DNA of 64,000 nt from contig CALXAV010000003.1 of assembly GCA_944386385.1 (NCBI GenBank), positions 19,376-83,375 of the forward strand, given 5' to 3'. Shown one piece after another: positions 1-64,000 of this stretch; within the stretch, counting starts at the first letter, position 1; every line of letters starts with the position of its first letter. The notes under the pieces were generated by a model that saw only the letters and a list, made by a program, of their open reading frames with translations, made no database searches and was not told the DNA's origin. Source of the stretch: an uncultured Clostridia bacterium. Its GTDB lineage: Bacteria > Bacillota > Clostridia > TANB77 > CAG-508. The translations under genes were made by a program, and so were the position numbers.

Positions 1-82
1 CTATTTCATTATTAATCCTCCAATTTTCAAATGAACTATTAAATCTGTTTGGAATAATTAACTTATTAAATTTAATATTCAC
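1..82 (-). CDS. Hypothetical protein, N-terminal 27 codons only (runs off the left edge)
   Basis: GTG at 80-82 is preceded by GAGGAGG (complement of 89-95). The frame VNIKFNKLIIPNRFNSSFENWRINNEI stays open to position 1. Confidence 0.3.
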   Translation of the reverse strand, partial: MNIKFNKLIIPNRFNSSFENWRINNEI

Positions 83-217
83 TTAATTCCTCCTCGTATA
101 ATTATAAAATAAATTACTTGAATGTTTGTCAAAATATGTAAATTGTTGAAAAAGCAAAATAATTCTGCATTTTTCTGTTTGCATATTATTTTGCTTTTCT
201 TTTGTTATTGATATATG

Positions 218-403
218 TCAGTCATCGCCTTTAATTTCTGTTCCATCATCTAAAATCTTAACTATCTTACTAAAATCTTTTGCACCTATATGAGCATAAT
301 AATTTCCTCCATCAATATAACAAGATTCACATTTACAAGATACTAAATTATGCACACTTTTTGACTCAATTATATCTCCACAAATTAGACATTTAATTTT
401 CAT
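218..403 (-). CDS. Small Cys-rich (zinc-ribbon-like) protein, 61 aa
   Basis: I trimmed the track ORF 218-511 to the ATG at 401-403, which has AGGAG 8 nt upstream. The protein MKIKCLICGD...SCKCESC has CxxC plus CxCxxC. It is divergent from the methyltransferase gene. Confidence 0.5.
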   Translation of the reverse strand: MKIKCLICGDIIESKSVHNLVSCKCESCYIDGGNYYAHIGAKDFSKIVKILDDGTEIKGDD

Positions 404-514
404 ATTTGGTCTCCTATTCAAAATAATATATACAAATATATCATATTTTTCATAAATTTTCCAGATGTTAGTAAACTTTTCAACAAATTTCCACAATATT
501 TTTAGTCGCAACTA

Positions 515-589
515 TTGCTTTTTTTTCTATTTAGTTATATAATATTTCCAGTCGCAGAGTTTGCATTTTTTATTTAACTCTGTTATAAT
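515..589 (+). promoter_or_regulatory. Two tandem sigma-A-type promoters upstream of the methyltransferase gene, each preceded by an AGTCGCA box
   Basis: P1 is TTGCTT(515-520)-17 nt-TATAAT(538-543). P2 is TTGCAT(561-566)-17 nt-TATAAT(584-589) with TG at 581-582. The boxes AGTCGCAactaTTGC (504-518) and AGTCGCAgagtTTGC (550-564) overlap the -35 elements. Confidence 0.5.
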
Positions 590-616
590 AAAAACATCTA
601 GGGAGGTTCAGATAAA

Positions 617-1843
617 ATGAGTAATTTTAAAGTAGTTTCACTTTTTTCAGGTGCAGGTGGAATGGATCTTGGATTTGAAAAAGCTGGATTTGATATAGTA
701 TGGGCTAATGATTTTTTCAAAGAAGCCGTTGAATCTTATAAGAAGAATGTAAGCCAAAATATAGTATATGGTGATATAACAAAAATAGATAGTTCAGAAA
801 TTCCAGATGATGTAGATTTAGTTATTGGTGGCTTTCCTTGTCAAGGTTTTTCAGTAGCAAATACTAAAAGAAGTATGAAAGACAAAAGGAATTTCTTATA
901 TAAAGAAATGCTACGAATAATAAAAGATAAAAATCCAAAGTTTTTTGTTGCTGAAAATGTAAAAGGATTATTATCTATGGAAAAAGGCAAAGTATTTGAA
1001 ATGATAAAAAAAGATTTTGAATCCCTTGGTTACAAAGTAGATGCCAAATTATTAAATGCTGCTGAATATGGAGTTCCTCAGGCGAGAGAAAGACTTGTTA
1101 TTATAGGAAATAGGTTAGGGATTGATAATCCTTTTCCTACTCCTACTAATTGGGTAGATACTAAACAATATAAATCAAAAAAAGGATTAAAAGATCCTGT
1201 TACTGTAGAACAAACCATAGGATTTTTAAGCAATGTAAAACTTAGTACTTCGCCTATCACACTATCTAATGGTACAAAAATATATAATCATATTGCAGCT
1301 ACAAATGTATATGATAAATTTTGGGGTAGAAAATATGAAGTAAATCAAGCTGATATTTGTGATTACTTAAGATATTGGAGAGATAAATCAGGATATTCAA
1401 CCAAAAAGGTAGACGAGCATTTCGGATATAAATATACAGCTGGTCATTGGTTTAGAAAAGATAATCATTCAGGAAGCATACCAAAGCCTTCTGACTGGTG
1501 GGAATTAAAGAAAATGTTTAAGTTTGATGATACATATGATAAACAAGTTACTACAATGGTAGAAAAAGAAATCAAATTTGAACAATCTTTAAGAATTACT
1601 AATTGGGATAGACCAAGTGACACAATAACAGCTACTAGCCCTGAAATACATGTTAACAAAGAAAGAAGATTAAGTGCTAGAGAATGTGCTATGCTACAAA
1701 CTTTTCCTATGGACTACCAATTTGTTGGAAGTTTAAATACTATTTATAGACAAATCGGTAATGCTGTTCCTGTAAAATTAGCAGAGCAGATTGCTTCTGG
1801 GATATATGAGGCTTTAGAAAAAAATCAAAAAACAGGCAAATAA
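617..1843 (+). CDS. DNA (cytosine-5)-methyltransferase (type II R-M modification subunit)
   Basis: C5-MTase motifs appear in the canonical order: FSGAGG (I), GGFPCQGFS (IV), ENVKGL (VI), QARERL (VIII), GNAVPV (X). RBS GGGAGG lies upstream. Confidence 0.92.
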   Translation: MSNFKVVSLFSGAGGMDLGFEKAGFDIVWANDFFKEAVESYKKNVSQNIVYGDITKIDSSEIPDDVDLVIGGFPCQGFSVANTKRSMKDKRNFLYKEMLRIIKDKNPKFFVAENVKGLLSMEKGKVFEMIKKDFESLGYKVDAKLLNAAEYGVPQARERLVIIGNRLGIDNPFPTPTNWVDTKQYKSKKGLKDPVTVEQTIGFLSNVKLSTSPITLSNGTKIYNHIAATNVYDKFWGRKYEVNQADICDYLRYWRDKSGYSTKKVDEHFGYKYTAGHWFRKDNHSGSIPKPSDWWELKKMFKFDDTYDKQVTTMVEKEIKFEQSLRITNWDRPSDTITATSPEIHVNKERRLSARECAMLQTFPMDYQFVGSLNTIYRQIGNAVPVKLAEQIASGIYEALEKNQKTGK

Positions 1844-1863
1844 TCACCTGTTTTTTTGATTTT
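1821..1863. terminator. Bidirectional hairpin between the convergent MTase and putative REase genes
   Basis: Inverted repeat AAAATCAAAAAACAGG / CCTGTTTTTTTGATTTT, flanked by A/T runs on both strands. Confidence 0.5.
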
Positions 1864-1864
1864 T

Positions 1865-2896
1865 TTACTTTTTTTCTCCCCAAGAAATTAATGAATCATA
1901 AATTTTAAAATACTTGTGTTCTCCACACCATTTTTCATTTTTTGAATTATATCTTTTTTCTAACCATTCATCATTAAATCTAGCTGTATTTCCAAATTTT
2001 ACAGCCTGCAAATAAATATCCCAATGTTTTCCTTTTTTCTTTGGAACTACATACCAGACTATATTCTTTTCTTTATCATAGTATCCAACTTTAGTTTTAC
2101 TTTCTATTCTCTCCCAATCTCTAGGTATATCTGTTACCTGTTCCATTCTTGAAAATTTATTTATTTTAGACAAATTTTTAAATTCATCTAAAGATGTTAT
2201 ATATTTAGGTTTATAGTATATTCCATCATGTTCATCAAAATACACATAATCTTTAAAATTCAAAAACAAGTCGTTATCAAATAAATTACTTAAAACTCCA
2301 TTAGGTAAACATGTTACTACAATGCTTGGTAAATCATCTTCATTTATTAACTTAAATATTCCTCTTCCATCATCAGAATATCCTATCTTTACCAAATATG
2401 TTAATAACGGTTTTTGTGATTTTGAATCAATTGCTTGTAAATTTGATTTTACTTTAAATCCTGGAAAAGATCCAGCACTTAAAACGGGATTATTTAGAAA
2501 TGAAGTTTGATTATGTTCAAATTGTGTTGAGGATAATTCTCCTTTATTTCCGATTTTATCTATTGTCTTAACATCTATATTCAAAATTATATCTTCTAAT
2601 TCTAATGCAATATCACAACTTATAGGTGATGCATAAAACTTTGTAGCATTTGGAAAAGACGTATACATATGATGTCTTAATAATCTCTCTGATGCTTCTT
2701 TTATTTTATTCTTTTTTCCCCATACTTCTTGTAAAAGTTCATAATATTCTTGTGTTTCTTCTTCTATATGCTTTAAATCTGTTAAAAATATTGGAGACGT
2801 TACAATATTTTCAATAATGTGCATATATTTTTCTTCCAAATCTAGTATTTGATTTTGAATTTTTGTTCTTTCATATTCTATATTTTGTTCAGACAT
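1865..2896 (-). CDS. Putative type II restriction endonuclease (context-based)
   Basis: 343-aa ORF convergent with, and 21 nt from, the C5-MTase. It has a possible PD-(D/E)XK-like string, SCDIALELEDIILNIDVK. I recognise no family. Confidence 0.4.
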   Translation of the reverse strand: MSEQNIEYERTKIQNQILDLEEKYMHIIENIVTSPIFLTDLKHIEEETQEYYELLQEVWGKKNKIKEASERLLRHHMYTSFPNATKFYASPISCDIALELEDIILNIDVKTIDKIGNKGELSSTQFEHNQTSFLNNPVLSAGSFPGFKVKSNLQAIDSKSQKPLLTYLVKIGYSDDGRGIFKLINEDDLPSIVVTCLPNGVLSNLFDNDLFLNFKDYVYFDEHDGIYYKPKYITSLDEFKNLSKINKFSRMEQVTDIPRDWERIESKTKVGYYDKEKNIVWYVVPKKKGKHWDIYLQAVKFGNTARFNDEWLEKRYNSKNEKWCGEHKYFKIYDSLISWGEKK

Positions 2897-3012
2897 ACTA
2901 TCTTCCCCCTATGTCCATAATATAACATATATTTATGTTTTAAACAATATAATTTTGAAATTTGTGTCGAATCTTCTAGTTTTTATAGTCTTTCTTTTTC
3001 TAAATTTAATTT

Positions 3013-3645
3013 TTAATTTTTCCAAAAAAATTCATCATAAATATATCCTTTTTCTATATACAACTCTGTTAGCTTCATTTTATATTTTTCTAATAACTCT
3101 AAATACTTTTTCTTAAAAACATTTTTACATAACCATTCAACACCTTTACTAGAAATCACAACTTTGCCATTAATTAAAAATTTATATTGTTCAAATCCAC
3201 TATCACACATTTTCTTAATTGCTTTTCTAATTGTTATTTCTTTTCTATCAAAATATTTGCATAGTTGTTTTATATCCATATCTTCATTCCACCAATTTTT
3301 ATTTTTCTCTACTTTTAATAATTCTTCATATTGTTTTATTCTATCTTCAAAAAAATCTGTATCTGCATCAATTAATGATTTTTCTTTTTGAAAATATACA
3401 TTTAATAACCAATAATATCCTTCTATCAAAATAAAATATTTTCTGCTTCTTATTTTCTCACTTCTCCATCTACAAGTTGGATGCTTTTCTAACATAACAT
3501 CTATTGCTTTTCTTAAATCTAATTCTGTTATTTCTTTACCTTGTTTGGTAGTTAATCCAAGCAAATGTAATTTCTTTAATATTTTATCGTATGATAAGAA
3601 AACACTATCTAATGCTTGTTCCGAATTTACATACATTTTTCTCAC
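3013..3645 (-). CDS. Hypothetical island protein (210 aa)
   Basis: Long ORF in the same orientation as the replication module. I recognise no motif. Confidence 0.45.
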   Translation of the reverse strand: MRKMYVNSEQALDSVFLSYDKILKKLHLLGLTTKQGKEITELDLRKAIDVMLEKHPTCRWRSEKIRSRKYFILIEGYYWLLNVYFQKEKSLIDADTDFFEDRIKQYEELLKVEKNKNWWNEDMDIKQLCKYFDRKEITIRKAIKKMCDSGFEQYKFLINGKVVISSKGVEWLCKNVFKKKYLELLEKYKMKLTELYIEKGYIYDEFFWKN

Positions 3646-3949
3646 TTCCTATATATAAAAATTTCTTAATGCTAGTTTACTTAGCATTAAGAATTTGCAA
3701 AATAAATTTTGCACGAATATTGGGTAGTATTTTTTAGTACCTAATATTCGCCAGCTTGGTGTATTGACACCGTTTTCGCTGTTTAGGGCAAAATGCCCTA
3801 AAACCTTTTTTGCTCTCCGAGGAATATTTTTTATATCAATTTTCTTCTTTTGTATTAAAAAAATTCTAAAATATTTAAATTTTTTAGTTTAAAATATTCT
3901 TTACTTTTGTTTATAAATATTTTATAATAATTTTAGTTTTTGGATTAAG

Positions 3950-4798
3950 TTAGTATTTAGTTTGGTCGCTTATACTAGCTTTTTCTTTTTCATTTTGATC
4001 ATACTTTTTTAGCTCAATTCCATAACAAAATTGATACAATTTTTGAATAACAGCTTCTGATAATTCTTCGTCTTCACTTTGATAAAATCTATCTAGTAAG
4101 CTTTCTTTGTTAAATCTAGTTGTTACTATAATTGGTAATTTATTTTCATTTCTATTTTCTATAATTGTATATAATTTTTCTAATGCCCAACTACTAATTT
4201 TTTCTGTTCCCAAATCATCAATTATAAGCATATCAACTTTAGAATATAATTCTATTATGTCTTTTTCTTTGCTTGAGAAATCTTTAAAAGTATCCTTAAT
4301 TACATCTAACAATAAAATCAATCTTCCCATTAAAACTAACATATCTTTTTCTGTAAGTTTATTTAAAATAGCTGTTGCTAAATGTGTTTTACCTACGCCA
4401 GATTTTCCTGTAATAATAAGCCCATTTTTTTGAATTTTATTAATACATTTTTCTGTAAAATCTTTTGCAATCTCTACTTCTTTCTTATTAGTTTCTGTTA
4501 TTATAAAGTTATCAAATTGATAATCTTGTATTTGCTTGCTAATATAATTTTGTATATAAAATTGCCTTGTCATTTGCTCAAATCGTTTCCTTTTCTTTTG
4601 TCCTTCTTCTTTTAAATCTACTTCTTCCCAATAATCCTTTGACTGTTTACAATCGCATCTTTCATATTCTATTGAACTTAATGGTATATTTGCATATAAA
4701 TAATCTAAGCCTATTGGTTTTAAATCTTTTCCACAAAATTTGCATTTATTGTGGAAAATCTCCTCTTTAGAATTACATTTCATATTTTCTAAATCCAT
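3950..4798 (-). CDS. DnaC/IstB-like AAA+ helicase-loader protein with an N-terminal Cys cluster
   Basis: Walker A is GKSGVGKTHLATAI and Walker B is LIIDDLGTE. The N-terminus carries CKFCGK...CDC. It overlaps the upstream organizer gene by 26 nt. Confidence 0.8.
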   Translation of the reverse strand: MDLENMKCNSKEEIFHNKCKFCGKDLKPIGLDYLYANIPLSSIEYERCDCKQSKDYWEEVDLKEEGQKKRKRFEQMTRQFYIQNYISKQIQDYQFDNFIITETNKKEVEIAKDFTEKCINKIQKNGLIITGKSGVGKTHLATAILNKLTEKDMLVLMGRLILLLDVIKDTFKDFSSKEKDIIELYSKVDMLIIDDLGTEKISSWALEKLYTIIENRNENKLPIIVTTRFNKESLLDRFYQSEDEELSEAVIQKLYQFCYGIELKKYDQNEKEKASISDQTKY

Positions 4799-5285
4799 TT
4801 GTGTTCTCTTCTTCCTTTCTTATTTCTTTTCTTTTATTTTCTTTATTCTCTTCTTCTTTGTTACATAACGTTACTGTAACGTTACTTTTCCCATTTTCAT
4901 TTTTCAACTTTTCACGATATCTCTGTTGTCTTAATCTTCCTTGTTCTTTGTATTTTTCATATGTTTCAATACTTTGATATTTATTCCAATTTTTAATCTT
5001 GTAAACTTCATTTTCTAGAATAATCATTTCTAATTCTAAAAATTTTTCAATTATTTCTTCCATTTTCTCAAAAGACTTTCCCATAATCTTTGAAAAATAT
5101 TCAATTGTCATTGGTTTATTCTCACCTATTACTAAATTGCCTTCTTTATTACATTCCATAGCAATAATTAATAATTGTATCCAAACTCTGATATATGTAT
5201 CTCCATCCGGCTCTTTAAGTAATATTTGAATTTTCCTATTTGCAAATAAATTTGCATCAATTTTTAACCATTGTAGCTTATACAT
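4773..5285 (-). CDS. Phage replisome-organizer-like protein (N-terminal domain type)
   Basis: The N-terminus MYKLQWLKIDANLFANRKIQILL...YIRVWIQLL resembles the phage replisome organizer N-terminal family. It sits immediately upstream of the DnaC-like gene. Confidence 0.6.
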   Translation of the reverse strand: MYKLQWLKIDANLFANRKIQILLKEPDGDTYIRVWIQLLIIAMECNKEGNLVIGENKPMTIEYFSKIMGKSFEKMEEIIEKFLELEMIILENEVYKIKNWNKYQSIETYEKYKEQGRLRQQRYREKLKNENGKSNVTVTLCNKEEENKENKRKEIRKEEENTNGFRKYEM

Positions 5286-5313
5286 TGCCTCCTTTCCTCT
5301 CTTTCTTCAAAAT

Positions 5314-5511
5314 TTAAAGCATAGATTGTAATTCCATATTTCTTAAATATTCATCTAGTGCTTGTACTCTAAATAAATATTTTCCACCCACTTTACAATA
5401 TGGTATTTGTTTTTTCCTTACCAGTTGATTTATTAACCAATATGAAATACCTAAATACTCTGATGCTTCTTTCATCGTCAATGTTGTTCTTTGAACTTGA
5501 TTATTCATCAT
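5314..5511 (-). CDS. Excisionase-family helix-turn-helix DNA-binding protein
   Basis: 65 aa. LTMKEASEYLGISYWLINQLVRKKQIPYCKVGGKYLFRVQALDEYL matches the excisionase/MerR-type HTH pattern. Confidence 0.75.
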   Translation of the reverse strand: MMNNQVQRTTLTMKEASEYLGISYWLINQLVRKKQIPYCKVGGKYLFRVQALDEYLRNMELQSML

Positions 5512-5684
5512 AATGCTACCTCCTCTCTTTGGAATTTAGAAGATCCTTCTCTCCCCTTCTACTATAAAGCCCATATCAACTGTTAAAAACTGAGCTATTT
5601 TTTAAAATTTTTTAATTTTTTTATTTTATTTTCTTCTTTTATAGTGTTTTCAATAGTTATATGGTTTTTGATTTGTAATTTTTA

Positions 5685-5713
5685 TTGCATTTTTCACTAT
5701 ATTTTTGTATAAT
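5685..5713 (+). promoter_or_regulatory. Sigma-A-type promoter for the 5780 ORF
   Basis: TTGCAT(5685-5690)-17 nt-TATAAT(5708-5713). Confidence 0.5.
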
Positions 5714-5779
5714 TAAGATACTTTGTTAGCAATTTTATTTTGTAAAATATATTGCAATTTGTGTTTTTGAGGTGTTTAC

Positions 5780-6871
5780 ATGTTAAGAAAAGATAATATT
5801 CCAGTAAAAGATTGGTTTAATATTTGGTTCAATAGAGAAAAAAGAAAAGAGTTTTATACAACTTCTATTTCTTTGTATAAAACTACTTTTAATCATGATA
5901 AAGGTAATAGATTCTCAAATATACTTTTTAACGATTCTAAAAACGATAAAGAGATTTATTTTTCTTCAGCCACTTTATTAGAGCCTTTTGAAGAAAGTTA
6001 TGGAACTTTTTTAATAAAATTTCTTAATGCAAATTTTGCATCTTTTGAAACATCTTATCGTACTTTCTTCTGTTTTTATGGATTTTCTATTTTAAGTGAA
6101 TTTTATGCTTCAATTCCTTCATTAAAGTTTTTTAAAACAGAAGATGAATTTATAGAAACTTATCAACCAATTTTTAATAAAGTTAAATCTAAGTTAAAGA
6201 AATTACAATATTTGATAAAACAATGCGTAGACTATATGTATAATTTAAATAATAATTCAATAGATAAGAATTATACACCTTTAGAAAAGTATCTTTCTTA
6301 TTCTATTTTTAATAACTTATTTAAATATTCTACAAACATAGAAGTATATTATTATCAACAATTTGCACATGATATATACCATATATCTTCACAATCTATA
6401 ACACCTAAAATTGTTAGAGAACATTTAGAAAATAGAATAATAGATATAGGTGATAGTCCAGTTTTTCATACATCATATTTATCAAATGTACTGTATATTT
6501 CTTTATTTGAAATAGCTTCTAATACAAATATAAGAATTAAAGTTTGTAAGAACTGTAGTAAATATTTTATCCCATTAAAAAATACTGAAAAATATTGTGA
6601 TATTGTATATTTCGAAAATGAATTATCTTGTAAAAATGTTGGTGCTAATAACTCTTATTACAAAAAGAGAAATACTATTGAAGGAATTAAATTTTATAGA
6701 AATAATTATCAAAGAAGATTAATGCAAGTCAAAAGATCCAATGATGAACAAGTTAAAATAGCATTTGATAATTGGAAAAAACTTGCCAAAGAAAAAATTA
6801 AAGAATTTAATAATAATAAAATTTCAGAGAAAGAATTACTTGAATGGATGAAAGAAAATAAAAATATATAA
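5780..6871 (+). CDS. Hypothetical protein with a C-terminal Cys4 zinc-ribbon-like motif (363 aa)
   Basis: Contains CKNCSKYF...YCD...SCKNVG (CxxC-x13-C-x11-C). RBS GAGGTG lies upstream. It is convergent with the HEPN operon. Confidence 0.5.
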   Translation: MLRKDNIPVKDWFNIWFNREKRKEFYTTSISLYKTTFNHDKGNRFSNILFNDSKNDKEIYFSSATLLEPFEESYGTFLIKFLNANFASFETSYRTFFCFYGFSILSEFYASIPSLKFFKTEDEFIETYQPIFNKVKSKLKKLQYLIKQCVDYMYNLNNNSIDKNYTPLEKYLSYSIFNNLFKYSTNIEVYYYQQFAHDIYHISSQSITPKIVREHLENRIIDIGDSPVFHTSYLSNVLYISLFEIASNTNIRIKVCKNCSKYFIPLKNTEKYCDIVYFENELSCKNVGANNSYYKKRNTIEGIKFYRNNYQRRLMQVKRSNDEQVKIAFDNWKKLAKEKIKEFNNNKISEKELLEWMKENKNI

Positions 6872-6902
6872 AATAGAAGGATAAAAAAGTGAAATTACTT
6901 TC

Positions 6903-8558
6903 TTATCCTCTCTTATATTGTTCACTATCATTAATACATAAGTCATCATTAATTTTTATTATTAATAATATAAATAATTTCAAAAAAATCATATAATTAT
7001 ATTTATGTATTTCTTCTGAACTATCGTTACTTGGCTGTGTTCCATGTATATATCTATTTCTTAAATCTAAGCCATTATTAAATTCAGCTTTGTTTAAATA
7101 ATAATTAAAATAATCAGCTTCTGGTCGTGACAACAAACTACTTTCTGCACAAAGTATTCCATCACTAATAAGTTCATCCATTACTTTTCTATATTCTTCA
7201 GAATATTTCCAGTAACTAATCACTTCATTTTTATACAAATCTTTAAATATATTTACAACCTTTTTTTTATTTATCTTTAAGTATCCATATTCATCTTCTA
7301 TAATATAATCTTTTTCTATTAAGTAATTTATTTCCACTTCAGCATAAGTGGCATAATCTTCTTTTTTAATCTTTTCATTATTAATTAAATCAAAGAAAGA
7401 ACTATATCTTTTTTCAATTCTTTTTATATAATGTAAAATACATTGATCTGAGAAAAAATAGAATTCCATTAATTTATATTCTTCTGAATTTGCATATATA
7501 TATTTATTTTTTATTATACTTTTAATATCTTTGAATTGTATAGGATTTGATGATATTTCTATTAACTCATGGTCTATTTGTCCATCTTCAACAATTAATT
7601 GATACTCCTTTAATATATGATCCATTTCAGACAATATAGTTCTACATTTCTCGAGAGTAGATGAATTTTTTGAAGGTATTGAAATACGATAATCATTAAT
7701 ATTAAACTCCTTAAATAGATATTCCTTAAAGAACCATTCTATAATACTTTCTAATCTAATATCTAAAGAATTCAATCTTTCACTATATGATATAATCTGT
7801 AAATTAGATAACATTTCTAATGTATCAAATGTTGTCCCCTTTTTGTATGCATTTTTTGAACTTATAGACAAAAACCTCTCAAATAATCCTAAATTACATT
7901 TTTTGTTTGTAAGACCAATCCTCATCTGCATATCTACATATCCAAAAAGGTATATAAAATTATTTAATAATGTAGGATAGTCTTGGTTCTCTTTAATCCA
8001 ATTAAAATCATAGATACATTTAATATCTCTTCCACTACCTTCTATTATGACTTCCTGTTCTAATCTTTTTTCAGAAAATACTACTGTTCTTTTCATTTCT
8101 ATGCCATCACTATTCTGAAAAAATTTTTCTGTTTGTTCCTTTATTTTTTTCTTAGTTAATAACCTTGTTTTATCACTTATTTCTAATTCATTCTTTTTAC
8201 TTTGAATATTCTCAATTATTCTTAAATAATTTAAATTAGCTTCTTTACTGTTTATATACTTGATAATTAAAATTTCTTTATCTGTAATAGTAAACTCCTT
8301 TGGTAAATAAATTTGCTTATTTTCTCCCTCTATTTCATATTTATCCAATAATATTGTAGCATTTTCAGGGTATTCTAATAATTTATTTCTTATTAAATTA
8401 CCAAATTTATTTACAATTTTTTTATTTGGTAGTACATGATGTAAAATATATCTGTCTTTTATTAATTTTTGAAATACCTTTTCTGATATTCTTTCAAAAA
8501 CATTGTATTTTTCTATAACTTCAAAAAAATCATCATAATATTGATAGTTCTTTTCCAT
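6903..8558 (-). CDS. HEPN-motif protein (551 aa), third gene of the island operon
   Basis: The C-terminal LDLRNRYIHGTQ contains R-x4-H. I back-checked the codons on the DNA: AGA AAT AGA TAT ATA CAT at 7061->7044. The N-terminal ~490 aa is unrecognised. Confidence 0.55.
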   Translation of the reverse strand: MEKNYQYYDDFFEVIEKYNVFERISEKVFQKLIKDRYILHHVLPNKKIVNKFGNLIRNKLLEYPENATILLDKYEIEGENKQIYLPKEFTITDKEILIIKYINSKEANLNYLRIIENIQSKKNELEISDKTRLLTKKKIKEQTEKFFQNSDGIEMKRTVVFSEKRLEQEVIIEGSGRDIKCIYDFNWIKENQDYPTLLNNFIYLFGYVDMQMRIGLTNKKCNLGLFERFLSISSKNAYKKGTTFDTLEMLSNLQIISYSERLNSLDIRLESIIEWFFKEYLFKEFNINDYRISIPSKNSSTLEKCRTILSEMDHILKEYQLIVEDGQIDHELIEISSNPIQFKDIKSIIKNKYIYANSEEYKLMEFYFFSDQCILHYIKRIEKRYSSFFDLINNEKIKKEDYATYAEVEINYLIEKDYIIEDEYGYLKINKKKVVNIFKDLYKNEVISYWKYSEEYRKVMDELISDGILCAESSLLSRPEADYFNYYLNKAEFNNGLDLRNRYIHGTQPSNDSSEEIHKYNYMIFLKLFILLIIKINDDLCINDSEQYKRG

Positions 8559-8847
8559 TCCGTAAGAAAATCTTTTCTATATTACTATTATCAATGTTAC
8601 TTAAATATACTCCAATAGATTTATTCATTTTTTTGCATACATTCTTTATTTTTTCTATTTCTATATCAGTCCACTTTTTCAAATAACATTCATTATCATT
8701 ATATAATGATATATTATAAAATTCTATTATATCATTAATATTATAATTTTTTCTATTTTCATCATAATTATTAACTATTTCATATAATTTTTCCAAATTA
8801 TAACTACATCCTAAATCTGATTTTGAATAAAACTTAATTCTTTCCAT
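8533..8847 (-). CDS. Small hypothetical protein (104 aa), middle gene of the operon
   Basis: This ORF overlaps the start of the 551-aa gene by 26 nt. It could be a separate gene or a frameshifted N-terminal extension of that gene. Confidence 0.4.
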   Translation of the reverse strand: MERIKFYSKSDLGCSYNLEKLYEIVNNYDENRKNYNINDIIEFYNISLYNDNECYLKKWTDIEIEKIKNVCKKMNKSIGVYLSNIDNSNIEKIFLRNGKELSIL

Positions 8848-8866
8848 AGCTTCTCCTCAAATAAAA

Positions 8867-9967
8867 TTATTTAAAGTAAATTGAACTTTTATCATCATTT
8901 TTAAATTTTATCATATCATTTTTTGACTTCAATAATGCCATAACTAAATTCTTAGCAATTTCATCTAACATGATTGCTGCATTTCCAATAACCCAATGGT
9001 TTTCAGTAAATTCAAAATAATCTAATTCATAGTCTTTCATAAAAATTCTCTTATACTTTTGTATTTCTTTTTCATAATTCTTAAAATCTCCATGAACTAG
9101 CTTTGATCTAATATCATATATACTGCATGCAAATTTTTCCATATTATTTTTTATAATATCATAATCTCCATTATAAAAATACTTTAGCTTTTTCTTTAAT
9201 TGATTTCTTATAGAATCTTTTGGATTAACTAATATCATTTCTATTATGTAAAATGGCGATAAGAAATGTTGGTAATGACTTGTTTGTTCTATTAAATGAT
9301 CCATAATAAAATCTAGTTTATAAAAATCAGATTTTTCTTCTATATAACTATCTATAGCACTTTTAAAATTAAATATTTCTTCTTTATTGTTTTTTACATC
9401 TTCATCATTATTTTGGGACTTATATATGGAAAAATTCCCATTCTTTTGAATTTTTAACTCCAGTCCTGATAAAATATGTAAAAAGCTATTTGTCCCAAAT
9501 AAAGAATCTCTTTCATCATCATGTAATATTCCTGTAAAGTTTTTTTCACTCATACTTGGTAACCAATTTTGTAGCATTGATATTTTGTGTTCTAATGAAT
9601 ATTCATCTATTTGCTCAGAATGTAATCTTTTTTCATCAAACTCATCATAAATAGTTCCTTCTATATCAAATTGTACTAACATTACAATTTTATTTAAAAT
9701 CTCATTAATACAATCTTTTTCATCACTCTTACTACTTATATTAAACATTCCATTCCAATATGAATCCATTAATATTTTCTTTATATCATACTCTTTCTTT
9801 TCCCATTTTCTAGAATGTTTTTTCTCTTGAGAAAGATTTTTATATAACATTTTTTTAATTCTTCCATAATATCCATCTCTTTTTAAAGGATTAACTAAAT
9901 ATAAACCTAATTTTTCACTTAGACAAATCGGTTCATTAATTTCACAAAACATATTATAAATAACCAT
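8867..9967 (-). CDS. HEPN-motif protein (366 aa from ATG 9967), first gene of the island operon
   Basis: The C-terminal region IYDIRSKLVHGDF contains R-x4-H. The codons AGA TCA AAG CTA GTT CAT at 9109->9092 were verified. I preferred ATG 9967 with GAAGGA upstream over the TTG at 9985. Confidence 0.55.
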   Translation of the reverse strand: MVIYNMFCEINEPICLSEKLGLYLVNPLKRDGYYGRIKKMLYKNLSQEKKHSRKWEKKEYDIKKILMDSYWNGMFNISSKSDEKDCINEILNKIVMLVQFDIEGTIYDEFDEKRLHSEQIDEYSLEHKISMLQNWLPSMSEKNFTGILHDDERDSLFGTNSFLHILSGLELKIQKNGNFSIYKSQNNDEDVKNNKEEIFNFKSAIDSYIEEKSDFYKLDFIMDHLIEQTSHYQHFLSPFYIIEMILVNPKDSIRNQLKKKLKYFYNGDYDIIKNNMEKFACSIYDIRSKLVHGDFKNYEKEIQKYKRIFMKDYELDYFEFTENHWVIGNAAIMLDEIAKNLVMALLKSKNDMIKFKNDDKSSIYFK

Positions 9968-10213
9968 TATATTTCCTTCTTTCAAAATAATTATAGCATC
10001 CTTTCTTATTTTATTCTACATTTTTAGCTTATTTATATTACATTTCATCCAGTATTTTTATGTTTTTTATATATTCTTTTATGAATTTTATTGCAATCTT
10101 TGAAAGTATCTAAAAATAAGCAAAAATAGCTGGTAATTTATCAAAAAATACTATATAATACACACAAATACTCTCCCTTCCATAGTTATACTTGAAAGGA
10201 GGTGAAATAAGTA

Positions 10214-11407
10214 ATGGCTGGGAGTATAGAAAAAAGAGGAAAAAATAGTTACAGGTTAACGGTATCAGAAGGATTTGACCTAAACGGAAAACCAATGATA
10301 CACAGAAAGACTATTCATGGAACTAAAAAAGAAGCAGAAGTTGAATTAGCCAAATTTGTTACTGAAGTACAAAATGGTTTAGTCATAGATGGTAAATCTC
10401 TTAAATTTTCTGAATTTGTTGAAGTATGGAAAAGAGATTATGGCTCAAAAGAATTAGCTCCTACAACATACAAACGATATTGTAGAATGTTAGAAACAAG
10501 AATTTTACCATATTTCGGACATTTCTATATTAACAAAATCAGACCAACTGACATTATGAAATTCTATGATTTGCTTGAAAAAGATACTCAACTAGTTAGA
10601 AAAAAAGGTAACAATGGTTCAAAAACTAAAAAGCCTTTATCTGGCAAAACTATTTTAGAACATCACAGATTATTAAGAGCAATGCTCCATAGAGCAGTTT
10701 ACTGGCAATTAATTGTAAGTAATCCTGCTGAGCGTGTTCAACCACCTAGAGCTAAAAAACCTAAAAGAAGATCTTATGATGATGAGCAAACTAAAATATT
10801 ATTAGAAAACTTAGAAAAACTTAATGTAGAAGATACTAAATATAAAGTTGCTATCATCCTTACTATCTTTACAGGTGTTCGTTTAGGTGAATTGATGGGC
10901 TTAGAATGGCAAGATGTTGATTTTAGAAATGGAATTATAAGTATTAACCGTTCTAGTCAATATCTATCAGATATGGGAGTATTTACTAAAGTTCCTAAAA
11001 CAGAAAGCTCCATTAGAGAGATTGCAATACCCGAATTTATCATTTCTTTGCTTGAGGAATATAAGTTATGGTATGAAGATCAAAAATCGCTATATGGCGA
11101 ATTATGGACGAATTCTGATAGGTTATTTGTACAAGCTGATGGCAAACCAATGCATCCTTCTTCTATAAGCAAATGGTTTGTTAAATATGTAGGTACAATA
11201 GGACTACCTGTAATTAATTTTCACGGATTAAGACATACAAATGCAAGTTTACTAGTTGCACAAAATGTTGATATAGCTGTTATTTCTGCAAGACTAGGTC
11301 ATGCACAAATAAGTACAACACTTGACTTTTATGTACATCCACTACTTTCTCATAATAGAAAAGCTGGATATGCACTAGAAAACTTACTATTACCAACAAG
11401 GTCTTAA
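10214..11407 (+). CDS. int: Tyrosine-type site-specific recombinase/integrase
   Basis: N-terminal arm-binding-type region (SIEKRGKNSYRLTVS). Catalytic signatures are TGVRLGEL, HGLRHT and LGHAQISTTLDFYVH. RBS AAAGGAGGTG lies upstream. Confidence 0.92.
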   Translation: MAGSIEKRGKNSYRLTVSEGFDLNGKPMIHRKTIHGTKKEAEVELAKFVTEVQNGLVIDGKSLKFSEFVEVWKRDYGSKELAPTTYKRYCRMLETRILPYFGHFYINKIRPTDIMKFYDLLEKDTQLVRKKGNNGSKTKKPLSGKTILEHHRLLRAMLHRAVYWQLIVSNPAERVQPPRAKKPKRRSYDDEQTKILLENLEKLNVEDTKYKVAIILTIFTGVRLGELMGLEWQDVDFRNGIISINRSSQYLSDMGVFTKVPKTESSIREIAIPEFIISLLEEYKLWYEDQKSLYGELWTNSDRLFVQADGKPMHPSSISKWFVKYVGTIGLPVINFHGLRHTNASLLVAQNVDIAVISARLGHAQISTTLDFYVHPLLSHNRKAGYALENLLLPTRS

Positions 11408-11704
11408 TTTTACTTTTTTCTAATTTTCACAAATTACAAATTTTCACGATATTAAAAAAGTAAAAAACTTTGAGATTTTATATCTCTTTCCCAAAAGTTT
11501 TTTACTTGTAGATTTTTATAAAAATTATAAATTTATAGTAAATTTTTTATTGAATTTTTATTAGAATTTCGGGCATTTGAGGTGGTTATTTTACCCAATT
11601 TTTACCCGATTTGACATAATAGTGTTATTTTCAAGCATTATTGCAACCAGTTTTCAAGCAATAAAAAATCACTAAAATCGTTACAGTTCTAGTGATATAA
11701 ACGT

Positions 11705-11750
11705 TGGTTGCGGGGGTAAGACTCGAACTTACGACCTTCGGGTTATGAGC
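11705..11750 (-). other. Truncated initiator tRNA-fMet (3' 46 nt: anticodon loop to CCA); putative att core
   Basis: The minus strand reads GCTCATAACCCGAAGGTCGTAAGTTCGAGTCTTACCCCCGCAACCA. It has a CAT anticodon loop, the CCC of the initiator-type anticodon stem, a T-arm, the acceptor 3' strand and CCA. No 5' half follows; 11751 onward is AT-rich non-tRNA sequence. Confidence 0.7.
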
Positions 11751-11774
11751 TATAAAATATTTATTATTAAAATT

Positions 11775-12272
11775 TTATCTTTCTTCATCTTCCACGTTTT
11801 TTACTAAAACTGTTCTCATATTGTTTCTTTTTCCTCCATGTACATCGTCAAGTAAATCATTTCCTATAACAAGTACTTTATCTGGTGGTAACTCCATCTT
11901 TTCGCAAGCCTTTCTAAAATTTCTCTTTAATGGTTTTAGAGCAAAACCTATGTAATCTATTCCTCTTTCTCTAAAATACTTTTCTATTTTTTTATCTACG
12001 CCGTTACTCAAAACTATAATTTTAAATTTTCCTCTCAAACTTTCAATCCAATCTTGATTGTACTTTGGGATATTTTTCATTTCTTTTCTTAGAGTATCAT
12101 CAACATCTAGAATTATTCCTTCTATTCCATATTCTTGCTTTATTCTTTCAATTTCATCTTCAGTCAATTCTGTAACTTTATCTATTGTTATATCTGGTTT
12201 TACAATCTTTGATAATACATAGTGTGCTAAGTCAATTATTTTGTCACCTATAATATCTTCTATTCTTCTCAT
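11775..12272 (-). CDS. YqeG-family HAD phosphatase
   Basis: Motifs ILDVDDTL (DxDxT), VLSNG and GNDLLDDVHGG. I preferred ATG 12272 with GGGAGAG upstream; the track ORF starts at GTG 12302. Confidence 0.75.
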   Translation of the reverse strand: MRRIEDIIGDKIIDLAHYVLSKIVKPDITIDKVTELTEDEIERIKQEYGIEGIILDVDDTLRKEMKNIPKYNQDWIESLRGKFKIIVLSNGVDKKIEKYFRERGIDYIGFALKPLKRNFRKACEKMELPPDKVLVIGNDLLDDVHGGKRNNMRTVLVKNVEDEER

Positions 12273-12399
12273 GAACTCTCTCCCGTTGATTATATATTTC
12301 ACAATATTATATCATATTTTCAAAAAATTTCCAGATTAGAAATAAGTAATGTTTAGACTTTTTCTATCGTTTATTGTATTATTAGTATAGGAGTAAAAT

Positions 12400-14007
12400 A
12401 TGGAAGAAGATAAAAAGTTATATAAAGAATTTTTAGATGGAAATAATGAAGCATTTAATAAAATAATTAGTAAATATGAGAAAAATCTTATTTACTTTAT
12501 AACACGATATGTAAAAGATATAGATATAGCACAAGATATTTACCAAGATACGGTAATGTATTTATTAGAACATAAAGAAAAATATGACGATAAGTATTCT
12601 CTAAAAGCTTATCTTTATCTAATTGCTAAATCACGAGCTATAAACTATTTGAACAGTAAGAAAAGAAATGTACCTCTAGAAAATTATGAAAATACTTTGC
12701 AAGAAGAAAAACTTTTAGAAGATATTATCTTTTCTAAAGAAAGACAAAAGAAAATAGAAAAAGTAATTAGAAAGATGAAACCTGAATATCAGTTAGTAAT
12801 TTATTTAACTAAGATAGAAGGGCTATCTTACAAAGAAACTGGAATCATTATGGATAAATCAGAAAAGCAGATAAAAAATTTAGTATTTAATGCTACTAAA
12901 AAATTAAAGAAATTATTAGTACAAGAAAAAATAATTGAAATAAAAAACAATAAAATTATAAGACTACTTTTATGGTTTATAATTATTACAGTTGCTATAT
13001 CTTCATTAACATATGCAGGATTTGTTATCTATGAAAAATATAAAGCAAGTTTAATGCCTACATATACAAATGAATTTGATAATAGTGAAAAAAATAATAT
13101 GTGGATTTGTACCTTTAATCTTGCTTGGAATGAATTCATGGCTCAAAGATTTGGCGGCCCTGTAGAATTTAAAGAAGGTAACTCTGAATTAGTAAATTCT
13201 TTAAATCAAAAAAATTTTACTAAAGACCAATTATCTTCTGATGATTATTATATAAAAGTAGCTGAAACATCTCCCAAATTAAAAGAAGTAATTAAAACTG
13301 ATATACAAAACAAATTTAACATAGACGAAAGCTCTTCATTGGATAAGATTAATTTTAATTTACCAAACAGTTATACAATATACTCTTTCCTATATAAGAA
13401 ATTTACATTTCCAGAACCTTTTGATATACTTCTTCCTGACAAGTTTGCAAACTCAGAAGAAAATGTTAAATACTTTGGAATCGATAGCTCTTCTTCTAAA
13501 GATTTAAGAGACAATGTTGAAGTTTTATTCTATTATGATAATGATAATTTTGCTGTAAAATTAAAAACAGTAAATAATGAAGATGTTATCTTGGCTAGAA
13601 TAGAAAATAGTAATTCTTTTGAAGAAACATATAACAAAATTAAAGAAAAAGAAGCTTCTGAAACTAACCACACTTTTGGAGAATCTGATACATTAAAAAT
13701 ACCAAACTTAATTGTAAATAATTCTATTATCTATGATGAATTATGCTATAAAGAATTAAAACCCAACGCTAATAATATAAATTATATAACTTCTGCTGTC
13801 CAAACAGTTAATTTTACATTAAATAATGAAGGTGGAGAAGTTTTAAGTAACAGTGTTACACAAGATATTTCTAAATCACAAAATCTTATAGAAAGGTCTT
13901 TCAATTTTACAGATGAATTTTTCTTGTTTTTAAAAGAATCAGATAAAGAAAAACCATATTTATCATTAAAAGTAGATAATATAGATTTAATGGAAGAAAC
14001 TAAATAA
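12400..14007 (+). CDS. ECF-type sigma-70 family factor fused to a TM helix and an extracytoplasmic serpin-like domain
   Basis: aa 1-180 carry sigma region 2 (DIAQDIYQDTVMYLL...YLYLIAKSRAINYL) and region 4 (LVIYLTKIEGLSYKETGIIMDKSEKQIKNLVFNATKKLKKLL). The TM helix is aa 187-211. aa 233-527 are collinear with serpin landmarks (see finding). Confidence 0.7.
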   Translation: MEEDKKLYKEFLDGNNEAFNKIISKYEKNLIYFITRYVKDIDIAQDIYQDTVMYLLEHKEKYDDKYSLKAYLYLIAKSRAINYLNSKKRNVPLENYENTLQEEKLLEDIIFSKERQKKIEKVIRKMKPEYQLVIYLTKIEGLSYKETGIIMDKSEKQIKNLVFNATKKLKKLLVQEKIIEIKNNKIIRLLLWFIIITVAISSLTYAGFVIYEKYKASLMPTYTNEFDNSEKNNMWICTFNLAWNEFMAQRFGGPVEFKEGNSELVNSLNQKNFTKDQLSSDDYYIKVAETSPKLKEVIKTDIQNKFNIDESSSLDKINFNLPNSYTIYSFLYKKFTFPEPFDILLPDKFANSEENVKYFGIDSSSSKDLRDNVEVLFYYDNDNFAVKLKTVNNEDVILARIENSNSFEETYNKIKEKEASETNHTFGESDTLKIPNLIVNNSIIYDELCYKELKPNANNINYITSAVQTVNFTLNNEGGEVLSNSVTQDISKSQNLIERSFNFTDEFFLFLKESDKEKPYLSLKVDNIDLMEETK

Positions 14008-14021
14008 AAGAGGGTGTTATT

Positions 14022-14978
14022 ATGAAAAAATTAGGAATTGTTTTTATTATAATTTTATTTATTGTTCTATTATTAGTATTTATCTTTTATAATTTTTATA
14101 TAAAAGATTCTAATAATAATGTAAGTAATAATATAGATGGCAATAACACTATTAATACAGTATCTTTAGAAGAAAAATCTCTTGAAGATTTATCTATAGA
14201 ATATTCTTTAGATGATGCTATTTCTGATGGTTGTTTTGTTGTTGGATATAATGTAAATTATAATGAAGAAAAACTAGAAAGTTTTATCTCTAACATAGAA
14301 AACAAAACACCTGATAAAATAAGAATTGCATTTTCAACACCTGAAGGAGATACTATTTTAGTTGATATCATTTTATCTAATGATGGAAAAATATTATTTA
14401 GACAAGATAATAGAAGAGATAATTTTTCATCTGAAGAAGATAGAATTATTTCAGAACAAACTCTATCTGTTAATGATTATAGAATTGTAGAAGATATTTT
14501 AGGTGAAAGTAAAACTCTTTATTTCGAAAATAGAAACGAAGATTTCTCTAGCAGAATATTTATTTGTAGCTGTTTTTATAATATTTCTTATAATTCTAAT
14601 TTTGAACTAATTTTTAAATCAAGAAAAGATTTAGGAATGAAAACAGTAATAGAAAAAGGAACTTACCTAGATTACAATATTTATACTTTTGGAGGAAATG
14701 TCTTTGTAAAAATCAATGATGAAGAATTACCATTAGAAGATGCTATAAAACAAAACAAGTTAAATCCTCAAGATATTGTAGATAATTGTACAATAGACGT
14801 AAAAGAAAATAAAAATAATGTTAATTCTGATGAAGCAAGCGACGGAGGAACACGTATCTATAGATATTCATCCGCTTCTCCTGAAGGTTATTCTATAATA
14901 AAACGCCACACACTTGATGGAAATAGAGATTTATATATTGGTGTTCCATATATGGATTTCAATGATATAAAGAAATAA
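14022..14978 (+). CDS. Membrane-anchored hypothetical protein, co-transcribed with the sigma fusion
   Basis: N-terminal TM helix (LGIVFIIILFIVLLLVFIFYNF). It starts 14 nt after the upstream stop, with AGAGGGTG as RBS. Possibly DUF4362-like (IRIAFSTPEGDTILVDI), but that is a weak call. Confidence 0.45.
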   Translation: MKKLGIVFIIILFIVLLLVFIFYNFYIKDSNNNVSNNIDGNNTINTVSLEEKSLEDLSIEYSLDDAISDGCFVVGYNVNYNEEKLESFISNIENKTPDKIRIAFSTPEGDTILVDIILSNDGKILFRQDNRRDNFSSEEDRIISEQTLSVNDYRIVEDILGESKTLYFENRNEDFSSRIFICSCFYNISYNSNFELIFKSRKDLGMKTVIEKGTYLDYNIYTFGGNVFVKINDEELPLEDAIKQNKLNPQDIVDNCTIDVKENKNNVNSDEASDGGTRIYRYSSASPEGYSIIKRHTLDGNRDLYIGVPYMDFNDIKK

Positions 14979-14999
14979 GACAGGATTTATTCCTGTCTT
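14977..14999. terminator. Bidirectional intrinsic terminator hairpin
   Basis: AAGACAGGA-tttat-TCCTGTCTT, between convergent genes. Confidence 0.6.
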
Positions 15000-15380
15000 C
15001 TATTCATCATAATTCCATAAACCTAATTTTCCCTTTGCATCTATTGGTTTATCAAACTTTTCTTTTAATTCAACTCGCCAAGCATAGTCTTCTTTAAATA
15101 TGCTTTTAGTATAAATATCTTTATTTTCTTTTAATCTTTCTTCAAAGAATTCAGGAGTTGTTTTTATACAATCTGTAAGTTCTACCTTTCCAATAATCTT
15201 TCCTAAAGGCATATCCTTTAAATAGCCTTTTAGTCTTTCATAAGCTTCTTTATCAATAGATTTTCCTGCATGGATTAATAAATCTCCTCTATATTTAGTT
15301 TTCCAACTTCTAAATTCAAATCTTTTATATCCTTCAATTATCAAACTTGCCCATGGCTGTTTAATTGTTAAAACTTTCAT
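15000..15380 (-). CDS. ASCH (PUA-like) domain protein
   Basis: The N-terminus MKVLTIKQPWASLIIEGYKRFEFRSW...LLIHAG is typical of ASCH domains. Confidence 0.7.
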   Translation of the reverse strand: MKVLTIKQPWASLIIEGYKRFEFRSWKTKYRGDLLIHAGKSIDKEAYERLKGYLKDMPLGKIIGKVELTDCIKTTPEFFEERLKENKDIYTKSIFKEDYAWRVELKEKFDKPIDAKGKLGLWNYDE

Positions 15381-15423
15381 CTCAATTCTCCTAAATTATA
15401 CTTATATAAAACAAAAACGAGTA

Positions 15424-16362
15424 TTAAAACTCGTCTTCATTTGTCTCCATTTTCTTATCTTCTTGTTCTAACTTTTCTAGTTCTTCTAATTCTTGTTTGT
15501 GTTCTATTTCTTCTTCATCAACCTTCTCAGCCTTGTTATCTTTTATTATTGTAATTTCACTTGCTGGATATTTTTTTGATACCAGATTATCTCCATCTTT
15601 TACTTTTACTCTAATAATTTCTCTTAAAGTCTCTATATTATCAACTTCTCCTTCACCATCTGGTGTTTTAACAATAGCACCAATGCTTGGAAGTCTTTTT
15701 AATTTTTCTTCATAAACATCACTTTCATATTTTAAGCAGCACATAAGTCTACCACAATTTCCTGATATTTTACTTGGGTTAAGAGATAGATTTTGTTCTT
15801 TTGCCATCTTTATAGAAACAGCTTCAAAATCTCTTAAGAATGTACAACAGCAAAGTTCTCTTCCGCAAACACCATTTCCACCTATTCTTTTTACTTCATC
15901 TCTCACACCAATTTGTCTTAATTCGATTCTAGTTTTATAAATTGCTGCTAAATCTTTTACTAACTCTCTAAAGTCAATTCTTCCATCAGCTGTAAAATAG
16001 AATAAAATTTTACTATCATCAAATTTATATTCTACATCAGTTAATGTCATAGCTAGTCCATGTTCTTTTATTTTCTTTTGACAAGTTTTAAAAGCTTCTT
16101 TTTCTTTTCTTCTACATTCTTCAAAATGTTTATGGTCTCTTCCATTTGCAATTCTAATAACTTTTTTTAAAGGTGCAACTATCTTTTCATCTTCAACAAA
16201 ACGGTTAGGAATTACAACTTCGCCATACTCTTCACCTTGAGCAGTTTCAACTATTACTTTTACTCCCTTTTTTACCTTTAAATTTTTAGGATTAAAAAAA
16301 TATATTTTACCTAATTTTTTAAATCTAACTCCTATTATATTTTTCAAACTACTTCCTCCCAT
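15424..16362 (-). CDS. ricT: PSP1-domain protein RicT/YaaT (stage 0 sporulation protein)
   Basis: IIGVRFKKLGKIYFF..., the Cys cluster GNGVCGRELCCCTFL and CGRLMCCLKYE. It lies downstream of holB as in Bacillus. The real start may be the TTG at 16347, overlapping the holB stop (TTGA). Confidence 0.85.
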   Translation of the reverse strand: MGGSSLKNIIGVRFKKLGKIYFFNPKNLKVKKGVKVIVETAQGEEYGEVVIPNRFVEDEKIVAPLKKVIRIANGRDHKHFEECRRKEKEAFKTCQKKIKEHGLAMTLTDVEYKFDDSKILFYFTADGRIDFRELVKDLAAIYKTRIELRQIGVRDEVKRIGGNGVCGRELCCCTFLRDFEAVSIKMAKEQNLSLNPSKISGNCGRLMCCLKYESDVYEEKLKRLPSIGAIVKTPDGEGEVDNIETLREIIRVKVKDGDNLVSKKYPASEITIIKDNKAEKVDEEEIEHKQELEELEKLEQEDKKMETNEDEF

Positions 16363-17231
16363 ATATTAAATAACATATTGTCTATACTCATATCATAATT
16401 TGCATTTTGATCAATTCTTCTCTTAGTATTTTCCACAATTTTTATACAATCTGTGTATTTCACATTTTCTTTTGATTTCTTTAATAGGATTATATTTATA
16501 TAATCTAACATATCAAATATTTCATCTTTTGAAGTATATAATATGTCCAATTTTTTTATTAAATCTATTAAGTCTTCTTTTTCTATATTTTCTATTGCTT
16601 GTTCAATTATTAAATACTCTTCTTGTTTATCTTTAAGCTCTATTGCCTTTCCAATACTACCTTGAAATACATCTAACATATTAGAGGTAACATTCATATT
16701 ATAATTTTCTTGTAAATATTTTTCCATATCAGAATCACTGATAGAATTAAAATGTATAATCATGCATCTTGATTTTATTGTAGTAAGGAATTCATTTTCA
16801 TTTTCACCAATCAAAATTATTGTTACAAATTCTGGTGGTTCTTCCAAAGTTTTTAATAATGCATTTTGTGCTTCTTTTGTCATAAAATCCGCATTATCAA
16901 TTATATAAACCTTACTTCTAGATATAATTGGCTTTTCTTGTACTCCCTTTTGCATATTTCTAATCTGGTCAATTTTTATAGTATTTCCATCTGATTCTAC
17001 TATAAAGAAGTCGGGATTATTTTGACCATCAAATTCTAGACAAGACTTACAATTATCACAGTATTTGTTATCACCTAAACAAAGAATAGCTTTTGCAAAT
17101 TCTTTTGCTATCATCTTTTTACCAATTCCTGACTTGCCAACAAATAAATAGCTATGTGATACTTTATTATTATTTACTGATTCTTGTAATAAGTTTTTTA
17201 TTTTATCATTTCCTAGAATATTTTGAAACAT
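16344..17231 (-). CDS. holB: DNA polymerase III subunit delta'
   Basis: SHSYLFVGKSGIGKKMIAKEFAKAILC, a Cys cluster CDNCKSC, and the IIDNADFMTKEAQNALLKTLEEPP box. Confidence 0.88.
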   Translation of the reverse strand: MFQNILGNDKIKNLLQESVNNNKVSHSYLFVGKSGIGKKMIAKEFAKAILCLGDNKYCDNCKSCLEFDGQNNPDFFIVESDGNTIKIDQIRNMQKGVQEKPIISRSKVYIIDNADFMTKEAQNALLKTLEEPPEFVTIILIGENENEFLTTIKSRCMIIHFNSISDSDMEKYLQENYNMNVTSNMLDVFQGSIGKAIELKDKQEEYLIIEQAIENIEKEDLIDLIKKLDILYTSKDEIFDMLDYINIILLKKSKENVKYTDCIKIVENTKRRIDQNANYDMSIDNMLFNIWEEVV

Positions 17232-17245
17232 TTAGTGTTCTCCTT

Positions 17246-17878
17246 TTATTCTACTTTACCCCATTTATCTAATGGCCAAATTCTAATTGCTACTGTACTT
17301 TCTATTTTCTCTAATGGGATACATCCAAATGCTCTACAGTCTTTACTATGATTTCTATTATCACCCATTGCAAATACACAATTTTCCGGTACAACAAAAT
17401 CATCAAATCCTGCACCTATAACATCTGTTACTATTCCATCTTGTAAATATGGCTCATCTAACTCTTCATCATTAATATATACTTTACCATCTTTTATTTG
17501 AACATGTTCTCCCGGTAGAGCTATAACTCTTTTAATATAACTTCTCTTTCCTATTTCTAAAAAGTTTTTAACAAACCATTCCCAACCATTTCTTTCTTCA
17601 TATTGCGCTACTGGATTAGCTTCATCTATTTCAGAAGCTGAATAATCTATTTTAGATGGTTCTTCAAATGTTATTATTTCTCCTCTTTCAGGTAAAGTTT
17701 TTGTTGTTCTTCCCCATCTATTTAGCCATAATCTTTGATTTTGTTCCAAAGTTGGATACATTGAACTCATCTGAACAACTGTTGGTGTTCCTATAAAATA
17801 ACGAAATAACATTGCTAAGACCAATGCAATTATAATACAATATACCCATTCTAACACTTCTTTAACTGTTGAATTCAA
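17246..17878 (-). CDS. lepB: Signal peptidase I
   Basis: TM anchor, catalytic Ser box SSMYPTL, KRVIALPGE, and GDNRNHSKDCR. Confidence 0.9.
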   Translation of the reverse strand: MNSTVKEVLEWVYCIIIALVLAMLFRYFIGTPTVVQMSSMYPTLEQNQRLWLNRWGRTTKTLPERGEIITFEEPSKIDYSASEIDEANPVAQYEERNGWEWFVKNFLEIGKRSYIKRVIALPGEHVQIKDGKVYINDEELDEPYLQDGIVTDVIGAGFDDFVVPENCVFAMGDNRNHSKDCRAFGCIPLEKIESTVAIRIWPLDKWGKVE

Positions 17879-17951
17879 GTTTATCTCTCCCTTTTTTACT
17901 TTAGTTTTTCTTTGCTTTTCTATTATACATTATTTTAAATAATTTATCAAC

Positions 17952-19340
17952 TTAAAAATCTGCTTTGGTTGGAATCCTAATTACAACTTCTGTACCTTGT
18001 CCCACTACACTTTTAATATCTATACTTCCACCATTTTTATCAAGTATTTCTTTTGCAATAGAAAGTCCAAGTCCTGTTCCTCCCATTTCTCTTGTACGTG
18101 CTTTATCTACACGATAAAATCTCTCAAAAATTCTTCCTAAATCCTCTTCTGGGATTCCTATTCCATTATCAAACACTTTTATATATGCATCATTATAAAC
18201 AAATCCAACATATATCTTTATTTCTCCACCATCTGGAGTATATTTTATACTATTTGATAATATATTTAAAACAACTCTTTCTATATCATCCTTATTTGCA
18301 TAAACTGGTGGAACATCTGCTGTTACAAAACAGTTTACTGTATGATTCTTTTTCTTTATTTCTATTCCTAGCTTGTCCTGACATTTTTTAACTAAATCAC
18401 CTAAATCAAATGATTCCTTACTAACTGATTTGTTATTATTATCATATCTTGAAAGTGTTAATAAATCTGTAACTAACCTTGCCATTCTTCTTGCTTCTGT
18501 TGCAATTACATTCAAGAATTTTCCTTGAGTTTCTTTATCATATTCACCTTCTAATAAAGTATCTGCATACCCCATAATTGATGTTATTGGTGTCTTTAAT
18601 TCATGAGATACATCTGCAACTAATTCTTTTTGCATATTATCTAGTTTTACATGTTCTGTAATATCTTGGATAACAGCAATTACACCATCTGGTCTTTCTG
18701 TATCGTTCTTGAATGGTGCAAAGAATACATTCATATAGCTATCATCTACTTTTATCCTTTGCTCTGTTGATGTCCAATTTTCCAAATAAATAATTTTCTC
18801 CATATTAATATTTACATCATATTTTTTAAATATATCATCAAAAGTTTCATCTTCTGGTCCTATACTTAAAAACTTTTTAGCTGCTGGATTTATTAAAATA
18901 ACTTCCCCTTGTCTATTAAAAGCTATAATTCCATCTGTCATATGTAGAAGTATTGTTTCTATTTGGTTTTTCTGTGTTGAAACTTCACTTAGTTTTTCTT
19001 TTAACTCAGTAGTCATAAGTCCAAGGACATCTTCTAGGTTGTCCATATCAGTTTTCTTTTTTGATTTTGTTTTCTTTATACCATCTTTATCTTCTTCAGC
19101 AATCTTTTCAGCACTCTTTATTAATTTATTAATTGGATAAATTACAAATCTTGATAAAAATACAAATATAAGAATTCCTACAATTAAGAAAACTACTGTA
19201 CATATTATTAATGCCAAAAATGTATTGTATTTTATATTTGTGACAATATCTGAAAGCTCTGCTAAATTTTCTAATGTTCCACTTTCTATTCCATTATTTA
19301 ATACATTTAATGAATATAAATAAAAACATCCGAAGTCCAC
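17952..19340 (-). CDS. Sensor histidine kinase (HAMP-PAS-HisKA-HATPase); its N-terminal TM1 is encoded out of frame upstream
   Basis: H-box VSHELKTPITSI, N box LSNSIKYTP, G boxes FDNGIGIP and GGTGLGLSI. The ATG at 19404 opens a TM1 peptide in another frame (see finding). Confidence 0.85.
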   Translation of the reverse strand: MDFGCFYLYSLNVLNNGIESGTLENLAELSDIVTNIKYNTFLALIICTVVFLIVGILIFVFLSRFVIYPINKLIKSAEKIAEEDKDGIKKTKSKKKTDMDNLEDVLGLMTTELKEKLSEVSTQKNQIETILLHMTDGIIAFNRQGEVILINPAAKKFLSIGPEDETFDDIFKKYDVNINMEKIIYLENWTSTEQRIKVDDSYMNVFFAPFKNDTERPDGVIAVIQDITEHVKLDNMQKELVADVSHELKTPITSIMGYADTLLEGEYDKETQGKFLNVIATEARRMARLVTDLLTLSRYDNNNKSVSKESFDLGDLVKKCQDKLGIEIKKKNHTVNCFVTADVPPVYANKDDIERVVLNILSNSIKYTPDGGEIKIYVGFVYNDAYIKVFDNGIGIPEEDLGRIFERFYRVDKARTREMGGTGLGLSIAKEILDKNGGSIDIKSVVGQGTEVVIRIPTKADF

Positions 19341-19414
19341 CTATCAAAATTATTCCTACTAAGAAAAATACTAATATAATTTTAAACTGTATACTTTTTA
19401 TCATCGTTTTACCT

Positions 19415-20530
19415 CTATTTAACCAATTTTTTTATTTCCTCATATATTTTATCTTCCGCATCTACTGTTGATATTTTTAATGCATTTTCTCCCATCTTTT
19501 TCATTTCATCTTTATCTAAAACAATCTCCTCTATTGCTTTATTTAATTTTTCACCACTAATTTCATCATTTAATATTATTTTAGCTGCCCCTACATTTTC
19601 CAAGGCTTTTGCATTATATAATTGATGATTATGGCTTACATTTGGAAGAGGAACAAGTATTGATGGTTTTCCTAAATTTGATATTTCTGTGATTGTCATT
19701 GCACCACTTCTTGCTACAATACAATCAACCACATTCATAAGTTCTTCCATATTATATATGTAAGGTATTATTTTCATATTTTGTATATTGTTAATATTTA
19801 AACTCAAATTTTCTAATTCTTCTTTTATATTATCAAATTGTTTTGGTCCCGTTGCCCAAATCATTTGATAATCTTTATTCTTTTTATCTTTTATTATCTC
19901 TACAATTGTATCATTAATTTTCTTTGCTCCTTGACTTCCACCAAATACTAACACAATTGGCTTATCTGTTTTTAGTCCTACATCAGATATTATTCCATTT
20001 TTCCTTGATTCAGAATAATTTTGTTTTTTAATCTTTACAGGTGTCCCTGTAAAAACAACATTTTTACAATTTTTTATTCTTGGTACAGCATCTTTAAAAG
20101 AAACAAGTATTGTATTTGTTTTTCTTGCAAGCATTTTAACAGCCTTTCCTGGAAATGCATTAGATTCATGTAATAATGTTGGAATTTTTAAACTATGTGC
20201 AGCAGTAATTGTTGCACCACAAATATATCCACCTGTTCCTATTACTATATCTGGTTTAAATTCTTTTATTATCTTTTTAGCCTCTCCAAAACCTTTTAAA
20301 GTCCTATACATTTTTTTTAAATTTTCTATCGATATTTCCTTACTTAAACCATAAGCATCTATTGTTTTTAATTTATATCCTGCTCTTGGGACTAAATCAT
20401 TTTCTAATCCTCTTGTTGTTCCTATAAATACAATTTCTGAATCTTTTTGTTCTTTCTTTATTTTATTTGCTATTGCAAGGCCTGGATTAATGTGACCTGC
20501 CGTTCCCGCTGCTGCAATTATAACTCTCAT
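19415..20530 (-). CDS. murG: UDP-N-acetylglucosamine--N-acetylmuramyl-(pentapeptide) pyrophosphoryl-undecaprenol GlcNAc transferase
   Basis: MRVIIAAAGTAGHINPGLAIA..., GGSQGA motif, and dcw-cluster position. Confidence 0.92.
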   Translation of the reverse strand: MRVIIAAAGTAGHINPGLAIANKIKKEQKDSEIVFIGTTRGLENDLVPRAGYKLKTIDAYGLSKEISIENLKKMYRTLKGFGEAKKIIKEFKPDIVIGTGGYICGATITAAHSLKIPTLLHESNAFPGKAVKMLARKTNTILVSFKDAVPRIKNCKNVVFTGTPVKIKKQNYSESRKNGIISDVGLKTDKPIVLVFGGSQGAKKINDTIVEIIKDKKNKDYQMIWATGPKQFDNIKEELENLSLNINNIQNMKIIPYIYNMEELMNVVDCIVARSGAMTITEISNLGKPSILVPLPNVSHNHQLYNAKALENVGAAKIILNDEISGEKLNKAIEEIVLDKDEMKKMGENALKISTVDAEDKIYEEIKKLVK

Positions 20531-20590
20531 ATTTTACCTCCATATTTTATGAATAAGAGACACTTTTATTATATATATTTCCAAAGTGTC

Positions 20591-21730
20591 TCAAATTTTT
20601 ATTCTTTTGCTGATGCTCTTGATATATTTAATAAAATTCCCATTTCGCACAGTAATATAAATAGTGCAGTACCACCGGTAACTAAAGAACGGAAGTGGCA
20701 TTCCTGTTGCTGGCATTGATGATGTTACAACTGCTATATTTATAACTACTTGAATTGCAACCAATGCTGTTATACCAATTGCAAGCAAACTTCCAAACAT
20801 ATCTGGAGCTTTCATTGCAATTAATATACCTCTCCATATTAATATTGCAAATAATATTATTACTACTGCACAACCAATAAATCCTAATTCCTCTCCTAAA
20901 ATTGAGAATATGAAATCATTATGAGGCTCTGGTATGTATAAATATTTTTGTTTACTTTCACCTAATCCTGCACCAAATAAACCACCTGAACCAATTGCAT
21001 ACAAACTCTGAATAACCTGCCAACCATCTCCTGTTGCATCTTGCCAAGGATCTAAAAAGGTTAATACTCTTTGTAAACGATATGGAGATGTAACTACTAA
21101 AGCTATTACAGCTGGTATTCCTACAACTGCCCCTGTTGCTAAGAAATGCCAAAATTTACAACCAGCCATAATCATCATAATAGCACAAATTCCAATAATA
21201 ACAATTGATGCACTAAAGTGTGGCTCTAATAGAAGTAATAATATAATTGGTGCTAGAAAAAGTATGTGCTTTATAAAACCTTTTCCGTATTTTGAAAGTT
21301 CATCTCTATTTTTCACCAATATTCCTGCATAGAATATAATCATTAATATTTTTACAATCTCAGAAGGTTGAACTGATAATGTATCTGTAACATAAATCCA
21401 TCTTTTTGCTCCATTTATAGTTCTTCCTGCTACAAGTACTAATGCTAGTAAAATAAATGCTATTACCCATGCATGTTTATAAAACTTCTGATAAAATCTA
21501 TAATCTATTTTAGATATAAATAACATCGCAATTATTCCAAGTACTGCAAAAATAAGTTGCTTTGAAAAATATGAATAACTATTTCCATCTTCTGCTAGTG
21601 CTGATGGCGAACTTGCAGAAAGTACCATAATTAATCCAATAGATAATAACAATAAAATAGTTATTACTAAGGTAAAATCTATTGGATTATTCACAAAACT
21701 TGAAAAAGTCTTGGTCTTCTTCTTTGCCAT
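20591..21730 (-). CDS. ftsW: FtsW/SpoVE-family peptidoglycan glycosyltransferase (C-terminus frameshifted)
   Basis: SEDS motifs are present (RWIYV...QPSE, PEPHNDFIF). The C-terminus reads LPFFSYRWYCT... instead of the canonical SYGG... (see finding). Confidence 0.85.
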   Translation of the reverse strand: MAKKKTKTFSSFVNNPIDFTLVITILLLLSIGLIMVLSASSPSALAEDGNSYSYFSKQLIFAVLGIIAMLFISKIDYRFYQKFYKHAWVIAFILLALVLVAGRTINGAKRWIYVTDTLSVQPSEIVKILMIIFYAGILVKNRDELSKYGKGFIKHILFLAPIILLLLLEPHFSASIVIIGICAIMMIMAGCKFWHFLATGAVVGIPAVIALVVTSPYRLQRVLTFLDPWQDATGDGWQVIQSLYAIGSGGLFGAGLGESKQKYLYIPEPHNDFIFSILGEELGFIGCAVVIILFAILIWRGILIAMKAPDMFGSLLAIGITALVAIQVVINIAVVTSSMPATGMPLPFFSYRWYCTIYITVRNGNFIKYIKSISKRIKI

Positions 21731-21771
21731 ATAAATTTCTTCCTTCCTTAACTTTTGTTTCTACTATAATC

Positions 21772-22752
21772 TTATATAATCTTTAGTCCAATTATGCATA
21801 ATATTAAAGTTACCAAACTAAACACAACCACTACTTTATTTTCTTTCCAACCTGATAATTCAAAGTGATGATGTATTGGTGTCATTTTAAATACCCTATT
21901 CCCCGTCTTTTTAAAGTATATAACTTGGATAATTACAGATAATGTTTCAATTACTGGAACCAATGCAATTACTATTAATAATAATGGCATTTTTAGATAA
22001 AGTGCCATGGCTGAAATCACTCCTCCTAAAAGAAGTGAACCAGTATCACCCATAAAGACTTTTGCAGGGTGTAAATTAAACATTAAAAATCCTAAGATTG
22101 CACCTATTACAACACTTCCAAAAACAGATATTTCTTGATGTCCAAATAAGATTCCTATAATAGTAAGACATGTTATTATAATTGCACTTACACTAGATGC
22201 AAGACCATCAATTCCATCTGTTAGATTAACTGCATTTGTTGTTCCTAATATTACAAGTATAGCAAATGGAATATAAATATATATTGGCAATGTTATATAT
22301 TCTTTCATAAAAGGAATATAAGTTTCTGTTCCTATATGTAATCCATATACTAAATAAACAACATATGCTACAGATATTATTAATAAACCTAACATTTTAT
22401 AACTTGGCTTTAAACCTTTTGTATTTTTCAATACTAACTTTTTAAAATCATCTATAAAACCAATTAATCCAAATCCTATTGTAAGTAACAAGATTGGTAA
22501 TAAATTATTTGCTAAATCTCCTTGATTATTTACAGTTAAAAATATATATGCACCTGTCACTACAAGTATCATTGAAATAATCATCATAATTCCACCCATT
22601 GTAGGTGTTCCTTGTTTCTTTAAATGAGATTTTGGTCCATCTTCTCTTTCTATTTGTCCTACTTTAAATTTTCTAAGTATTGGAATGATAATCATTCCTA
22701 ATATAACTGTTACAAAAAATGATATTATTAATAGTGTTGTCTCTACTTTCAT
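21772..22752 (-). CDS. mraY: Phospho-N-acetylmuramoyl-pentapeptide transferase
   Basis: GPKSHLKKQGTPTMGG, NAVNLTDGIDGLA and HHHFE motifs. I preferred ATG 22752 (MKVETT...); the track ORF starts at TTG 22770. Confidence 0.9.
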   Translation of the reverse strand: MKVETTLLIISFFVTVILGMIIIPILRKFKVGQIEREDGPKSHLKKQGTPTMGGIMMIISMILVVTGAYIFLTVNNQGDLANNLLPILLLTIGFGLIGFIDDFKKLVLKNTKGLKPSYKMLGLLIISVAYVVYLVYGLHIGTETYIPFMKEYITLPIYIYIPFAILVILGTTNAVNLTDGIDGLASSVSAIIITCLTIIGILFGHQEISVFGSVVIGAILGFLMFNLHPAKVFMGDTGSLLLGGVISAMALYLKMPLLLIVIALVPVIETLSVIIQVIYFKKTGNRVFKMTPIHHHFELSGWKENKVVVVFSLVTLILCIIGLKII

Positions 22753-22792
22753 TATCCCAAACCTTTCCAAAGACAGAAAATATTCCTATCTT

Positions 22793-24265
22793 CTATTTTA
22801 TTTCATTTGTTATTTCTTTTACTATTTTTCTTTCATCAAATGGTATTTTTTCACCATTTATTTCTTGATATAATTCATGACCTTTTCCTGCAATTACAAC
22901 GATGTCCATTTTATTTGCCATCTTAATAGCTTCTCTTATTGCTTCTTTTCTATCTAAAACAACAGAATATTTTCCTTTTGTTTTCTTTATTCCAGCTTCT
23001 ATTTGATTAGCAATATCTTGTGGTTCTTCATTTCTTGCATTATCTGTTGTAATAAATGTATAATCAGCTGTTCTTCCTGCTATCTCTCCCATAATAGGTC
23101 TTTTGCTAGAATCTCTATTTCCTCCACAACCAAACACACAAATGACCCTTCCTCTAGTATATATCTTAACTGTTTTTAAGATACTTTCTAAACTTTCTGG
23201 TGTGTGTGCATAATCTATCATGATTGGTATTTCTAATTTATTATCTACCATTTCTGATCTTCCAGGTACTCTTACTTCTAATAAAGCTTCTTTTATAACT
23301 TCTGGAGATACATCAAATTTCTTTGCTACACAAATAGACGCAAGCGAATTATACACACTAAATCTTCCTGGTATTCCAACTTTTACTCTTTCATTTCTAT
23401 CTGTTAGTTTAGCTTTAAAGTCTGCATAAGTATTAGTTACTGTAACATCTCTTGCCATTACATTTGCAAAGTTATCTATTCCAAAAGTTGTTATATCACT
23501 ATCTGGAAATAATCTTGGTATTTTAGCGCCTTGAACATCATCTGCATTTACTACTCCTACTTTACACATTTGGAATAATTTTAATTTTGATTGTAAATAA
23601 TCTTCCATTGTAGGATGTTCTATTTCGCTTATATGGTCTTCTGAAAAATTAGTAAATACTGCAATATCAAAATCACAACCTGTTACTCTATGAAGTTTTA
23701 AACTTTGTGAAGATACCTCCATTACAACAACTTCTACTTTTTCTTCTACCATTTTACTAAATAATTGTTGTAATTCTAGACTTTCTGGAGTAGTTCTATC
23801 ATTTGTTTTTAACTTTTTTCCATTTATACAAGTCTCTAAAGTTCCAATTAAGCCAACTTTCTTACCTGCTCTTTCTAAGATTTCTTTTATCATATATGAA
23901 GTTGTTGTTTTTCCTTTTGTTCCTGTTATTCCAATTAACTTAAATTTCTTAGAAGGATTTTTATAAAAATTACATGAAACTATTGCTAATGCTTCTCTAG
24001 TATCTTTTGCCATAATAACAACAGTATCAGATTTTACTTTAAAAGATTTTAAATCACAACCTTCTTCTATTAAAATTGCTTTCGCACCATTTTTTATTGC
24101 TTCATTAATAAATTCATGACCATCATATTCAAAGCCTTTTATTGCAACAAACAAATCTCCTTCTTTTACTTTGTTAGAATTACAGGCAATACCCTTTACG
24201 TCAATCTCTAAATTTCCTCTTGCTTTTAGACCTTCTAGCCCAATTAATAAGTCTTTTATTTTCAT
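22793..24265 (-). CDS. murE: UDP-N-acetylmuramoyl-L-alanyl-D-glutamate--2,6-diaminopimelate ligase
   Basis: P-loop GITGTKGKTTT. The string TTDNARNEEP is a DNAR variant of the DAP-specificity DNPR motif. The gene sits in the dcw cluster. Confidence 0.9.
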   Translation of the reverse strand: MKIKDLLIGLEGLKARGNLEIDVKGIACNSNKVKEGDLFVAIKGFEYDGHEFINEAIKNGAKAILIEEGCDLKSFKVKSDTVVIMAKDTREALAIVSCNFYKNPSKKFKLIGITGTKGKTTTSYMIKEILERAGKKVGLIGTLETCINGKKLKTNDRTTPESLELQQLFSKMVEEKVEVVVMEVSSQSLKLHRVTGCDFDIAVFTNFSEDHISEIEHPTMEDYLQSKLKLFQMCKVGVVNADDVQGAKIPRLFPDSDITTFGIDNFANVMARDVTVTNTYADFKAKLTDRNERVKVGIPGRFSVYNSLASICVAKKFDVSPEVIKEALLEVRVPGRSEMVDNKLEIPIMIDYAHTPESLESILKTVKIYTRGRVICVFGCGGNRDSSKRPIMGEIAGRTADYTFITTDNARNEEPQDIANQIEAGIKKTKGKYSVVLDRKEAIREAIKMANKMDIVVIAGKGHELYQEINGEKIPFDERKIVKEITNEIK

Positions 24266-24337
24266 TTTCCTAATCCTTTCGATTATTATAATCTATAACA
24301 AAAATCTTGCTTACAATTTTGCTATATTATATAACTT

Positions 24338-24964
24338 TTATGCTTTTTTGTATAGACCTTTTTTTGTTTTAATTCCAACTATTATTCCTGCTACCACAAC
24401 AGCAGCCACTGTAGCAGTAACTAATTGATTCATACCCATTGATAATTGTAATGCTTCAAATACTTTTCCTTGTCCTGGTATAACATTGACCCAAGTAAGT
24501 AAATTAAATCCAAAGAATATAATTGCTGCTTTAACTAAAATTGCTACAACAGATGTTAATACATAATTTTTCTTTTTTTCTACATATATTTTTCTATACA
24601 AATAAACAAGTGCAAAATTTCCAAGCCAAATTGCTGGTATCATATAAACTGTATATATAGATGCAGTTTTAAATATAAATCCACTACATATTGCTGAAAC
24701 ACTTGGAAGTGTTATTATTCCTATAATTTTCTTATATCCTTTTAAATTAATTCCTGCAAATATTAATGCAATATTTACAATACTGCCTACTACATATTGT
24801 GAATTCGCCGCTATAAAACTTGTTTTTCCAAAAATTACTTGTAATAACTGTGGTATTATAAAAGGCGTTAATAATGCTCCAATTGCTATTAAAACAGTTA
24901 CTACTATTTCAGTTTTTTTACTTAAATCTACTAATTTTAGTTCAAAACAATTTTCTTTTTCCAT
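24338..24964 (-). CDS. Polytopic membrane protein of unknown function, inserted in the dcw cluster
   Basis: 208 aa with about 6 hydrophobic segments. No motif recognised. Confidence 0.5.
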   Translation of the reverse strand: MEKENCFELKLVDLSKKTEIVVTVLIAIGALLTPFIIPQLLQVIFGKTSFIAANSQYVVGSIVNIALIFAGINLKGYKKIIGIITLPSVSAICSGFIFKTASIYTVYMIPAIWLGNFALVYLYRKIYVEKKKNYVLTSVVAILVKAAIIFFGFNLLTWVNVIPGQGKVFEALQLSMGMNQLVTATVAAVVVAGIIVGIKTKKGLYKKA

Positions 24965-25023
24965 AAAATTCTACCTTCTTTCTTTCCCTCATACTATATC
25001 ACACTTTTTTCAAAAAATCTATC

Positions 25024-26871
25024 TTATTTTAGATATATTTTGCTTCCTTTATTTACTGTAATTCCTGCTTTAGGTGTTTGTTCTTCTACATAAGTGTTTT
25101 CTTTATCAATTTCCTCACTATCTGTCTCGTATACAGCCTCTAAATCATTTTCTTTTAATATACTTTCCGCTTCCTTCAAACTTTTTCCTAAAACATCTGG
25201 TGTTTGTATTTGTTCTACCACTTCTTCTCCTTCACCTGTTTGATTTACTTCTAAATATGGTAATATCTCACTAAATATCTGACCACCAACAGGTGCAGCA
25301 ACTCCACCACCTTGATGTCCTCCTTCTCCTGTTGGATTATAAAGTGTAACTAAAACAACTGCTTGTGGATTATCTATAGGAGCTACCCCTAAAAATGAAG
25401 TAACATATTTATTGGTATTTACACCGTCTTCTGATGTTCCTGTCTTTCCTCCTATTCTATATCCTGCAACTTTTGCATTTTTTCCAGTTCCTTCTGATAC
25501 AACTGATTCCATCATGCTAAGCACTTTTTCTGAGGTTTCTTTTGAGATTACAGTTTCATTTTTTTCTACAGGAATATCTGTTATTTCGTTTGTTTCACTA
25601 TTTATTATTTGTTTTACAACTCTTGGTTTTATACTTGTTCCTCCATTTGCAATTGCTGATATTGCTGTTACTAATTGAATTGGCGTTATTTCAAATCTTT
25701 GACCAAAACTAATTGTTGCAAGTTCTACTGGTCCAACTTTGTCTTTTTTCAAAAATATGCTTCCAGCTTCTCCCGGCAAATCTATTCCTGTTATTTCTAG
25801 CAATTTAAACTTTTCTAAATAACTATAATATGTCTCTACTCCTAATTTTTGTCCAAGTCCTATAAAAACAGGATTACAAGAATTCATTAAAGCTTGCCTT
25901 AAACTTTCACTTCCATGTGGTCTGTAATATCTCCAACATTTTATTCTAACACCTGCTACTTCAATTCCTCCAGTACATGAAAATTCTCCTTCATTATCTG
26001 TATCAGTAATTCCTTCTTCTAACGCCGCCGATGCTGTAATTAATTTAAAAACTGAGCCTGGTTCATATGTATCTGCAATAGCTTTATTTCTCCATACTGC
26101 CTGAAGTGCGGTCGTTTTATCTTGCTGAGACATGCTATCCCAATTTTGTTTTAATTCATCTGTATAAGGTTCAAATGGTTCATTTAAATTATATGAAGGA
26201 TATGTAGCCATAGCTAAGATATCTCCATTTTGTGGATTCATTACTATTACATTTCCGCCATCTGTACATTCATTGTCTATACAAGCTTCTTCTAAATATT
26301 TTTCCACTATTGATTGAATGTTTAAGTCTATTGTTAATACTAAATCATTCCCATCAACTGCTGGTACATAATTTTCTCCTTCATCACCTATTTCTCCCCC
26401 TTTTGCATCAGTATGCCTTTGAATACTACCTTTCTCGCCTTTTAGCTCTTCATCATATTTTGCTTCTATTCCGTCTAGTCCTTGATTGTCACTTCCACAA
26501 AATCCTATTATCTGTGATGCTAAAGTAGAATTTGGATAATATCTTTTTGTATCTTCATCAATATTTATACCTGTAAGTATTTCGTTTTCTTCCATCCATT
26601 TTCTTAATTCATCTGTCTTTTCTTTTTCTACTTGTTTTACTATTGTTTCTATTGAGCTTCTTTTAGTTACCTTTTTTAGTACTGTTTCATAATCTAATTC
26701 AAATAATTCTGATAATTTTTTTGCAACTTTTTCTTTATCTTCTTTAGAAATATTTCCAGGATTTACTGTCACAGTTTCAACAGTACTACTAATTGCTAAA
26801 ACATTTTTCCCAGTGCTATCGTAAATAGTACCTCTTTTTGGATTTATAGTTCTATCTAATGTTTGTTGCAT
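25024..26871 (-). CDS. Class B penicillin-binding protein (SpoVD/PBP2B-like, one PASTA domain); its N-terminal anchor is out of frame upstream
   Basis: SxxK is GSVFKLITAS, SxN is NSCNP, KTG is GGKTGTSE. The C-terminal PASTA domain is TPDVLGKSLKEAESIL. The anchor is encoded from ATG 27010 in another frame. Confidence 0.9.
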   Translation of the reverse strand: MQQTLDRTINPKRGTIYDSTGKNVLAISSTVETVTVNPGNISKEDKEKVAKKLSELFELDYETVLKKVTKRSSIETIVKQVEKEKTDELRKWMEENEILTGINIDEDTKRYYPNSTLASQIIGFCGSDNQGLDGIEAKYDEELKGEKGSIQRHTDAKGGEIGDEGENYVPAVDGNDLVLTIDLNIQSIVEKYLEEACIDNECTDGGNVIVMNPQNGDILAMATYPSYNLNEPFEPYTDELKQNWDSMSQQDKTTALQAVWRNKAIADTYEPGSVFKLITASAALEEGITDTDNEGEFSCTGGIEVAGVRIKCWRYYRPHGSESLRQALMNSCNPVFIGLGQKLGVETYYSYLEKFKLLEITGIDLPGEAGSIFLKKDKVGPVELATISFGQRFEITPIQLVTAISAIANGGTSIKPRVVKQIINSETNEITDIPVEKNETVISKETSEKVLSMMESVVSEGTGKNAKVAGYRIGGKTGTSEDGVNTNKYVTSFLGVAPIDNPQAVVLVTLYNPTGEGGHQGGGVAAPVGGQIFSEILPYLEVNQTGEGEEVVEQIQTPDVLGKSLKEAESILKENDLEAVYETDSEEIDKENTYVEEQTPKAGITVNKGSKIYLK

Positions 26872-27069
26872 ATATGCTAAATCTTTTAATTCACTTCCTT
26901 GTACAAATTGAATAAAGCCTATTCTTCCGAACTAAACAAATCAAGATTAAGAAACAAATAAATAGCATATTTCTCATTTTCCTTTTGTTTGATAACTTTG
27001 TCTCAATCATAAAAAAACCTCCTATTTAATTCTATTAGGAAGTTTTTCATTTATTCTTTTATAAAATTA

Positions 27070-27567
27070 TTATCTATTAAATATCTTATCTACAAACTTT
27101 TGAAACCAATTTTCATTATCCTCTATCACAACCTCTTCAGAAGCTGATTCTACATAGTCTTTTTTAGGTAGACTTACATATACAGTTTGTTTATTAGTTA
27201 GTTTTTGCATACCTAATTTTTCTTTTGCAAGTTTTTCTATATTAGTCAAATTTAAACCGTTTTGTATACTAACTTTTGTTTGCTCATTCTCTTTTTGTAA
27301 AGAAGCTAATTCTTGTTTTAAATTTTGCATTTCTGTGAATTTTTCATTTATTTGTGAGTTTCGGTAACTTATAGTAAGTAGAACTCCAAAAATAGCAATA
27401 ACAAATAAAGTCATTTTCATTTGTTTTTTCTTTTGTTCTTTTGATATTTGTACCTTTTGTCTTGGTACATCTTCTACTACTTTTAATTTTCTTTTTTGCT
27501 TTTGTGGTTTATAATCTGGCTCTAACTTTCTTGGATTTGTAGTATATTGATATCCACTTCTTGCCAT
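27070..27567 (-). CDS. ftsL: Cell division protein FtsL-like
   Basis: 165 aa with a basic N-terminus, a single TM helix (MTLFVIAIFGVLLTISY) and a coiled coil. It sits between rsmH and the PBP gene. Confidence 0.7.
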   Translation of the reverse strand: MARSGYQYTTNPRKLEPDYKPQKQKRKLKVVEDVPRQKVQISKEQKKKQMKMTLFVIAIFGVLLTISYRNSQINEKFTEMQNLKQELASLQKENEQTKVSIQNGLNLTNIEKLAKEKLGMQKLTNKQTVYVSLPKKDYVESASEEVVIEDNENWFQKFVDKIFNR

Positions 27568-27596
27568 AAGTTACCTCACCTCCTTTTCTTTTGCTA

Positions 27597-28526
27597 TTAT
27601 TTTCTCTCAAAAATTCTAAGTTTTGCACTTTTGCTTCTTGAATTTCTTTCTTTTTCTTCATCTGTTGCTACAATTGGTTTTCTTGTAATTATTTCTCCTA
27701 AAGATTTTGCACCACATACACAATATGGTAAATCTTTTGGACATGTACATTTTCCTTTAGCATCAATATATGCATTTTTAACTGCTCTATCTTCTAGCGA
27801 ATGGAATGTTATTATACAAAGTCTTCCCCCTGGTTTTAGACATTCTATACAATTTTTAACAGTATCATATAATGGCTTTATTTCATTATTTACTTCTATT
27901 CTAATTGCTTGGAATGTTCTTTTTGCTGGGTGTCCATCATTTTGAAATTTTCTTGGTATTGATTTTTCTATTATTTCTACTAATTCTTTAGTGGTTTCAA
28001 TTTCCTTTTGTTTTCGATATTCGCAAATATTTTTAGCAATCTTTCTAGAAAATCTCTCTTCTCCATATTGATAAATTATATTTGCTAAATCTTCTTCTTT
28101 ATAATTATTTACTACCTCTTTTGCTGTGAGCTCTTGGGTTTTGTCCATTCTCATATCGAGTTCATTTTCACCCAAATAGCTAAAACCTCTATTTCTTTCA
28201 TCTAACTGATATGATGAAACCCCTAAATCTAACAATATTCCATCTACATTATTTATTTTTAAATGTTCTAATATATTTTTTATATTGTCATGATTATCAT
28301 GGACATATGTAACATTAGTAAATTCTTTTAAATTTTCTTTTGCAGCAAGCAAAGCCTCTTCGTCTCTGTCTATTCCAATTAATCTACCTTCATTAGATAA
28401 TCTTTTTAAAATCTCTTTACTATGTCCGGCACCACCAAGGGTTCCATCTACATATATACCATCTTCTTTAATGTTTAATCCATTTATGCATTCTTGTAAC
28501 ATAACTGGTTCATGTTTAAATTCCAA
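27597..28526 (-). CDS. rsmH: 16S rRNA (cytosine1402-N4)-methyltransferase
   Basis: HEPVMLQECI...YVDGTLGGAGHS, DLGVSSYQLD, and ITFHSLEDR. Confidence 0.92.
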   Translation of the reverse strand: MEFKHEPVMLQECINGLNIKEDGIYVDGTLGGAGHSKEILKRLSNEGRLIGIDRDEEALLAAKENLKEFTNVTYVHDNHDNIKNILEHLKINNVDGILLDLGVSSYQLDERNRGFSYLGENELDMRMDKTQELTAKEVVNNYKEEDLANIIYQYGEERFSRKIAKNICEYRKQKEIETTKELVEIIEKSIPRKFQNDGHPAKRTFQAIRIEVNNEIKPLYDTVKNCIECLKPGGRLCIITFHSLEDRAVKNAYIDAKGKCTCPKDLPYCVCGAKSLGEIITRKPIVATDEEKERNSRSKSAKLRIFERK

Positions 28527-28608
28527 TTTTACACCTCTGAATTCTTATAATGCAATTTTAGCTGGCAATTTATAAAAAACTACCAGCTGTTTTTCTTTAT
28601 ATGTACTT

Positions 28609-28804
28609 TCTTTTGGTTTTTCTTACGTATAAAATGTTTAATTTAATTTCTTTTGTACATTTATCTTTTGTACAACTTCATCTTTTGCATAATTTTCTTT
28701 TGTAATATTATCTTTTGTTTTTTATCTTTTGTATGTTTTAATTCTTTTGCGACTTTTTCTTTTGTAACTTAAAATCTTTATCTTTTGTATCTTTGTCTTT
28801 TGTT
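28609..28804 (-). repeat. Array of 11 TCTTTTG(T/C) motifs (TACAAAAGA on the transcribed strand) at about 15-nt spacing in the mraZ-rsmH spacer
   Basis: Motif starts are 28609, 28649, 28664, 28681, 28696, 28711, 28725, 28743, 28758, 28781 and 28796. Spacings are 40, 15, 17, 15, 15, 14, 18, 15, 23 and 15. Confidence 0.85.
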
Positions 28805-28827
28805 TTTATATAAACTTTTAAAAAAAG

Positions 28828-29253
28828 TTATATACCAAGCATTGTCATATTTTCTGCAATTTCGTCAGCAGAAATATTTTCATCACATTTATCCCATGTA
28901 GCTTTATCCCAAATTTCAAGTCTAGTTCCAACTCCTATAATAACAGTTTCTTTTTCTAAGTTTGCTGCTACTCTTAAATTATTAGGAATTAGAAATCTTC
29001 CTTGTTTATCTAGTTCACATTCTGTTGCTCCTGATAAGAAAAATCTTACAAAGTTTCTAGCATTTCTATCTGATAGTGGTAAAGATTTTAATTTTGTTTC
29101 GAAATTTAACCACTCATTTTGTGAAAACGCAAATAAACATCCATCTAATCCTTTTGTTACGATGAATTTCTCTCCCATATCTTGTCTTAACTTTGCTGGC
29201 ATTATTAATCTACCTTTTGTATCTAGAGAATGCTCGTATTCACCAATTAGCAA
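28828..29253 (-). CDS. mraZ: Transcriptional regulator MraZ
   Basis: (M)[22 protein letters not shown] and a second DKQGRFLIP repeat (two SpoVT/AbrB-like halves). TTG start with AGAGGTGA as RBS. Confidence 0.92.
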
Positions 29254-29261
29254 TTAAATTT

Positions 29262-29308
29262 CACCTCTTTCCACTTTGTCACCACTTTGTACCACTTCTC
29301 TCCACTTC
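29262..29308 (-). promoter_or_regulatory. MraZ-box operator: 4-5 direct AAGTGG repeats at about 10-bp spacing in the mraZ leader
   Basis: The plus strand has CCACTT at 29271, 29282, 29292 and 29302, and a degenerate CACCTC at 29262. The minus strand reads GAGAAGTGGAGAGAAGTGGTACAAAGTGGTGACAAAGTGGAAAGAGGTGA. Confidence 0.65.
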
Positions 29309-29314
29309 TCCTAA

Positions 29315-29343
29315 ATTTTAATATAAGTTTTTATAATTTGCAA
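29315..29343 (-). promoter_or_regulatory. Putative dcw (mraZ) promoter
   Basis: On the minus strand, TTGCAA(29343-29338)-17 nt-TAAAAT(29320-29315), immediately upstream of the MraZ boxes. Confidence 0.5.
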
Positions 29344-29449
29344 TACTTTTTTTAAATTTTTTTTACTTTTTTTAATTTTCTATTTTATTTCTCAATTTAT
29401 CATTCGAACGAAAAAGAATATTATTATATTTATTTTCTTTTAAAAACAT

Positions 29450-29474
29450 GAAAAAAGAAGGTTCAAAAACCTTC
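29450..29474 (-). terminator. Intrinsic terminator after the upstream PBP gene
   Basis: GAAGGTT-caaa-AACCTTC hairpin (29457-29474), followed on the minus strand by TTTTTT. Confidence 0.65.
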
Positions 29475-29477
29475 TTT

Positions 29478-31814
29478 TTACTGAGCTCCACCACTTATTG
29501 TTTGTTTTAGCGTTACTTTTATTATCGTTCCTTCTTGTACTTGTTCATTAGCCATATAATCTTGTGTAATTACATTTCCTTTTCCTTCTATACTAATATT
29601 TAAATTCTTTTCTCTTAAAGCTGCCGTTGCCTGTGATGCATTCATACCTTTTAAGTCAGGTACCGCTACTGAAGTTGAAACCTCACTACCTTCTCCATAA
29701 AGAACTATGATAGAATTCTTAGATAAACTTGCTCCTGGTTTTGGAGTTTGGTCTGAAACTAAAGTAGTATTTGCATCTCCATTAACATGTGTTATTACTT
29801 TAAATCCTGCACCTTCTAATGTTTTTTGTGCCTCTGCTACAGTTTTGTTTCTAACATCTGGTACAGTTATTAAGTTACTTGTATCTTCTGTTTCTACATC
29901 TGTTGATGGTATTCCCAAACATGGTAATATCTCTGTAAGCATTTGTGATACAACTGGTGCAACTAAAGTTCCTCCCTGATGATTACTTTTTGGTGGATCA
30001 TATAAAGTCACTAATATTACTACTTTTGTATCTTCTATAGGAGAAATAGCAACAAATGATGCAACATATCCAGCATCAGTATTTGTATATATTGGTTCTG
30101 ATGTTCCTGATTTTCCACCTACTGAATAACCAGCAACTGCGGCATTTTTTCCTGTTCCTTCTGTTACTACTGATTCCATCATTGATTTTACTTGGTCTGC
30201 TGTTTGTTTTGAGATAACTTGTCTTACTTCTGTAACTGGTGTTTCTGTAACTGCTCCTGTTTCTGTATTTGTTATCTGTTTTACAATTCTTGGTTGTAAT
30301 AATACTCCGTCATTTGCAATAGCACATACTGCTGTTGCCATTTGAAGTGGAGTAATATTCAATCTTTGTCCAAATGACATTGTTGCAAGTTCAACTGGTC
30401 CTACATTTTCTAATTTTTGGAATATACTACTTTGTTCTCCATATAATCCTGAATTTGTTGAATCAAATAATCCAAATGCATCATAATATTTATATAATGT
30501 TGATGCTCCTATTCTTTTTCCTAATTGCATAAATGATGGGTTACAAGATTTTTCTAAAGCTTGTCTTAAACTTAATTCACCATGAGCACTAGTCCAACAT
30601 GATATTCTAACAGGTTTATCTGATGAAGCATCTTCAAATTCTTCATATCCCTTACATACAAAGTCTCCTGATTTATCTGTTGTTGTTATATTTTCCTCTA
30701 ATGCAACTGATGCTGTAATAAGTTTAAATACTGAACCTGGTTCATATGTTTCTGACACTGACCTGTTTGCCCACATTTTATATAAAGCTTCACTTTTTTC
30801 TTCAGATGATAAAGAATCGTAAGTTTCTGCCAATACTGAGTTTGGAGTATATGGCTCATTTAAATTGTAATCTGGATAACATGCCATAGCTAAAATATCT
30901 CCATTTTGTGGATTCATAACTATTGCATTTCCACCTTTTTCACAATCATTCTCTTCTACTGCTTGTTTTAAATATTTTTCTACAATTGTCTGTATTCTAT
31001 AATCTATAGTAAGTGTTATATCACTACCATTTTCTGCTGATATATATGTTTCTTCTGAATCTGGAATCTCTTGTTGATCACTACCTTTTGAACTTACTAT
31101 TTTTCCAGGTGTTCCAGTTAAAATTGAATCCCATTGATACTCAATACCACTTAATCCTTGATTATCTCTTCCACAAAATCCTATAACATTAGATGCCACA
31201 TTATCATATGGATAGTATCTTTTTGTATCTTCATCAATATTTATTCCAACTGATACTTTATTATCTTCCATCCATTTTTCCAATTCATCAACTTTATCTT
31301 GTTCAACTTTTTTAGCAATAGTTTCTACTTGTGAGCTACTATTTACTTTTTCTAAAGTCTCATTATAATCTAATTCAAAAATATCAGATAGACCTTTTGC
31401 AACTTTTTCTTTTAAAGCTGTTGTTTCTTCTTCGTCATCTCCAACTATTTTTGCTGGATTAATTGTAATAGTATCAACTTGTGCACTTATTGCTAGTGCT
31501 TTTCCTGTTGAGTCATATATATTTCCTCGTTTTGGACTTATTATTTGATTTATTGCTTGTTGATTATATGCTGCCTCTTTTAATGTACTTCCTTCTACAA
31601 ATTGTAAAAAACCGATTCTACCTATTAGAAATACAAAGATTAGTACTATAACAATTAAAGCTACTCTCAATTTTTTAATTTGAATCATGTTTTTAGACTC
31701 AAATGGTGTTTTCATTTTTATTACATTATCATTTGAGTTATTATTCTTTTTTATATTTTTTGTTTTATTTCTCAGGTTATTTTTATTTTTATCTTTATTA
31801 TTTTTCATAGACAT
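29478..31814 (-). CDS. Class B penicillin-binding protein with two PASTA domains (SpoVD/PBP2x-like)
   Basis: TM anchor, SxxK GSVFKLITAS, SxN KSCNP, KSG GGKSGTSE. Two PASTA domains: VPDVRNKTVAEAQKTL and VPDLKGMNASQATAAL. Confidence 0.92.
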   Translation of the reverse strand: MSMKNNKDKNKNNLRNKTKNIKKNNNSNDNVIKMKTPFESKNMIQIKKLRVALIVIVLIFVFLIGRIGFLQFVEGSTLKEAAYNQQAINQIISPKRGNIYDSTGKALAISAQVDTITINPAKIVGDDEEETTALKEKVAKGLSDIFELDYNETLEKVNSSSQVETIAKKVEQDKVDELEKWMEDNKVSVGINIDEDTKRYYPYDNVASNVIGFCGRDNQGLSGIEYQWDSILTGTPGKIVSSKGSDQQEIPDSEETYISAENGSDITLTIDYRIQTIVEKYLKQAVEENDCEKGGNAIVMNPQNGDILAMACYPDYNLNEPYTPNSVLAETYDSLSSEEKSEALYKMWANRSVSETYEPGSVFKLITASVALEENITTTDKSGDFVCKGYEEFEDASSDKPVRISCWTSAHGELSLRQALEKSCNPSFMQLGKRIGASTLYKYYDAFGLFDSTNSGLYGEQSSIFQKLENVGPVELATMSFGQRLNITPLQMATAVCAIANDGVLLQPRIVKQITNTETGAVTETPVTEVRQVISKQTADQVKSMMESVVTEGTGKNAAVAGYSVGGKSGTSEPIYTNTDAGYVASFVAISPIEDTKVVILVTLYDPPKSNHQGGTLVAPVVSQMLTEILPCLGIPSTDVETEDTSNLITVPDVRNKTVAEAQKTLEGAGFKVITHVNGDANTTLVSDQTPKPGASLSKNSIIVLYGEGSEVSTSVAVPDLKGMNASQATAALREKNLNISIEGKGNVITQDYMANEQVQEGTIIKVTLKQTISGGAQ

Positions 31815-31842
31815 GCCTCTTTTGTTAAAATTTCATACAATT

Positions 31843-31871
31843 ATTTTACGTAAAAATCTATAAAAAGTCAA
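31843..31871 (-). promoter_or_regulatory. Putative promoter of the 778-aa PBP gene
   Basis: On the minus strand, TTGACT(31871-31866)-17 nt-TAAAAT(31848-31843). Confidence 0.45.
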
Positions 31872-31974
31872 GGAAATTCACACAATAGTCACTTATATTT
31901 CTCTTTAAAATTTAGCTATTATTAATTTTACTCTCCTACTTTATTAACCACCCATCTCTTAAGCCTCTGTCAAA

Positions 31975-32003
31975 TTGACATAATATGTAACAAATGGTAT
32001 AAT
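31975..32003 (+). promoter_or_regulatory. Perfect-consensus sigma-70/sigma-A promoter of the foreign cassette
   Basis: TTGACA(31975-31980)-17 nt-TATAAT(31998-32003), with TG at 31995-31996 (extended -10). Confidence 0.7.
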
Positions 32004-32040
32004 ATACATGTATTATTCATTCAGTTTTAGGAGGTTTCAC

Positions 32041-33027
32041 ATGACAACCACTATCAGCTACCAGGCATCTTCCAAGAGCACCTATTCCCTTCGGAATAAG
32101 TTCCTGAAGCAGCTTGTAAAAGCTGGTCTTGCCACAGATGCTCTTGACGATGCGATAACAATCGCAAACAATATGGACGAGACTACCATGCTCAACACGC
32201 TTTGGGCGATGAGTTTTTCATTTTCCATGGAGCAAGCTCTTAATCAGCTTCATGTCACTACAAATGAAGCTCTCGAGGGCGACGGCATGGTCTTGGTTCC
32301 GAGTGAGTTTGTCTACAGCTTACGTAATGAACTGCGTCACCAGTATACGCTGGTACACCAAGGATTCCTCAGTACTCCTGATGACGAACATGCTGAATGT
32401 TTTGAGCAGTTCGTACAAAGCATGGGAATGGACAAGATTCTCAGTACCGTTATCTACACGAAAGTTTCTCGCTTTTTAGCGAAATATCTCAGTCCATCCA
32501 GCACTAGCATTATCTCCAAGACTATCTACTTGCTCAAGTCTGATCTTGGAAACTTCCGTTACGGCGGTTTGAAGAACATCGGTTTCATTTCTCTAGAAGC
32601 TAAAGAGCTTCTAGACAGAACAGGAGCTATCGCCAACTTGTTAGAGAACCTCTATGAAGCATCCTTCCCCAAAGGCATCTCTTCTAAGAGTGTCCTCAAC
32701 GAAAAGTGGAATCGTCCATTTGAAGACTTGGACAAGATGCTCGAAGAGAGCGGTTTTACGTTTTCTACTGGGAAAACAATCGAAATCCCAGTTCAACCAG
32801 AAGAAGGCGATGACTCAGCTGAGAACGTGAGCATCGAACCTGTAGAGCATGCCTCTTTGGCTGTTTCTAGGGTCACATCTATAGATGTCCTCCAAAACCC
32901 GGATTTGTTCAAGCAATTTATCCGTGGTTACGATGATATCTCTCAAGCTGGCTTTGATGTCAATGAGGTTGTCGAGAAGCTTGATGCTATTCGAAATCTC
33001 TTGCACAGCTATGATGCCCTTAGCTAG
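32041..33027 (+). CDS. ORFan protein (328 aa) in a compositionally foreign cassette; contains an RNELRH (R-x4-H) motif
   Basis: AGGAGG at 32029-32034 lies 6 nt before ATG 32041 (the track ORF starts at 32008). GC by hand count is 28/60 and 26/60 in two samples, against 12-13/60 in the flanks. Codons such as CTC, AGC, GGC and ACC look rare in the neighbouring genes. No family recognised. Confidence 0.75.
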   Translation: MTTTISYQASSKSTYSLRNKFLKQLVKAGLATDALDDAITIANNMDETTMLNTLWAMSFSFSMEQALNQLHVTTNEALEGDGMVLVPSEFVYSLRNELRHQYTLVHQGFLSTPDDEHAECFEQFVQSMGMDKILSTVIYTKVSRFLAKYLSPSSTSIISKTIYLLKSDLGNFRYGGLKNIGFISLEAKELLDRTGAIANLLENLYEASFPKGISSKSVLNEKWNRPFEDLDKMLEESGFTFSTGKTIEIPVQPEEGDDSAENVSIEPVEHASLAVSRVTSIDVLQNPDLFKQFIRGYDDISQAGFDVNEVVEKLDAIRNLLHSYDALS

Positions 33028-33047
33028 TGGTTAAACTGTAAACCATG

Positions 33048-33108
33048 GAGACGAAACTTTCGTCTCACGTACACCAAGACAGAAACGAGGGACTCCTCGT
33101 TTCTGTCT
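33048..33108 (+). terminator. Two consecutive strong hairpins closing the foreign cassette
   Basis: GAGACGAA-act-TTCGTCTC (33048-33066) and a perfect 14-bp stem AGACAGAAACGAGG-gact-CCTCGTTTCTGTCT (33077-33108). The U-tract is weak (TACTTTAATATT). Confidence 0.6.
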
Positions 33109-33188
33109 TACTTTAATATTATATAAACCCTTGCTGATTTTCCTATTTTGTATTAAAATATAACAAATTAAGATTTATGAGGTGTAAA

Positions 33189-34049
33189 ATGGACAATATT
33201 TTAGAAGAAACCAAATTTATTATGAAGAAATATCATATAAGAGCAAATAAATCATTAGGACAAAATTTTTTAATTGATGATAAAGTAGTAGAAGGAATAA
33301 TTAATGGAAGTGATGTAAACAAAGATGATTTAGTAATAGAAATCGGTCCTGGTTTAGGTACCCTTACTAAATACCTATTAGAAAAAGCAAAAAAAGTCAT
33401 CTGTGTTGAATTAGATAATAAAATGATTAACATATTGGAAGATAGATTTAAGTTATATGACAGTTTTGAACTTTTACATAACGATATTTTAAAAGTTGAT
33501 TTAAATTCTATTATAAAGAAAGAAAAAGAACAATCTGATATAAAACAAGTAAAAATAGTTGCAAATCTTCCATATTACATAACAACACCTATCATAATGA
33601 AATTATTAGAAGATAAATTAGATTTAGATTCTATAACAGTTATGATTCAAAAAGAAGTAGCTGACAGATTAATTGCAACACCTGGAGACAAAGATACTGG
33701 TGCTATTACATATTCTGTTTATTATTATGCAACTTCTAAATCCCTTTTAGAAGTCCCAAAAGATTCTTTTATTCCAGAACCAGAAGTTACTTCTGAGGTT
33801 ATAAAATTAGAAATAAGAAAAGAACCTCCTGTAGAAGTAAAAAATAAAGAAGTTATGTTTAGAATTATAAAGTCCGCATTTATGCAAAGAAGAAAAACTT
33901 TATTAAATGCTCTTACAAATACTAAAGTTTTCTTAAATAAAGAGGAAGGGGTAAAAATATTAAACAAACTAAATCTTCCAGAAGATGTTAGAGCTGAAAA
34001 ATTAACCCTTCAAGCTTTTGCAGATATAACAAATGAATTTATCAATTAA
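33189..34049 (+). CDS. rsmA: 16S rRNA (adenine1518/1519-N6)-dimethyltransferase
   Basis: KSLGQNFLID, IEIGPGLGTLT, and ANLPYYITTPI. I preferred ATG 33189 after GAGGTG. Confidence 0.92.
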   Translation: MDNILEETKFIMKKYHIRANKSLGQNFLIDDKVVEGIINGSDVNKDDLVIEIGPGLGTLTKYLLEKAKKVICVELDNKMINILEDRFKLYDSFELLHNDILKVDLNSIIKKEKEQSDIKQVKIVANLPYYITTPIIMKLLEDKLDLDSITVMIQKEVADRLIATPGDKDTGAITYSVYYYATSKSLLEVPKDSFIPEPEVTSEVIKLEIRKEPPVEVKNKEVMFRIIKSAFMQRRKTLLNALTNTKVFLNKEEGVKILNKLNLPEDVRAEKLTLQAFADITNEFIN

Positions 34050-34131
34050 AGTAAATTATTCACATAAAAGTATTTAAAAAAACACTATTATATGTTATAA
34101 TAAAAAAGAAGTATTAGAAAAGGAGAAGTTT

Positions 34132-34887
34132 ATGAATCAGATATTAGTAACAAAAAAACTATATATCACACCTGAGTTAAAAAGAAAAAAGAAAATTTAT
34201 AAATTCTATTTCTTTTTATCTGTTTTTTTGGTGTTTGCTTTAATCTCAGTATATATTTATGCTGAAGTTGATAGAAATAAAAGTGAAGAGACTTCTCAAT
34301 CAATCTTAGATGATTTTAATAATGGCGTTGAAGATACAACATTAGCAGATGGAAATGTATTAATTGCTGTTTTAAATGATACATCTGACGATGCTGACTC
34401 TTCTGCTGGTTCTTCAGAATCAAACAATCCACAGTCAACTGTAAATAAGAATAATGTACAAACAACAAGTGATGGATTTAATTATACGACAATAGCAACA
34501 ATAAATATTTCAAAAATTAATGTAAATTATCCGATATTAGATGGAGAAACAGATTCAGTAGAAGAAACAGAAGCTTTGTTAAAAATATCTCCAACAAAAT
34601 TCTGGGGGCCTAATCCAAATGAAGTTGGAAACTTCTGTATAGTTGGTCACAATTACAGAAACTCTAAATTCTTTAGTAAAGTTCCAACTCTAGAAAATGG
34701 AGATATTATAGATATAACTGATGAAGCTGGAAAAACAATTAGCTATTCTGTATATGATAAATATGAAGTTGTACCAGAAGATGTAAGCTGTACTTCTCAG
34801 CTTACAGATGGAAGAAAAGAAATAACCTTAATTACTTGTACAAATGATAGTAAAATGAGAGTAATTGTAAAAGCAAGAGCAATTTAA
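34132..34887 (+). CDS. Sortase-family transpeptidase
   Basis: N-terminal TM anchor, catalytic His box IVGHNYRN, and Cys box ITLITCTND (TLxTC). Confidence 0.85.
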   Translation: MNQILVTKKLYITPELKRKKKIYKFYFFLSVFLVFALISVYIYAEVDRNKSEETSQSILDDFNNGVEDTTLADGNVLIAVLNDTSDDADSSAGSSESNNPQSTVNKNNVQTTSDGFNYTTIATINISKINVNYPILDGETDSVEETEALLKISPTKFWGPNPNEVGNFCIVGHNYRNSKFFSKVPTLENGDIIDITDEAGKTISYSVYDKYEVVPEDVSCTSQLTDGRKEITLITCTNDSKMRVIVKARAI

Positions 34888-34888
34888 G

Positions 34889-34910
34889 AGGACTATAAAC
34901 TAGTCCTTTT
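34889..34910 (+). terminator. Intrinsic terminator after the sortase gene
   Basis: AGGACTA-taaac-TAGTCCT followed by TTTTATATTT. Confidence 0.5.
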
Positions 34911-34929
34911 ATATTTAAGGGGGTATTTT

Positions 34930-35688
34930 ATGGAAAATAATATTTTTGATTATGTAGCAACTATCTACGAAAAGTACAGACCATCTTATCCTGAAGAGTA
35001 TATAAGCTATCTTATATCTAAATGTAATTTAAATAAAAATTCAGTCATTGCAGATATTGGTGCAGGAACAGGAATATTTACTAAACAATTATTAGATAAA
35101 AATCTAAAAGTCATAGCCGTTGAGCCAAATGACAAAATGAGAAAAGTATTAGAAGAAAAACTAAGTGGAAATAAAAGTTTTACATCTATAAATGGTACTG
35201 ATAAAAATACAAATTTAAAAGAAAATAGTACCGATTTAATAACTGTTGCTCAAGCATTTCATTGGTTTGATATCAAATCTTTTAGAAAAGAATGTAAAAG
35301 AATATTAAAACCAAACGGAAAAGTTTGTATTATTTGGAATAAACTAGATACAAATGATACTATTGTTAAAGAAGAAAAAAATATAGATTATACATATACA
35401 AATCAATTTAAAGAAATAAATAATATTTTACAAGATGAAAAAAGAGAACAACTAATAAAAGAATTCTTTTCAAATGGTACTTATGAATGTAAAATAACAG
35501 AAAACAATCAAATATATAATAAAGAAACTTTTATTGGAGTTAATTTATCTAAATCTTATTCACTAAGAAAAGAAGATAAAAATTATAATGAATATATAAA
35601 GGCCTTCGAAGATTTATTTGACAAATATAGTAAAAACGGAAATTTAACAATAAAAAATAATACTTTTGCATATTTAGGTTCATTATAG
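34930..35688 (+). CDS. Class I SAM-dependent methyltransferase
   Basis: Motif I is VIADIGAGTGIFT; the post-I and motif II regions (VIAVEPN, ITVAQAFHWF) are present. Confidence 0.8.
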   Translation: MENNIFDYVATIYEKYRPSYPEEYISYLISKCNLNKNSVIADIGAGTGIFTKQLLDKNLKVIAVEPNDKMRKVLEEKLSGNKSFTSINGTDKNTNLKENSTDLITVAQAFHWFDIKSFRKECKRILKPNGKVCIIWNKLDTNDTIVKEEKNIDYTYTNQFKEINNILQDEKREQLIKEFFSNGTYECKITENNQIYNKETFIGVNLSKSYSLRKEDKNYNEYIKAFEDLFDKYSKNGNLTIKNNTFAYLGSL

Positions 35689-35777
35689 AATAATAAGAAT
35701 AAAAATTAAAATAAATAGCAACAAAAATATAATTCTCTCATAATATATTAGAAAGAATATATGGGAGGATTATTTTT

Positions 35778-36230
35778 ATGGCAAAGATACTAGTTTTTAA
35801 TAATGATACAGATAGAATGGAAACATATTACAGAGGCGAATCAGAACCTATGCCATATAATACAAATGGAACTTTAAGAGTAAGAGAATTTAGAGGTTCT
35901 AGTAAAAGTAACATATTATGGACAACAAAAAGATGTATGCAAAGTTGGAATAGTCAAAGATATATTTTCGGAGGTCCAATTCCTGTTGGTTTTGCCTTTA
36001 AAAGACCATATGAAGGAGGACATGGAAATCAAAGTCAACATTACGCTGGAGTTGCTTTTGACGTTGGTCAAACATTATCTTCTACAAGAAGAACTCAACT
36101 TTGGAACTCAGCAAATAATTCTGGTGTATGGTCATTTGTTGAGCCACTTTCTTTAACACCTACTTGGGTACATTTTGATAAGCGTTTCCGGCAAACCGGC
36201 TTGTTCTTCTGGTGGATATCCTACACTTAG
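35778..36230 (+). CDS. Peptidase M15-family (D-Ala-D-Ala carboxypeptidase-like) catalytic part; 5' piece of a frameshifted gene
   Basis: SQHYAGVAFDV (H..G.A.D) and TWVHFDKR (vH.D.R) zinc-ligand signatures. The frame breaks at about 36185. Confidence 0.7.
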   Translation: MAKILVFNNDTDRMETYYRGESEPMPYNTNGTLRVREFRGSSKSNILWTTKRCMQSWNSQRYIFGGPIPVGFAFKRPYEGGHGNQSQHYAGVAFDVGQTLSSTRRTQLWNSANNSGVWSFVEPLSLTPTWVHFDKRFRQTGLFFWWISYT

Positions 36231-36459
36231 AAGAGGAAGTTTAAGTAATTATGTTTTAATTGCACAAGATGATTTAAATACTCTTGGTTATAGAACTAAT
36301 GGATTAGATGGTATTTTTGGTTCAGCTACCCAAAACGCAGTAATAAGTTTCCAACGTTCAAGAGGACTATCTGCTGATGGAATTGTTGGCTGTAATACTT
36401 GGAGAGCACTACAAGAAGCTGTTGTAGGTACTGGTGCAACAAGCACTACAATTAATTAA
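36175..36459 (+). CDS. Peptidoglycan-binding (PG_binding_1) domain; 3' piece of the same frameshifted gene
   Basis: LRRGSLSNYVLIAQDDLNTLGY...DGIFGSATQNAVISFQRSRGLSADGIVGCNTWRAL matches the PG_binding_1 pattern. Confidence 0.7.
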   Translation: MISVSGKPACSSGGYPTLRRGSLSNYVLIAQDDLNTLGYRTNGLDGIFGSATQNAVISFQRSRGLSADGIVGCNTWRALQEAVVGTGATSTTIN

Positions 36460-36468
36460 GGAAAAAAT

Positions 36469-36490
36469 AAAAACTGGAAATCCAGTTTTT
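36469..36490. terminator. Bidirectional terminator hairpin between the convergent M15 gene and ispH
   Basis: AAAAACTGG-aaat-CCAGTTTTT. Confidence 0.6.
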
Positions 36491-37343
36491 ATTTTAATAT
36501 ACTTACAACTTCTTCTATTAATTCTTGTGGAGTTGAAGCTCCTGCCATTACTCCCACTTTTTCGCATTTGCTTATAGAATTTAAATCTAATTGACTTGCT
36601 TTTTCTATACATACACAATTTTTACAATTAGCTTTTCCTATTTCATATAGTTTTTTAGTATTAGAGCTATTTGCCCCACCGATAATTATCATATATTCGA
36701 CTTTTTTGGCAATTTCTTCTGTCTCTTTTTGTCTTAACTCTGTTGCTCTACAAATGGTATTTTTAATTACTAATTTTACATTTTCAGGTATATGTTCCTT
36801 TATCATTTTTTCTATCTTTTTAAATCTTTCTACACTATAAGTCGTCTGTAAAATAACTAATAATTTTCTAATACTACTACTTTTTAATTTTTCTATTGCA
36901 GAAGGTACATCTTCTTCTGTTTCTATTACTGCAACATTATTACCACAAAAACTTAGTGTTCCAATATTTTCTGGGTGATTTTTGCTACCACATAAGAAAA
37001 TATAATATCCCCTTTTTGCATGTTCCTCTGCAATTTTATGGATTCTTAAAACATTAGGACATGTGAAATCTTTAAGATTTATTTTAGCTTTTTTAGCCAA
37101 TTTATATATTTCTTTTTTTATTCCATGTGCTCTAACTATTGTTTCTCCTTTTGCCTCACTAATATCTTCTATAAAAACTAATCCTTTTTCCTCTAACTCT
37201 TTTATTACTTGTTTATTATGAACAATTTCTCCTAAACAATATATAGCCTTTCCTTTTGCTTTTTTTAATTCATGTTTTGCTCCGTCAACTGCCTTTTTTA
37301 CGCCATAACAAAATCCTGCACTTTTTCCTAGTATTACTTCCAT
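36489..37343 (-). CDS. ispH: 4-hydroxy-3-methylbut-2-enyl diphosphate reductase
   Basis: MEVILGKSAGFCYGVKKAV... and conserved Cys positions (FCYGV, FTCPNV, NTICRAT). Confidence 0.9.
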   Translation of the reverse strand: MEVILGKSAGFCYGVKKAVDGAKHELKKAKGKAIYCLGEIVHNKQVIKELEEKGLVFIEDISEAKGETIVRAHGIKKEIYKLAKKAKINLKDFTCPNVLRIHKIAEEHAKRGYYIFLCGSKNHPENIGTLSFCGNNVAVIETEEDVPSAIEKLKSSSIRKLLVILQTTYSVERFKKIEKMIKEHIPENVKLVIKNTICRATELRQKETEEIAKKVEYMIIIGGANSSNTKKLYEIGKANCKNCVCIEKASQLDLNSISKCEKVGVMAGASTPQELIEEVVSILK

Positions 37344-37367
37344 ATCAATCCCTCTTTAAGACCTTCT

Positions 37368-38426
37368 TTAATTATTTACCATATTTAAAATTTCTTCTTT
37401 TAGTACATCTACAATATTTTCCTGTTTTACCTTCTTAATAATTTCACCTTTTTTAAAAAGCAATCCTTCTTTAACTCCACCTGCAATTCCAATATCTGCT
37501 TCTCTTGCCTCTCCAGGTCCATTTACACTACACCCCATAACGGCAACTGTAATATCTGCTTCTATCCCTTGTAAAAACTCTTCTACTTCTTTTGCAATAG
37601 GTATTAAATCTATTTGTGTTCTACCACAAGTAGGACATGCTACTAAAGTTGGTGATTTTTTATATAAATTACAGTCTTTCAATATTTCTTTTGCAACCTT
37701 AATCTCTTTTACAGGATCATCTGATAAAGATACTCTCATTGTATCCCCTATCCCATTTCTTAACATATATCCAAGACCTATACTTGACTTTACTGTTCCA
37801 CTAAATTCAGTTCCGCTTTCTGTTATTCCTAAATGAAGTGGACAATCAAATTCTTTTGATGCTTCCTCATAAGCTTCAATACATAAATCCAAGTTACTTG
37901 CTTTAAGTGATAAAACATAATCATGAAAATCAAGTTCTTCTAAAATGTCAATATGTCTTTTTGCACTTTCAACCATTGCTTTAGCTGTTGGTTTTCCATA
38001 CTTTTCTAATAGGTCTTTCTCAAGAGACCCACCATTTACCCCTATTCTAATTGGAATATGCTTTTCTTTACACTTATCTACAACAGCTTTTACTCTATCT
38101 TTAGAGCCAATATTTCCAGGATTTATTCTAACTTTATCTACTCCTGAGCTAATTGCCTCTAATGCTATTCTATAATCATAATGTATATCAGCTACAATTG
38201 GAATATGTATTTTTTTCTTTATTTCTTTTATTGCTTTTGCATCTTCCATATCTAAGCATGCAACTCTTATAATCTCACAACCTGCTTTTTCTAATTCTAA
38301 AGTCTGTGCTACAGTTGCTTCTATATCCTTTGTTTTTGTATTACACATTGATTGTATAACAACTTTGTTTTGTCCTCCTATTTGGACATTTCCTACCATT
38401 ACTTTTCTTGTTTTAGTTCTTTCCAT
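37368..38426 (-). CDS. ispG: (E)-4-hydroxy-3-methylbut-2-enyl-diphosphate synthase
   Basis: [33 protein letters not shown], and the C-terminal CPTCGR...GCSVNGPGE cluster. Confidence 0.92.
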
Positions 38427-38547
38427 TTTTATTATTTCCCTTTATTCTTTTTTTACATATTTAATCACATTTTTAACTTTTATTCAAGAAAAAAAGAACC
38501 TATTTGTTAATTTATTTAACAATAAGTTCTTTAGTTTTTAAATCCTT

Positions 38548-39285
38548 TTATTTAGAAGCTATATAATAACCTACACCTCTTTTAGTTATTAATATTTTAG
38601 GTGCTGATGTATCTTTTTCTATCTTCTCTCTAATTCTTCTTACTGTAACATCAACAGTTCTTATATCGCCATAATATTCATATCCCCATACTTTTTCAAG
38701 TAAAGTTTCTCTAGTTACAACTTGTTCTGGTTGTGAAGCTAAAAATTTTAATACTTCAAATTCTCTTAATGTTAAATCAATAACTTCTCCTCTTACCTTT
38801 ACTTCAAATTTATCTAAATCTAATTCCAAATCTCCAACAACAATTTTACTTTCCTTTTTCTTATCTTCTTTCATTTCTACAGTTTGGTTGTTTGAAACAA
38901 CTTCTACTTTTCTTAAATTAGCCTTTACTCTTGCAACTAATTCTCTTACACTAAATGGCTTAGTAATATAATCATCAGCTCCAAGTTCTAGTCCTAATAT
39001 TTTATCTATTTCACCATCTTTTGCTGTTAGCATTATTATTGGAACATTTAATGAATTTTTGATTCTTTTACATACTGATAATCCGTCCATTTTAGGAAGC
39101 ATGATATCTAATAAAATTAAATCTGGTTTTTTCTCTAATGCAATATCAACAGCTGTAACACCATCACCTGCTTCTATAGTTCTATATCCTTCTTTACTTA
39201 AATTATAAACCAATATATCTCTAATTGGTTGTTCATCATCAACAATTAAGATGGTTTTTGCATCTTTCATTAATTCTTCTTCCAC
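38548..39285 (-). CDS. OmpR-family two-component response regulator
   Basis: REC domain (ILIVDDE, LILLDIMLPKMDG, LTAKD) plus a winged-helix domain (LTLREFEVLKFL...RTVDVTVRRIREK). The start is uncertain (GTG 39285 or ATG 39270). Confidence 0.9.
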   Translation of the reverse strand: MEEELMKDAKTILIVDDEQPIRDILVYNLSKEGYRTIEAGDGVTAVDIALEKKPDLILLDIMLPKMDGLSVCKRIKNSLNVPIIMLTAKDGEIDKILGLELGADDYITKPFSVRELVARVKANLRKVEVVSNNQTVEMKEDKKKESKIVVGDLELDLDKFEVKVRGEVIDLTLREFEVLKFLASQPEQVVTRETLLEKVWGYEYYGDIRTVDVTVRRIREKIEKDTSAPKILITKRGVGYYIASK

Positions 39286-39380
39286 AAAAATTCCGCCTTT
39301 CTATACCTTAGCTTTATTTTTATAGTTATATTTATATCACACATTTAAGCTTTATACAAGTTTTTTTGTAAAATTTATCC

Positions 39381-40409
39381 TCAAGAAATTACTCCTCCTC
39401 CTAGAACAATCCCTTCTTCATCATAGAAAACAACTGATTGTCCTTTAGTAATTGCTCTTTGAGGCTCTTTAAACTCTACTTCTACTCCATTATCTTTTCT
39501 TCTTACAACTGCTTTTGCTTCTTTTGCTCTATAACGAATTTTAGCAAAACATTCAAATTTGTCTTCTACTTCTACTTGGAAATTCAAATCTTTAGCAAAT
39601 AATTTTTTACTATATAAGTCTTCTTCTTTTCCAACAATTACTTCATTTTTCTTATAATCTAAGTCTACTACATAAAGTGGATATGAATATGATATACCTA
39701 TACCTTTTCTTTGTCCTATTGTATAATTTATAAGCCCGTTATGTGTTCCCAAAATTTCTCCTGTTTTTAATCTAATATTTCCTGTTTTTGGTTTTTCCTT
39801 CATATGCTCTAATAAGAATCTTTGATAATCATTATCTTCTATAAAACATATTTCTTGGCTATCTTTCTTTTTTGCAACTTCTAGTCCTTTTTCATCAGCC
39901 AAAGCTCTTATTTCTTCTTTGTTTTTATACTTTTGTAGTGGAAATATTATATGTTCTAATTCTTCTTTTGGAATATTATATAAAAAATATGTCTGGTCTT
40001 TTCTTTCTTCTTCTGATTTTCTTAATACATATTGATTATATTTTTTAGAAAACTCTATTCTAGCATAATGTCCTGTTGCAATATAATCACAACCTAATTC
40101 TTTAGCTTTTTCATAAAATATTCCAAATTTCATTTTCTTATTACATTCAACACATGGATTAGGAGTTCTTGCTTGTTTATATTCATTTATAAATTTTTGA
40201 ATAACATAACAATTAAATTCTTGTTTTAAATCAAAAGTATAATGAGGTATTCCTAAAGTTTCACATACTTTTTTTGCATCATCTACTGCTTTTTGCTCTT
40301 CTCCATGTAATATCATTGTAGCTCCAATTACCTCATAACCTTGTTGTTGTAGAACAACAGCTGATACAGAACTATCTACTCCCCCACTCATTCCTAATAA
40401 TACTTTCAT
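39381..40409 (-). CDS. mnmA: tRNA 2-thiouridine(34) synthase
   Basis: PP-loop MSGGVDSSVSA, CNKKMKF, and ATGHYAR. Confidence 0.92.
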   Translation of the reverse strand: MKVLLGMSGGVDSSVSAVVLQQQGYEVIGATMILHGEEQKAVDDAKKVCETLGIPHYTFDLKQEFNCYVIQKFINEYKQARTPNPCVECNKKMKFGIFYEKAKELGCDYIATGHYARIEFSKKYNQYVLRKSEEERKDQTYFLYNIPKEELEHIIFPLQKYKNKEEIRALADEKGLEVAKKKDSQEICFIEDNDYQRFLLEHMKEKPKTGNIRLKTGEILGTHNGLINYTIGQRKGIGISYSYPLYVVDLDYKKNEVIVGKEEDLYSKKLFAKDLNFQVEVEDKFECFAKIRYRAKEAKAVVRRKDNGVEVEFKEPQRAITKGQSVVFYDEEGIVLGGGVIS

Positions 40410-40421
40410 TTATTACTCCTT

Positions 40422-41879
40422 CTAATTACCTATTGGTGCATAATGGTCTGTAACTATTTCTTTATCACTTGAAAAATCTGTTATTTCCATATCTAATAAC
40501 TCCTTGTATTCTTCGTATTTTTCTTCATTTATATTTTTACCATTTTTGAATCCTACTAATATTAGATTTTGTCTGTCTGTATCTTCCACATTTCTCACCC
40601 TAAACACTTTTACTTCTTGGAAAACTTCTTTATATGTTGCATATTCATATTTTATAAAATCGTCATCTTCGCCTTCTAGTGTAGATATTATATTTGTAAT
40701 TACCATTCCATTATCATTTAGAGCATTTTTAGCTTTTTGAAGAGCTTCATATGTTGTTAGTTCGAAAGGTGCATTAAATCCTTTAAATGCATCTATTAAT
40801 ATAGTATCATATTTATTTTCTGTGCTATTTAAAAAACTTCTTCCATCTTGATGATAAATTTTAAGTCTCGGATTTTCTATATCCAACCCGAAATCACTTA
40901 CAGCAAGTTCTGTCATCTTTTCATCAATTTCAGATACATCTATTGTTTTATCCTGATATTTGTTTAAATAATATGTTGGATAAGTATATGCTGCTCCTCC
41001 TATCATAAGAGTTGACTTTGCATCTTTATTATAGTAATCAAATAAATCATAATAATATAAATATGCTGCTCCCATTTCGTTTGTTTCTTGGTTTATATAT
41101 GATTCAAGACCAGTATCTACTTGCATAGTTTTATAATTTGTTTCACCTACTGATAAATTCTTTATCCATATTCTGCTATACTCTGAGTCAACATCTTTTA
41201 TTATATCTGGATTTTCCTTTTCAAATATTACTTTTCCATAATAATTTAATCCAAGTAATGCAATTAAACATACAAACACACATGCACAATATTTTATATC
41301 TTTCTTATCAAACATTATGAATGATAATACGAATAAAACTAAAGTTACTATTAATATAAGCATTCTAACACCTAAATTAGGTATTAGTAAAAATCCTCCA
41401 ACAAATGTACCAACTATACTTCCTATAGTTGATAATGAAGATATTTTACCTGATGTTTTTCCTATATCTTCATGTGTTTTGTCTTCTAACTTTACTGCAA
41501 ATGGAGATACCATAGCTGAAATAAAACTAGGTATTCCAAATACTAAAGCAGAACATACTATTGCAACAAATACTAATTGGTCAGACATTTCTGATAATGG
41601 TTTTACAAGTATTGCTTCTAAAATAGGTATTAAACTTGTAAAAAGTGCTCCACATAATATAAATAATGATAATATGTTTATATCTGGCTTCTTATCTGCA
41701 ATTTTTCCTCCTAGCCAATATCCTATACTCATACTTGTTAACATTATTCCTATGATAGTTGTCCAAATCAGATTAGAACTTCCAACATATGGTGATAATA
41801 TCCTTGCTGCAACTAATTCCAATATCATACCAAGTGCACCACATAAGAATACAGTTATTTTCATTTTATATTTTTTCAT
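40422..41879 (-). CDS. Fused polytopic-membrane/spermidine-synthase-like protein
   Basis: About 200 aa of TM segments, followed by an aminopropyltransferase-like fold (LMIGGAAYTYP, VSEIDEKM, DTILIDAF). Confidence 0.75.
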   Translation of the reverse strand: MKKYKMKITVFLCGALGMILELVAARILSPYVGSSNLIWTTIIGIMLTSMSIGYWLGGKIADKKPDINILSLFILCGALFTSLIPILEAILVKPLSEMSDQLVFVAIVCSALVFGIPSFISAMVSPFAVKLEDKTHEDIGKTSGKISSLSTIGSIVGTFVGGFLLIPNLGVRMLILIVTLVLFVLSFIMFDKKDIKYCACVFVCLIALLGLNYYGKVIFEKENPDIIKDVDSEYSRIWIKNLSVGETNYKTMQVDTGLESYINQETNEMGAAYLYYYDLFDYYNKDAKSTLMIGGAAYTYPTYYLNKYQDKTIDVSEIDEKMTELAVSDFGLDIENPRLKIYHQDGRSFLNSTENKYDTILIDAFKGFNAPFELTTYEALQKAKNALNDNGMVITNIISTLEGEDDDFIKYEYATYKEVFQEVKVFRVRNVEDTDRQNLILVGFKNGKNINEEKYEEYKELLDMEITDFSSDKEIVTDHYAPIGN

Positions 41880-41905
41880 ATGTTTCTCCTTTATCTTCCA
41901 ATATT

Positions 41906-43654
41906 TTATTCTTTGTCTAAATCTAATTTTATATGAACATCTTTTAATTGTTGATTTGATACAACAGATGGAGCTTGCATAAGTAAATCTCTTGCCCTCT
42001 TATTTTTTGGAAACGCTATTACTTCTCTTATATTTTGAGAATTTGCAATTAACATTACCATTCTATCAAGTCCTGGTGCAGCTCCTGCATGTGGTGGTGC
42101 ACCATATTGGAATGCTTTATATAATGCTCCAAATCTATTTTTTACATCTTCTTCTTTATATCCTGCTATCTCAAATGCTTTTACCATTATTTCTGGATTA
42201 TGATTTCTAACAGCTCCTGATGCCATTTCATATCCATTACATACTAAGTCATATTGATATGCTAAGATATCTAATGGGTCTTTTGTTTCTAATGCTTCTA
42301 ATCCACCTTGTGGCATTGAGAATGGGTTATGGTTAAAATCTATTGTTCCTTCATCTGATAATTCATACATTGGAAAATCTACTATAAAGCAGAATCTATA
42401 TGTATCTTTTTCTAATAAATCTAACCTATTTCCAAGTTCAATTCTAACTAGTCCTGCTATTTTTTGAGCTTGTTTTAATTCGTCTCCTATAAAGAATATA
42501 GCGTCTCTATTTTTAAATCCATATTCTTTTTCTAACATTTCTTTCATTTCTTCTGTTATGAATTTCGCAATTCCACCAGTTAAAGTATTTTCTTCTAATT
42601 TTGTCCAAGCTAGACCTTTTGCTCCTACTTCCTCTGTTTTTGCAAAATCAGTCATTTTATCAAAGAATTTTCTTCCTTGTTTTGCACCTTCTGGAACTAT
42701 AATTGCTTTTACTGTTTTTCCTTCAAATGCTTTAAAGTCAGATTTTTCAAATACTTTTGTTACATCTTGAATTATTAATGGATTTCTTAAATCTGGTTTA
42801 TCTATTCCGTATTTTTCCATAGCTTCTTTATATGGAATACGTATAAATGGGCCTTCATCTACTTTCCAATCTGTAAATTTCTTAAATGTATATGGTACTA
42901 CTTCTTCAATTACTTTAAATACATCTTCTTGAGTTGCAAAACTCATTTCAAAATCTAATTGATAAAATTCTCCTGGTGCTCTATCTGCTCTTGGGTCTTC
43001 ATCTCTAAAGCATGGTGCTATTTGATAATATTTATTAAATCCTGCAAGCATTAACAATTGTTTAAATTGTTGTGGTGCTTGTGGAAGTGCATAAAACTCA
43101 CCTGGGTTTAATCTACTTGGAACTAAATAATCTCTTGCTCCTTCTGGTGATGAATTTCCTAAAATAGGAGTTTGTATTTCTGTAAATCCTAATTCGTCCA
43201 TTTTATCTCTTAATGTTTTCATTATTTTTGAACGAAGTAATATATTGTTGTGTAGTTTTTCGTTTCTTAAATCTAAAAATCTATATTCTAATCTTAAATC
43301 CTCTCTTACTTCTTGATTTGTATTTATTTCAAATGGAAGCACATTTTTACATTTTCCAAGCATTTCAATTTCTTTAGCTACTACTTCAATTTCTCCTGTT
43401 GGAATCTTTGTATTTTTACTACTTCTTTCCACAACTTGTCCGCAAATGTTGATACAACTTTCTGTATTATATGATTTTATTTGTTCTTCTAATTTTTCAT
43501 CATTTATAACTATTTGTGTTATTCCAAATTCATCTCTTAAATCGATGAAAATCATTCCACCTAAATTTCTTATTTTTTGAATCCAACCACTTAGTTCAAC
43601 CTCTTCATTTACATTATTTAAATTTAATTCTCCACATGTCTTTGTTCTATACAT
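41906..43654 (-). CDS. aspS: Aspartate--tRNA ligase
   Basis: N-terminal OB fold (VELSGWIQKIRNLGGMIFIDLRD) and class II motifs (FRDEDPRADR, GGLDRMVMLIA-type APGLDRMVML). Confidence 0.93.
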   Translation of the reverse strand: MYRTKTCGELNLNNVNEEVELSGWIQKIRNLGGMIFIDLRDEFGITQIVINDEKLEEQIKSYNTESCINICGQVVERSSKNTKIPTGEIEVVAKEIEMLGKCKNVLPFEINTNQEVREDLRLEYRFLDLRNEKLHNNILLRSKIMKTLRDKMDELGFTEIQTPILGNSSPEGARDYLVPSRLNPGEFYALPQAPQQFKQLLMLAGFNKYYQIAPCFRDEDPRADRAPGEFYQLDFEMSFATQEDVFKVIEEVVPYTFKKFTDWKVDEGPFIRIPYKEAMEKYGIDKPDLRNPLIIQDVTKVFEKSDFKAFEGKTVKAIIVPEGAKQGRKFFDKMTDFAKTEEVGAKGLAWTKLEENTLTGGIAKFITEEMKEMLEKEYGFKNRDAIFFIGDELKQAQKIAGLVRIELGNRLDLLEKDTYRFCFIVDFPMYELSDEGTIDFNHNPFSMPQGGLEALETKDPLDILAYQYDLVCNGYEMASGAVRNHNPEIMVKAFEIAGYKEEDVKNRFGALYKAFQYGAPPHAGAAPGLDRMVMLIANSQNIREVIAFPKNKRARDLLMQAPSVVSNQQLKDVHIKLDLDKE

Positions 43655-43689
43655 TTTCTTCTCCTTCTTTTTTCCATTTTAACTATTAT

Positions 43690-43718
43690 ATAATACCACA
43701 ATTTATGCTTAATATCAA
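43690..43718 (-). promoter_or_regulatory. Putative aspS promoter
   Basis: On the minus strand, TTGATA(43718-43713)-17 nt-TATTAT(43695-43690), with TGg just upstream. Confidence 0.45.
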
Positions 43719-43896
43719 TGTCTTGAAAAGCATATTTTTATTTTTTCTATTGTTAATTATGTTAAATTTTTGTATAATTAAATAGATATGGGAAATCCCC
43801 CTATCATATTCCTTTTTTCACTAATTAGTGAGAGGATTTCCTCAAGCTTTTTAGTTTTTCATAGTATTTATTCACCAATAAAGGTTTGGAGGAAAT

Positions 43897-44010
43897 ATGT
43901 TTATTCTTCTTTTTGTAGGTTCTTTGGCAATCACTATAGCGTTGTATGTTGGCTACAAGAAAAAAAGCAACAGCAGATGCAAGTATATTTGGACAACAAT
44001 GCCAAGATAA
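43897..44010 (+). CDS. Possible small membrane protein (37 aa as read; may continue by a frame change at an A7 run)
   Basis: GGAGG lies 5 nt before ATG 43897. The product MFILLFVGSLAITIALYVGYKKK has a TM helix. A strong terminator lies downstream at 44094. Confidence 0.3.
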   Translation: MFILLFVGSLAITIALYVGYKKKSNSRCKYIWTTMPR

Positions 44011-44093
44011 AGGAACTAAAAGAAGAAAAAATCAACGTATCAAAGAACAAATGGCTTTTGTACTTTGGTAATTAACAAAAAGGTTCTTACCTT

Positions 44094-44121
44094 CCCCTCT
44101 AAAGAGGGGTTTTTATTTTTT
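44094..44121 (+). terminator. Intrinsic terminator
   Basis: CCCCTC-taaa-GAGGGG followed by TTTTTATTTTTT. Confidence 0.65.
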
Positions 44122-44230
44122 ACTATAAATTTTGTTTCTTGCTTTTTTCTAGCTTATATAGTAAAATATTAGTTGTAAAAGTCCAAAATAATTATAAAAA
44201 TATAATAAATTAGAAAGTGAGGTAAATATC

Positions 44231-44935
44231 ATGAAAAAATTACCTTATGGAATAAGTGACTATGAAAGATTAATAGAAAATAATTATTACTATGTTGATA
44301 AAACAAAATATATAGAACAATTAGAAAATTTGGCTATGCCATATATAATATTTTTACGTCCAAGGAAATTTGGTAAAACATTGTTTACAAGCGTATTAGA
44401 AAATTATTACGATATAAAAAAACGAAATAAATTTAAAGAATTATTTGGAAATACTTACATAGGAAAAAATCCAACTAGATTAAAGAATAGTTATTACATA
44501 CTAAGATTTAATTTTTCTGGAATAGATACTACAAGCGAAGATACAACTATGCAAAGTTTTAAAGAAAAAGTAACGGCATCAATATCAGATTTTATAAAAA
44601 ATTACGACTTAGATTTTTATATAAACCCTGACATGACGGCTGAAGGATTATTGAATAATTTAATAATAGCATTTAAAAATCAGAAACAAGGAGAAAAACT
44701 ATATGTAATAATAGACGAGTATGACCATTTTGCAAATGAATTATTAGGTTTTAAAACTGAACATTTTAAAAATCTTGTTTCTAAAAATGGTAAAATAAGA
44801 AAATGGTATGAAATACTAAAAGAAGGTACAGAAAGCGTCGTTGATAGAATATTTATAACAGGTGTTGCTCCAATTACTTTAGATAGTATGACTTCTGGTT
44901 TTAATATAGGATATGATTTAACACGGAGACCCTAG
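44231..44935 (+). CDS. AAA-ATPase-like domain protein (5' piece of a frameshifted AAA-ATPase_like/PD-(D/E)XK gene)
   Basis: MKKLPYGISDYERLIENNYYYVDKT...RPRKFGKT is typical of the predicted AAA-ATPase N-terminal family. The frame breaks at about 44931-44936. Confidence 0.72.
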   Translation: MKKLPYGISDYERLIENNYYYVDKTKYIEQLENLAMPYIIFLRPRKFGKTLFTSVLENYYDIKKRNKFKELFGNTYIGKNPTRLKNSYYILRFNFSGIDTTSEDTTMQSFKEKVTASISDFIKNYDLDFYINPDMTAEGLLNNLIIAFKNQKQGEKLYVIIDEYDHFANELLGFKTEHFKNLVSKNGKIRKWYEILKEGTESVVDRIFITGVAPITLDSMTSGFNIGYDLTRRP

Positions 44936-44945
44936 ATTTAATGAA

Positions 44946-45920
44946 ATGATTGGTTTTACAAAAACCGAACTAGAAACTTTAATGAAAGACCAAGAAATAT
45001 CAAAAGAAAAACAAGAAAATTTACTTCCAATAATGGAAGAAAATTATGATGGATATAAATTTTCTAAAGATGCCACCGAAAGAGTATACAATTCAAATAT
45101 GTGTTTATATTTTTTAGATTACTATATGGGCTTTAAAAGAATACCAGAAAAATTATTAGATGTAAATATAGCAAGCGATTATAGTAAAATAGGAAATATG
45201 TTATCTCTTTGTAAAAATGAAAACAGATTAGATATAATAGAAAAAACAGTTTTAGGCGAAAAACTGTTAACAAAGATAACTCAAAAATTCAATCCAGAAA
45301 TAACCTTTGGAGAAAGAGAGTTATTATCTATGTTATATTATCTAGGTTATTTAACAATAGTAGGAGAAAATTTGGGCAGGATTGAATTAAAAGTTCCAAA
45401 CCAATCAGTTAAAGAAATTTATGCAGACTATTTCTTAGAATTAATAGAAAAAGAAACTAATTTAAAAATTAATGAAAGTGAATATGATCAAATTTTACAA
45501 GAAGTAGCATTAGAAGGGAAAATAAATAGCTTTACAAGTGTTGCCCAAAAATATTTAAGTAACCTATCAAACAGAGACTATGAACGTTTTGATGAAAAAT
45601 ATGTTAAACTATTATTTTATAGTATCGCAATGAGTTTTGATACATATAATGTAACATCTGAAATGGAAATAGAAAGAGGATATAGTGATTTAATATTAAT
45701 TCCAAGAGAAAGCGAAAAAGGTAAAGGATATTATTCAATAATAATCGAATTTAAATATTTAAAAAAGTATAATGAAAAAAACTTAGAAAAAGAACAAGAA
45801 GATGCAAAAAAGCAACTAGAAAAATATTGTAATACTCGTTTTTTGAAAGATATAAAAAATCTAACTAAATATACAATAGTCGCTATAAATGATAAATTAT
45901 ATGTTCAAGAAATAAAATAA
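44946..45920 (+). CDS. PD-(D/E)XK nuclease-like C-terminal part (3' piece of the same gene)
   Basis: The frame upstream of its Met reads DPRFNEMIGFTKTEL, continuous with the upstream ORF after a 1-nt correction. GYSDLILIP...IIEFKY is a D...E.K-type core. Confidence 0.72.
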   Translation: MIGFTKTELETLMKDQEISKEKQENLLPIMEENYDGYKFSKDATERVYNSNMCLYFLDYYMGFKRIPEKLLDVNIASDYSKIGNMLSLCKNENRLDIIEKTVLGEKLLTKITQKFNPEITFGERELLSMLYYLGYLTIVGENLGRIELKVPNQSVKEIYADYFLELIEKETNLKINESEYDQILQEVALEGKINSFTSVAQKYLSNLSNRDYERFDEKYVKLLFYSIAMSFDTYNVTSEMEIERGYSDLILIPRESEKGKGYYSIIIEFKYLKKYNEKNLEKEQEDAKKQLEKYCNTRFLKDIKNLTKYTIVAINDKLYVQEIK

Positions 45921-45964
45921 TAATATATAAAAGTTTGTATTCACATTTGAAATTAAAAAGAATT

Positions 45965-45997
45965 ACGGCTGTCATATATGGCAGTCGTTTTTATTTT
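45965..45997 (+). terminator. Intrinsic terminator
   Basis: ACGGCTGTCA-tata-TGGCAGTCGT (10 bp including two G-T pairs), then TTTTTATTTT. Confidence 0.6.
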
Positions 45998-46069
45998 CCA
46001 AAAAAATCCCTTGTGTTTTTATTAATTTAATGGTATTATAAATTTAGTTTATTTACAGGAGATAAAATT

Positions 46070-47017
46070 ATGTATAAAGAAGCTTTTGATTTTTATGATA
46101 GGACAAGTCTAAAATCTTATAATTTAGACAAAACAATGAGATATCAACTTAATATGCTAGATAGATTAGACGTTTTTACAAGAAAACATTGTGAAAACGT
46201 TGGTGATTTAACATGTAGATTATGCCAGCATTTACACTGTAATAAGGGTTTTACAGAATATTGCACAATTTGTGGATATCTTCATGATATTGGGAAACAA
46301 TTTATTCCACCAGAAGTTTTACAAAAGCCTGGTAAACTTACAGATGAAGAGTATGAAATCATGAAAACTCATACTACTATTGGTTATAAAATGTGTATGG
46401 ACGACTTAAAATTAAGACCATACGCAGCAGGGCCATATTATCACCACGAAGCTTTAGATGGCAGTGGATATCCACAAGGATTAACAAAAAAGGATATTCC
46501 TTATGAAGCTCAAATTATACGTGTTGCTGATGAATATGATGCAATTGTTAGTAAAAGACAATATAAATCACATATTGGTATTTCAGATACTTTAAAAATT
46601 TTGATTGAAAACACAAAACCACATCAACAAATAAATAAGTCAGATGCATTATCTGTTGTTGCTGAAAATAGTAAGCTTGGTAAAAATAATGCTGCCATTG
46701 TACGTGTATTATTCAAAGTTGTTATTGAAGATATTGAATATGAAATTTTCCTTACACAAAGCTATGTTGAAGAATTAAAAGAAGAACTTAAAAGATTAAA
46801 ACAAGTAGAAAAATATAAAATTGCTATGGATAAAGCTAAAAAGGAAAAAGATAAGAACTATTATTTAGAGGGAATGAAAGTATTACTAAAAAATGATGAG
46901 ACTCCAGAGAATTTTCAATCTGCTTATGAAGAATATAAAAAAGCTTATGAAACAAGAAAAGCTATTATTGATAATTTATATCATGAAATTAAAATAATTA
47001 AAAAATTAAAAGTATAA
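46070..47017 (+). CDS. HD-GYP domain protein (putative c-di-GMP phosphodiesterase) with a C-terminal coiled coil
   Basis: YLHDIGKQFIP (HD) and YHHEALDGSGYPQGL (GYP) motifs. Confidence 0.85.
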   Translation: MYKEAFDFYDRTSLKSYNLDKTMRYQLNMLDRLDVFTRKHCENVGDLTCRLCQHLHCNKGFTEYCTICGYLHDIGKQFIPPEVLQKPGKLTDEEYEIMKTHTTIGYKMCMDDLKLRPYAAGPYYHHEALDGSGYPQGLTKKDIPYEAQIIRVADEYDAIVSKRQYKSHIGISDTLKILIENTKPHQQINKSDALSVVAENSKLGKNNAAIVRVLFKVVIEDIEYEIFLTQSYVEELKEELKRLKQVEKYKIAMDKAKKEKDKNYYLEGMKVLLKNDETPENFQSAYEEYKKAYETRKAIIDNLYHEIKIIKKLKV

Positions 47018-47045
47018 AAGGAGCGAAATATATTCACTCCTTTTT

Positions 47046-47396
47046 TTATTCATCTAGTCCAAAACTTACACCTAATGCATTATTTACTTTATCAATTATC
47101 TTTTCATCATCAATATGACCTATTCTTTCTTTAAGCCTACTTTTATCAATTGTTCTTATTTGTTCTGCTAAAACCACCGAATTACTTTTTAATCCACATG
47201 AATTAGAATCAATTTCTATATGTGTTGGTAATTTTGTTTTTCCTGTTTGAGACGTTATTGCCGCTGCAATGACTGTTGGACTATATTTGTTTCCTAGGTC
47301 ATTTTGAATGATTAATACAGGTCTAACTCCTCCTTGTTCTGAACCAACTACTGGACTTAAATCTGCATAAAACATATCGCCTCTTCTTATTTGCAT
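47046..47396 (-). CDS. mazF: MazF/EndoA (PemK-family) endoribonuclease toxin
   Basis: [33 protein letters not shown]...AAAITSQ. AGGAG lies 8 nt before ATG 47396. Confidence 0.9.
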
Positions 47397-47457
47397 ATTC
47401 TTCACTCCTAATATTACTAAATTATCAAGTATGGTTTATTTAGAAGCAAGAAATAGT

Positions 47458-48066
47458 CTATTTGCTATTTACATCTACCTCTTTATATAATATGTAAACA
47501 GCAGTTTTTTTGTTAGTATCCTTGATTTCTAATTTAGTTGGTTCCCCTGTTTTTCTATTTATGTACAAGTTTTTTTCTATTTTTGAATTATTTATACTTG
47601 AAGTTTGCATTATTATTTCTTCTTGGTTTTCTTTATACTTTGAATTATTATTGTCCTTATAATCGCTAATAAAACTATTTAAATCTAGATGATTTTCTGA
47701 TAAATATTCATAGTTTTCAAAAACAGATAACAAATTTAAATTTGTATTTTCTATTTTTAGTTCTCCATTTGTTTTAGTTATTTTTACTCCTTTTATATTA
47801 CTTGGTTCTAGTACTTCTTGTGAATTTTGATTTTCTCCATTATATTGTTGTTTTATTACATACTTATTTTCATTTTTATTACTTTTTACTTCGACTTCTA
47901 TTACTGCTTCATAAGATTTCATATTTAAAATATTGTCCACCATTTCTTGACTACTTTTATTATTTCCAATTTTTAAATTTTTAACCATGTAAAAACAACA
48001 AAATAATAAAATAAATAAAATTATTAAAATAACAATAAAGTATTTTTTCTTTTTTTCAATTTTCAA
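47458..48066 (-). CDS. Membrane-anchored hypothetical protein (possibly LolA-fold/YdcC-type)
   Basis: N-terminal TM helix followed by a beta-rich Asn/Lys-rich domain. The YdcC-type call rests on weak similarity plus its position upstream of mazF. Confidence 0.4.
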   Translation of the reverse strand: MKIEKKKKYFIVILIILFILLFCCFYMVKNLKIGNNKSSQEMVDNILNMKSYEAVIEVEVKSNKNENKYVIKQQYNGENQNSQEVLEPSNIKGVKITKTNGELKIENTNLNLLSVFENYEYLSENHLDLNSFISDYKDNNNSKYKENQEEIIMQTSSINNSKIEKNLYINRKTGEPTKLEIKDTNKKTAVYILYKEVDVNSK

Positions 48067-48124
48067 AAAAACTCCCCCTAAATTAAAAAATGTAATGGAT
48101 AGTTTAATCCACTACATTTTTATT

Positions 48125-49099
48125 CTATAAGGTTTCAAAATATTCTTCTATAGCTTTTATTAGCTCTTCCTTACTTTCTATTTTATTCATTTTATATCTA
48201 AATTCACTAGAGTTTTTTAAATTTTTAGTATACCAAGAAATATGTTTTCTAAGTTCTTTTACAGCTACGTCTTCTCCTTTTTCCTTAACTGCTAATTCTA
48301 TATGTTTTTTAATAACAGCTAATTTTTCTTCATTTGTTGGTGGTGGTAATTTTTCTCCTGTTTCTAGATAATGTTTTATATTTCTAAAAATCCAAGGATT
48401 TCCAAAGCTTCCTCTTCCTATCATTATTCCATCTACACCTGTAGTTTCAAACATTTTATATGCTGATTCTTCGTCTACAACATCACCATTTCCTATAACT
48501 GGTATACTTACACTTTCTTTTACTTTTTTTATTATTTCCCAGTCTGCTTTTCCTGTATAATATTCACTTCTTGTTCTTCCATGTACTGTAATTGCTGAAA
48601 TTCCTACTTCTTCTGCAATCTTTGCAACTTCCACTGCAACTATGTGGTCTTTGTCCCAACCTTTTCTAATTTTTACAGTTACAGGTACAGAAGATGCTCT
48701 TACCACTGTTTCCATTATACTTTTAGCTTTATCTAAATCTAGTAATAATCTACTTCCATCTCCATTTTTTACAACTTTAGGTGCTGGACACCCCATATTT
48801 ATATCTATTATGTCTGCAAATTCACTTACATACTTTGCTGCATATTCCATACTTTCTTCATCACTACCAAATATTTGAAAGCTTATTGGTCTTTTTTCTC
48901 CTTCTGTATTAAACAATCTTTTTGTTTTTTGGTCGTTGTGAAACATTGCCCTTGAACTTGCCATTTCAGTACAAACCATTCCTGGGCCAAATTCTTTACA
49001 AATAACACGAAAAGGCAGGTTCGTAACACCTGCCATAGGAGCTAGTATTAAATTATTCTCTAATTCTACATTTCCTATTTTTAGTTGATGTATATACAT
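48125..49099 (-). CDS. dusB: tRNA-dihydrouridine synthase
   Basis: LAPMAGVTNLPFR, DINMGCPAPKV, and VTVKIRKGWD. Confidence 0.9.
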   Translation of the reverse strand: MYIHQLKIGNVELENNLILAPMAGVTNLPFRVICKEFGPGMVCTEMASSRAMFHNDQKTKRLFNTEGEKRPISFQIFGSDEESMEYAAKYVSEFADIIDINMGCPAPKVVKNGDGSRLLLDLDKAKSIMETVVRASSVPVTVKIRKGWDKDHIVAVEVAKIAEEVGISAITVHGRTRSEYYTGKADWEIIKKVKESVSIPVIGNGDVVDEESAYKMFETTGVDGIMIGRGSFGNPWIFRNIKHYLETGEKLPPPTNEEKLAVIKKHIELAVKEKGEDVAVKELRKHISWYTKNLKNSSEFRYKMNKIESKEELIKAIEEYFETL

Positions 49100-49186
49100 C
49101 TTTTTCTCCTTTTTAAAAACTATATTTAACAGTATGTGTCCCCAATGCGAAATTTTATGCGCAAAGGAAACGTCCCTAACGCGAAA

Positions 49187-50293
49187 TTATTTTACAAATA
49201 TAGTTTTTTGTCTTTTACTACTTATATTTAGTAATATACCTATTAGTATAAAGTTTGTTATTAACGAACTTCCACCATAACTTATAAATGGAAGTGGTAC
49301 TCCTGTTATTGGTAATAACCCCATAACCATTCCTATATTTTCCACTACATGGAATAAAAATATTCCAGTAATACCAGTTGCAATTAGTGAACCAGTCTCG
49401 TCTTTAGCAGTTTTTGCTACATATAAGCCTTTGGTTATCAGTAATACATACAGTATGACAACTGCTGCTGCTACTATAAATCCCATTTCTTCTCCAATAA
49501 CAGCGAAAATGAAGTCTGTTGATTTTGGATATAAGTAACCTAACTGAGTTTGGTTACCTTTTAATAATCCCATTCCTGTTAATCCACCTGCTCCAATTGC
49601 TATTTTTGATTGGATAATATTATATCCTGCTCCTCTTGGATCTGATTCTGGATTTAAGAATATATCAATTCTTGCTTTTGCATGTTCCGGTAATATGAAA
49701 TTATATATAAGTGGTACTGATACGACTATTAATATTATTGCTGCTATTATATATTTTTTGTCTAATCCCGCTGCTATTATCATTAAAGCTGCTGCTACAA
49801 TAAATGCTGCTGCTGTTCCAAAGTCTGGTTGTTTTATTATTAGCAATACTGGCACACCTAATATAGCAAGTAATATTAGCAATCTTGTTGGCCTATTTAT
49901 TTCTTGTTTTCCTCTTTCTTGTATTCTAGTTATTGCTAGAGCTAAGAATAGGATTACAAATATCTTTGCAAACTCTCCTGGTTGAAATGAGAAAAATCCT
50001 ATATCAAACCAACTTGTTGCTCCATTTATTTCTGGTGTAAACAGTACTCCTATTAATAAAACAATAAACAGTCCATATAATACTGGTGACATTTTTACTA
50101 AAGTTTCATAGTCAATTATCATTACACCAATCATTATTATTATACTTACAACAAACCATATACATTGTTTATTAAAATCGTCATGTTCTGTCTCATTAGT
50201 TGCTGAAAATAGTGCAACCAATCCAATGACACAAAGGATAATTGCAACTATTAATATCGTCCACTCTACATTCTTTAATTCTCTCTTCCTCAT
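49187..50293 (-). CDS. rodA: RodA (SEDS-family peptidoglycan glycosyltransferase)
   Basis: FQPGEFAK, KSTDFIFAVIGEEMG and PLPFISYGGSS. It lies downstream of minDE. Confidence 0.85.
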   Translation of the reverse strand: MRKRELKNVEWTILIVAIILCVIGLVALFSATNETEHDDFNKQCIWFVVSIIIMIGVMIIDYETLVKMSPVLYGLFIVLLIGVLFTPEINGATSWFDIGFFSFQPGEFAKIFVILFLALAITRIQERGKQEINRPTRLLILLAILGVPVLLIIKQPDFGTAAAFIVAAALMIIAAGLDKKYIIAAIILIVVSVPLIYNFILPEHAKARIDIFLNPESDPRGAGYNIIQSKIAIGAGGLTGMGLLKGNQTQLGYLYPKSTDFIFAVIGEEMGFIVAAAVVILYVLLITKGLYVAKTAKDETGSLIATGITGIFLFHVVENIGMVMGLLPITGVPLPFISYGGSSLITNFILIGILLNISSKRQKTIFVK

Positions 50294-50309
50294 TAAACCA
50301 CTCTTTTTC

Positions 50310-50843
50310 CTAATTATTTTCTGATTTAATTTCTTCTTTTGATTTTGTTTCTTCTTGCTCTTCTTTTACCTCTTCTTGTTTTTCTGCTTTTGCTTCTTCT
50401 ATTATTATTTCTGCTTGTTCTACTTTTTCTTCTGCCTCTTCTTCTTTCTTTTCTTCTATTTCTTTTTCTTCTTTTTTATTTATTTCTTCTTTTGTTTCTA
50501 CAGTTTCTTCTTTATTTTGTTCTTTTATATTTACTTTTCTTGCTTCATTCTTTATGTTTAAGATTGGTATATTTGCATATAAGGCTGGTGCTCCATTTGT
50601 ACCATCACTATTTTCTTTATTTGTTAGTCTTACATCTATTGCACTCTCATCTACATCTATATATTTTTTAATTACCTCTATAATTTCTTGCTTCATTAAT
50701 TCTAAGAAATCTGCTGAAACGTTTGCTCTATCTTGCATTAAGACTAAATGTAATCTTTCCTTTGCTGTATCTCTTGAGTTATTATCATTCTTATTTTCTT
50801 TCTTTTTCCAGTTCTTAAAAAATTTTGTTATGCTTTCAAACAT
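50310..50843 (-). CDS. minE: Cell division topological specificity factor MinE with a ~75-aa Glu/Lys-rich C-terminal extension
   Basis: The MinE core is TAKERLHLVLMQDRANVS...IIEVIKKYIDVD...ALYANIPI. The tail is KEEEAEEKVEQAEIIIEEAKAEKQEEVKEEQEE... Confidence 0.8.
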   Translation of the reverse strand: MFESITKFFKNWKKKENKNDNNSRDTAKERLHLVLMQDRANVSADFLELMKQEIIEVIKKYIDVDESAIDVRLTNKENSDGTNGAPALYANIPILNIKNEARKVNIKEQNKEETVETKEEINKKEEKEIEEKKEEEAEEKVEQAEIIIEEAKAEKQEEVKEEQEETKSKEEIKSENN

Positions 50844-50865
50844 ACTTTCTACTTACCCCCAACGT

Positions 50866-51660
50866 TTATTGTTTTTTGAATAGTCTTTTTAGTTTCGCAA
50901 AAAATCCTTTTTCTCTTCCTGGAATAGTTACTTCTATTTTTTCTCCTAATACTCTTTTTGCAATTTCAATATATGCTTTTCCTGATGGTGCTTTTTTATT
51001 TTGTATTACTGGTTCTCCTTTATTTGTTTGTGTAATTATATATTCATCATCTGGAACAACACCAATTAAATCTATTGATAGAAGGTCAACAATGTCATCA
51101 ACGTCCATCATTTCACCTTTTTTTACCATATTAGGTCTTATTCTGTTTATTACCAATTGTGGATTTTTTATCTCTGATGATTCTAAAAGTCCTATAATTC
51201 TATCAGCGTCTCTTATTGCTGATATTTCTGCTGTTGTCACAACAATTGCACGGTCTGCACCTGCAATAGCATTTTTAAATCCTTGTTCGATTCCTGCTGG
51301 GCAATCGATTAATATGTAGTCAAACTCTTCTTTTAGTTTGCCTACTAAATCTCTCATTTGTTCTTCATTTACTGCGCTTTTATCTCTTGTTTGGGCTGCT
51401 GGTAGTAGGTATAATTCTTTAAATCTTTTATCTTTGATTAGAGCTTGTCTTAATTTACATTTTTCTTCTACAACATCTACTATGTCATATACTATTCTGT
51501 TTTCTAGTCCCATTACTACATCTAGATTACGTAGTCCTATATCTGTGTCTACTAATGCTACTTTTTTTCCTTCTAGTGCTAAGCTCGAACCTAAATTTGC
51601 TGTTGTTGTTGTTTTTCCTACTCCGCCCTTACCTGATGTTATTACTATTACTTCTCCCAT
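50866..51660 (-). CDS. minD: Septum site-determining ATPase MinD
   Basis: Deviant Walker A SGKGGVGKTTTTANL, and a C-terminal amphipathic helix GFFAKLKRLFKK. Confidence 0.93.
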   Translation of the reverse strand: MGEVIVITSGKGGVGKTTTTANLGSSLALEGKKVALVDTDIGLRNLDVVMGLENRIVYDIVDVVEEKCKLRQALIKDKRFKELYLLPAAQTRDKSAVNEEQMRDLVGKLKEEFDYILIDCPAGIEQGFKNAIAGADRAIVVTTAEISAIRDADRIIGLLESSEIKNPQLVINRIRPNMVKKGEMMDVDDIVDLLSIDLIGVVPDDEYIITQTNKGEPVIQNKKAPSGKAYIEIAKRVLGEKIEVTIPGREKGFFAKLKRLFKKQ

Positions 51661-51704
51661 AATTTTCCTCCTTAGGATTTTAAAAACACATTTTTAATAG
51701 TTAT

Positions 51705-51733
51705 ATGATATAACGAAACTGCCAAAAAGTCAA
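51705..51733 (-). promoter_or_regulatory. Putative minD promoter
   Basis: On the minus strand, TTGACT(51733-51728)-17 nt-TATCAT(51710-51705). Confidence 0.4.
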
Positions 51734-51838
51734 TGAAATTCACGTAAAAATAACAAAAATATTTCCAAAATGTTACAAAATTATTACATAGAAACAAAAA
51801 GGCATAAAAATATAGGGAAACTCAATGTTCCCCAATTT

Positions 51839-54217
51839 TTATTTTAAATATAAAGTCATACGACTTCCATCGTCTCCAAAATTATAAGTAGTTTCAAACC
51901 CATTTCTATGAATTGGTGATGTTGCTATTCCACCTACTATAACTTGGTCTTCTTCTCTTCTGGTATATGCACTTCCTCTTGCTACTCTATATTTCATTTC
52001 ATTAGCTTCTATCGTCCATTCAAATATATTACTTTCTAAATCATATATATTATTAATTCTATCATTGCAATTAACCCCTGTCTTTTCTCTATAGTCCAAC
52101 GCTTCATGTTTACCATTATTGCTCTCTGTTAATTTCTTAGTATCGTTTCCTTTTTTTGCCCAATTTATCATTGCATCATATTGGCTTCCCCAAATCATAC
52201 CTGAACCTATATTAGAATTCTTAATTTCATCTAAGTCTGCATATTCTTTTTGAATTTTATACAAACCGTACCACATATTAGTTGCTGTATTTGATGCACT
52301 TGCTGGCTTTACTCCCTTTTTAGATTGTACTATTCCACCTGTTCCTTGTGATTCTTCTGTTGCTGTACTTAAACTGCTTTCATATCTTCCTATGTAGAAC
52401 CCTTTATATTTAGCAACACTTGTTGCCATATCTTTATATTCTTGTTTCAATCCATTTTCCATATCACTTAACGAACTAAATCCTGCATTTGAATAATATT
52501 GTGCATCATACTCTGAACCATTACCTGTCACTACTGCTGGTTCTCTTAGTCCGCTATCAGCTTCATATGTTGTATTTACTGTTCCAAAATTTTCTCCTGC
52601 TTCTGTTGCATATAGCTTTCCAACTATTTCTGTAGAATTATGTGTTTCACATTTTAATGTTCCATCATCTTGTAATTGTAAATTACAATCTCCTCCCGCC
52701 GTTGAACATTGTGACATTGTATTTATATCATCTACTGGTACCCATACGAATTCACTTCCGTCTGGTGCTTTTACTACTAAGCCATTATCTACTGTTTTTT
52801 CATTTGGTTTTCTACTTACTGAAAATCCTTGTGGTATTGTTGCTGTATCACCATTTTTATCCGTATATGTTGATTGCTCATCATATGCTGGTGTCCAATT
52901 ATCACGTGGTATTACATAAAGAACAAAGTGAAAAGAAACGTGATTATAACCAATCCCCTCGCTGTATCCACGATAAGATGCCGAATCGGAATTGCTAAAA
53001 TATCCTCCTCTTATGCTAAATGGACTACTTTCATGAGTACTATTTCTTTCTGCTGCATATTCTCTACAATTTCCTTCTAAATCATAAATATTACACACTT
53101 TATCCACATAATTTTGCCCTGTTACTTCGTTCACTGTGCCTCCTTTATGTCTACTACTATCATATTCTGTCACATTAAAAACATTTCCATTTCCATCTGC
53201 TTTTCCATTTATAAATTTCATTACCATATCCCATTGTATTCCCGAGATTAATGCACTTTTTACACTATCAGTATTAGCAAAAGATTTTGCTGTTGATTTA
53301 CTAACTTCATAAGTAATATTAGTCCATACAGTCGCTCCTTTTTTACTTACAAGTTTTTCATCTTCATTTCCAGCTTCAAATCTTGAAATAAAAAATCCTC
53401 CTGCATCTACAACTGCTTGTCTTTCTGCTTTTTCATTTTGGTCTGAATTATCTGTAGGTGGTTGTATACCATCTGGTAAATATCCTGTATCTGTATATGC
53501 TGTTTGTGAAATCTCTACATTAGCATATGATGTATTTCTCACATAATCAGATGCATTTTCTACTGGTATCCACACAAATTGGTTACCTTGTTTAGAGTTG
53601 TCCAAATCATCACCTTGTACATCTGAAATAACTAGTCCTGTGTCTTTAGTTCCTCCTACATAATAGAACCCATCTGGAATTTCTACTCCATCATAATAAC
53701 GTAAATCTGCTGCCACTTTATCAGCATCTTCAGCTGAGTAATCAGTGTAATATGTTTCATCACCAGATTGTATTCCTTCTACATAGAAAACATTATGACT
53801 TGTCTCATTTATAATATATATATCTGTTAAGCCATTAACCTCCTGCTGTGTAGAACTTTCAGTTATTTTATCATAATCTTTTCCATAATTTAATGTTACA
53901 TTTTCCATAGCGGCTAAATCTATTACATAGAATTTACCAGAATCGACCGCTTCACTAATTGAATTTATGTTACTTGTATTTGTATACTCAATATTTGTAT
54001 TTGCTGGAATCCTACCATATTGAGCATAATAATTTGAGACCTTATCACGTAAGTTCTCTATATCTGCTTGCATATTACTTAGTTTAGTTGTCCTTAGACT
54101 ATCAGCAGCATTATAAATAACAATATTCGTTAATATTAGAATAACTGCAACTGTAATTACTAAGGAAATCAAACTAACACCTTTACTTCTCTTAATCAAG
54201 TTTTTCATCCTTTGCAT
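51839..54217 (-). CDS. Membrane-anchored protein with a pilin-like N-terminus and two SUMF1/FGE-like (DUF323) domains
   Basis: The N-terminus KRSKGVSLISLVITVAVILIL resembles a prepilin signal but has Ser at the usual Glu5 position. Two FGE-type signatures are present: IYDLEGNCREYAAE...IRGGYF and IYDLESNIFEWTIE...RVARGSAY. Confidence 0.6.
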   Translation of the reverse strand: MQRMKNLIKRSKGVSLISLVITVAVILILTNIVIYNAADSLRTTKLSNMQADIENLRDKVSNYYAQYGRIPANTNIEYTNTSNINSISEAVDSGKFYVIDLAAMENVTLNYGKDYDKITESSTQQEVNGLTDIYIINETSHNVFYVEGIQSGDETYYTDYSAEDADKVAADLRYYDGVEIPDGFYYVGGTKDTGLVISDVQGDDLDNSKQGNQFVWIPVENASDYVRNTSYANVEISQTAYTDTGYLPDGIQPPTDNSDQNEKAERQAVVDAGGFFISRFEAGNEDEKLVSKKGATVWTNITYEVSKSTAKSFANTDSVKSALISGIQWDMVMKFINGKADGNGNVFNVTEYDSSRHKGGTVNEVTGQNYVDKVCNIYDLEGNCREYAAERNSTHESSPFSIRGGYFSNSDSASYRGYSEGIGYNHVSFHFVLYVIPRDNWTPAYDEQSTYTDKNGDTATIPQGFSVSRKPNEKTVDNGLVVKAPDGSEFVWVPVDDINTMSQCSTAGGDCNLQLQDDGTLKCETHNSTEIVGKLYATEAGENFGTVNTTYEADSGLREPAVVTGNGSEYDAQYYSNAGFSSLSDMENGLKQEYKDMATSVAKYKGFYIGRYESSLSTATEESQGTGGIVQSKKGVKPASASNTATNMWYGLYKIQKEYADLDEIKNSNIGSGMIWGSQYDAMINWAKKGNDTKKLTESNNGKHEALDYREKTGVNCNDRINNIYDLESNIFEWTIEANEMKYRVARGSAYTRREEDQVIVGGIATSPIHRNGFETTYNFGDDGSRMTLYLK

Positions 54218-54250
54218 TTCTCCTTTTTTATCTTTAGTATTAGTTTACTA

Positions 54251-54916
54251 TTAATTGGCTTTTATTTCAATAGTTTTTTCTATTAAATTGTAAATTTTAT
54301 TCCTTCTTCTATATACTCTATCCTCTTTTATATGAAGGATCCAAAGGAATATTACAACAAGAAAAATCGCAACATTTTGTATATAGAAAATAGCTATACT
54401 TGCAATAATTGTAACTATAATTAAAGTAATAAAAGAAATATGATTAGTATATATTTCTGCTTTTCTTTTTCCACAAATTATATGTAAAACACTTTCCACA
54501 ATTCTTCCACCATCTAGTGGATAAAATGGTAACAAGTTAAATAATATAAGTAACAAATTTGAGTAAATAATTTTTAATCCTAAGAACATATTCATATTAT
54601 ATTGTAATGTTATTAATATTATGATTAAATTAGTTAATGGTCCAGCTGCTGCAACAACTATCTTTTTTATTTCTAATAAATTTCCTTTAGCAATTTTTCT
54701 ATTATAATCTTTAGTGTTTAATTTAAAAGATATACTTACTCCATATGGTTTTAATTCCATTTTATTAGGTTTCATGCCTAGAAGCAAACCACAAGCTAAA
54801 TGTCCTAATTCATGAACAATAGCAAATGCAAGTATTAAAATATATGTACCTATTTGATTTGTAAAATAAAACAAAAGCAAAAACAAGAAAATTTTTAAGT
54901 CTATTTTAAATCGCAT
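54251..54916 (-). CDS. Site-2 protease family (M50) intramembrane metalloprotease, SpoIVFB-like
   Basis: HELGH zinc motif (AIVHELGHLA) and NLLPFYPLDGGRI. Confidence 0.8.
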   Translation of the reverse strand: MRFKIDLKIFLFLLLFYFTNQIGTYILILAFAIVHELGHLACGLLLGMKPNKMELKPYGVSISFKLNTKDYNRKIAKGNLLEIKKIVVAAAGPLTNLIIILITLQYNMNMFLGLKIIYSNLLLILFNLLPFYPLDGGRIVESVLHIICGKRKAEIYTNHISFITLIIVTIIASIAIFYIQNVAIFLVVIFLWILHIKEDRVYRRRNKIYNLIEKTIEIKAN

Positions 54917-54928
54917 GTTTTCCCTCCT

Positions 54929-55807
54929 TTATAACTCTAAGATACTCTGTGGGTCAACTTTTCTTTCTTGATATCTAATTTCAAAATGTAGATGTGGTCC
55001 TGTTGAATTACCTGTAGAACCTACTTCTGCAATTTCTTGTCCTTGCACTACCATGTCTCCTTGCTTTACATACAAATTATTACAATGTGCATAAATAATA
55101 CTTACTTCTCCTATTTGTATTTTCAGATGTTTTCCATAATCCCCTTCTTCTGATGCAAGCACAACCTCTCCATTAGTTGCTGACTTTATCTTTGTTCCTA
55201 AATTTGCTGCAATATCTGTTCCAGTATGATTTTTAGGCACACTCCCTGTTGCAGTATCTCTTTGACCAAACTTAGAAGAAATAACACCTTCTACTGGTTT
55301 TATAAAAGTCGTTGTATTTTTAATATTCAAAATATCTTGTTCTATCTGAGATAATTCTTGTTGTTGTTCGGGTTCAGATACATCTATTTGTTCTGATGTC
55401 ACATTTTCCTCTATTGCTCCTCCTATTGCATTTTGTTCTATATTATTTTGTTCATTATTATTCTCTTCAGTGTTCTCATTTTCTTGGTTGTTAGAAAATA
55501 AACTTAAAATACTATTTTTGGCATTATTATATAATTCCATAAAATTTGTATCATATGATAAGATTTCATTTACTTTGTTAGTAAAATCCTCTGAAAATAC
55601 ATATTGATTATTTTGAATAACATATACAACTAAATAAAGGATTGTACAAACCAAAATCTGAATAAGCATTTTCTTTAATAACTTTATATCTTTCTTTTCT
55701 TTATCACCTACTTTTATAGTTGCAACTGGTCTGTTATTTCCTTGTCTTCTTTCATATATAGCTTCAGCTCGTCTAATTTTTTCTTCTACTGACAGTGTTC
55801 TTTCCAT
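54929..55807 (-). CDS. Membrane-anchored M23 (LytM) family metallopeptidase, in the SpoIVFA position
   Basis: TM helix plus HTGTDIAA (HxxxD) and GSTGNSTGPHLHFEI (HxH). Confidence 0.85.
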   Translation of the reverse strand: MERTLSVEEKIRRAEAIYERRQGNNRPVATIKVGDKEKKDIKLLKKMLIQILVCTILYLVVYVIQNNQYVFSEDFTNKVNEILSYDTNFMELYNNAKNSILSLFSNNQENENTEENNNEQNNIEQNAIGGAIEENVTSEQIDVSEPEQQQELSQIEQDILNIKNTTTFIKPVEGVISSKFGQRDTATGSVPKNHTGTDIAANLGTKIKSATNGEVVLASEEGDYGKHLKIQIGEVSIIYAHCNNLYVKQGDMVVQGQEIAEVGSTGNSTGPHLHFEIRYQERKVDPQSILEL

Positions 55808-55870
55808 AAAAATACACCTCTTCCTTAGTTTCTTTTAAACTATATGTTAGGAAAAGGTGTTTTATTACCT

Positions 55871-56224
55871 TTATTTTATTATTAAAAAAATTGTTTCAAT
55901 TAAAATTATTATTCCCATTATTAATACTGTTCTTTTTAATTTCTTACATTTTGTATTAATTTTCTTTTCTATTTCATTTCTCTCTTTTTTCTTTTTTTCA
56001 AGTCTTAAAATATAATTAGATACTAACATTTCCGCTTCTTTTAATATATAATCATTTTCCTTATTGTCGTCTATTCTTTTTTCTTCTTTTTGAATCTTAT
56101 TATTTTCTACTTTCTCATCTTGTTTTATCTTACTATTAGCCTTAAGTATTACAATAGCTTCCTCTACTATATTAGATGGTAAATTCCTTAAAACTACCAT
56201 ATTCTTCAATCCACTTTGATTCAT
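55871..56224 (-). CDS. Hypothetical protein with a C-terminal TM helix (117 aa)
   Basis: ORF with AGGAGG upstream and a C-terminal TM helix (VLIMGIIILIETIFLII). No family recognised. Confidence 0.4.
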   Translation of the reverse strand: MNQSGLKNMVVLRNLPSNIVEEAIVILKANSKIKQDEKVENNKIQKEEKRIDDNKENDYILKEAEMLVSNYILRLEKKKKERNEIEKKINTKCKKLKRTVLIMGIIILIETIFLIIK

Positions 56225-56372
56225 TTGTATACCTCCTTGAAATATGTACTAATATTATTTTTTCCAAAAATTTCAAGGTTATACATTTTATTATAATACT
56301 TATTATTTAGAAATAATATACTTTATTTTATCATCAGTTTCAATTAAATTTTAATTTTATTGTTGTTCTTGT

Positions 56373-57449
56373 TTATGCAACAGAAAAATATAATAGTTTT
56401 CTAACATGTTGATATACATCTTTTATTTTATTTTTTCCCACATTCTTTTCTAGAAGAAATTCTAATACCTTATTAATCTCCTCTAAATTTTTAATTTCTA
56501 TTAATTTTCTTTTCTGTATTCCTTTTATCTCAAATATTCGTGGTTTTATTCTATACCATAATAAGTCTACTCCATAATATTTTCTATTTTCGGAATATAG
56601 ATACATAACAGTAGAATTTCCATATTGAAATGTTGATCCGATTTCAAATTTATTTTTATTATCACTTAAAATTTCATCTATACTTTCACAAGATTTTAAT
56701 TTTTTTGCCGATTTCTTATTAAATATTTTTATTACTTCTTCTTCAGATGCTATGTTTGTTATATCAATAACATCATTCCTATTTATTGTTTTGAATTCTT
56801 TAAAATTTGTATAATATGTTTTTCTGTTAATTCTAATTTTCTCAAGTTTTTGCTTTCCATTTTTCTTTTTTTGTATTTTGAATCCACATATATTAACATT
56901 ATCTTCTGAATATATATAGTAAGAAATATTATTTTTTAAAACAACATCTCCAATTTCTAAGTAAATTGGTTCATTAAATCTAATTAAATTACTATTTCCT
57001 CTCCATTGGCTAATCCATATTCTCTTTTCTATTTTCTTGATATCCATTTGATTTAATTTAATATATGATGATTTAATATTCTTTATTTTAATTTTATTTA
57101 CAGCTGTTAAATCAACCCAACTATCTTTTTTATTCCTATATTTTTTACCATCGATAAAATATTTTTGATAATTATTTAATTCTTCTCTATTTCTTGATGA
57201 ACATTGATAGCATAATAAAAAATTTTGTTCCTTTTTAACTACTAAATATGGTCTAATTCTATGGCTTTCTTCTATTTCTTTTAATTGTTTTTTAGGTAAT
57301 GGCATATTACACCATAGCATGTCTCCTACTTGTGCTTTTTGAAATATTGTTTTTTGTTGTTGAAATATTATCTTTTTTTTAGCTATATTTTTATATATTT
57401 GTTTTATCTTTTCAAACATAGCAATCACCTCATAATTAAATTTTACCAT
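56373..57449 (-). CDS. Hypothetical protein (358 aa), possibly with an N-terminal PemK/MazF-like SH3-barrel segment
   Basis: AQVGDMLWCNMPLP...HRIRPYLVVKKE parallels [11 protein letters not shown]...[11 protein letters not shown] of the mazF product in this window. The similarity is weak. Confidence 0.4.
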   Translation of the reverse strand: MVKFNYEVIAMFEKIKQIYKNIAKKKIIFQQQKTIFQKAQVGDMLWCNMPLPKKQLKEIEESHRIRPYLVVKKEQNFLLCYQCSSRNREELNNYQKYFIDGKKYRNKKDSWVDLTAVNKIKIKNIKSSYIKLNQMDIKKIEKRIWISQWRGNSNLIRFNEPIYLEIGDVVLKNNISYYIYSEDNVNICGFKIQKKKNGKQKLEKIRINRKTYYTNFKEFKTINRNDVIDITNIASEEEVIKIFNKKSAKKLKSCESIDEILSDNKNKFEIGSTFQYGNSTVMYLYSENRKYYGVDLLWYRIKPRIFEIKGIQKRKLIEIKNLEEINKVLEFLLEKNVGKNKIKDVYQHVRKLLYFSVA

Positions 57450-57639
57450 TTATTTAATTCCTGTCAAGTATATTTAATCATTTTCTTCACAAAAAACTTC
57501 CAACTTTACTGATTAATAATTTTAATATTAACCAATAAATATTGGAAGTTTATTATCTAATATATTTTTTATTGCTTTTATTTCTAGTTTTTATTTATTT
57601 AACTAGCTGATGTTTTTTGACCCCGTCCCAAAAAACATC

Positions 57640-58455
57640 TCATGCACTTTTTAATTCAAGTCTTAGTTTATCAGCTATCATGGCAATGAATTCACTGTTT
57701 GTTGGCTTTCCTTTAGCTGCTGATATTGTATATCCAAATATATTTTCAACTGTCTTTTGGTCTCCTCTTCCCCATGCTACTTCAATAGCATGTCTTATTG
57801 CTCTTTCTACACGACTTGGTGTTGTATTAAACTTATAAGCAATTTTAGGATATAGGCTTTTTGTTATTTGATTTATAACATCTATATCATTTACAACCAT
57901 CATTATGGCTTCTCTTAAATATTGATATCCTTTAATATGTGCTGGAACACCAACTTCATGAATAACATTTGTTACTAATGCTTCTAAGTTATCTTCTTTG
58001 TTTCCGTCTTTACTAATATCAATATAAGGTTGTTTCTTATCTTTTGTGATGAAATTATTGCTACCTTGTTCTGGTTTAAAGAATTTAATTTCTCTAATTC
58101 TCTTGATTAAAAGTTCAATATCAAAAGGTTTTACGACATAATATTCAGCTCCTAGCATAATCGCTTTTTGTGTTATTTTGTCTTGTCCTACAGCTGATAA
58201 CATGATACAAATTGGTTTTTTATTACTACTCATTGAATTAACTCTTTCTAAAACACCTAACCCATCTAAATGTGGCATTATTACATCTAATAAAACAACA
58301 TCTGGCTCTATATTTGCTATCATTTCTACTGCTTCATTTCCATCCTTGGCCATTCCTATTATCTCCATATCGTCTTGAGAGTTTATGTAATTTGATAATG
58401 TATGACTAAATTCTTGATTATCGTCTGCTATTAAAACAGAAATCTTTTCTTTCAT
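57640..58455 (-). CDS. spo0A: Sporulation master regulator Spo0A
   Basis: REC domain (VLIADDN...[12 protein letters not shown]) plus the Spo0A-specific C-terminal domain ([19 protein letters not shown]...[15 protein letters not shown]). Confidence 0.93.
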
Positions 58456-58572
58456 ACTTTCCCTCCTAAAATAATTACTGTAAAATATTTACAGTTTGAT
58501 TATATTACTTTAAAGAAAGTATTTCAAGATTATTTGGAAAATTTTTCCAATATTTTTATAAAAGTGCTATTT

Positions 58573-59205
58573 TTATATACTTTTTGTAATATATTTTTTA
58601 TATAATTCTTTTAGATTAGTTAAATTTATATTTTTTGTTTCAAAATCTTTCATTAGTTTTGTTTTTCTATTTTCTTCTAACTCAATTTTACAAATAATAT
58701 TTTCTAGGTAACTTGTTTCTACTATATTTATCTTATTATTTTTACAATAATATTTAAAATTTTCAAAATCACTATATTCTAAAGTTACTTCTAAATATTC
58801 TCCTAAAACCTTTGTTACTTTATTACTATTTTCGATAGCAAGCATTAAGCTATTCTGATATGCTCTAACTAGACCTCCTGTTCCAAGTAATATTCCTCCA
58901 AAATATCTTGTAACAACTATTAAAACATTTACTAAATTATTTTTCTGTAAAATATTTAACATCGGAGCTCCTGCTGTTCCTGATGGTTCTCCGTCATCAC
59001 TAAATCTTTCAACTATTCTTCCATCTTCTATTACTCTATATGCTATACAATTATGTTTCGCATCAAAATATTTTTTCTTAGTTTTCTTTATTATCTCTTC
59101 TGCTTCACTACTACTTTCAACATAAAATAAATTACCTATAAATTTTGATTTTTTCTCTGTAAATTCTGAAGTAATATTATTTTCTATAGTTATAAATTCG
59201 TCCAT
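58573..59205 (-). CDS. YigZ/IMPACT-family protein
   Basis: KKSKFIGNLFYV, AKHNCIAYRV, DDGEPSGTAGAPML, and VTRYFGGILLGTGGL. Confidence 0.8.
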   Translation of the reverse strand: MDEFITIENNITSEFTEKKSKFIGNLFYVESSSEAEEIIKKTKKKYFDAKHNCIAYRVIEDGRIVERFSDDGEPSGTAGAPMLNILQKNNLVNVLIVVTRYFGGILLGTGGLVRAYQNSLMLAIENSNKVTKVLGEYLEVTLEYSDFENFKYYCKNNKINIVETSYLENIICKIELEENRKTKLMKDFETKNINLTNLKELYKKYITKSI

Positions 59206-59237
59206 ATTTTCCTCCTAAAAATAAAAGGACTGTCTTT

Positions 59238-60494
59238 TTATGACAATCCTGCAACATATCCTGTTGAATATGCAATCTGTAAATTAAATCCTCCTGTATA
59301 GCTATCTACATCTATTATTTCTCCTGCGAAATATAAGTTTTTAACTATTTTAGATTCCATAGTTTTAGGATTTATCTCTTTTATATTTATTCCTCCACTT
59401 GTTATAATCGCTTCCTCAATAGGTCTTAAAGATTTTATTTCTAATATAAAGTTTTTCAATAAATGTACTAAATTTCTTCTTTCTTCCCTTGTTATTTCAT
59501 TTACCTTTTTAGTAGGTTCAATCTTACTTTCTTTAATAATAACTGGAATCAATTTTTGTGGTAATAGTTTGTCTAAACTATTTTTATATTGTTTATTTTT
59601 TAACTCATCAAAATCTCTAAGTATCCTAGCTTCAAGTTTTTGTTCTGAAAGTGCAGGTTTAAAATCTATTACTAATTTTATTAACCTATTTTTATATTTT
59701 TCATCTATATTCTTATATCTAACCAAATGAGCTGATGCTGAAAGTATTATTGGTCCTGACACTCCAAAATGTGTAAATAGCATCTCCCCAAAATCTTCAT
59801 ATATATGTTTATCCTTTTCAGAATCAATTAACTTTATTGAAACGTTTCTTAAACTAAGTCCTTGTAATTCTTTACATATATCTTTCTCATATATTTCAAG
59901 TGGTACAAGTGACGGTTTAACATCCTTTATTGTATGTCCCAATTTTTCTGCTAACCTATATCCATCTCCTGTTGAACCAGTTAGAGGATAGCTCTTTCCT
60001 CCTGTTGCTAAGATTACTTTATCTGCATCTATTTTCTCCTTGTTTGTCTTTATTCCTGTAACTATCTTTTCGCCTTCTTTTTCAGTATACAAAATTTCTT
60101 CTACTTTCTCATCATAATGTATTTCAACATTATTCTTCTTCAATTTTTTAATAAAACAGTTTAGCACATCTTGTGAATGATCAGTAACAGGAAAAATACG
60201 GTTTCCTCTTTCTTCTTTTACTTCTAATCCTTCTTCTTTTAAAAACTTTATTATATCTTCATTTGTAAAACTTTGATAACAACTGAATAAAAACTTTCCA
60301 TTTCCTGGTGTATTTTTTATAAAGTCCTCTATAGGCAAAGAAGATGTTATATTACATCTTCCTTTTCCTGTTATCAATAGTTTTCTACCTAATGATTTCA
60401 TTTTTTCAATTAATATTACATGATTACCTTTTTTGCTAGCTGTTATTGCAGCCATCATTCCTGCTGGTCCACCACCAATTACTACTACTTTCAT
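59238..60494 (-). CDS. HI0933/BaiN-family NAD(P)/FAD-dependent flavoprotein
   Basis: The dinucleotide motif VVVIGGGPAGMMAAI, GKGRCNIT, the C-terminal YFAGEIIDVDSYTGGFNLQ, and others. Confidence 0.85.
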   Translation of the reverse strand: MKVVVIGGGPAGMMAAITASKKGNHVILIEKMKSLGRKLLITGKGRCNITSSLPIEDFIKNTPGNGKFLFSCYQSFTNEDIIKFLKEEGLEVKEERGNRIFPVTDHSQDVLNCFIKKLKKNNVEIHYDEKVEEILYTEKEGEKIVTGIKTNKEKIDADKVILATGGKSYPLTGSTGDGYRLAEKLGHTIKDVKPSLVPLEIYEKDICKELQGLSLRNVSIKLIDSEKDKHIYEDFGEMLFTHFGVSGPIILSASAHLVRYKNIDEKYKNRLIKLVIDFKPALSEQKLEARILRDFDELKNKQYKNSLDKLLPQKLIPVIIKESKIEPTKKVNEITREERRNLVHLLKNFILEIKSLRPIEEAIITSGGINIKEINPKTMESKIVKNLYFAGEIIDVDSYTGGFNLQIAYSTGYVAGLS

Positions 60495-60512
60495 TACATT
60501 ACCTTTCCAATA

Positions 60513-61529
60513 TTATTCATCTTTCTTAGTTGTCTTTTTTGTAGTTGTCTTTCTAGTTGTTGTTTTTCTTGTTGTCTTTGGTTTTTCTTCAGCTTTCTCC
60601 TCAGTTTTCTTAGCTGTACTCTTAGTTGTACTTTTCTTAGTTCCTGTAGATGCTTTTTTGGTTGTTGTTTTCTTTGTTGTTGTTTTCTTAGCTCCTGTTC
60701 TTGTTGTTGACTTTTTAGTTTCAGTCTTTTTAGTTGTTTTCTTTACAGGTTTTTCTTCTGGTTTTTCTTCTTCCTCATCTTCATCTTCTTCTGGGTCATC
60801 GCCATTTAAATAACCTATATCATTAGCCTTTGCTTCTTTTATATATCTATCTAATTCGTCATTAATAGATGATTCTACATGTTCTTCTTTTGCCTTTTTT
60901 GTTTTTCCTGCTTTCTTTTCTTTTTTCTCCTCTTTCTTATCCTCTTCTTTGTCTTCTCCTACTCCCGGAATAAACCATTCAATACCTATATCTTCTGATT
61001 TACTTTCTTTTGGTGTTTCTATCTCTTCTTCTGACTTGTCATTTTCTTCATTATCATCTTCATCATCATATTTATCTTCGTCATATTCATAACTATCATC
61101 ATCTTCTTCGTTGTCTTCTACTTCTTCTTCAGATTCTTCCTCTTCTAATGGAAGTACATTTGATTCCTCATTTATTTCTTTTTCTTCCTCTTTATCTTCC
61201 TCATCATCTTCTGAAATTTGTGTATCTACACTTCCGTAATCACTAATTTCATCATCATCATATTCGTCATAGTCTTCACTTTCATCTTCTTCGTCTTCTT
61301 CTTCATCAGAGCTTGAATCTTTTTGTATTTCTTTAAATAGATCTTTATATTCTTGTCTTGTTTTCATCATATTGTCTCTTTTTTCTTTCATTTCTTGTTT
61401 AGCTCTTTTTTCAGCTTCTTTTCTTTCCTTTTCTTCCCTTTTGTTTTCTAATCTTTGTTCTCTTCCTCCAAATATCAATAACAATGTTATTAAAACAATT
61501 AAAACTAATAATACAATTACAACAACCAT
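60513..61529 (-). CDS. Membrane-anchored low-complexity protein (acidic D/E core, basic K/T-repeat tail)
   Basis: N-terminal TM helix (VVVIVLLVLIVLITLLLIF). Long D/E runs are followed by KKTTTKKTTTKKASTGTKKSTTK repeats. Confidence 0.55.
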   Translation of the reverse strand: MVVVIVLLVLIVLITLLLIFGGREQRLENKREEKERKEAEKRAKQEMKEKRDNMMKTRQEYKDLFKEIQKDSSSDEEEDEEDESEDYDEYDDDEISDYGSVDTQISEDDEEDKEEEKEINEESNVLPLEEEESEEEVEDNEEDDDSYEYDEDKYDDEDDNEENDKSEEEIETPKESKSEDIGIEWFIPGVGEDKEEDKKEEKKEKKAGKTKKAKEEHVESSINDELDRYIKEAKANDIGYLNGDDPEEDEDEEEEKPEEKPVKKTTKKTETKKSTTRTGAKKTTTKKTTTKKASTGTKKSTTKSTAKKTEEKAEEKPKTTRKTTTRKTTTKKTTKKDE

Positions 61530-61548
61530 TTTTCTCTTCCTTTCCTTT

Positions 61549-62784
61549 TTACTTTTGCATAAATTCGATAGCTTTTAATATTCCAAGCTTACCATATTCG
61601 TATGTAAGTCCTCCTTGCATATATGCAATGTAAGGCTCCCTTATTGGTCCATCACAACTAAGTTCAATAGTTGAACCTTGTGTAAATGTTCCAGCTGCCA
61701 TAATTACTTTATCTTCATATCCTCCCATATCTCCTGGATATGGTAAGACATTAGAATCAATTGGTGAACCCTTTTGTATTCCTTGACAGAACTTAACTAG
61801 GTTTTCCTCTGTTCCTAAACTTAAAGTCTGAACAATATCTCCTCTTTTATCATTATACTTTGGTTCTACTTCATAACCTAATTTTTCTAAGCACCTACTT
61901 GCAAAAATTGCTGTTTTTACACTACTTCTTACAACTGATGGTGCAAAAAATAATCCTTTTAATAATAATGGATTTTGGTTTAATGAAGGTCCTATCTCCT
62001 TACCAATTCCTGGAGATGTTAACCTTTCTGCACATAATTCTATTAAATCTTTTCTTCCAACAATATATGCTCCTGAAGTTGCAATTCCTGCTCCAAGGTT
62101 TTTCATTAAAGACCCTACAGCAATGTCAGCACCTACTTCTATTGGTTCTTTTTCTTCAACAAACTCTCCATAACAATTATCTACCATAATTATTACATCT
62201 TTATTTACTTCTCTTATAGCTTTAATTGCTCTTTCTATCTTTTCTATAGTAAGACTTTCTCTTGTTGAATAACCTCTAGATTTTTGTATTTCAACTAATT
62301 TTATATCTTTTTTAGCTAATCTTTCCTTTATTGCTTCTAAATCAAAATCATTATCTACTAATTCTATTTGTTCATAATTCACATTAAATGCTTTTAAAGA
62401 ACTATTGCTTACATCATTTCCTATTCCAATTACAGTTTGAAGTGTATCATAAGGAGCTCCTGTGATACTAAGCATTGTATCTCCTGGTCTTAATAAACCA
62501 AAAAGTGTAACTGTTAAAGCATGTGTTCCTGAAATTAATTGAGTCCTTACTAACGCATCTTCTGCTTTAAATATTTTTGCATATATTTCTTCTATTTTAT
62601 TTCTTCCCGGTTCATCTATTCCGTATCCAGTAGATGATGTTAAATGACTTTCTTGTAAATCACATTTTTGGAAAGCATCTAAAACTTTTTTGCTGTTAAT
62701 TTCACAAATTCTATCTAATTCTTGAAATTGTGGTTTTATTTCTTCTTCAACTTCTTTTACTAGTTTTTCCAAATCTGTACTCAT
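61549..62784 (-). CDS. YnbB-family PLP-dependent enzyme (methionine gamma-lyase-like, 'aluminium resistance' family)
   Basis: SSTGYGIDEPGRNKIEEIYAKIFKAEDALVRTQLISGTHA... and the SLMKNLG Lys region. Confidence 0.8.
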   Translation of the reverse strand: MSTDLEKLVKEVEEEIKPQFQELDRICEINSKKVLDAFQKCDLQESHLTSSTGYGIDEPGRNKIEEIYAKIFKAEDALVRTQLISGTHALTVTLFGLLRPGDTMLSITGAPYDTLQTVIGIGNDVSNSSLKAFNVNYEQIELVDNDFDLEAIKERLAKKDIKLVEIQKSRGYSTRESLTIEKIERAIKAIREVNKDVIIMVDNCYGEFVEEKEPIEVGADIAVGSLMKNLGAGIATSGAYIVGRKDLIELCAERLTSPGIGKEIGPSLNQNPLLLKGLFFAPSVVRSSVKTAIFASRCLEKLGYEVEPKYNDKRGDIVQTLSLGTEENLVKFCQGIQKGSPIDSNVLPYPGDMGGYEDKVIMAAGTFTQGSTIELSCDGPIREPYIAYMQGGLTYEYGKLGILKAIEFMQK

Positions 62785-62897
62785 TTATTTACTTCCTTTC
62801 TGACATCTAATATTTTACAACAAATTTATTAATTTATCAACCTATACAACAAAATAACTCGTTTATTTTATTTTTGCTATATTTCCATTTTGCCTTC

Positions 62898-63419
62898 CTA
62901 TCTATTCATATTCTGTAAAATAAATTGAGCAGCTTGTTTACTTTCATTTCCTGCATCAAATACTCCTATTTGTACTCCTAATTTTTTAGCCACTTCTTTT
63001 CCATAAGCAATTTCTTCATCTTGAAATCTTTTTGTACCTTCTACAGAGACTTCTTGTCTATCTCTTGCCATTCTTCTTTCGACTATTATTTCTGGTTTTT
63101 CTTTTAAGATTATTATTTTACTTGGATTTAACCCGTAAAATGTTTCTATAGGAATTCTTTCAGGTTCTCCTTTTTCATTTAATAAGCAAAAATGTCCATT
63201 TAAAATATATTCTTTTGGTAATTTTTCACTTCTTATCGCTTGTAATAAATAATCTTGATTTCCACTAATATCCTTTGTTTTCTTATCAGCATTAAGCTCG
63301 ACATTTCCATATTCCTCTATTAAACTACTTGCTGAATAAGATTTTACTCCTGTTACTTCTTCTATATTTTTCAAAAAATAATCTTTTCCCACTCCATGTA
63401 TTCCTGAAACAAAAATCAT
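62898..63419 (-). CDS. P-loop NTPase/kinase-like protein
   Basis: Walker A SGIHGVGKDY. I preferred ATG 63419 with AAGGTG upstream. Confidence 0.55.
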   Translation of the reverse strand: MIFVSGIHGVGKDYFLKNIEEVTGVKSYSASSLIEEYGNVELNADKKTKDISGNQDYLLQAIRSEKLPKEYILNGHFCLLNEKGEPERIPIETFYGLNPSKIIILKEKPEIIVERRMARDRQEVSVEGTKRFQDEEIAYGKEVAKKLGVQIGVFDAGNESKQAAQFILQNMNR

Positions 63420-63498
63420 ATATATCACCTTTCTATCTACGCTTACAATATTATACCACAGAAGAAAAAAGATAACTAAAAGTTACCTCTTTTACTTA

Positions 63499-64000
63499 TT
63501 ATAGTACAAATTTTTTAATTAATATTAGTCCACTTGCAATTGTAATTAATACTACAAATCCTAATGTAAAATATATTCTTACTTGTCCTGTTGATACTGA
63601 TAACATTACTGGTGCATCATCTATATCATCTTCACCTTTTTCTTGGTTATCTGGTGTTGAATCTCTATCTGGTACATCGTAATCATTATAGTCTTCTGAT
63701 ATTTCTGCTGTATTTTCTTTTAATCCCATGTTATCTTCACTATTTATCCATGTAAGTACTACTTCTACTTCTGCATATTCTCCTGGTTGTAATAATGTAT
63801 TTTCTAATAATCTTGTTGAAATTACATTATTACCTTCATCTGTCCATCCTGGATTATCCTCTGGTAAGAATTTTAATCCTTCTGGTACATAATCTGTTAT
63901 TTCTTTTGCATATCCTGCAATTTCTCCTTCATTTGTTACACGGATTTTATATCTGAATTTTACTGTTACATCATTTATATTTTTTCTATATAAATCTACT
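63499..64000 (-). CDS. Cell-surface repeat-domain protein, C-terminal part (open to the right window edge), with a C-terminal membrane anchor
   Basis: I checked the frame upstream of the track Met triplet by triplet and found no stop up to 64000. It reads ...VTNEGEIAGYAKEITDYVPEGL...PGEYAEVEVVL...NTAEIS...DRDSTPDN...EDDIDDAPV (DUF11/TIGR01451-like). It then has VSTGQ, a hydrophobic helix and a KKF tail (sorting-signal-like). Confidence 0.6.
   Translation of the reverse strand, partial: VDLYRKNINDVTVKFRYKIRVTNEGEIAGYAKEITDYVPEGLKFLPEDNPGWTDEGNNVISTRLLENTLLQPGEYAEVEVVLTWINSEDNMGLKENTAEISEDYNDYDVPDRDSTPDNQEKGEDDIDDAPVMLSVSTGQVRIYFTLGFVVLITIASGLILIKKFVL

Follow-up and report, generated by a model that had tools for sequence, protein, structure and literature searches.

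The window, by which we mean the whole 64,000-nucleotide stretch of DNA analysed, comes from a low-GC human-gut bacterium and carries a small integrative island belonging to an element family with genes for a tyrosine integrase, DUF6076, HTH_17, Phage_rep_org_N and a DnaC-like loader. The cargo slot of this island is bordered by two plus-strand genes, the tyrosine integrase (10214..11407; Pfam Phage_integrase and Phage_int_SAM_3) on one side and the DUF6076 gene (5780..6871; Pfam DUF6076) on the other. An earlier reading of the locus, made from the DNA letters alone (the sequence-only reading), had described the cargo as a three-gene operon divergent from the integrase. All three minus-strand ORFs exist as described, as does their divergence from the integrase: they correspond to gene A, a 366-aa protein of an unnamed family (8867..9967), and to the two parts of gene B, of 104 aa (part 1, 8533..8847) and 551 aa (part 2, 6903..8558). 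The ORF of gene A extends from a TTG as 8867..9985, and the ATG at 9967, which yields the 366-aa product, was retained as its start because every homologue begins with MVIYN. About 20 nt separate gene A from gene B, and the 26-nt overlap that had been reported between the two ORFs of gene B is real, the 551-aa frame being +1 relative to the 104-aa frame. Between 5200 and 10400 there is a single terminator-like site, a minus-strand hairpin followed by a T-run at the end of gene B (6877..6910).

Positions 1-12400 were searched for att-like direct repeats on either side of the island, and none was convincing; the far end of the island probably lies outside the window. The sequence-only reading had also placed the cargo beside a C5 methyltransferase and restriction enzyme pair. 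The assignment of the methyltransferase (617-1843) is clear; the convergent 343-aa ORF near it, taken for the nuclease, had no restriction-enzyme match in Pfam or PADLOC, and only half of the pair is confirmed.

Protein families of gene A and gene B

Both large proteins had been noted for an R-x4-H motif in a helical C-terminal region, and the codon positions match exactly on the DNA. The motif of gene A, RSKLVH within IRSKLVHGDF, occupies 9092..9109 on the minus strand (R287 at 9107-9109, H292 at 9092-9094), and that of gene B part 2, RNRYIH within LRNRYIHGTQ, occupies 7044..7061 on the same strand (R500 at 7059-7061, H505 at 7044-7046). Since shuffled versions of both proteins carry at least one R-x4-6-H in 48-56% of trials, a lone motif of this kind is not above chance. 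Judging from the family alignments, it is the conservation of the motif, rather than its presence, that stands above chance, and in each of the two families it proved to be invariant.

Gene A gave no match in Pfam, PADLOC, NCBIfam or PHROGs; scans of the window's cargo proteins as a whole against Pfam, NCBIfam and PHROGs were uninformative. Gene A belongs to a family of about 94 cluster representatives, with members of ~350 aa, that none of Pfam, PADLOC v2, NCBIfam and PHROGs catalogues. Across 53 sequences, some no more than 17% identical, only two columns are invariant, R287 and H292; the motif consensus is IRNKIAHGDF, in which the residue after the arginine is N, replaced by S in the window protein. 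No HEPN match at the Pfam gathering score was obtained for relatives of either gene, and the window's own proteins give none at all. Below that threshold, relatives of gene A matched HEPN_Apea, the commonest Pfam match (10 members, best 1.4e-4), as well as RiboL-PSP (5), Swt1 (4), DUF4145 (4), pEK499_p136 (3), Ribonuc_2-5A (3) and MAE_28990 (1), and stray PADLOC matches went to Cas13b, Csm6 and CARF_HEPN. In the AF2 model of gene A (pLDDT 91.9), an N-terminal alpha/beta domain (~1-180) is predicted to precede an all-helical C-terminal domain (~187-356). There helix 276-291 has R287 at its C-terminal end, H292 comes just after the helix, and a loop and a long helix come next; this position agrees with the placement of the motif in helix-3 of the HEPN superfamily (PMC3710099). 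We infer that gene A combines an N-terminal alpha/beta domain, presumably a sensor of infection, with a C-terminal HEPN-type ribonuclease domain.

Gene B was assigned by comparison with the PADLOC profile PDLC05039. The 104-aa ORF covers profile positions 6-98 of 649 (E 1.5e-25) and the 551-aa ORF positions 102-645 of 649 (E 9.7e-202). As judged from these profile matches, the two ORFs together encode one protein, PDC-S56, with part 1 providing its N-terminal helical domain and part 2 the rest, including the C-terminal HEPN-like domain. The description of the operon as two HEPN proteins plus a small partner had to be abandoned at this point, the 104-aa ORF being the N-terminal ~95 residues of the protein to which the 551-aa ORF belongs. 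A function of this ORF as an antitoxin or a small partner was likewise ruled out by its match to profile positions 6-98. The sequence-only reading had been unable to place the genes in any named system, which still applies to gene A and no longer to gene B, a PADLOC candidate matched at E ~1e-201.

PDC-S56 is normally a protein of ~650 aa ending in a HEPN-like RNxYxHG domain, and the relatives of gene B measure 640-667 aa. The arginine, asparagine and histidine of the motif are invariant in 51 PDC-S56 homologues (R596, N597 and H601 in the numbering of the full-length relative P0012). When the C-terminal domains of 16 members were isolated, six of them had a weak match to HEPN_RiboL-PSP, the best of which (E 0.013) spans positions 43-186 of the 191 in the profile, and one matched HEPN_Apea; the Pfam scan of full-length members returned no HEPN match. 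The structure of gene B was taken from the AF2 model of P0012 (pLDDT 90.4), in which a helix again ends at the motif and gives way to a loop and then a long helix, and an hhalign comparison of the C-terminal domains of genes A and B aligned their motifs weakly (P 0.004, probability 8%). PDC-S56 is a candidate to which no domains are assigned, and a HEPN-like C-terminus is proposed for it from motif invariance and weak profile matches.

The sequence-only reading had suggested looking for a HEPN fold by structural comparison. Foldseek gave no HEPN match with either whole model, with nothing significant in the PDB for the two models (best E 0.2 and 1.0) or, for gene A, in BFVD, and no match better than E 0.2, a whole-protein search of this type being insensitive to small helical domains within larger proteins. 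PDB sequence searches with both family profiles found nothing relevant, and a protein search with the C-terminal domain profile recovered mostly gene fragments and no new architectures. The literature covered, with part of the PADLOC assignment table, yielded no description of PDC-S56.

Conservation and decoding of the split in gene B

Two related loci, L005 and L006, share the 104+551 layout at 89% and 83% aa identity, respectively. The 104-aa product is encoded without any change on 43 contigs, and the split recurs in many independent assemblies. In comparisons with L005 and L006 (dS 0.12-0.48), dN/dS was 0.15-0.40 for the 104-aa part and 0.13-0.18 for the 551-aa part. Both halves of gene B are under purifying selection, and this, together with the recurrence across assemblies, indicates that the split is neither an error nor the mark of a dead gene. 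A frameshifted pseudogene or an assembly error might have been suspected from a frame that is broken relative to the ~650-aa relatives, and from one relative (L063) interrupted by a simple in-frame TAA on a single contig. Yet the same break is found in many assemblies, and it persists at 11-17% protein divergence, with dN/dS of 0.13-0.40 and no extra stops or indels in the split lineages. The probability of this explanation, rejected on dN/dS and recurrence, is close to nil. Where the sequence-only reading had hesitated between coupling and another frameshift for the overlap, the data show one protein divided between two ORFs by a +1 frame change, and a sequencing error was rejected.

The junction (8533..8568, minus strand) reads TTC TTA CGG A, followed directly by ATG GAA AAG. 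It contains ten nucleotides (TTACGGAATG) where the intact relative L007 has nine, and comprises a CGG codon (8560-8562), the ATG of part 2 (8556-8558) and the TGA of part 1 (8533-8535). L005 and L006 have the junction conserved. The CGG codon accounts for 4 of the 18,351 codons in the long ORFs of the window (0.22 per 1000), as compared with 27.9 per 1000 for AGA. The start of part 2 precedes the part 1 stop by 23 nt, and no Shine-Dalgarno sequence lies before this ATG; this overlap geometry is unusual for translational coupling.

Such features raise the question of a programmed +1 frameshift at TTA-CGG-A, by which ribosomes stalling at the very rare CGG would then read GGA in the +1 frame and produce a full-length protein of ~654 aa with a junction peptide ...IEKIFLGMEKNY..., possibly as a switch sensitive to the state of translation. 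In favour of this model, the rare codon coincides precisely with the junction and has been retained by each of the three diverged split variants, part 2 lacks a Shine-Dalgarno sequence and both frames are under selection. However, neither of the P-site codons UUA and UCA can re-pair after a +1 shift, and every variant has an ATG at the start of part 2. The resemblance to prfB-type frameshifting is limited to the +1 change needed and to a slow-to-decode codon at the junction; unlike prfB, the site has no slippery P-site codon, no in-frame stop and no upstream SD-like stimulator. In addition, PDC-S56 underwent an independent fission in another clade, near the same domain boundary, which left a 525-aa part and a smaller one of 122 or 107 aa overlapping at ATGA, and two chains are evidently tolerated since this fission is plainly ATGA-coupled. 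A programmed frameshift appears rather doubtful, and the data are accounted for no less well by a plain gene fission than by a prfB-type mechanism. Most likely, split gene B works as two chains made by translational coupling.

Cargo slot, defence neighbours and probable independence of the two genes

The sequence-only reading had viewed the genes as defence-type cargo of a mobile island, and comparison with related elements upheld this view. Integrases at least 90% identical to that of the window were found at 80 metagenome loci. The order integrase, cargo, DUF6076, HTH_17 and replication genes was retrieved in L001, L003 and 62 metagenome loci, and among these 62 related islands the slot between integrase and DUF6076 accommodates 35 cargo architectures, including a ThsA-like SIR2 and an OLD/PtuA-type ATPase. 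This slot is a variable defence hotspot. Defence genes also accompany the two families elsewhere. Gabija GajA/GajB are no more than two genes away from an A-family member in 5 of 44 non-redundant loci, an RnlA/RnlB pair is found just upstream of the A-B pair in L002, and a split PDC-S56 homologue (L064) is embedded in a type I R-M operon, between hsdM/hsdS and hsdR. Members of the A family also occur in Tn916-like and Tn7-like elements. By tblastn, neither gene matched phage records, and plasmids gave no match to gene A and six to gene B (four under hypothetical-protein or unannotated features, two in unannotated records); viral-contig scans for the two genes returned only 1 and 2 loci.

With both genes borne by mobile elements (the integrative island, Tn916-like ICEs and plasmids), and HEPN toxins being common in addiction modules (PMC3710099), genes A and B might serve the element itself, through addiction or post-segregational killing, inter-element competition or RNA processing, rather than phage defence. 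This seems quite improbable: no antitoxin-like partner is conserved beside either gene, the neighbours are defence systems and not maintenance genes, and B homologues are found inside type I R-M operons. The absence of an MNT-type antitoxin, already remarked upon in the sequence-only reading, was borne out, with no MNT gene beside A or B.

Whether A and B belong together was addressed by their distribution. In at least four diverged lineages, represented by the window, L006, L001 and L002, gene B directly follows gene A with ~20-nt spacing, at a gene A identity of 61-99%, and the single terminator is located after gene B. These observations would suit one cooperative system, as the sequence-only reading had supposed, for example a sensor and its executor or a hetero-complex of HEPN partners. 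Nevertheless, an A homologue stands alone between integrase and DUF6076 in L003, intact gene B occurs without gene A in L007, and gene B is absent from all 55 genome loci of the wider A family, in which no neighbour cluster is found in more than 12 of 61 loci. Moreover, gene B has more than 900 homologues against 7 close homologues of gene A, and PADLOC models PDC-S56 as a single-gene candidate. A single cooperative system is consequently not the best reading, since the genes are separable in other genomes, and we consider it unlikely.

The explanation that we favour, and regard as probable, is that the slot holds two independent abortive-infection candidates, each coupling a sensor to a HEPN RNase, stacked in a defence hotspot. 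The two genes would share a transcript that begins upstream of 9967 and ends at the 6877-6910 hairpin, and each protein would be held inactive, as in ApeA. Upon phage infection, the non-catalytic domains may sense a cue, pairing of the HEPN domains would create a composite active site, and translation would then be stopped by metal-independent tRNA or mRNA cleavage, resulting in abortive infection. A further reading sees in gene A the founder of a new single-protein antiviral RNase family, equipped with a new alpha/beta sensor, and in the break of gene B a regulatory device, in which a CGG-dependent +1 frameshift or coupled re-initiation would set the ratio of N-terminal domain to full-length protein. 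It is highly improbable in our view; if true, it would make the activation of a HEPN nuclease depend on the condition of the translation machinery in infected cells.

With two independent candidates, what looked like a three-gene mystery becomes two concrete, testable objects. The gene A family, uncatalogued and spread across Bacillota mobile elements, invariant only in its putative HEPN catalytic pair and found repeatedly by Gabija and in ICEs, is a strong candidate: it may represent a new single-gene system of abortive infection whose sensor domain is likewise new. As for the naturally split PDC-S56 candidate, its break shows where an N-terminal domain can be separated from the rest, which gives a built-in means to dissect autoinhibition or sensing. 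Finally, the slot between integrase and DUF6076 in this gut-bacterium island is a rich hotspot that could yield more defence genes.

Comparison with known defence systems

PDC-S56 is one of the phage defence candidates listed in PADLOC (Payne et al., bioRxiv 10.1101/2024.01.29.577857). Gene B matches its profile end to end, and the relatives embedded in type I R-M operons fit the guilt-by-embedding rationale of that work (bioRxiv 10.1101/2024.01.29.577857). Its association with defence is illustrated by the hsdM/hsdS-hsdR context of L064, by RnlA/RnlB in L002 and by the hotspot of the window. In contrast to the usual single gene, gene B is here divided into ORFs of 104 and 551 aa in different frames.

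For gene A, the closest parallel is with ApeA. Like ApeA, gene A would be a single polypeptide with a non-catalytic N-terminus, a C-terminal HEPN-type R-x4-H motif and no antitoxin. ApeA was reported by Gao et al. in 2020 as a single-protein HEPN defence system. The two differ in size, with ~350 aa for members of the gene A family whereas the HEPN region of Ec2ApeA alone reaches residue 583, and in predicted architecture, the modelled N-terminal domain of gene A having beta strands and the N and Mid regions of ApeA being all-helical. Searches of the gene A family with ApeA and HEPN_Apea models gave nothing above the Pfam cutoff and no PADLOC ApeA match. In ApeA, ligand binding to the single HEPN protein leads to cleavage of the tRNA anticodon loop (bioRxiv 10.64898/2026.01.26.701840).

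Other single-gene proteins with a HEPN motif, carried by mobile elements or defence islands, include HEC-08 (a DUF3644 HEPN domain with zinc fingers), in which mutating the motif histidine abolishes defence, and AbiD/F, AbiJ, AbiU2 and AbiV. Neither HEC-08 nor the lactococcal Abi HEPN proteins match A or B in sequence, and they differ in partner domains and in the order of their domains. The HEPN toxin-antitoxin pairs HepT-MntA and RnlA-RnlB/LsoA-LsoB share the same kind of catalytic motif, and RnlA/RnlB is found near the A-B pair in L002, but A and B are not accompanied by an MNT or RnlB-type antitoxin gene. At the level of the island, the slot recalls the P4/P2 defence hotspots of phage satellites and prophages (PMC9122126), where a fixed position by the integrase likewise receives many alternative cassettes, as do the 35 architectures among 62 islands seen here. 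The present slot differs in its element family and low-GC gut host.

Genes A and B in the cargo slot

In the island's cargo slot, bordered by genes for a tyrosine integrase (10214-11407) and a DUF6076 protein (5780-6871), three minus-strand ORFs were found again as described in the sequence-only reading: gene A (8867..9985 from a TTG start; 366 aa from an ATG at 9967), a 104-aa ORF (8533..8847) and a 551-aa ORF (6903..8558), in a region with a G+C content of ca. 21-23%. Since every gene A homologue begins with MVIYN, 9967 is the true start. The 551-aa ORF and the DUF6076 gene converge on a single hairpin with a T-run (6877-6910), which could serve as a terminator for transcription from both directions.

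The view of three genes, including a small partner and belonging to no recognised system, had to be abandoned for the last two ORFs. PADLOC analyses revealed that these match consecutive stretches of a single PDC-S56 model (PDLC05039, 649 positions), with the 104-aa ORF covering positions 6-98 (E 1.5e-25) and the 551-aa ORF positions 102-645 (E 9.7e-202). The supposed partner is the N-terminal part of PDC-S56, a PADLOC candidate with more than 900 homologues, most of 640-667 aa. In L007, a related locus with an intact gene, the junction reads ...IEKIF-IEL-EKNYRYY...; in the window, frame 0 reads IEKIFLRNGKELSIL and stops, frame +1 reads ...GMEKNYQYY, and ten nucleotides (TTACGGAATG) are found where L007 has nine. 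Judging from these sequences, the two ORFs are one gene, hereafter gene B.

The same 104+551 layout occurs in contigs from other samples, namely L005 (89% protein identity) and L006 (83%); the exact 104-aa product was found on 43 contigs, and almost all of the 15 proteins in its 90% cluster have this length. Pairwise comparisons at dS 0.12-0.48 gave dN/dS values of 0.15-0.40 in the 104-aa ORF and 0.13-0.18 in the 551-aa ORF, and no further stops or indels were seen in the compared split copies. An independent PDC-S56 fission in clade P0114 (122 or 107 aa plus 525 aa, with a classical ATGA overlap) breaks the profile between positions 117 and 123. In L064 (5636-7578), a 122-aa + 525-aa PDC-S56 is embedded in a type I R-M system, between hsdM/hsdS and hsdR; L066 pairs the same 525-aa part with an N-terminal ORF of only 107 aa, and L063 has a plain in-frame TAA at the same boundary, on one contig only. 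An error or a recent pseudogene as the origin of the gene B break was ruled out by its recurrence in other samples, the dN/dS values and the independent fission. The AF2 model of P0012, a full-length relative (pLDDT 90.4), opens with a module of four helices, and the break maps to the short linker that follows it. From recurrence, dN/dS, independent fission and linker position, we conclude that the first ca. 100 residues of PDC-S56 constitute a domain that can be separated from the rest, and that the gene is functional when split. Gene B is a catalogued candidate of putative function, in an unusual split form kept by selection.

Part 2 of gene B has its own ATG, 23 nt upstream of the part 1 stop, and no Shine-Dalgarno sequence precedes it. 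A CGG codon lies exactly at the frame break (8533-8568, minus strand) and is kept in all three diverged split variants. A hungry-codon +1 shift would fit its rarity in the window (4 of 18,351 codons, 0.22 per 1000, versus 512 for AGA); no other hallmarks of programmed +1 frameshifting are present at this junction. A new sensor domain combined with a regulatory frameshift is improbable.

HEPN-type motifs and their conservation

Both R-x4-H motifs, characteristic of the ribonuclease-type HEPN domain, were re-located exactly where previously placed, with R287 and H292 of gene A at 9107-9109 and 9092-9094, and R500 and H505 of gene B at 7059-7061 and 7044-7046. Because shuffled versions of either protein carry R-x4-6-H in about half of trials, a single motif is uninformative and conservation is the evidence that counts.

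The 366-aa protein has no match in Pfam, PADLOC, NCBIfam or PHROGs. Only seven close homologues occur in an index of 5.8 billion proteins, and among 1.84 billion cluster representatives a profile search retrieved 94 relatives, mostly of 340-380 aa. Across 53 of these, the most distant sharing 17% identity with the window protein, R287 and H292 are the sole invariant columns (consensus IRNKIAHGDF), which bears out the motif; S17, N26, E122, D206, K289, G293, D316, E319 and W325 are near-invariant. Scanning all family members against Pfam revealed recurrent sub-threshold matches to HEPN families and little else recurring: HEPN_Apea in 10 members (best 1.4e-4), RiboL-PSP in 5, Swt1 in 4, pEK499_p136 in 3, Ribonuc_2-5A in 3, MAE_28990 in 1, and DUF4145, counted as HEPN by Anantharaman et al. 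(PMC3710099), in 4. The relatives' few PADLOC matches are to Cas13b, Csm6 and CARF_HEPN models. The AF2 model of gene A (pLDDT 91.9, pTM 0.90) has an alpha/beta N-terminal domain and an all-helical C-terminal half, in which R287 ends helix 276-291 and H292 lies just past it, a placement that fits the published description of HEPN helix-3 (PMC3710099). A Foldseek search with the whole model gave no significant match in PDB or BFVD, a result that is uninformative rather than negative because a small helical bundle is easily missed when it is part of a larger query. The C-terminal domain is very probably HEPN, and gene A is an uncatalogued HEPN-type family.

The motif of gene B is conserved too, the R, N and H of DLRNKYxHGTQP being invariant in 51 PDC-S56 homologues. 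Full-length members have no HEPN match in Pfam; with the last ca. 150 residues alone, 6 of 16 members match HEPN_RiboL-PSP (positions 43-186 of 191, best E 0.013) and one matches HEPN_Apea. The best hhalign alignment of the two C-terminal domains is anchored, weakly, on both motifs (P 0.004), and Foldseek with the whole PDC-S56 model was empty. A HEPN identity of this domain is likely rather than demonstrated.

Two probably independent modules in a hypervariable slot

The window, L006, L001 (A 65% and B 69% identity, B intact) and L002 all have A and B side by side, in one order and with a spacing of ca. 20 nt. On L002 (192-7510), a contig with no integrase, the pair follows genes for a cold-shock-domain protein, an RnlA/RnlB toxin-antitoxin pair and a 494-aa protein of no assigned family, giving the appearance of a small defence island. 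L003 carries the integrase, an A homologue and DUF6076 without B, and L007 an intact B without A; no PDC-S56 gene was found within 10 kb of the wider gene A family (0/55 genome loci), and any one neighbour cluster recurs beside this family in 12 of 61 loci at most. This favours a reading of A and B as two independent single-protein modules co-travelling in one sub-lineage.

The wider gene A family occurs in Bacillota and a few Eggerthellaceae, adjoining integrases, transposases and Tn7-like TnsD/TnsE, with Gabija GajA/GajB at most two genes away in 5 of 44 non-redundant loci. Annotation by eye placed distant homologues inside Tn916-like conjugative elements of Enterococcus, Streptococcus and Peptostreptococcus (L015-L020, L024), between an ArdA-like anti-restriction gene and orf17/VirB4-like genes, with a ca. 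259-aa RHSLAH (R-x4-H) protein two genes upstream and tet(M) downstream. Phage genomes and viral contigs contain next to no members of either family.

The window's integrase has counterparts of at least 90% identity in 80 human-gut metagenome loci (L070-L149), 62 of which have a DUF6076 gene 1.3-6.0 kb away. The interval shows 35 different gene arrangements, and neither A nor B is among its 67 protein clusters. Two cargo types were checked with tools, one being a ThsA-like SIR2 NADase (E 3e-12) and the other an OLD/PtuA-type ABC ATPase next to a UvrD-like helicase; other cargo looks, by eye, like DUF4238, STAND NTPase, cyclase-plus-membrane-effector, nucleotidyltransferase-plus-effector, TIR, caspase-like, KAP NTPase, ABC+HNH and further R-x4-H proteins. 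With 35 arrangements, many of them including defence-like genes, the slot is a hypervariable defence hotspot in which the window's A+B cassette is a single option among many, and the proposed defence-island setting holds. The adjacent R-M module stands for its C5 methyltransferase (617-1843) but not for the convergent 343-aa ORF (1865-2896, minus strand), which has no restriction-enzyme or other match in Pfam or PADLOC. Elsewhere (3013-5511 and 218-511) the island encodes HTH_17/excisionase-like, Phage_rep_org_N replication organiser, IstB/DnaC-like ATPase and DUF7695 proteins, as well as a 210-aa protein of no assigned family. A search of 1-12400 for att repeats found none, and the island's far end may therefore lie beyond the window.

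Comparison with known systems

The slot resembles the defence hotspots described for P4 and P2 elements (PMC9122126), being of the same kind. For A and B themselves, we infer RNase activity, trigger and phenotype: each would be an autoinhibited, ApeA-like sensor-nuclease that, upon infection, would arrest translation with no antitoxin involved. HEC-08 is likewise a single-gene HEPN defence, in which the motif histidine is essential. The closest characterised analogue of A and B is ApeA, a single HEPN protein whose non-catalytic domains form a ligand pocket and whose HEPN domains dimerise into a composite site, the activated protein cleaving tRNA anticodon loops (bioRxiv 10.64898/2026.01.26.701840).

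Follow-up and report, generated by a model that had tools for sequence, protein, structure and literature searches.

The window, by which we mean the whole stretch of 64,000 nucleotides from an uncultured Clostridia bacterium that was analyzed here, encodes a protein in which a sigma domain, a transmembrane (TM) segment and an extracytoplasmic region of about 300 aa form one polypeptide (Table 1). The extracytoplasmic region is predicted to be a shrunken and very divergent serpin fold. Of the explanations considered, the likeliest is that the protein is a transmembrane sigma signalling device contained in a single chain, from which the sigma factor would be released by regulated proteolysis, a proposal that we regard as evenly poised between right and wrong. 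Serpins are familiar as soluble proteins that act as suicide inhibitors or as carriers. In the literature searched we found no prior description of a serpin associated with an ECF sigma or anti-sigma factor, or of a serpin-like sensor domain, and a serpin-fold sensor of a sigma/anti-sigma system is absent from the papers on ECF classification and on the phylogeny of the serpin superfamily. An extracytoplasmic sensor with a serpin fold would be a type of sensor reported in none of the papers that we found.

Gene architecture

Pfam finds regions 2 and 4 of sigma-70 in the fusion protein and neither region 1 nor region 3, the composition of an ECF (group 4) sigma factor. The match to Sigma70_r4_2 (PF08281) covers aa 118-169 (1.5e-8), and the score with the NCBIfam model TIGR02937 (sigma70-ECF), 83 bits, lies above its cutoff of 42.9; no equivalog or subfamily cutoff of NCBIfam is reached. 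The preliminary description of this DNA had recognized both sigma regions and a single TM helix (aa 187-211) in the 535-aa product, and these assignments are borne out by the matches to PF04542, PF08281 and TIGR02937 and by the sole hydrophobic segment in the Kyte-Doolittle profile (aa 184-212). With region 4 ending near aa 170-173 and the TM helix beginning at aa 184, the linker of about 14 residues leaves no space for an anti-sigma domain, and Pfam detected none there (ASD, zf-HC2). Export of the C-terminal domain is independently supported because stand-alone members of its family possess Sec signal peptides or a lipobox.

Table 1. Features of the fusion locus, in window coordinates
Feature	Position	Strand	Evidence
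ECF-type promoter (putative): -35 TTAGAC (12353-12358), T-rich spacer, -10 TGTATTAT (12375-12382)	12353..12382	+	conserved motif
Shine-Dalgarno AGGAG, 6 nt 5' of the start codon	12389..12393	+	from sequence
Sigma / TM / mini-serpin fusion gene, 535 aa, ATG start	12400..14007	+	ORF list
Sigma-70 region 2, aa 23-89	12466..12666	+	Pfam PF04542 Sigma70_r2, E=5.4e-11
Sigma-70 region 4, aa 118-173	12751..12918	+	PF08281 E=1.5e-8, PF04545 E=1.6e-6, TIGR02937
Single TM helix, aa 184-212	12949..13035	+	Kyte-Doolittle, 19-residue windows >1.6 here only
Extracytoplasmic mini-serpin domain (predicted), aa 233-535	13096..14004	+	AF2, Foldseek, hhalign, PDB profile search
Hinge and reactive-centre-loop equivalent, aa 476-501 (P17 to P9')	13825..13902	+	HMMER and hhalign alignments, column statistics
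Loop hypervariable in sequence and variable in length, aa 488-498 (P5 to P6')	13861..13893	+	column statistics
Membrane-anchored partner of 318 aa, putatively co-transcribed, with an N-terminal TM helix and DUF4362 (aa 80-146)	14022..14978	+	Pfam PF14275, E=8.4e-10
Hairpin terminator common to the fusion operon and the convergent ASCH gene	14977..14999	.	9-bp stem, 4 GC pairs, then T-run on the minus strand

Relatives and split versions

An identical 535-aa protein is encoded by 12 independently assembled contigs, and about 60 of the 80 related loci have the same fusion of sigma factor and ectodomain, which is kept at 40-50% identity in many species, promoter included. Relatives occur in 411 species-level genomes, mostly of uncultured gut Clostridia and Gastranaerophilales. 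The preliminary description had named an assembly fusion of two ORFs as a finding that would refute its reading; the independent contigs and the recurrence across species show that the gene is no such artefact. The relatives at loci L004, L015, L038, L064, L067 and L076 are frameshifted.

At 50% identity, the domain family as a whole falls into about 2,900 clusters. Most clusters consist of stand-alone proteins that have no sigma factor and are secreted or membrane-anchored; other members of the family carry the domain fused to a sigma factor, to ankyrin repeats or to Sel1 repeats. None of the members checked has a Pfam domain across the ectodomain region, and the few with names in their source are labelled hypothetical.

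In three loci (L035, L068 and L078) the ectodomain belongs to a membrane protein of its own, which has a cytoplasmic N-terminus of 40-60 aa and whose gene directly follows that of a homologous sigma factor. The sigma stop and the start of the membrane protein overlap by 8 nt in L035, a classic sigma/anti-sigma arrangement. These split relatives consist of a sigma factor and an anti-sigma-like membrane protein carrying the same ectodomain.

Promoter and neighboring gene

A search upstream of position 12400, as suggested in the preliminary description, uncovered an AAC-N16-TGT element at 12353-12382. Exactly 16 nt separate its AC and TGT, and it ends 17 nt 5' of the ATG. The underlying motif, [TG][TGA]A[GA]AC-TTT[TC]N12-TGT[AT]T (xxRAC-N16-TGTwT, with an invariable 16-nt spacing), is found upstream of 40 of the 60 fused genes, compared with 0.085 expected from shuffles, and 36 of its 38 matches in 915 kb are positioned directly upstream of a sigma-fusion gene. 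The window contains no further copies, and essentially no regulon promoters were detected in the 6-kb flanks of the 80 loci. Judged from conservation alone, the element has the AAC-containing -35 and the short, G/T-containing -10 at fixed spacing that are typical of ECF promoters. A promoter that is conserved, fixed in its spacing and nearly exclusive to the fusion genes argues for a working, autoregulated sigma factor, implying that the fusion gene is controlled by its own product. A plain sigma-A promoter (TAGACT-N17-TATTAT, 9/12) was rejected as the main reading, as other clades keep AAC-N16-TGT and lose the TATAAT-like -10.

The membrane-anchored protein that had been noticed at 14022-14978 indeed has an N-terminal TM helix, together with a DUF4362 domain, and its start lies 14 nt past the fusion stop. 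It is clade-specific, being located 3' of the fusion in the closest relatives only (L002-L006, L008, L009 and L040); 32 homologues were found in total, and apart from this gene the 80 loci have no conserved neighbor. Its AF2 model has a pLDDT of 55, and Foldseek recovered no related fold at E<=1e-3 (TM<=0.25). Variants of 625-697 aa carry a DUF3221-like C-terminal extension; a Rosetta-stone relationship between this extension and the DUF4362 partner was considered and rejected (no phmmer match, hhalign E=0.55).

Serpin kinship of the ectodomain

The link of the ectodomain to serpins was revealed by profiles and structure prediction only. Single-sequence searches of Pfam and NCBIfam assigned it to no family, and phmmer found nothing in the PDB at E<=10. 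The Pfam Serpin profile (PF00079, gathering score 27 bits), to which the preliminary description had looked for support of its serpin-like outside domain, failed to match the window protein at E<=1. Sub-threshold matches to this profile were obtained for three relatives, P0122 (21 bits, E=2.3e-4), P0136 (16 bits) and the L035 protein (19.3 bits), all of them at model positions ~300-364. When a profile of the domain family was compared with 177,635 PDB sequences, all 15 matches were serpins (best E=0.011), and they fall at s5A, the hinge, the reactive-centre loop and s4B. Hhalign aligned the profile of 155 family sequences with an alignment of four serpins at E=3.2e-6 (probability 88%, 95 columns), the significant part of this and of the profile matches being the C-terminal ~100 residues only. 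A greedier alignment is collinear across 289 columns; it reproduces five of the six serpin motif pairings proposed in the preliminary description, and the N-terminal s6B/hB pairing is the one that it does not recover. A narrower profile of 23 sequences gave a weak result with alpha1-antitrypsin alone (E=3.5e-3, probability 9%) and was superseded by the broader one. Collectively, the profile methods indicate that the ectodomain is remotely homologous to bona fide serpins and that the six collinear motifs of the preliminary description reflect more than coincidence.

The AF2 model of the ectodomain has a pLDDT of 91.6 and a pTM of 0.80, and derives from a shallow MSA (39 sequences) with five models that spanned 78 to 92 pLDDT. 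With this model as the query, Foldseek returned 123 PDB matches at E<=1e-3. Serpins make up the entire top 50 (probability 1.0, E down to 3e-10), with moderate TM-scores of 0.40-0.59; the best target-normalised TM-score, 0.59, is that to CrmA. The predicted serpin fold holds in this comparison, in agreement with what had been surmised from collinear motifs.

With about 300 aa as compared with 370-400 aa, the ectodomain is 70-90 residues shorter than serpins and does not contain their full set of elements (hA-hI, sheets A-C). The AF2 model and the alignments leave no space for hA before the s6B-like strand; just 13 residues connect the hC-like helix to the next strand, and 14-29 residues connect the helix at domain positions 81-95 to s3A. 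The shortening probably affects hA and the hD-s2A-hE region, an assignment that we make with low confidence. The sequence correspondence with the serpin superfamily runs collinearly from s6A through hI, s5A, the hinge, the reactive-centre loop, s1C and s4B to s5B, and a hypervariable loop occupies the bait-region position; unlike serpins, the window ectodomain is membrane-anchored and fused to a sigma factor. Its nearest kinds within the superfamily are minimal or non-canonical members, namely viral CrmA, bacterial miropin, siropins and thermopin. In the hhalign comparison with serpins, an invariant Gln of the family aligns at the position of the shutter residue His334 of alpha1-antitrypsin.

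A model for the release of the sigma factor

Precedents exist for membrane-tethered sigma/anti-sigma fusions that are activated by regulated intramembrane proteolysis, namely IutY, via Prc and RseP, and ECF48/52/53 (PMC8999054). IutY of Pseudomonas putida (ECF243) and the actinobacterial ECF48/52/53 proteins (e.g., SCO4117) share with the window fusion the combination of an ECF sigma factor, one or more TM helices and an extracytoplasmic sensing region in one chain, and by analogy activation by proteolytic release would be expected here as well (PMC8999054). They differ in possessing an anti-sigma module (FecR-like or zinc-finger) between the sigma factor and the membrane, whereas the window fusion has the short link described above, and in having carbohydrate-binding and TonB-signalling ectodomains in place of the predicted serpin fold; the hosts of the window fusion are low-GC gut Clostridia. 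In the SigV-RsiV (Bacillus, Clostridioides) and SigI-RsgI (Clostridium thermocellum) systems of Firmicutes, the ectodomain of the anti-sigma factor is the receptor. There, as presumably here, the extracellular sensor of a single-pass membrane protein controls an autoregulated ECF-type sigma factor, and their layout is matched exactly by the three two-gene relatives; the ectodomain belongs to another family, and the window protein joins sensor and sigma factor in one covalent chain. RsiV is described in PMC4183432.

These comparisons lend themselves to the following model. The ECF sigma factor (sigma2-sigma4) would reside in the cytoplasm, held at the membrane by the single TM helix ~14 residues past region 4, and the serpin-fold domain of ~300 aa outside the membrane would serve as the sensor. 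At rest, the sigma factor would be kept by the tether from working freely with RNA polymerase; as the short linker contains no anti-sigma domain, the tether has to be assumed to inhibit on its own. A signal perceived by the ectodomain would then lead to a first cut, or to a destabilisation, outside the membrane. The likeliest trigger would be that the hypervariable equivalent of the serpin reactive-centre loop is attacked or bound. Subsequently, an intramembrane (site-2) protease would cut the TM helix and thereby free the sigma domain, which could engage the AAC-N16-TGT promoter of its own gene, amplify the response, drive expression of the DUF4362 partner and possibly serve a further regulon. 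We infer activation by regulated intramembrane proteolysis from the known fusions; no genes for site-1 or site-2 proteases were identified in the neighborhood of the fusion locus.

The reactive-centre-loop equivalent as a possible trigger

Aligned with antithrombin and alpha1-antitrypsin, G478 takes the P15 position and K492-S493 that of P1-P1'; P15 is Gly in 150 of the 155 family sequences. Among the 10-residue segments of the domain, P5-P5' (aa 488-497) varies most, with 3.56 bits as compared with a mean of 2.18, the P6..P7' segment ranges from 7 to 19 residues across the family, and the pLDDT of the AF2 model drops below 50 at aa 495-497. This loop, which also varies more in length than any other part of the domain, is flanked by the conserved hinge and by s1C/s4B, with a strongly conserved s1C-like motif R-x-F-x-F. 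The protease-triggered release of the sigma factor that the preliminary description had raised is plausible. More specifically, the mini-serpin might be a protease bait: a protease of the host or of a competitor in the gut lumen would cut the loop at aa ~488-498, the fold would be altered or destabilised, and intramembrane cleavage and sigma release would ensue, with the hypervariability of the loop tuning which proteases are sensed in each species. We offer this specific version tentatively and consider it rather unlikely.

The hinge itself departs from the consensus of inhibitory serpins, ExGTEAAAA at P17-P9 (PMC8233489). In the ectodomain family it reads E/N-x-G-G/V/A-K/N/E-L/V/I-K-S-E (~ExGGKLKSE), in agreement with the consensus at P17 (partly) and P15 only. 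Its pattern is that of an amphipathic strand in which P12 (L/V/I), P10 (S), P8 (A) and P6 (I/M) are buried and P13 (K), P11 (K) and P9 (E) are exposed, and the exposed charges are strongly conserved. In the AF2 model, P15-P2 form a 14-residue strand that is paired with s5A at a pLDDT of 94-97, so that the loop is inserted without cleavage, and nearly all of the best Foldseek matches are cleaved, latent or polymer serpins. As predicted, the loop would already be inserted as in latent or cleaved serpins, a state derived from one AF2 prediction, which cannot alone fix the ground state. A loop-inserted ground state, if real, would leave the domain without a spring-loaded transition to exploit.

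This structural prediction opens an alternative in which the sigma factor is tethered in the same manner, and the mini-serpin is a permanently loop-inserted, hyperstable and non-inhibitory scaffold that senses a bound ligand or protein without cleavage of its loop. RsiV, which binds lysozyme, and the hormone-carrier serpins, which bind steroids, provide models for such a sensor. The insertion next to s5A, the relaxed forms among the structural matches, the conserved exposed charges of the hinge, its departure from the inhibitory consensus and the s5A-s4A turn, whose length is fixed in all 155 sequences, are each consistent with a scaffold of this kind. However, the inserted state stems from the shallow-MSA prediction with its spread of models, the conserved R-x-F-x-F motif is not obviously needed by a latent form that peels off s1C, neither a ligand-binding pocket nor a partner was identified, and a hypervariable loop would be expected equally of a bait. 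We view this scaffold as a genuine possibility, though not a probable one.

Other readings of the fusion

One-component transcription factors that act from the membrane form an established class, and the sigma factor might likewise be active while it is bound to the membrane, in a ToxR/CadC-like fashion, with the ectodomain acting through oligomerisation or conformation and without proteolytic release. Such a mode of action would fit a locus in which neither an anti-sigma domain nor a dedicated protease gene was found. We nevertheless consider it improbable, as a 14-residue tether would give little space for the formation of the holoenzyme, the relatives with two separate genes imply a sigma factor that is free but normally restrained by a membrane protein, and IutY, a characterised tethered sigma fusion, is freed by proteolysis (PMC8999054).

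Alternatively, the ectodomain could chiefly be a surface-displayed protease inhibitor or decoy that guards the cell envelope, with the sigma factor coupling its consumption to its resynthesis. The stand-alone secreted or anchored proteins that make up most clusters of the family are what one would expect of inhibitors, and gut bacteria do make serpins, siropins and miropin, against host proteases (PMC5127057, PMC8233489). Yet the hinge lacks both the Ala-rich P12-P9 segment and the P14 Thr/Ser required for fast loop insertion, the predicted state is already relaxed, and one copy per sigma molecule would make a poor stoichiometric inhibitor; this role strikes us as very improbable. That the gene is a chimeric assembly of two ORFs or a functionless, decaying pseudogene, as the frameshifts in several relatives might suggest, is effectively refuted by the identical intact ORF on the 12 contigs and by the conservation of both fusion and promoter among many species.

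Implications

Our analysis exposes a large protein family below the threshold of the Pfam Serpin profile. If the hypervariable loop is a protease bait, the fusion would provide gut commensals with a simple means of detecting proteases of the host or of microbes. It would then be the first receptor with a serpin fold and a sigma pathway that senses proteases directly, and the sigma factor, TM helix, bait and cognate promoter would together constitute a compact part for engineered protease biosensors. If, on the other hand, the loop is constitutively inserted, the family would offer a natural case of a serpin fold that is fixed in the relaxed state and has been reused as a scaffold.

Architecture and distribution of the sigma factor fusion

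The preliminary description correctly located the gene and described its product, in which sigma regions 2 and 4 are followed by one TM segment, and the gene for a membrane-anchored protein beginning 14 nt downstream; for the latter, an N-terminal TM helix was found. The topology prediction that it had called for likewise returned a single TM helix in the fusion protein (see table). Beyond the two sigma domains, Pfam yielded nothing credible; the generic ECF model of NCBIfam, TIGR02937, was matched with 83 bits (cutoff 42.9), and none of the NCBIfam equivalog or subfamily models scored above its cutoff. Only ~14 residues lie between region 4 and the membrane, and an anti-sigma domain is absent between region 4 and the TM helix. 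The sigma part must be cytoplasmic, and the ~320 C-terminal residues are therefore outside.

The gene is very unlikely to be an artefact such as an assembly fusion of two ORFs: the identical 535-aa protein is present on 12 independently assembled metagenomic contigs, with the same neighbor genes at the four of these places that were read in detail, and a fused gene recurs in roughly 60 of the 80 related loci that we fetched. With the ectodomain as query, 172 proteins were retrieved, the majority of which are 531-558 aa long and carry sigma domains. As to the phylogenetic distribution, which the preliminary description had left to be determined, a one-genome-per-species scan detected relatives in 411 genomes, nearly all of them MAGs of uncultured gut Clostridia (humans, rabbits, goats, deer).

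Features of the fusion gene, its operon and its surroundings in the window
Feature	Position	Strand	Remarks
372-aa ORF	8867-9985	-	Adjoins tyrosine recombinase; no Pfam match
Tyrosine recombinase (phage integrase family)	10214-11407	+	About 1 kb upstream of operon
ECF-type promoter	12353-12382		17 nt before ATG; sole copy in 64 kb
Sigma/TM/mini-serpin fusion gene, 535 aa	12400..14007	+	ORF list
Sigma70_r2	aa 23-89		Pfam, E=5.4e-11
Sigma70_r4_2	aa 118-169		Pfam, E=1.5e-8
TM segment	aa 184-212		Kyte-Doolittle; sole hydrophobic segment of fusion protein
Partner gene, 318 aa	14022..14978		Begins 14 nt past fusion gene; N-terminal TM helix and DUF4362 (E=8.4e-10)
Hairpin	14977-14999		Closes operon against convergent ASCH gene
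210-aa ORF	17246-17878	-	2.3 kb downstream; GDNRNHSKD motif

Relationship of the ectodomain to serpins

As a single sequence, the ectodomain found no Pfam match at E<=1, the Serpin model included, and phmmer found no match in the PDB at E<=10. Searching all PDB sequences with a 23-sequence family profile, we obtained 15 matches, every one a serpin (antithrombin, E=0.011 upwards, and PAI-1); profile positions 246-312 pair with antithrombin 356-422, which comprise s5A, the hinge, the reactive-centre loop (RCL), s1C and s4B. The same region (model positions ~300-364 of 370) is matched by Pfam Serpin below threshold in three relatives, the family clusters P0122 (21 bits, E=2.3e-4) and P0136 (E=7e-3) and the protein of locus L035 (19.3 bits). 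When a 155-sequence family profile was compared by hhalign with α1-antitrypsin, ovalbumin, PAI-1 and antithrombin (of which only α1-antitrypsin was confirmed as a full-length PF00079 match, 424 bits), a probability of 87.9% (E=3.2e-6) was reached over 95 columns, from the s6A "lPk" motif through s5B. In a greedier alignment, collinearity extends over 289 columns, with fair confidence in an hF-like helix and good confidence from s6A on; this alignment reproduces five of the six serpin motif pairings proposed in the preliminary description, but not the remaining one.

An AlphaFold2 model of aa 212-535 (39-sequence alignment; pLDDT 91.6, pTM 0.80) gave 123 Foldseek matches in the PDB at E<=1e-3. 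Serpins account for every one of the 50 best (E 3e-10 to 5e-7, probability 1.0), so that the structural part of the check envisaged earlier succeeded where Pfam did not; TM-scores range from 0.40 to 0.59, the highest being that of CrmA, a minimal viral serpin. The ectodomain thus very probably has the serpin fold, in a highly divergent and cut-down form.

Canonical serpins comprise 370-400 aa, whereas the mini-serpin domain has about 300. Judging from the AlphaFold2 model and the alignment, there is probably no room for a counterpart of helix A, and the stretches corresponding to hD/s2A/hE (or hF) are short across the whole family. Both the profile and hhalign alignments identify G478 of the window protein as P15 and K492-S493 as P1-P1'. 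In 155 family members the hinge reads G at P15 (150/155), G/V/A at P14, K/N/E at P13, L/V/I at P12, K at P11, S at P10 (136), E at P9 (137), A at P8 (124) and I/M at P6. With the P17-P9 consensus of inhibitory serpins, ExGTEAAAA (PMC8233489), it agrees at P17 and P15 only, and it has the pattern of an amphipathic strand with one face buried.

In the AlphaFold2 model, P15-P2 make up a 14-residue strand that pairs with s5A (pLDDT 94-97); the return loop after it, 15 residues long, is poorly defined. Because of this insertion beside s5A, and because the best Foldseek matches are nearly all loop-inserted serpins (cleaved, latent or polymeric), the predicted state of the ectodomain is latent-like. 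P5-P5' is the most variable 10-residue window of the domain (3.56 bits vs. a mean of 2.18, sd 0.97), and the loop from P6 to P7' varies between 7 and 19 residues across the family; strongly conserved C-terminal to it are R-x-F-x-F (s1C-like), s4B and s5B. At the level of sequence, the classic serpin picture emerges: the hinge and the C-terminal strands are conserved, and the bait region between them is hypervariable. These data are compatible with a metastable bait as well as with a permanently inserted scaffold.

Promoter, partner gene and surroundings

The search for a promoter motif upstream of position 12400 suggested in the preliminary description was productive. From an alignment of the sequences upstream of 60 fused genes, a conserved ECF-type promoter emerged, with TGAAAC, TTAGAC, GAAAAC or TAyAAC as the -35 element, then a T-run, and TGTwT exactly 16 nt past the AC of the -35 element. 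It resembles Bacillus SigW promoters, TGAAAC-N16-CGTA. The strict pattern occurs in 40 of the 60 regions, always with the 16-nt spacing (0.085 expected in shuffles). Of its 38 occurrences in 915 kb of fetched DNA, 36 immediately precede a sigma-fusion gene and another precedes a tandem paralogue; further target promoters were found neither there nor in the 64-kb window. The window copy also allows a sigma-A-like reading, TAGACT-N17-TATTAT; we prefer the ECF reading since other clades retain AAC-N16-TGT without any TATAAT-like element. Conservation of the promoter implies that the sigma factor would be functional and autoregulated.

Only the window's clade has the DUF4362 partner, whose structure prediction was of too low a quality to be useful. 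The window has a low GC content (about 22-36% across 2-kb windows). GC skew is near zero at 10001-14000 and strongly negative in the flanks (-0.14 to -0.42), which fits the plus-strand orientation of the integrase and the sigma operon amid genes that lie mostly on the minus strand. The border of an integrated element may lie at 8867-11407; the integrase is also present in locus L081. By eye, the 210-aa ORF has the look of a type I signal peptidase, the kind of enzyme responsible for site-1 cleavage of RsiV in the SigV pathway. As it is set among housekeeping genes (holB, PSP1), its nearness to the operon may well be coincidental.

Split and variant forms

At three loci (L035, L068, L078), the unit is divided between two genes: a homologous sigma gene comes first, and the product of the second is a membrane protein that has 40-60 cytoplasmic residues at its N-terminus, a single TM helix and the same mini-serpin ectodomain; at L035, sigma stop and membrane-protein start overlap by 8 nt. 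The layout is that of a textbook sigma/anti-sigma pair. From the split loci it follows that the mini-serpin is an extracytoplasmic module of both anti-sigma-like proteins and fused sigma factors.

The wider family comprises 2,937 clusters (50% identity) at E<=1e-3 and 634 at E<=1e-30; those members that carry a name in public sources are listed as "hypothetical" or "uncharacterized". Most of the best 150 clusters are 330-400 aa long and lack a sigma domain; they bear a Sec signal, a lipobox or a signal anchor. Other members are fused to ankyrin repeats (P0245, P0251), to DUF3221 (P0186) or, by a weak match, to a ThsB/TIR-like region (P0237); P0198, with Sel1 repeats on the N-terminal side, shows no obvious export signal by eye and may be cytoplasmic. 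Variants of 625-697 aa, found in other clades in place of the partner, extend the ectodomain: L028, L036, L039 and L054 continue from aa ~535 to 697 with a long Asn/Thr-rich low-complexity linker and a ~70-aa DUF3221-like module (sub-threshold Pfam matches in L028 and L039), and L052 has a shorter extension without Pfam match. Considered as kin of the DUF4362 partner, the extensions of the 625-697-aa variants proved unrelated on comparison.

In one abundant species (L038:5289-6906; OZ006973.1, a circular HiFi MAG), the insertion of 1 nt at the W-V-G codons (GTTCGGAAGT; expected GTTGGAAGT) splits the fusion gene into a 245-aa sigma-TM ORF and a 292-aa ORF without export signal. Since the 292-aa form recurs in 51 clusters at 90% identity (P0067-P0120; P0084 alone on 49 contigs), the split cannot be put down to faulty sequencing; it may represent a fixed pseudogene or a switchable gene. 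Other relatives (L004, L015, L064, L067, L076) are frameshifted as well, either within sigma region 4 or within the ectodomain, and suggest frequent decay, or phase variation, in the family. Tandem paralogues, either two sigma-mini-serpin genes side by side or one fused and one sigma-less, together with two unlinked copies in some single MAGs, indicate lineage-specific expansion (L007:5353-8576, L031:3728-7296, L037:3380-6966; also L015/L042 and L030/L065).

Discussion

The architecture, fold, promoter and split homologues are best accommodated by a one-polypeptide transmembrane sigma signaling device, a general scheme to which we give roughly even chances. By analogy, the sigma factor would be tethered and restrained at the membrane, the mini-serpin would sense an extracellular cue, a first cut or destabilization outside would be followed by intramembrane cleavage, and the freed sigma factor would activate its own promoter and the partner gene. 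Precedent comes from the sigma/anti-sigma fusion IutY, which Prc and RseP release; similar behavior is predicted for ECF48/52/53 (PMC8999054). The most attractive cue within this scheme would be a protease cutting the hypervariable loop, a rather doubtful proposal when taken by itself.

The predicted latent-like state is what one would expect under the main alternative, which we consider somewhat unlikely: the ectodomain would be a permanently loop-inserted scaffold that binds a ligand or protein. Less likely still, the sigma factor might act while membrane-bound, or the ectodomain might be primarily a protective surface inhibitor.

Known C-terminal extensions in ECF classification 2.0 include SnoaL-like, TPR, Cys-rich, multi-TM, DUF1835 and others, and that paper does not mention serpins (PMC7826278). 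The serpin superfamily phylogeny, in turn, mentions neither sigma nor fusion proteins, and the word "transmembrane" appears nowhere in it but among the references (PMC8233489). Full-text searches that paired serpin with "ECF sigma" or "anti-sigma" brought up unrelated papers only, and nothing relevant was found on serpin-like sensor domains. Sigma fusions tethered to the membrane are known, and so are serpins; their combination appears to be undescribed, as does this cut-down serpin family below the Pfam threshold. A serpin-fold receptor would come as a surprise to specialists in either field, and the idea that it senses proteases lends itself to direct testing with purified ectodomain and a simple reporter.

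What the first reader, a model, noticed from the sequence alone, without database searches (positions are those of the whole stretch)
31934..33115. Compositionally foreign, self-contained single-gene cassette (consensus promoter + AGGAGG + 328-aa ORFan + double hairpin) between a PBP gene and rsmA
About 1.2 kb here differs sharply from the rest of the window. Hand counts give 28/60 and 26/60 G+C inside the ORF, against 12/60 and 13/60 in the flanks. The codon choice (CTC, AGC, GGC, ACC, CTG) looks atypical of the neighbouring genes. The segment carries a textbook promoter: TTGACA-17-TATAAT with an extended TG (31975-32003). AGGAGG lies 6 nt before ATG 32041. Two strong hairpins follow the stop, one with a perfect 14-bp stem (33048-33108). 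Imperfect 10-bp direct repeats, TCCTACTTTA (31934-31943) and TCTTACTTTA (33106-33115), coincide with the compositional boundaries. The protein matches nothing I recognise. It contains SLRNELRHQY (R95-H100, 32323-32340), an RNxxxH string of the HEPN type, at a position compatible with an N-terminal ~130-aa HEPN domain. This could be a recent horizontal insertion (a moron-like or defence/toxin gene) or an engineered or assembly-derived insert.
Basis: seen in the sequence. Interest (0 to 1): 0.78.

Follow-up and report, generated by a model that had tools for sequence, protein, structure and literature searches.

The report
GC-rich hypervariable orphan gene cassette
A real, self-contained 1.2-kb gene unit sits between two housekeeping genes of a very AT-rich gut Clostridium; it belongs to an undescribed, fast-diverging protein family that stays GC-rich in every AT-rich genome examined, so it is neither an assembly artefact nor a fresh foreign import, and it is not a HEPN toxin.

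Summary
Window 31902-33129 is a monocistronic unit: a 12/12 sigma-A promoter with extended -10, AGGAGG, a 328-aa ORF and two hairpins. It has 43.5% GC against 27.4% for the rest of the window. GC3 is 0.49 against 0.138±0.026 in the 53 other ORFs.

It recurs in independent metagenome assemblies as different alleles, so it is not an artefact. 42 of 69 related species have an empty PBP|rsmA site. One has a different GC-rich ORFan there.

The protein belongs to an unnamed family of about 200 clusters at 50% identity. All 11 members examined, down to about 24% identity, are stand-alone cassettes. Each has 37-45% GC in hosts of 24-31% GC and the same promoter build. They lie at four or more chromosomal sites.

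Near-identical hosts carry alleles only 25-38% identical at the same site, and close alleles are mosaics. GC-richness is therefore a persistent family trait, and host translational selection does not explain it.

A confident AlphaFold model (pLDDT 87) matches nothing in the PDB. The HEPN motif is not conserved. The C-terminal three-helix module weakly resembles CW_7 cell-wall-binding repeats.

Function is unknown. The most likely role is a strongly expressed determinant under diversifying selection.

The parts
31902..33129 (+). Cassette-specific DNA. It is absent from the empty PBP|rsmA sites of sister species, where a short AT-rich spacer stands in its place (whole PBP-rsmA gap: median 192 bp).
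   Evidence: Alignment with the empty sites L006/L007/L008/L010 and with L009: shared flank sequence ends near 31901 (...CACACAATAGTCAC TTATATTTC) and resumes at 33130 (CTTGCTGA...). Boundaries are good to about ±30 nt because the AT-rich spacer is poorly conserved.
31975..32003 (+). Sigma-A-type promoter: TTGACA (31975-31980), 17-nt spacer, extended -10 TGgTATAAT (31995-32003). The TTGACATAAT box is conserved in 9 of the 10 family upstream regions read (TTTACATAAT in L091).
   Evidence: 12/12, TG present; family comparison.
32004..32040 (+). Region between the -10 box and the start codon, holding the short 5' leader, with AGGAGG at 32029-32034, 6 nt before the start codon.
   Evidence: GGAGG(T/G)TTT is conserved across family members. 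The promoter and leader stay about 80% identical between L094 and L103 although their coding sequences no longer align.
32041..33027 (+). ORF of 328 aa plus stop. It is a member of an unnamed protein family of about 200 clusters at 50% identity.
   Evidence: dN/dS between alleles is 0.25-0.54, so it is a real coding sequence.
32068..32670 (+). N-terminal all-alpha domain (residues ~10-210). Invariant or near-invariant residues are R18, K20, F21, L54, W55, R95, E97, L98, R99, Q101, G175, G176. No PDB fold match.
   Evidence: AlphaFold2 on the 60-sequence alignment gives pLDDT 92-98 over most of this domain. Foldseek best E = 1.5, TM at most 0.26. Conservation.
32320..32346 (+). Family signature motif LRNELR(H/Y/F)QY (L94-Y102). 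E97 is invariant in both alignments (60 and 27 sequences); R99 is invariant in the N-domain alignment and at least 90% conserved in the 60-sequence one. H100 is not conserved.
32671..32868 (+). Acidic linker of variable length and low confidence (residues 211-276; pI 4.35).
32869..33024 (+). C-terminal three-helix module (residues 277-328) with the motif AGF-D-x-x-E-V-x-x-K. It weakly resembles the CW_7 repeat of the Cpl-7 lysin.
   Evidence: Pfam CW_7 is not matched.
33048..33066 (+). 3'-UTR hairpin 1 (8-bp stem, no U tract). Its position is conserved in 8 family members, which show compensatory base changes and a following CA(U/C)ACA motif.
33076..33119 (+). Intrinsic terminator: perfect 15-bp stem (33076-33109) plus a T-rich tail.
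29478..31814 (-). Left flank: class B penicillin-binding protein (PBP_dimer/Transpeptidase/PASTA), transcribed divergently. A host core gene.
33189..34049 (+). Right flank: rsmA/ksgA (RrnaAD), with its own promoter retained downstream of the cassette. A host core gene.

Best explanation
SHOWN. The segment is a genuine monocistronic expression cassette: near-consensus sigma-A promoter, short leader with a strong Shine-Dalgarno, a 328-aa ORF, a conserved 3' hairpin and an intrinsic terminator. It lies in the divergent intergenic spacer between a PBP gene and rsmA of an uncultured, about 27% GC gut Clostridium.

It is one allele of an undescribed gene family of about 200 clusters at 50% identity. 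All 11 distinct members read lie in AT-rich contigs of uncultured gut bacteria (hosts named Clostridia wherever a name was available). Every one has the same build and the same composition offset, GC3 0.32-0.52 against about 0.14 for the host. The GC-richness is therefore a persistent property of the family, not a sign that this copy arrived recently.

The locus is hypervariable. Hosts whose flanking genes are 85-95% identical carry alleles only 25-38% identical at the same site. Close alleles are mosaics of exchanged segments. The promoter/leader and the 3' hairpins stay more conserved than the coding sequence.

INFERRED. Whole cassettes and sub-gene segments are swapped by homologous recombination through the conserved flanks and cassette ends. 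New sites such as PBP|rsmA are occupied occasionally in permissive intergenic spacers. The same spacer holds an unrelated GC-rich ORFan in a sister species.

The protein has no signal peptide and is acidic (pI 4.7). It has a new all-alpha N-domain with invariant R18, W55 and E97 and invariant or near-invariant R99 and G175, an acidic disordered linker, and a small three-helix C-module distantly like CW_7.

WORKING MODEL (inferred, low confidence). It is a constitutively and strongly expressed recognition or conflict determinant under diversifying selection. It is either phage-directed or cell-wall-directed, with the C-module as a targeting unit. The GC3 offset is held up either by a gene-specific force (GC-biased conversion at a recombination hot gene, or selection on the mRNA) or by constant re-seeding from a GC-richer pool not yet seen. 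It is not a HEPN RNase.
For: Real and not an artefact. The same junctions appear in L001 (1 mismatch in 9 kb), L002 and L093, with allelic differences.

Insertion. 42 of 69 related species have an empty site. L009 carries a different GC-rich 154-aa cassette in the same spacer.

Family. 14 close homologues, then 200 clusters with E at most 1e-3 and 140 with E at most 1e-10, all 180-430 aa. None of the clusters whose source annotation was checked carries a name.

Persistent composition and build. L003, L086, L089, L091, L094, L098, L101, L102, L103 and L100 have 37-45% GC in 24-31% GC flanks. Nine of the ten carry TTGACATAAT (TTTACATAAT in L091); all ten have a TATAAT -10, most with an upstream TG, a GGAGG, and downstream hairpins.

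Not host translational selection. Host ackA, pta, hpf, L31, trx and thrS keep A3 at 0.50-0.67 and C3 at 0.07 or less, while the ORFans have A3 at 0.17-0.27.

Hypervariability at a fixed site. Between L003 and L102, ThrS is 85% and YchF 92.6% identical but the ORFan 24.8%. Between L094 and L103, ABC2 is 94.6% and GcpE 95.2% identical but the ORFan 38%.

Mosaicism. Between the window and L002, the flanks differ at 0-1 positions per 250 nt (3 in one bin), but 65 differences are packed into 31750-32500 (codons 1-110 dS 0.285, codons 111-210 dS 0.016). Between the window and L093 the pattern is reversed. The alleles give four N/mid combinations.

Cassette ends outlast the coding sequence. The 3' hairpin shows covariation.

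Protein. AlphaFold2 pLDDT is 87.4. There is no PDB or BFVD fold match and no Pfam, PHROG, NCBIfam or PADLOC hit.

C-module and CW_7. The top two PDB hits are 5i8l and 4cvd (single-repeat E 0.03-0.08), and hhalign gives 92%.

Recombining genes having higher GC3, mainly through non-optimal GC-ending codons, is an established pattern (PMC4450053). HGT hotspots between core genes that are kept up by recombination are also established (PMC5635113).
Against: - Function rests on indirect signatures only. No partner gene, enzymatic motif or defence-family match was found.
- Overall dN/dS is below 1 (0.25-0.54), so positive selection is not demonstrated.
- Known effects of biased gene conversion in bacteria are a few GC3 points, not about 35.
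- GC1/GC2/GC3 (0.49/0.35/0.49) look like an ordinary gene of a 43-45% GC Firmicute. A hidden donor pool therefore remains possible.
- Only 11 of about 200 family clusters were seen in genomic context, so some members may live in GC-richer genomes.
- The recombination mechanism is inferred from patterns, not observed.
- The CW_7 similarity is borderline. The Pfam CW_7 model is not hit. In the hhalign alignment the positions expected to match the muropeptide-contacting Arg223 and Gln238 of Cpl-7 (PMC5705596) do not appear conserved; the residue mapping is my own and approximate.
- A protein with no signal peptide has no obvious route to the wall.
Confidence: 0.5

Rival explanations
1. Recent horizontal import from a donor of about 45% GC. 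The cassette, promoter and terminator included, came from another Firmicute or a mobile element shortly before sampling and has not yet drifted toward the host's AT-rich composition.
For: Sister species have empty sites. GC1/GC2/GC3 of 0.49/0.35/0.49 and T- and C-ending codon choices (CGT, GCT, TCT, ATC, CTT/CTC, GTC) resemble a normal gene of a 40-45% GC Firmicute. Other unrelated GC-rich ORFan cassettes occur in related genomes.
Against: All 11 family members examined, down to 24% identity with saturated dS, sit in 24-31% GC hosts and keep the same offset. There is no homologue in 50,697 phage records, 72,556 plasmids or IMG/VR patterns, and none in any named genome among 5.8 billion proteins. 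The insertion predates the window/L093 split (about 5% nt divergence in the flanks) and has diversified in place.
Confidence: 0.2
2. Functional sub-hypothesis: a lysin- or autolysin-like modular cell-wall protein. The new N-domain would be a catalytic or binding module (invariant E97), joined by a flexible linker to a CW_7-like cell-wall-binding C-module, by analogy with the phage endolysin Cpl-7.
For: The three-part build matches endolysins. The C-module's best PDB matches are the two Cpl-7 CW_7 structures, and hhalign gives 92%. One member (P0084) has the C-motif in tandem. Modules recombine independently. Peptidoglycan genes are neighbours at three of four sites: PBP, M23 peptidase/SpoIID, M14 peptidase. 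Two small 2-TM, holin-like ORFs flank the gene in L094-L097.
Against: The N-domain matches no known peptidoglycan-hydrolase fold although the model is confident. The Pfam CW_7 model is not hit at E up to 10. The Arg/Gln ligand contacts of CW_7 do not appear conserved in my approximate reading of the alignment (PMC5705596). The promoter looks constitutive and strong, with no signal peptide and no holin at most loci, this one included. There is no prophage context.
Confidence: 0.2
3. HEPN-domain RNase toxin or defence effector, as the reader proposed on the basis of R95-N-x-x-x-H100.
For: The string RNELRH exists in this allele. R95 and R99 are conserved, and R99-x6-H106 is invariant among the 14 closest relatives. 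The family is hypervariable, as many defence genes are.
Against: H100 is H/Y/F even among close relatives, and H106 is lost in the 60-sequence alignment. No conserved His therefore remains. Foldseek with a pLDDT-87 model finds no HEPN or any other fold (E at least 1.5). There is no PADLOC, Pfam or NCBIfam hit.
Confidence: 0.03
4. Assembly chimera, contamination or engineered insert.
For: The GC boundaries are sharp and the expression signals look textbook.
Against: The same junctions appear in other ENA assemblies (ERZ28616110, ERZ16268120, ERZ16268116) with natural allelic variation, and in a Logan assembly at the protein level. Diverged family members with the same architecture occur in many samples.
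Confidence: 0.01

Closest known systems
Prophage 'morons' (autonomous promoter-gene-terminator units with atypical composition, as first described in lambdoid phages; recalled from memory)
   Same: A single gene with its own promoter and terminator, inserted between two genes that are adjacent in relatives, with a base composition unlike its surroundings.
   Different: It is not in a prophage. The flanks are core genes (PBP, rsmA) and there is no phage homologue. The family has about 200 deeply diverged clusters that all keep the same composition offset.
Chromosomal HGT hotspots between core genes, kept up by homologous recombination (Oliveira et al. 2017, PMC5635113)
   Same: There is accessory cargo between conserved core genes and no mobility gene. 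Different cargo occupies the same spacer in a sister species (L009). Alleles are replaced in a conserved frame.
   Different: The cargo is a single gene, and the same family recurs as highly divergent alleles at fixed sites. It behaves more like a hypervariable locus than a turnover hotspot. The GC3 excess is not a described hotspot property.
Cpl-7 endolysin and its CW_7 cell-wall-binding repeats (PDB 4CVD, 5I8L; PMC5705596, PMC3466307)
   Same: The build is domain-linker-small three-helix module. The C-terminal motif ...L..AG(F/Y)D(P)..V..K...I aligns with CW_7. The protein is acidic and lacks a signal peptide.
   Different: There is one unit rather than three repeats. The Pfam CW_7 model is not matched. 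Arg223 and Gln238 do not appear conserved in my approximate reading of the alignment. The N-domain is not a GH25 muramidase or any known fold.
HEPN superfamily (Rx4-6H RNases)
   Same: It is all-alpha with a conserved Arg-rich motif.
   Different: There is no conserved His and no fold match.
GC-biased gene conversion in recombining bacterial genes (Lassalle et al. 2015, PMC4450053)
   Same: A recombination-prone gene has raised GC3, made up largely of GC-ending codons that are non-optimal for the host.
   Different: The size of the effect, about +35 GC3 points confined to one gene, is to my knowledge (from memory; the effect size was not retrieved from the paper) far beyond the genome-wide effects described.

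Membership tests
HEPN domain | Conserved Rx4-6H catalytic motif | tested here: not met
   H100 is H/Y/F in the 14-sequence alignment. H106 is invariant there but lost in the 60- and 27-sequence alignments, where no His is conserved.
HEPN domain | HEPN four-helix up-down fold | tested here: not met
   Foldseek against the PDB with a pLDDT-87.4 model gives a best hit of E = 1.5 and TM at most 0.26. No HEPN protein is listed.
Prophage moron | Autonomous promoter + ORF + terminator with atypical composition | tested here: met
Prophage moron | Located inside a (pro)phage genome | tested here: not met
   The neighbours over about ±5 kb are PBP, mraZ/rsmH, rsmA, sortase, a methyltransferase and ispH. 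There is no PHROG hit, no phage blastn or tblastn hit and no IMG/VR hit.
Transposon / insertion-sequence-borne gene | Terminal inverted repeats, target-site duplication, transposase | tested here: not met
   The 10-bp direct repeat is at chance level. The only long-range repeats are 74-80% AT-rich matches. No transposase or integrase is annotated within about ±5 kb.
Integron gene cassette | Promoterless ORF followed by attC, in an array next to intI | tested here: not met
   The cassette has its own 12/12 promoter. It stands alone between core genes, with no integrase among the neighbours. The 3' hairpin was not tested as an attC.
CW_7 cell-wall-binding repeat (Pfam PF08230) | Significant match to the CW_7 sequence family | tested here: inconclusive
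   The C-terminal profile's top two PDB hits are Cpl-7 CW_7 (4cvd E 0.034; 5i8l per-repeat E 0.076) and hhalign gives 92%. Pfam scans of 10 C-terminal segments at E up to 10, and of 60 full members, do not return CW_7.
CW_7 cell-wall-binding repeat (Pfam PF08230) | Three-helix bundle with muropeptide-contacting Arg and Gln (Arg223 and Gln238 in Cpl-7) | tested here: inconclusive
   The AlphaFold2 model has three helices at 280-327. In the hhalign alignment the aligned positions do not look like a conserved Arg or Gln in the family (residues from PMC5705596). The mapping of Arg223/Gln238 onto the alignment is my own and approximate, so this half leans to 'not met' without being firm.
Phage endolysin / autolysin | Recognisable peptidoglycan-hydrolase catalytic domain | tested here: not met
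   No Pfam or NCBIfam domain is found, and no PDB fold match to lysozyme, amidase, CHAP or transglycosylase folds.
Known anti-phage defence systems (PADLOC-DB 2.0) | Match to a defence-protein model | tested here: not met
   Zero families at E up to 10.
Chromosomal HGT hotspot (between core genes) | Variable accessory content between conserved core flanks across related genomes | tested here: met
   At PBP|rsmA, the spacer is empty in 42 of 69 species, holds the ORFan in the window lineage, and holds a different 154-aa ORFan in L009.

The most novel reading that the evidence does not exclude
AT-rich uncultured gut Clostridia keep a class of insulated, strongly promoted single-gene cassettes. 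This family and at least four or five unrelated ORFan families belong to it. Their synonymous sites are held near GC3 0.4-0.5 in genomes whose GC3 is about 0.14, through deep divergence. That would require one of two things. One is a gene-specific GC-driving process, either hyper-recombination with biased conversion or selection on mRNA composition or rare-codon dependence. The other is an unseen GC-richer replicon that keeps seeding these cassettes. The family itself would be a new-fold, hypervariable conflict or recognition protein.
Probability: 0.3. Interest if true: 0.75.

Novelty: new variant of a known kind. Interest (0 to 1): 0.6.

Why it matters
An atypical base composition is the standard cue for 'recently acquired foreign DNA'. 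In the members examined, the cue persists across a gene family diverged to about 24% identity, always inside AT-rich hosts. It is confined to synonymous sites and is not explained by host codon adaptation. If that holds for the whole family, composition-based HGT dating fails for this class of genes. It also points either to an unusually strong local GC-driving force in bacteria or to an unseen gene reservoir in a poorly known group of gut Clostridia.

The family is a clean target for structure and function work. The predicted fold is confident and has no PDB match. The signature motifs are invariant (FRxKF, LW, LRNELRYQY, GG). The C-terminal module is CW_7-like. The alleles behave like arms-race loci.

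For annotation, the result removes a tempting but wrong HEPN/toxin label.

Tried and rejected
- Pfam, PHROGs, NCBIfam and PADLOC on the protein, and Pfam on 60 family members: nothing consistent.
- megablast and tblastn against INPHARED phages and PLSDB plasmids: no match.
- IMG/VR pattern scan: no relative.
- Metagenome scan: only two more loci of the P0005 type.
- Second homologous-protein run with the 60-sequence profile: it added little because of the candidate cap.
- Foldseek of the first, weaker model against PDB and BFVD, and of the good model against PDB: no hit with E at or below 0.001.
- Profile against PDB sequences, full length and N-domain: only rotavirus NSP2 residues 160-215 (WKLTY...ELRWQY; E 0.013-0.06). 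I judge this a chance match of two short motifs to a protein I recall (from memory) as having an alpha/beta fold there.
- Rfam on the cassette and on the whole window: nothing. No tRNAs.
- Target-site duplication and terminal repeats: chance level.
- Host translational selection as the cause of high GC3: rejected, because presumably highly expressed host genes do not shift.
- A holin partner: small 2-TM ORFs flank the gene only in the L094-97 locus type, not here.
- A second family copy in the window or in the 80 rsmA loci: none.
- Literature searches for a described equivalent: none found.
Full report
1. THE OBSERVATION

The window has 27.7% GC overall. The stretch 31934-33115 has 43.5% and the ORF inside it 44.9%. 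This is the highest value of any 1.18-kb window in the 64 kb (mean 27.7%, sd 3.4%).

The excess is synonymous. GC3 is 0.493, against 0.138±0.026 (maximum 0.207) in the 53 other ORFs of at least 150 aa. GC1 (0.49) and GC2 (0.35) are within the host range. Host third positions are A 0.51, T 0.36, C 0.05, G 0.08. In the ORF they are A 0.18, T 0.33, C 0.30, G 0.20.

- TTGACA (31975-31980), 17 nt, TGgTATAAT (31995-32003). This is the only 12/12 promoter match in 31-34 kb.
- AGGAGG at 32029-32034, 6 nt before ATG 32041.
- ORF 32041-33027, 328 aa.
- An 8-bp hairpin at 33048-33066 and a perfect 15-bp terminator stem at 33076-33109. Folding z-score is -7.1.
- Flanks are a PBP gene (PBP_dimer/Transpeptidase/PASTA) and rsmA (RrnaAD).

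Two details fail. The 10-bp imperfect direct repeats are at chance level: 20% of shuffles and 40% of random window positions do as well. No significant terminal repeats exist.

2. NOT AN ARTEFACT, AND AN INSERTION RELATIVE TO SISTER SPECIES

The identical protein sits in the same PBP|ORF|rsmA context on an ENA contig that matches the window at 9,024 of 9,025 nt (L001). A 94% allele (L002) and an 85% allele (L093) occupy the same context in other assemblies.

A scan of one genome per species with RsmA returned 80 loci. All are from uncultured AT-rich Clostridia (CAG:343/440/354/575-like MAGs; RsmA 62-87% identical). None encodes a relative of the ORF near rsmA, by tblastn or by profile HMM.

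Among the 69 species with the divergent PBP/rsmA arrangement, 42 have a gap of at most 450 bp (median 192 bp). Alignment with these empty sites places the cassette-specific DNA at about 31902-33129.

In L009 (RsmA 85%) the same spacer holds a different cassette. It is a 154-aa ORFan on the other strand, with about 42% GC and its own promoter and terminator. That protein belongs to another unnamed family of at least 75 clusters.

3. THE FAMILY

The first search found only 14 relatives among 5.8 billion proteins. All came from metagenomes and all were unnamed. An exhaustive profile search of 1.84 billion representatives found 200 clusters with E at most 1e-3 and 140 with E at most 1e-10, all 180-430 aa. 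None of the ten clusters looked up carries a name.

I read 11 distinct members in context. Every one is a stand-alone gene of 37-45% GC (GC3 0.32-0.52) in flanks of 24-31% GC. Nine of ten upstream regions carry TTGACATAAT (TTTACATAAT in L091); all ten have a TATAAT -10, most with an upstream TG, and GGAGG(T/G)TTT, followed by one or two downstream hairpins.

At least four sites are used:
- PBP|rsmA, in the window lineage.
- Next to thrS, in L003, L100, L086 and L102.
- After an ABC-2 permease, in L094 and L103.
- ruvB|M23-peptidase/spoIID, in L101.

L102 comes from the same MAG as L023, one of the relatives with no copy at rsmA. Relatives can therefore carry the family elsewhere in the genome.

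4. THE GC-RICHNESS DOES NOT INDICATE RECENT ARRIVAL

The window allele and the L003 allele are 42% identical with saturated dS. Both still have GC3 of about 0.5. Members at 24-29% identity (L098, L101, L102) keep GC3 at 0.41-0.46.

Presumably highly expressed host genes do not shift. AckA, pta, hpf, L31, trx and thrS keep A3 at 0.50-0.67 and C3 at 0.07 or less; spoVG reaches C3 0.15. The pattern is therefore not an extension of host translational selection.

The shift is uniform over two-fold and four-fold codons and is mainly an avoidance of A-ending codons.

No relative was found in INPHARED phages, PLSDB plasmids or IMG/VR.

Two explanations remain. One is a gene-specific force. Recombining bacterial genes do show raised GC3 through non-optimal GC-ending codons (PMC4450053), although, as far as I recall, by far less than seen here; I did not retrieve the effect size from the paper. 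The other is continual seeding from a pool not yet sampled. I could not separate them.

5. HYPERVARIABILITY AND MOSAICISM

At the thrS site, L003 and L102 share ThrS at 85% and YchF at 92.6% identity, but their ORFans are 24.8% identical. At the ABC-2 site, L094 and L103 share ABC2 at 94.6% and GcpE at 95.2%, but their ORFans are 38% identical.

Between L094 and L103 the coding sequence is no longer alignable by blastn. The promoter/leader (88 nt, 79.5%) and the 3' hairpin region (96 nt, 74%) still align.

Between the window and L002 the flanks differ at 0-1 positions per 250 nt (3 in one bin). Yet 65 differences are packed into 31750-32500. Codons 1-110 have dS 0.285, and codons 111-210 have dS 0.016. 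Against L093 the pattern is reversed, with dS 0.04 and 0.39.

The four close alleles show all four combinations of two N-terminal and two middle types. Alleles therefore recombine within the gene. Overall dN/dS is 0.25-0.54, so the ORF is constrained as a protein.

6. THE PROTEIN

With 14 sequences AlphaFold2 gave pLDDT 67.8. With 60 sequences it gave 87.4, with most 10-residue blocks in the N-domain at 92-98. The model has three parts:
- An all-alpha domain, residues about 10-210.
- An acidic, length-variable linker, residues 211-276.
- A three-helix module, residues 280-327.

Foldseek finds nothing in the PDB (best E 1.5, TM at most 0.26). With the earlier, weaker model it found nothing in BFVD either.

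Residues conserved across the family are R18, K20, F21 (N-terminal FRxKF), L54, W55, R95, E97, L98, R99, Q101 (LRNELRYQY), G175, G176 and G304. H100 and H106 are not conserved, so no Rx4-6H motif survives. HEPN is rejected on both motif and fold.

The protein has pI 4.7, no hydrophobic segment (maximum KD19 0.77) and no signal-like N-terminus.

A profile of the C-module alone picks the two Cpl-7 CW_7 structures as its top PDB hits: 4cvd at E 0.034, and 5i8l at 0.076 per repeat. The summed 6e-12 for 5i8l is inflated by three near-identical repeats. hhalign gives 92%. However, Pfam does not return CW_7. The Arg and Gln that contact muropeptide in Cpl-7 (PMC5705596) also do not appear conserved in the alignment; the residue mapping is mine and approximate. 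I treat CW_7 as a lead, not as membership.

The N-domain profile's only PDB hit is rotavirus NSP2 residues 160-215, at E 0.013. It rests on two short motifs and is probably chance.

7. WHAT IT IS AND HOW IT LIKELY WORKS

Shown:
- It is an insulated, monocistronic cassette with near-optimal expression signals.
- It is inserted in a permissive divergent spacer.
- It is one allele of a hypervariable family found so far only in AT-rich gut bacteria (Clostridia where named).
- Its compositional offset is a persistent family trait.

Inferred:
- Alleles and sub-gene segments are exchanged by homologous recombination through the conserved flanks and cassette ends. This fits the recombination-maintained hotspots described in PMC5635113.
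- The gene is strongly and constitutively expressed.
- The product is a recognition or conflict determinant under diversifying selection.

Whether it is directed at phages or at the cell wall is open. The points in favour of a cell-wall role are the CW_7-like module, peptidoglycan-gene neighbours at three of four sites, and holin-like 2-TM ORFs in one locus type. I give the cell-wall reading about 0.2.

8. NOVELTY

The general kind is known: an autonomous accessory gene at a hotspot, moron-like in build. Four things have no described equivalent that I could find:
- The unannotated family and its unmatched predicted fold.
- The extreme allelic divergence in a fixed genomic frame.
- The conserved 3'-UTR hairpin.
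- The persistence of a roughly 35-point GC3 excess in AT-rich genomes.

Limits. Only 11 of about 200 clusters were seen in context. There was no AFDB search, no reads and no expression data.

Noticed in passing
L009:5340-5804 (-), same PBP|rsmA spacer as window 31902-33129: A sister species (RsmA 85%) carries a different GC-rich (42%) 154-aa ORFan cassette in the same spacer, in the opposite orientation, with its own promoter (TTTACATAAAATATGGTATAAT) and terminator. Its family has at least 75 unnamed clusters and no Pfam or PHROG hit.
   Followed up: partly
L037:8215-8850 (+); L083:4160-4729 (-); L084:4164-4727 (-); L101:14862-15458 (-); L074:8230-8529 (+): Further unrelated single-gene ORFan cassettes with 39-48% GC (GC3 0.36-0.64) lie in hosts of about 27-30% GC. 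Each has a strong promoter-like site and a terminator hairpin, and none has a significant Pfam or PHROG assignment. GC-rich insulated ORFans look like a recurrent feature of this clade.
   Followed up: partly
window 33027-33119, and the 3' UTRs of L093, L003, L086, L091, L089, L094, L103: The 3'-UTR architecture is conserved: AAACC, then a roughly 10-bp hairpin with compensatory changes (AU<->GC, UA<->AU), then CA(U/C)ACAA, then the terminator. It could be an mRNA-stability or protein-binding element. There is no Rfam match.
   Followed up: partly
window 35778-36459 (+): A gene that I read by eye as an M15-like peptidase (HYAGVAFD motif; Pfam gave only a weak DUF4379 hit for this ORF) plus a PG_binding_1 domain is split into two overlapping frames (150 aa and 94 aa; overlap 36175-36230). 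It is mildly GC-enriched (36-38%). The same split is called in L001 and L002, so it is either a real frameshift or pseudogene or a programmed shift. In L037 a GC-rich ORFan cassette sits directly after the homologous gene.
   Followed up: no
L094:12069-13259 vs L103:15967-17157: AckA is only 64% identical between two genomes whose neighbouring ABC2, GcpE and other genes are 82-95% identical. A second locally replaced gene may lie in the same region.
   Followed up: no
L094:4239-4466 (+) and 5879-6091 (+) (also L095-L097): Two small 2-TM proteins (75 and about 63-70 aa), holin-like in size and topology, flank the family member P0017 inside a 1.8-kb GC-enriched zone. Sua5 follows here but not in L103. 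Other family loci, the window included, have no such ORFs.
   Followed up: partly
window 32041-32670 (protein residues ~43-102): The N-domain profile hits rotavirus NSP2 residues 160-215 (MWKLTY...ELRWQY against the family's LWKLTY...ELRYQY) at E 0.013 against PDB sequences. It is probably coincidental, but both family signature motifs match at similar spacing.
   Followed up: partly
window 1-64000: There are no tRNA genes and no Rfam family at gathering threshold anywhere in the 64-kb window. Gene orientation switches at the PBP|rsmA spacer, where the cumulative GC skew has a local minimum near 32-33 kb.
   Followed up: no
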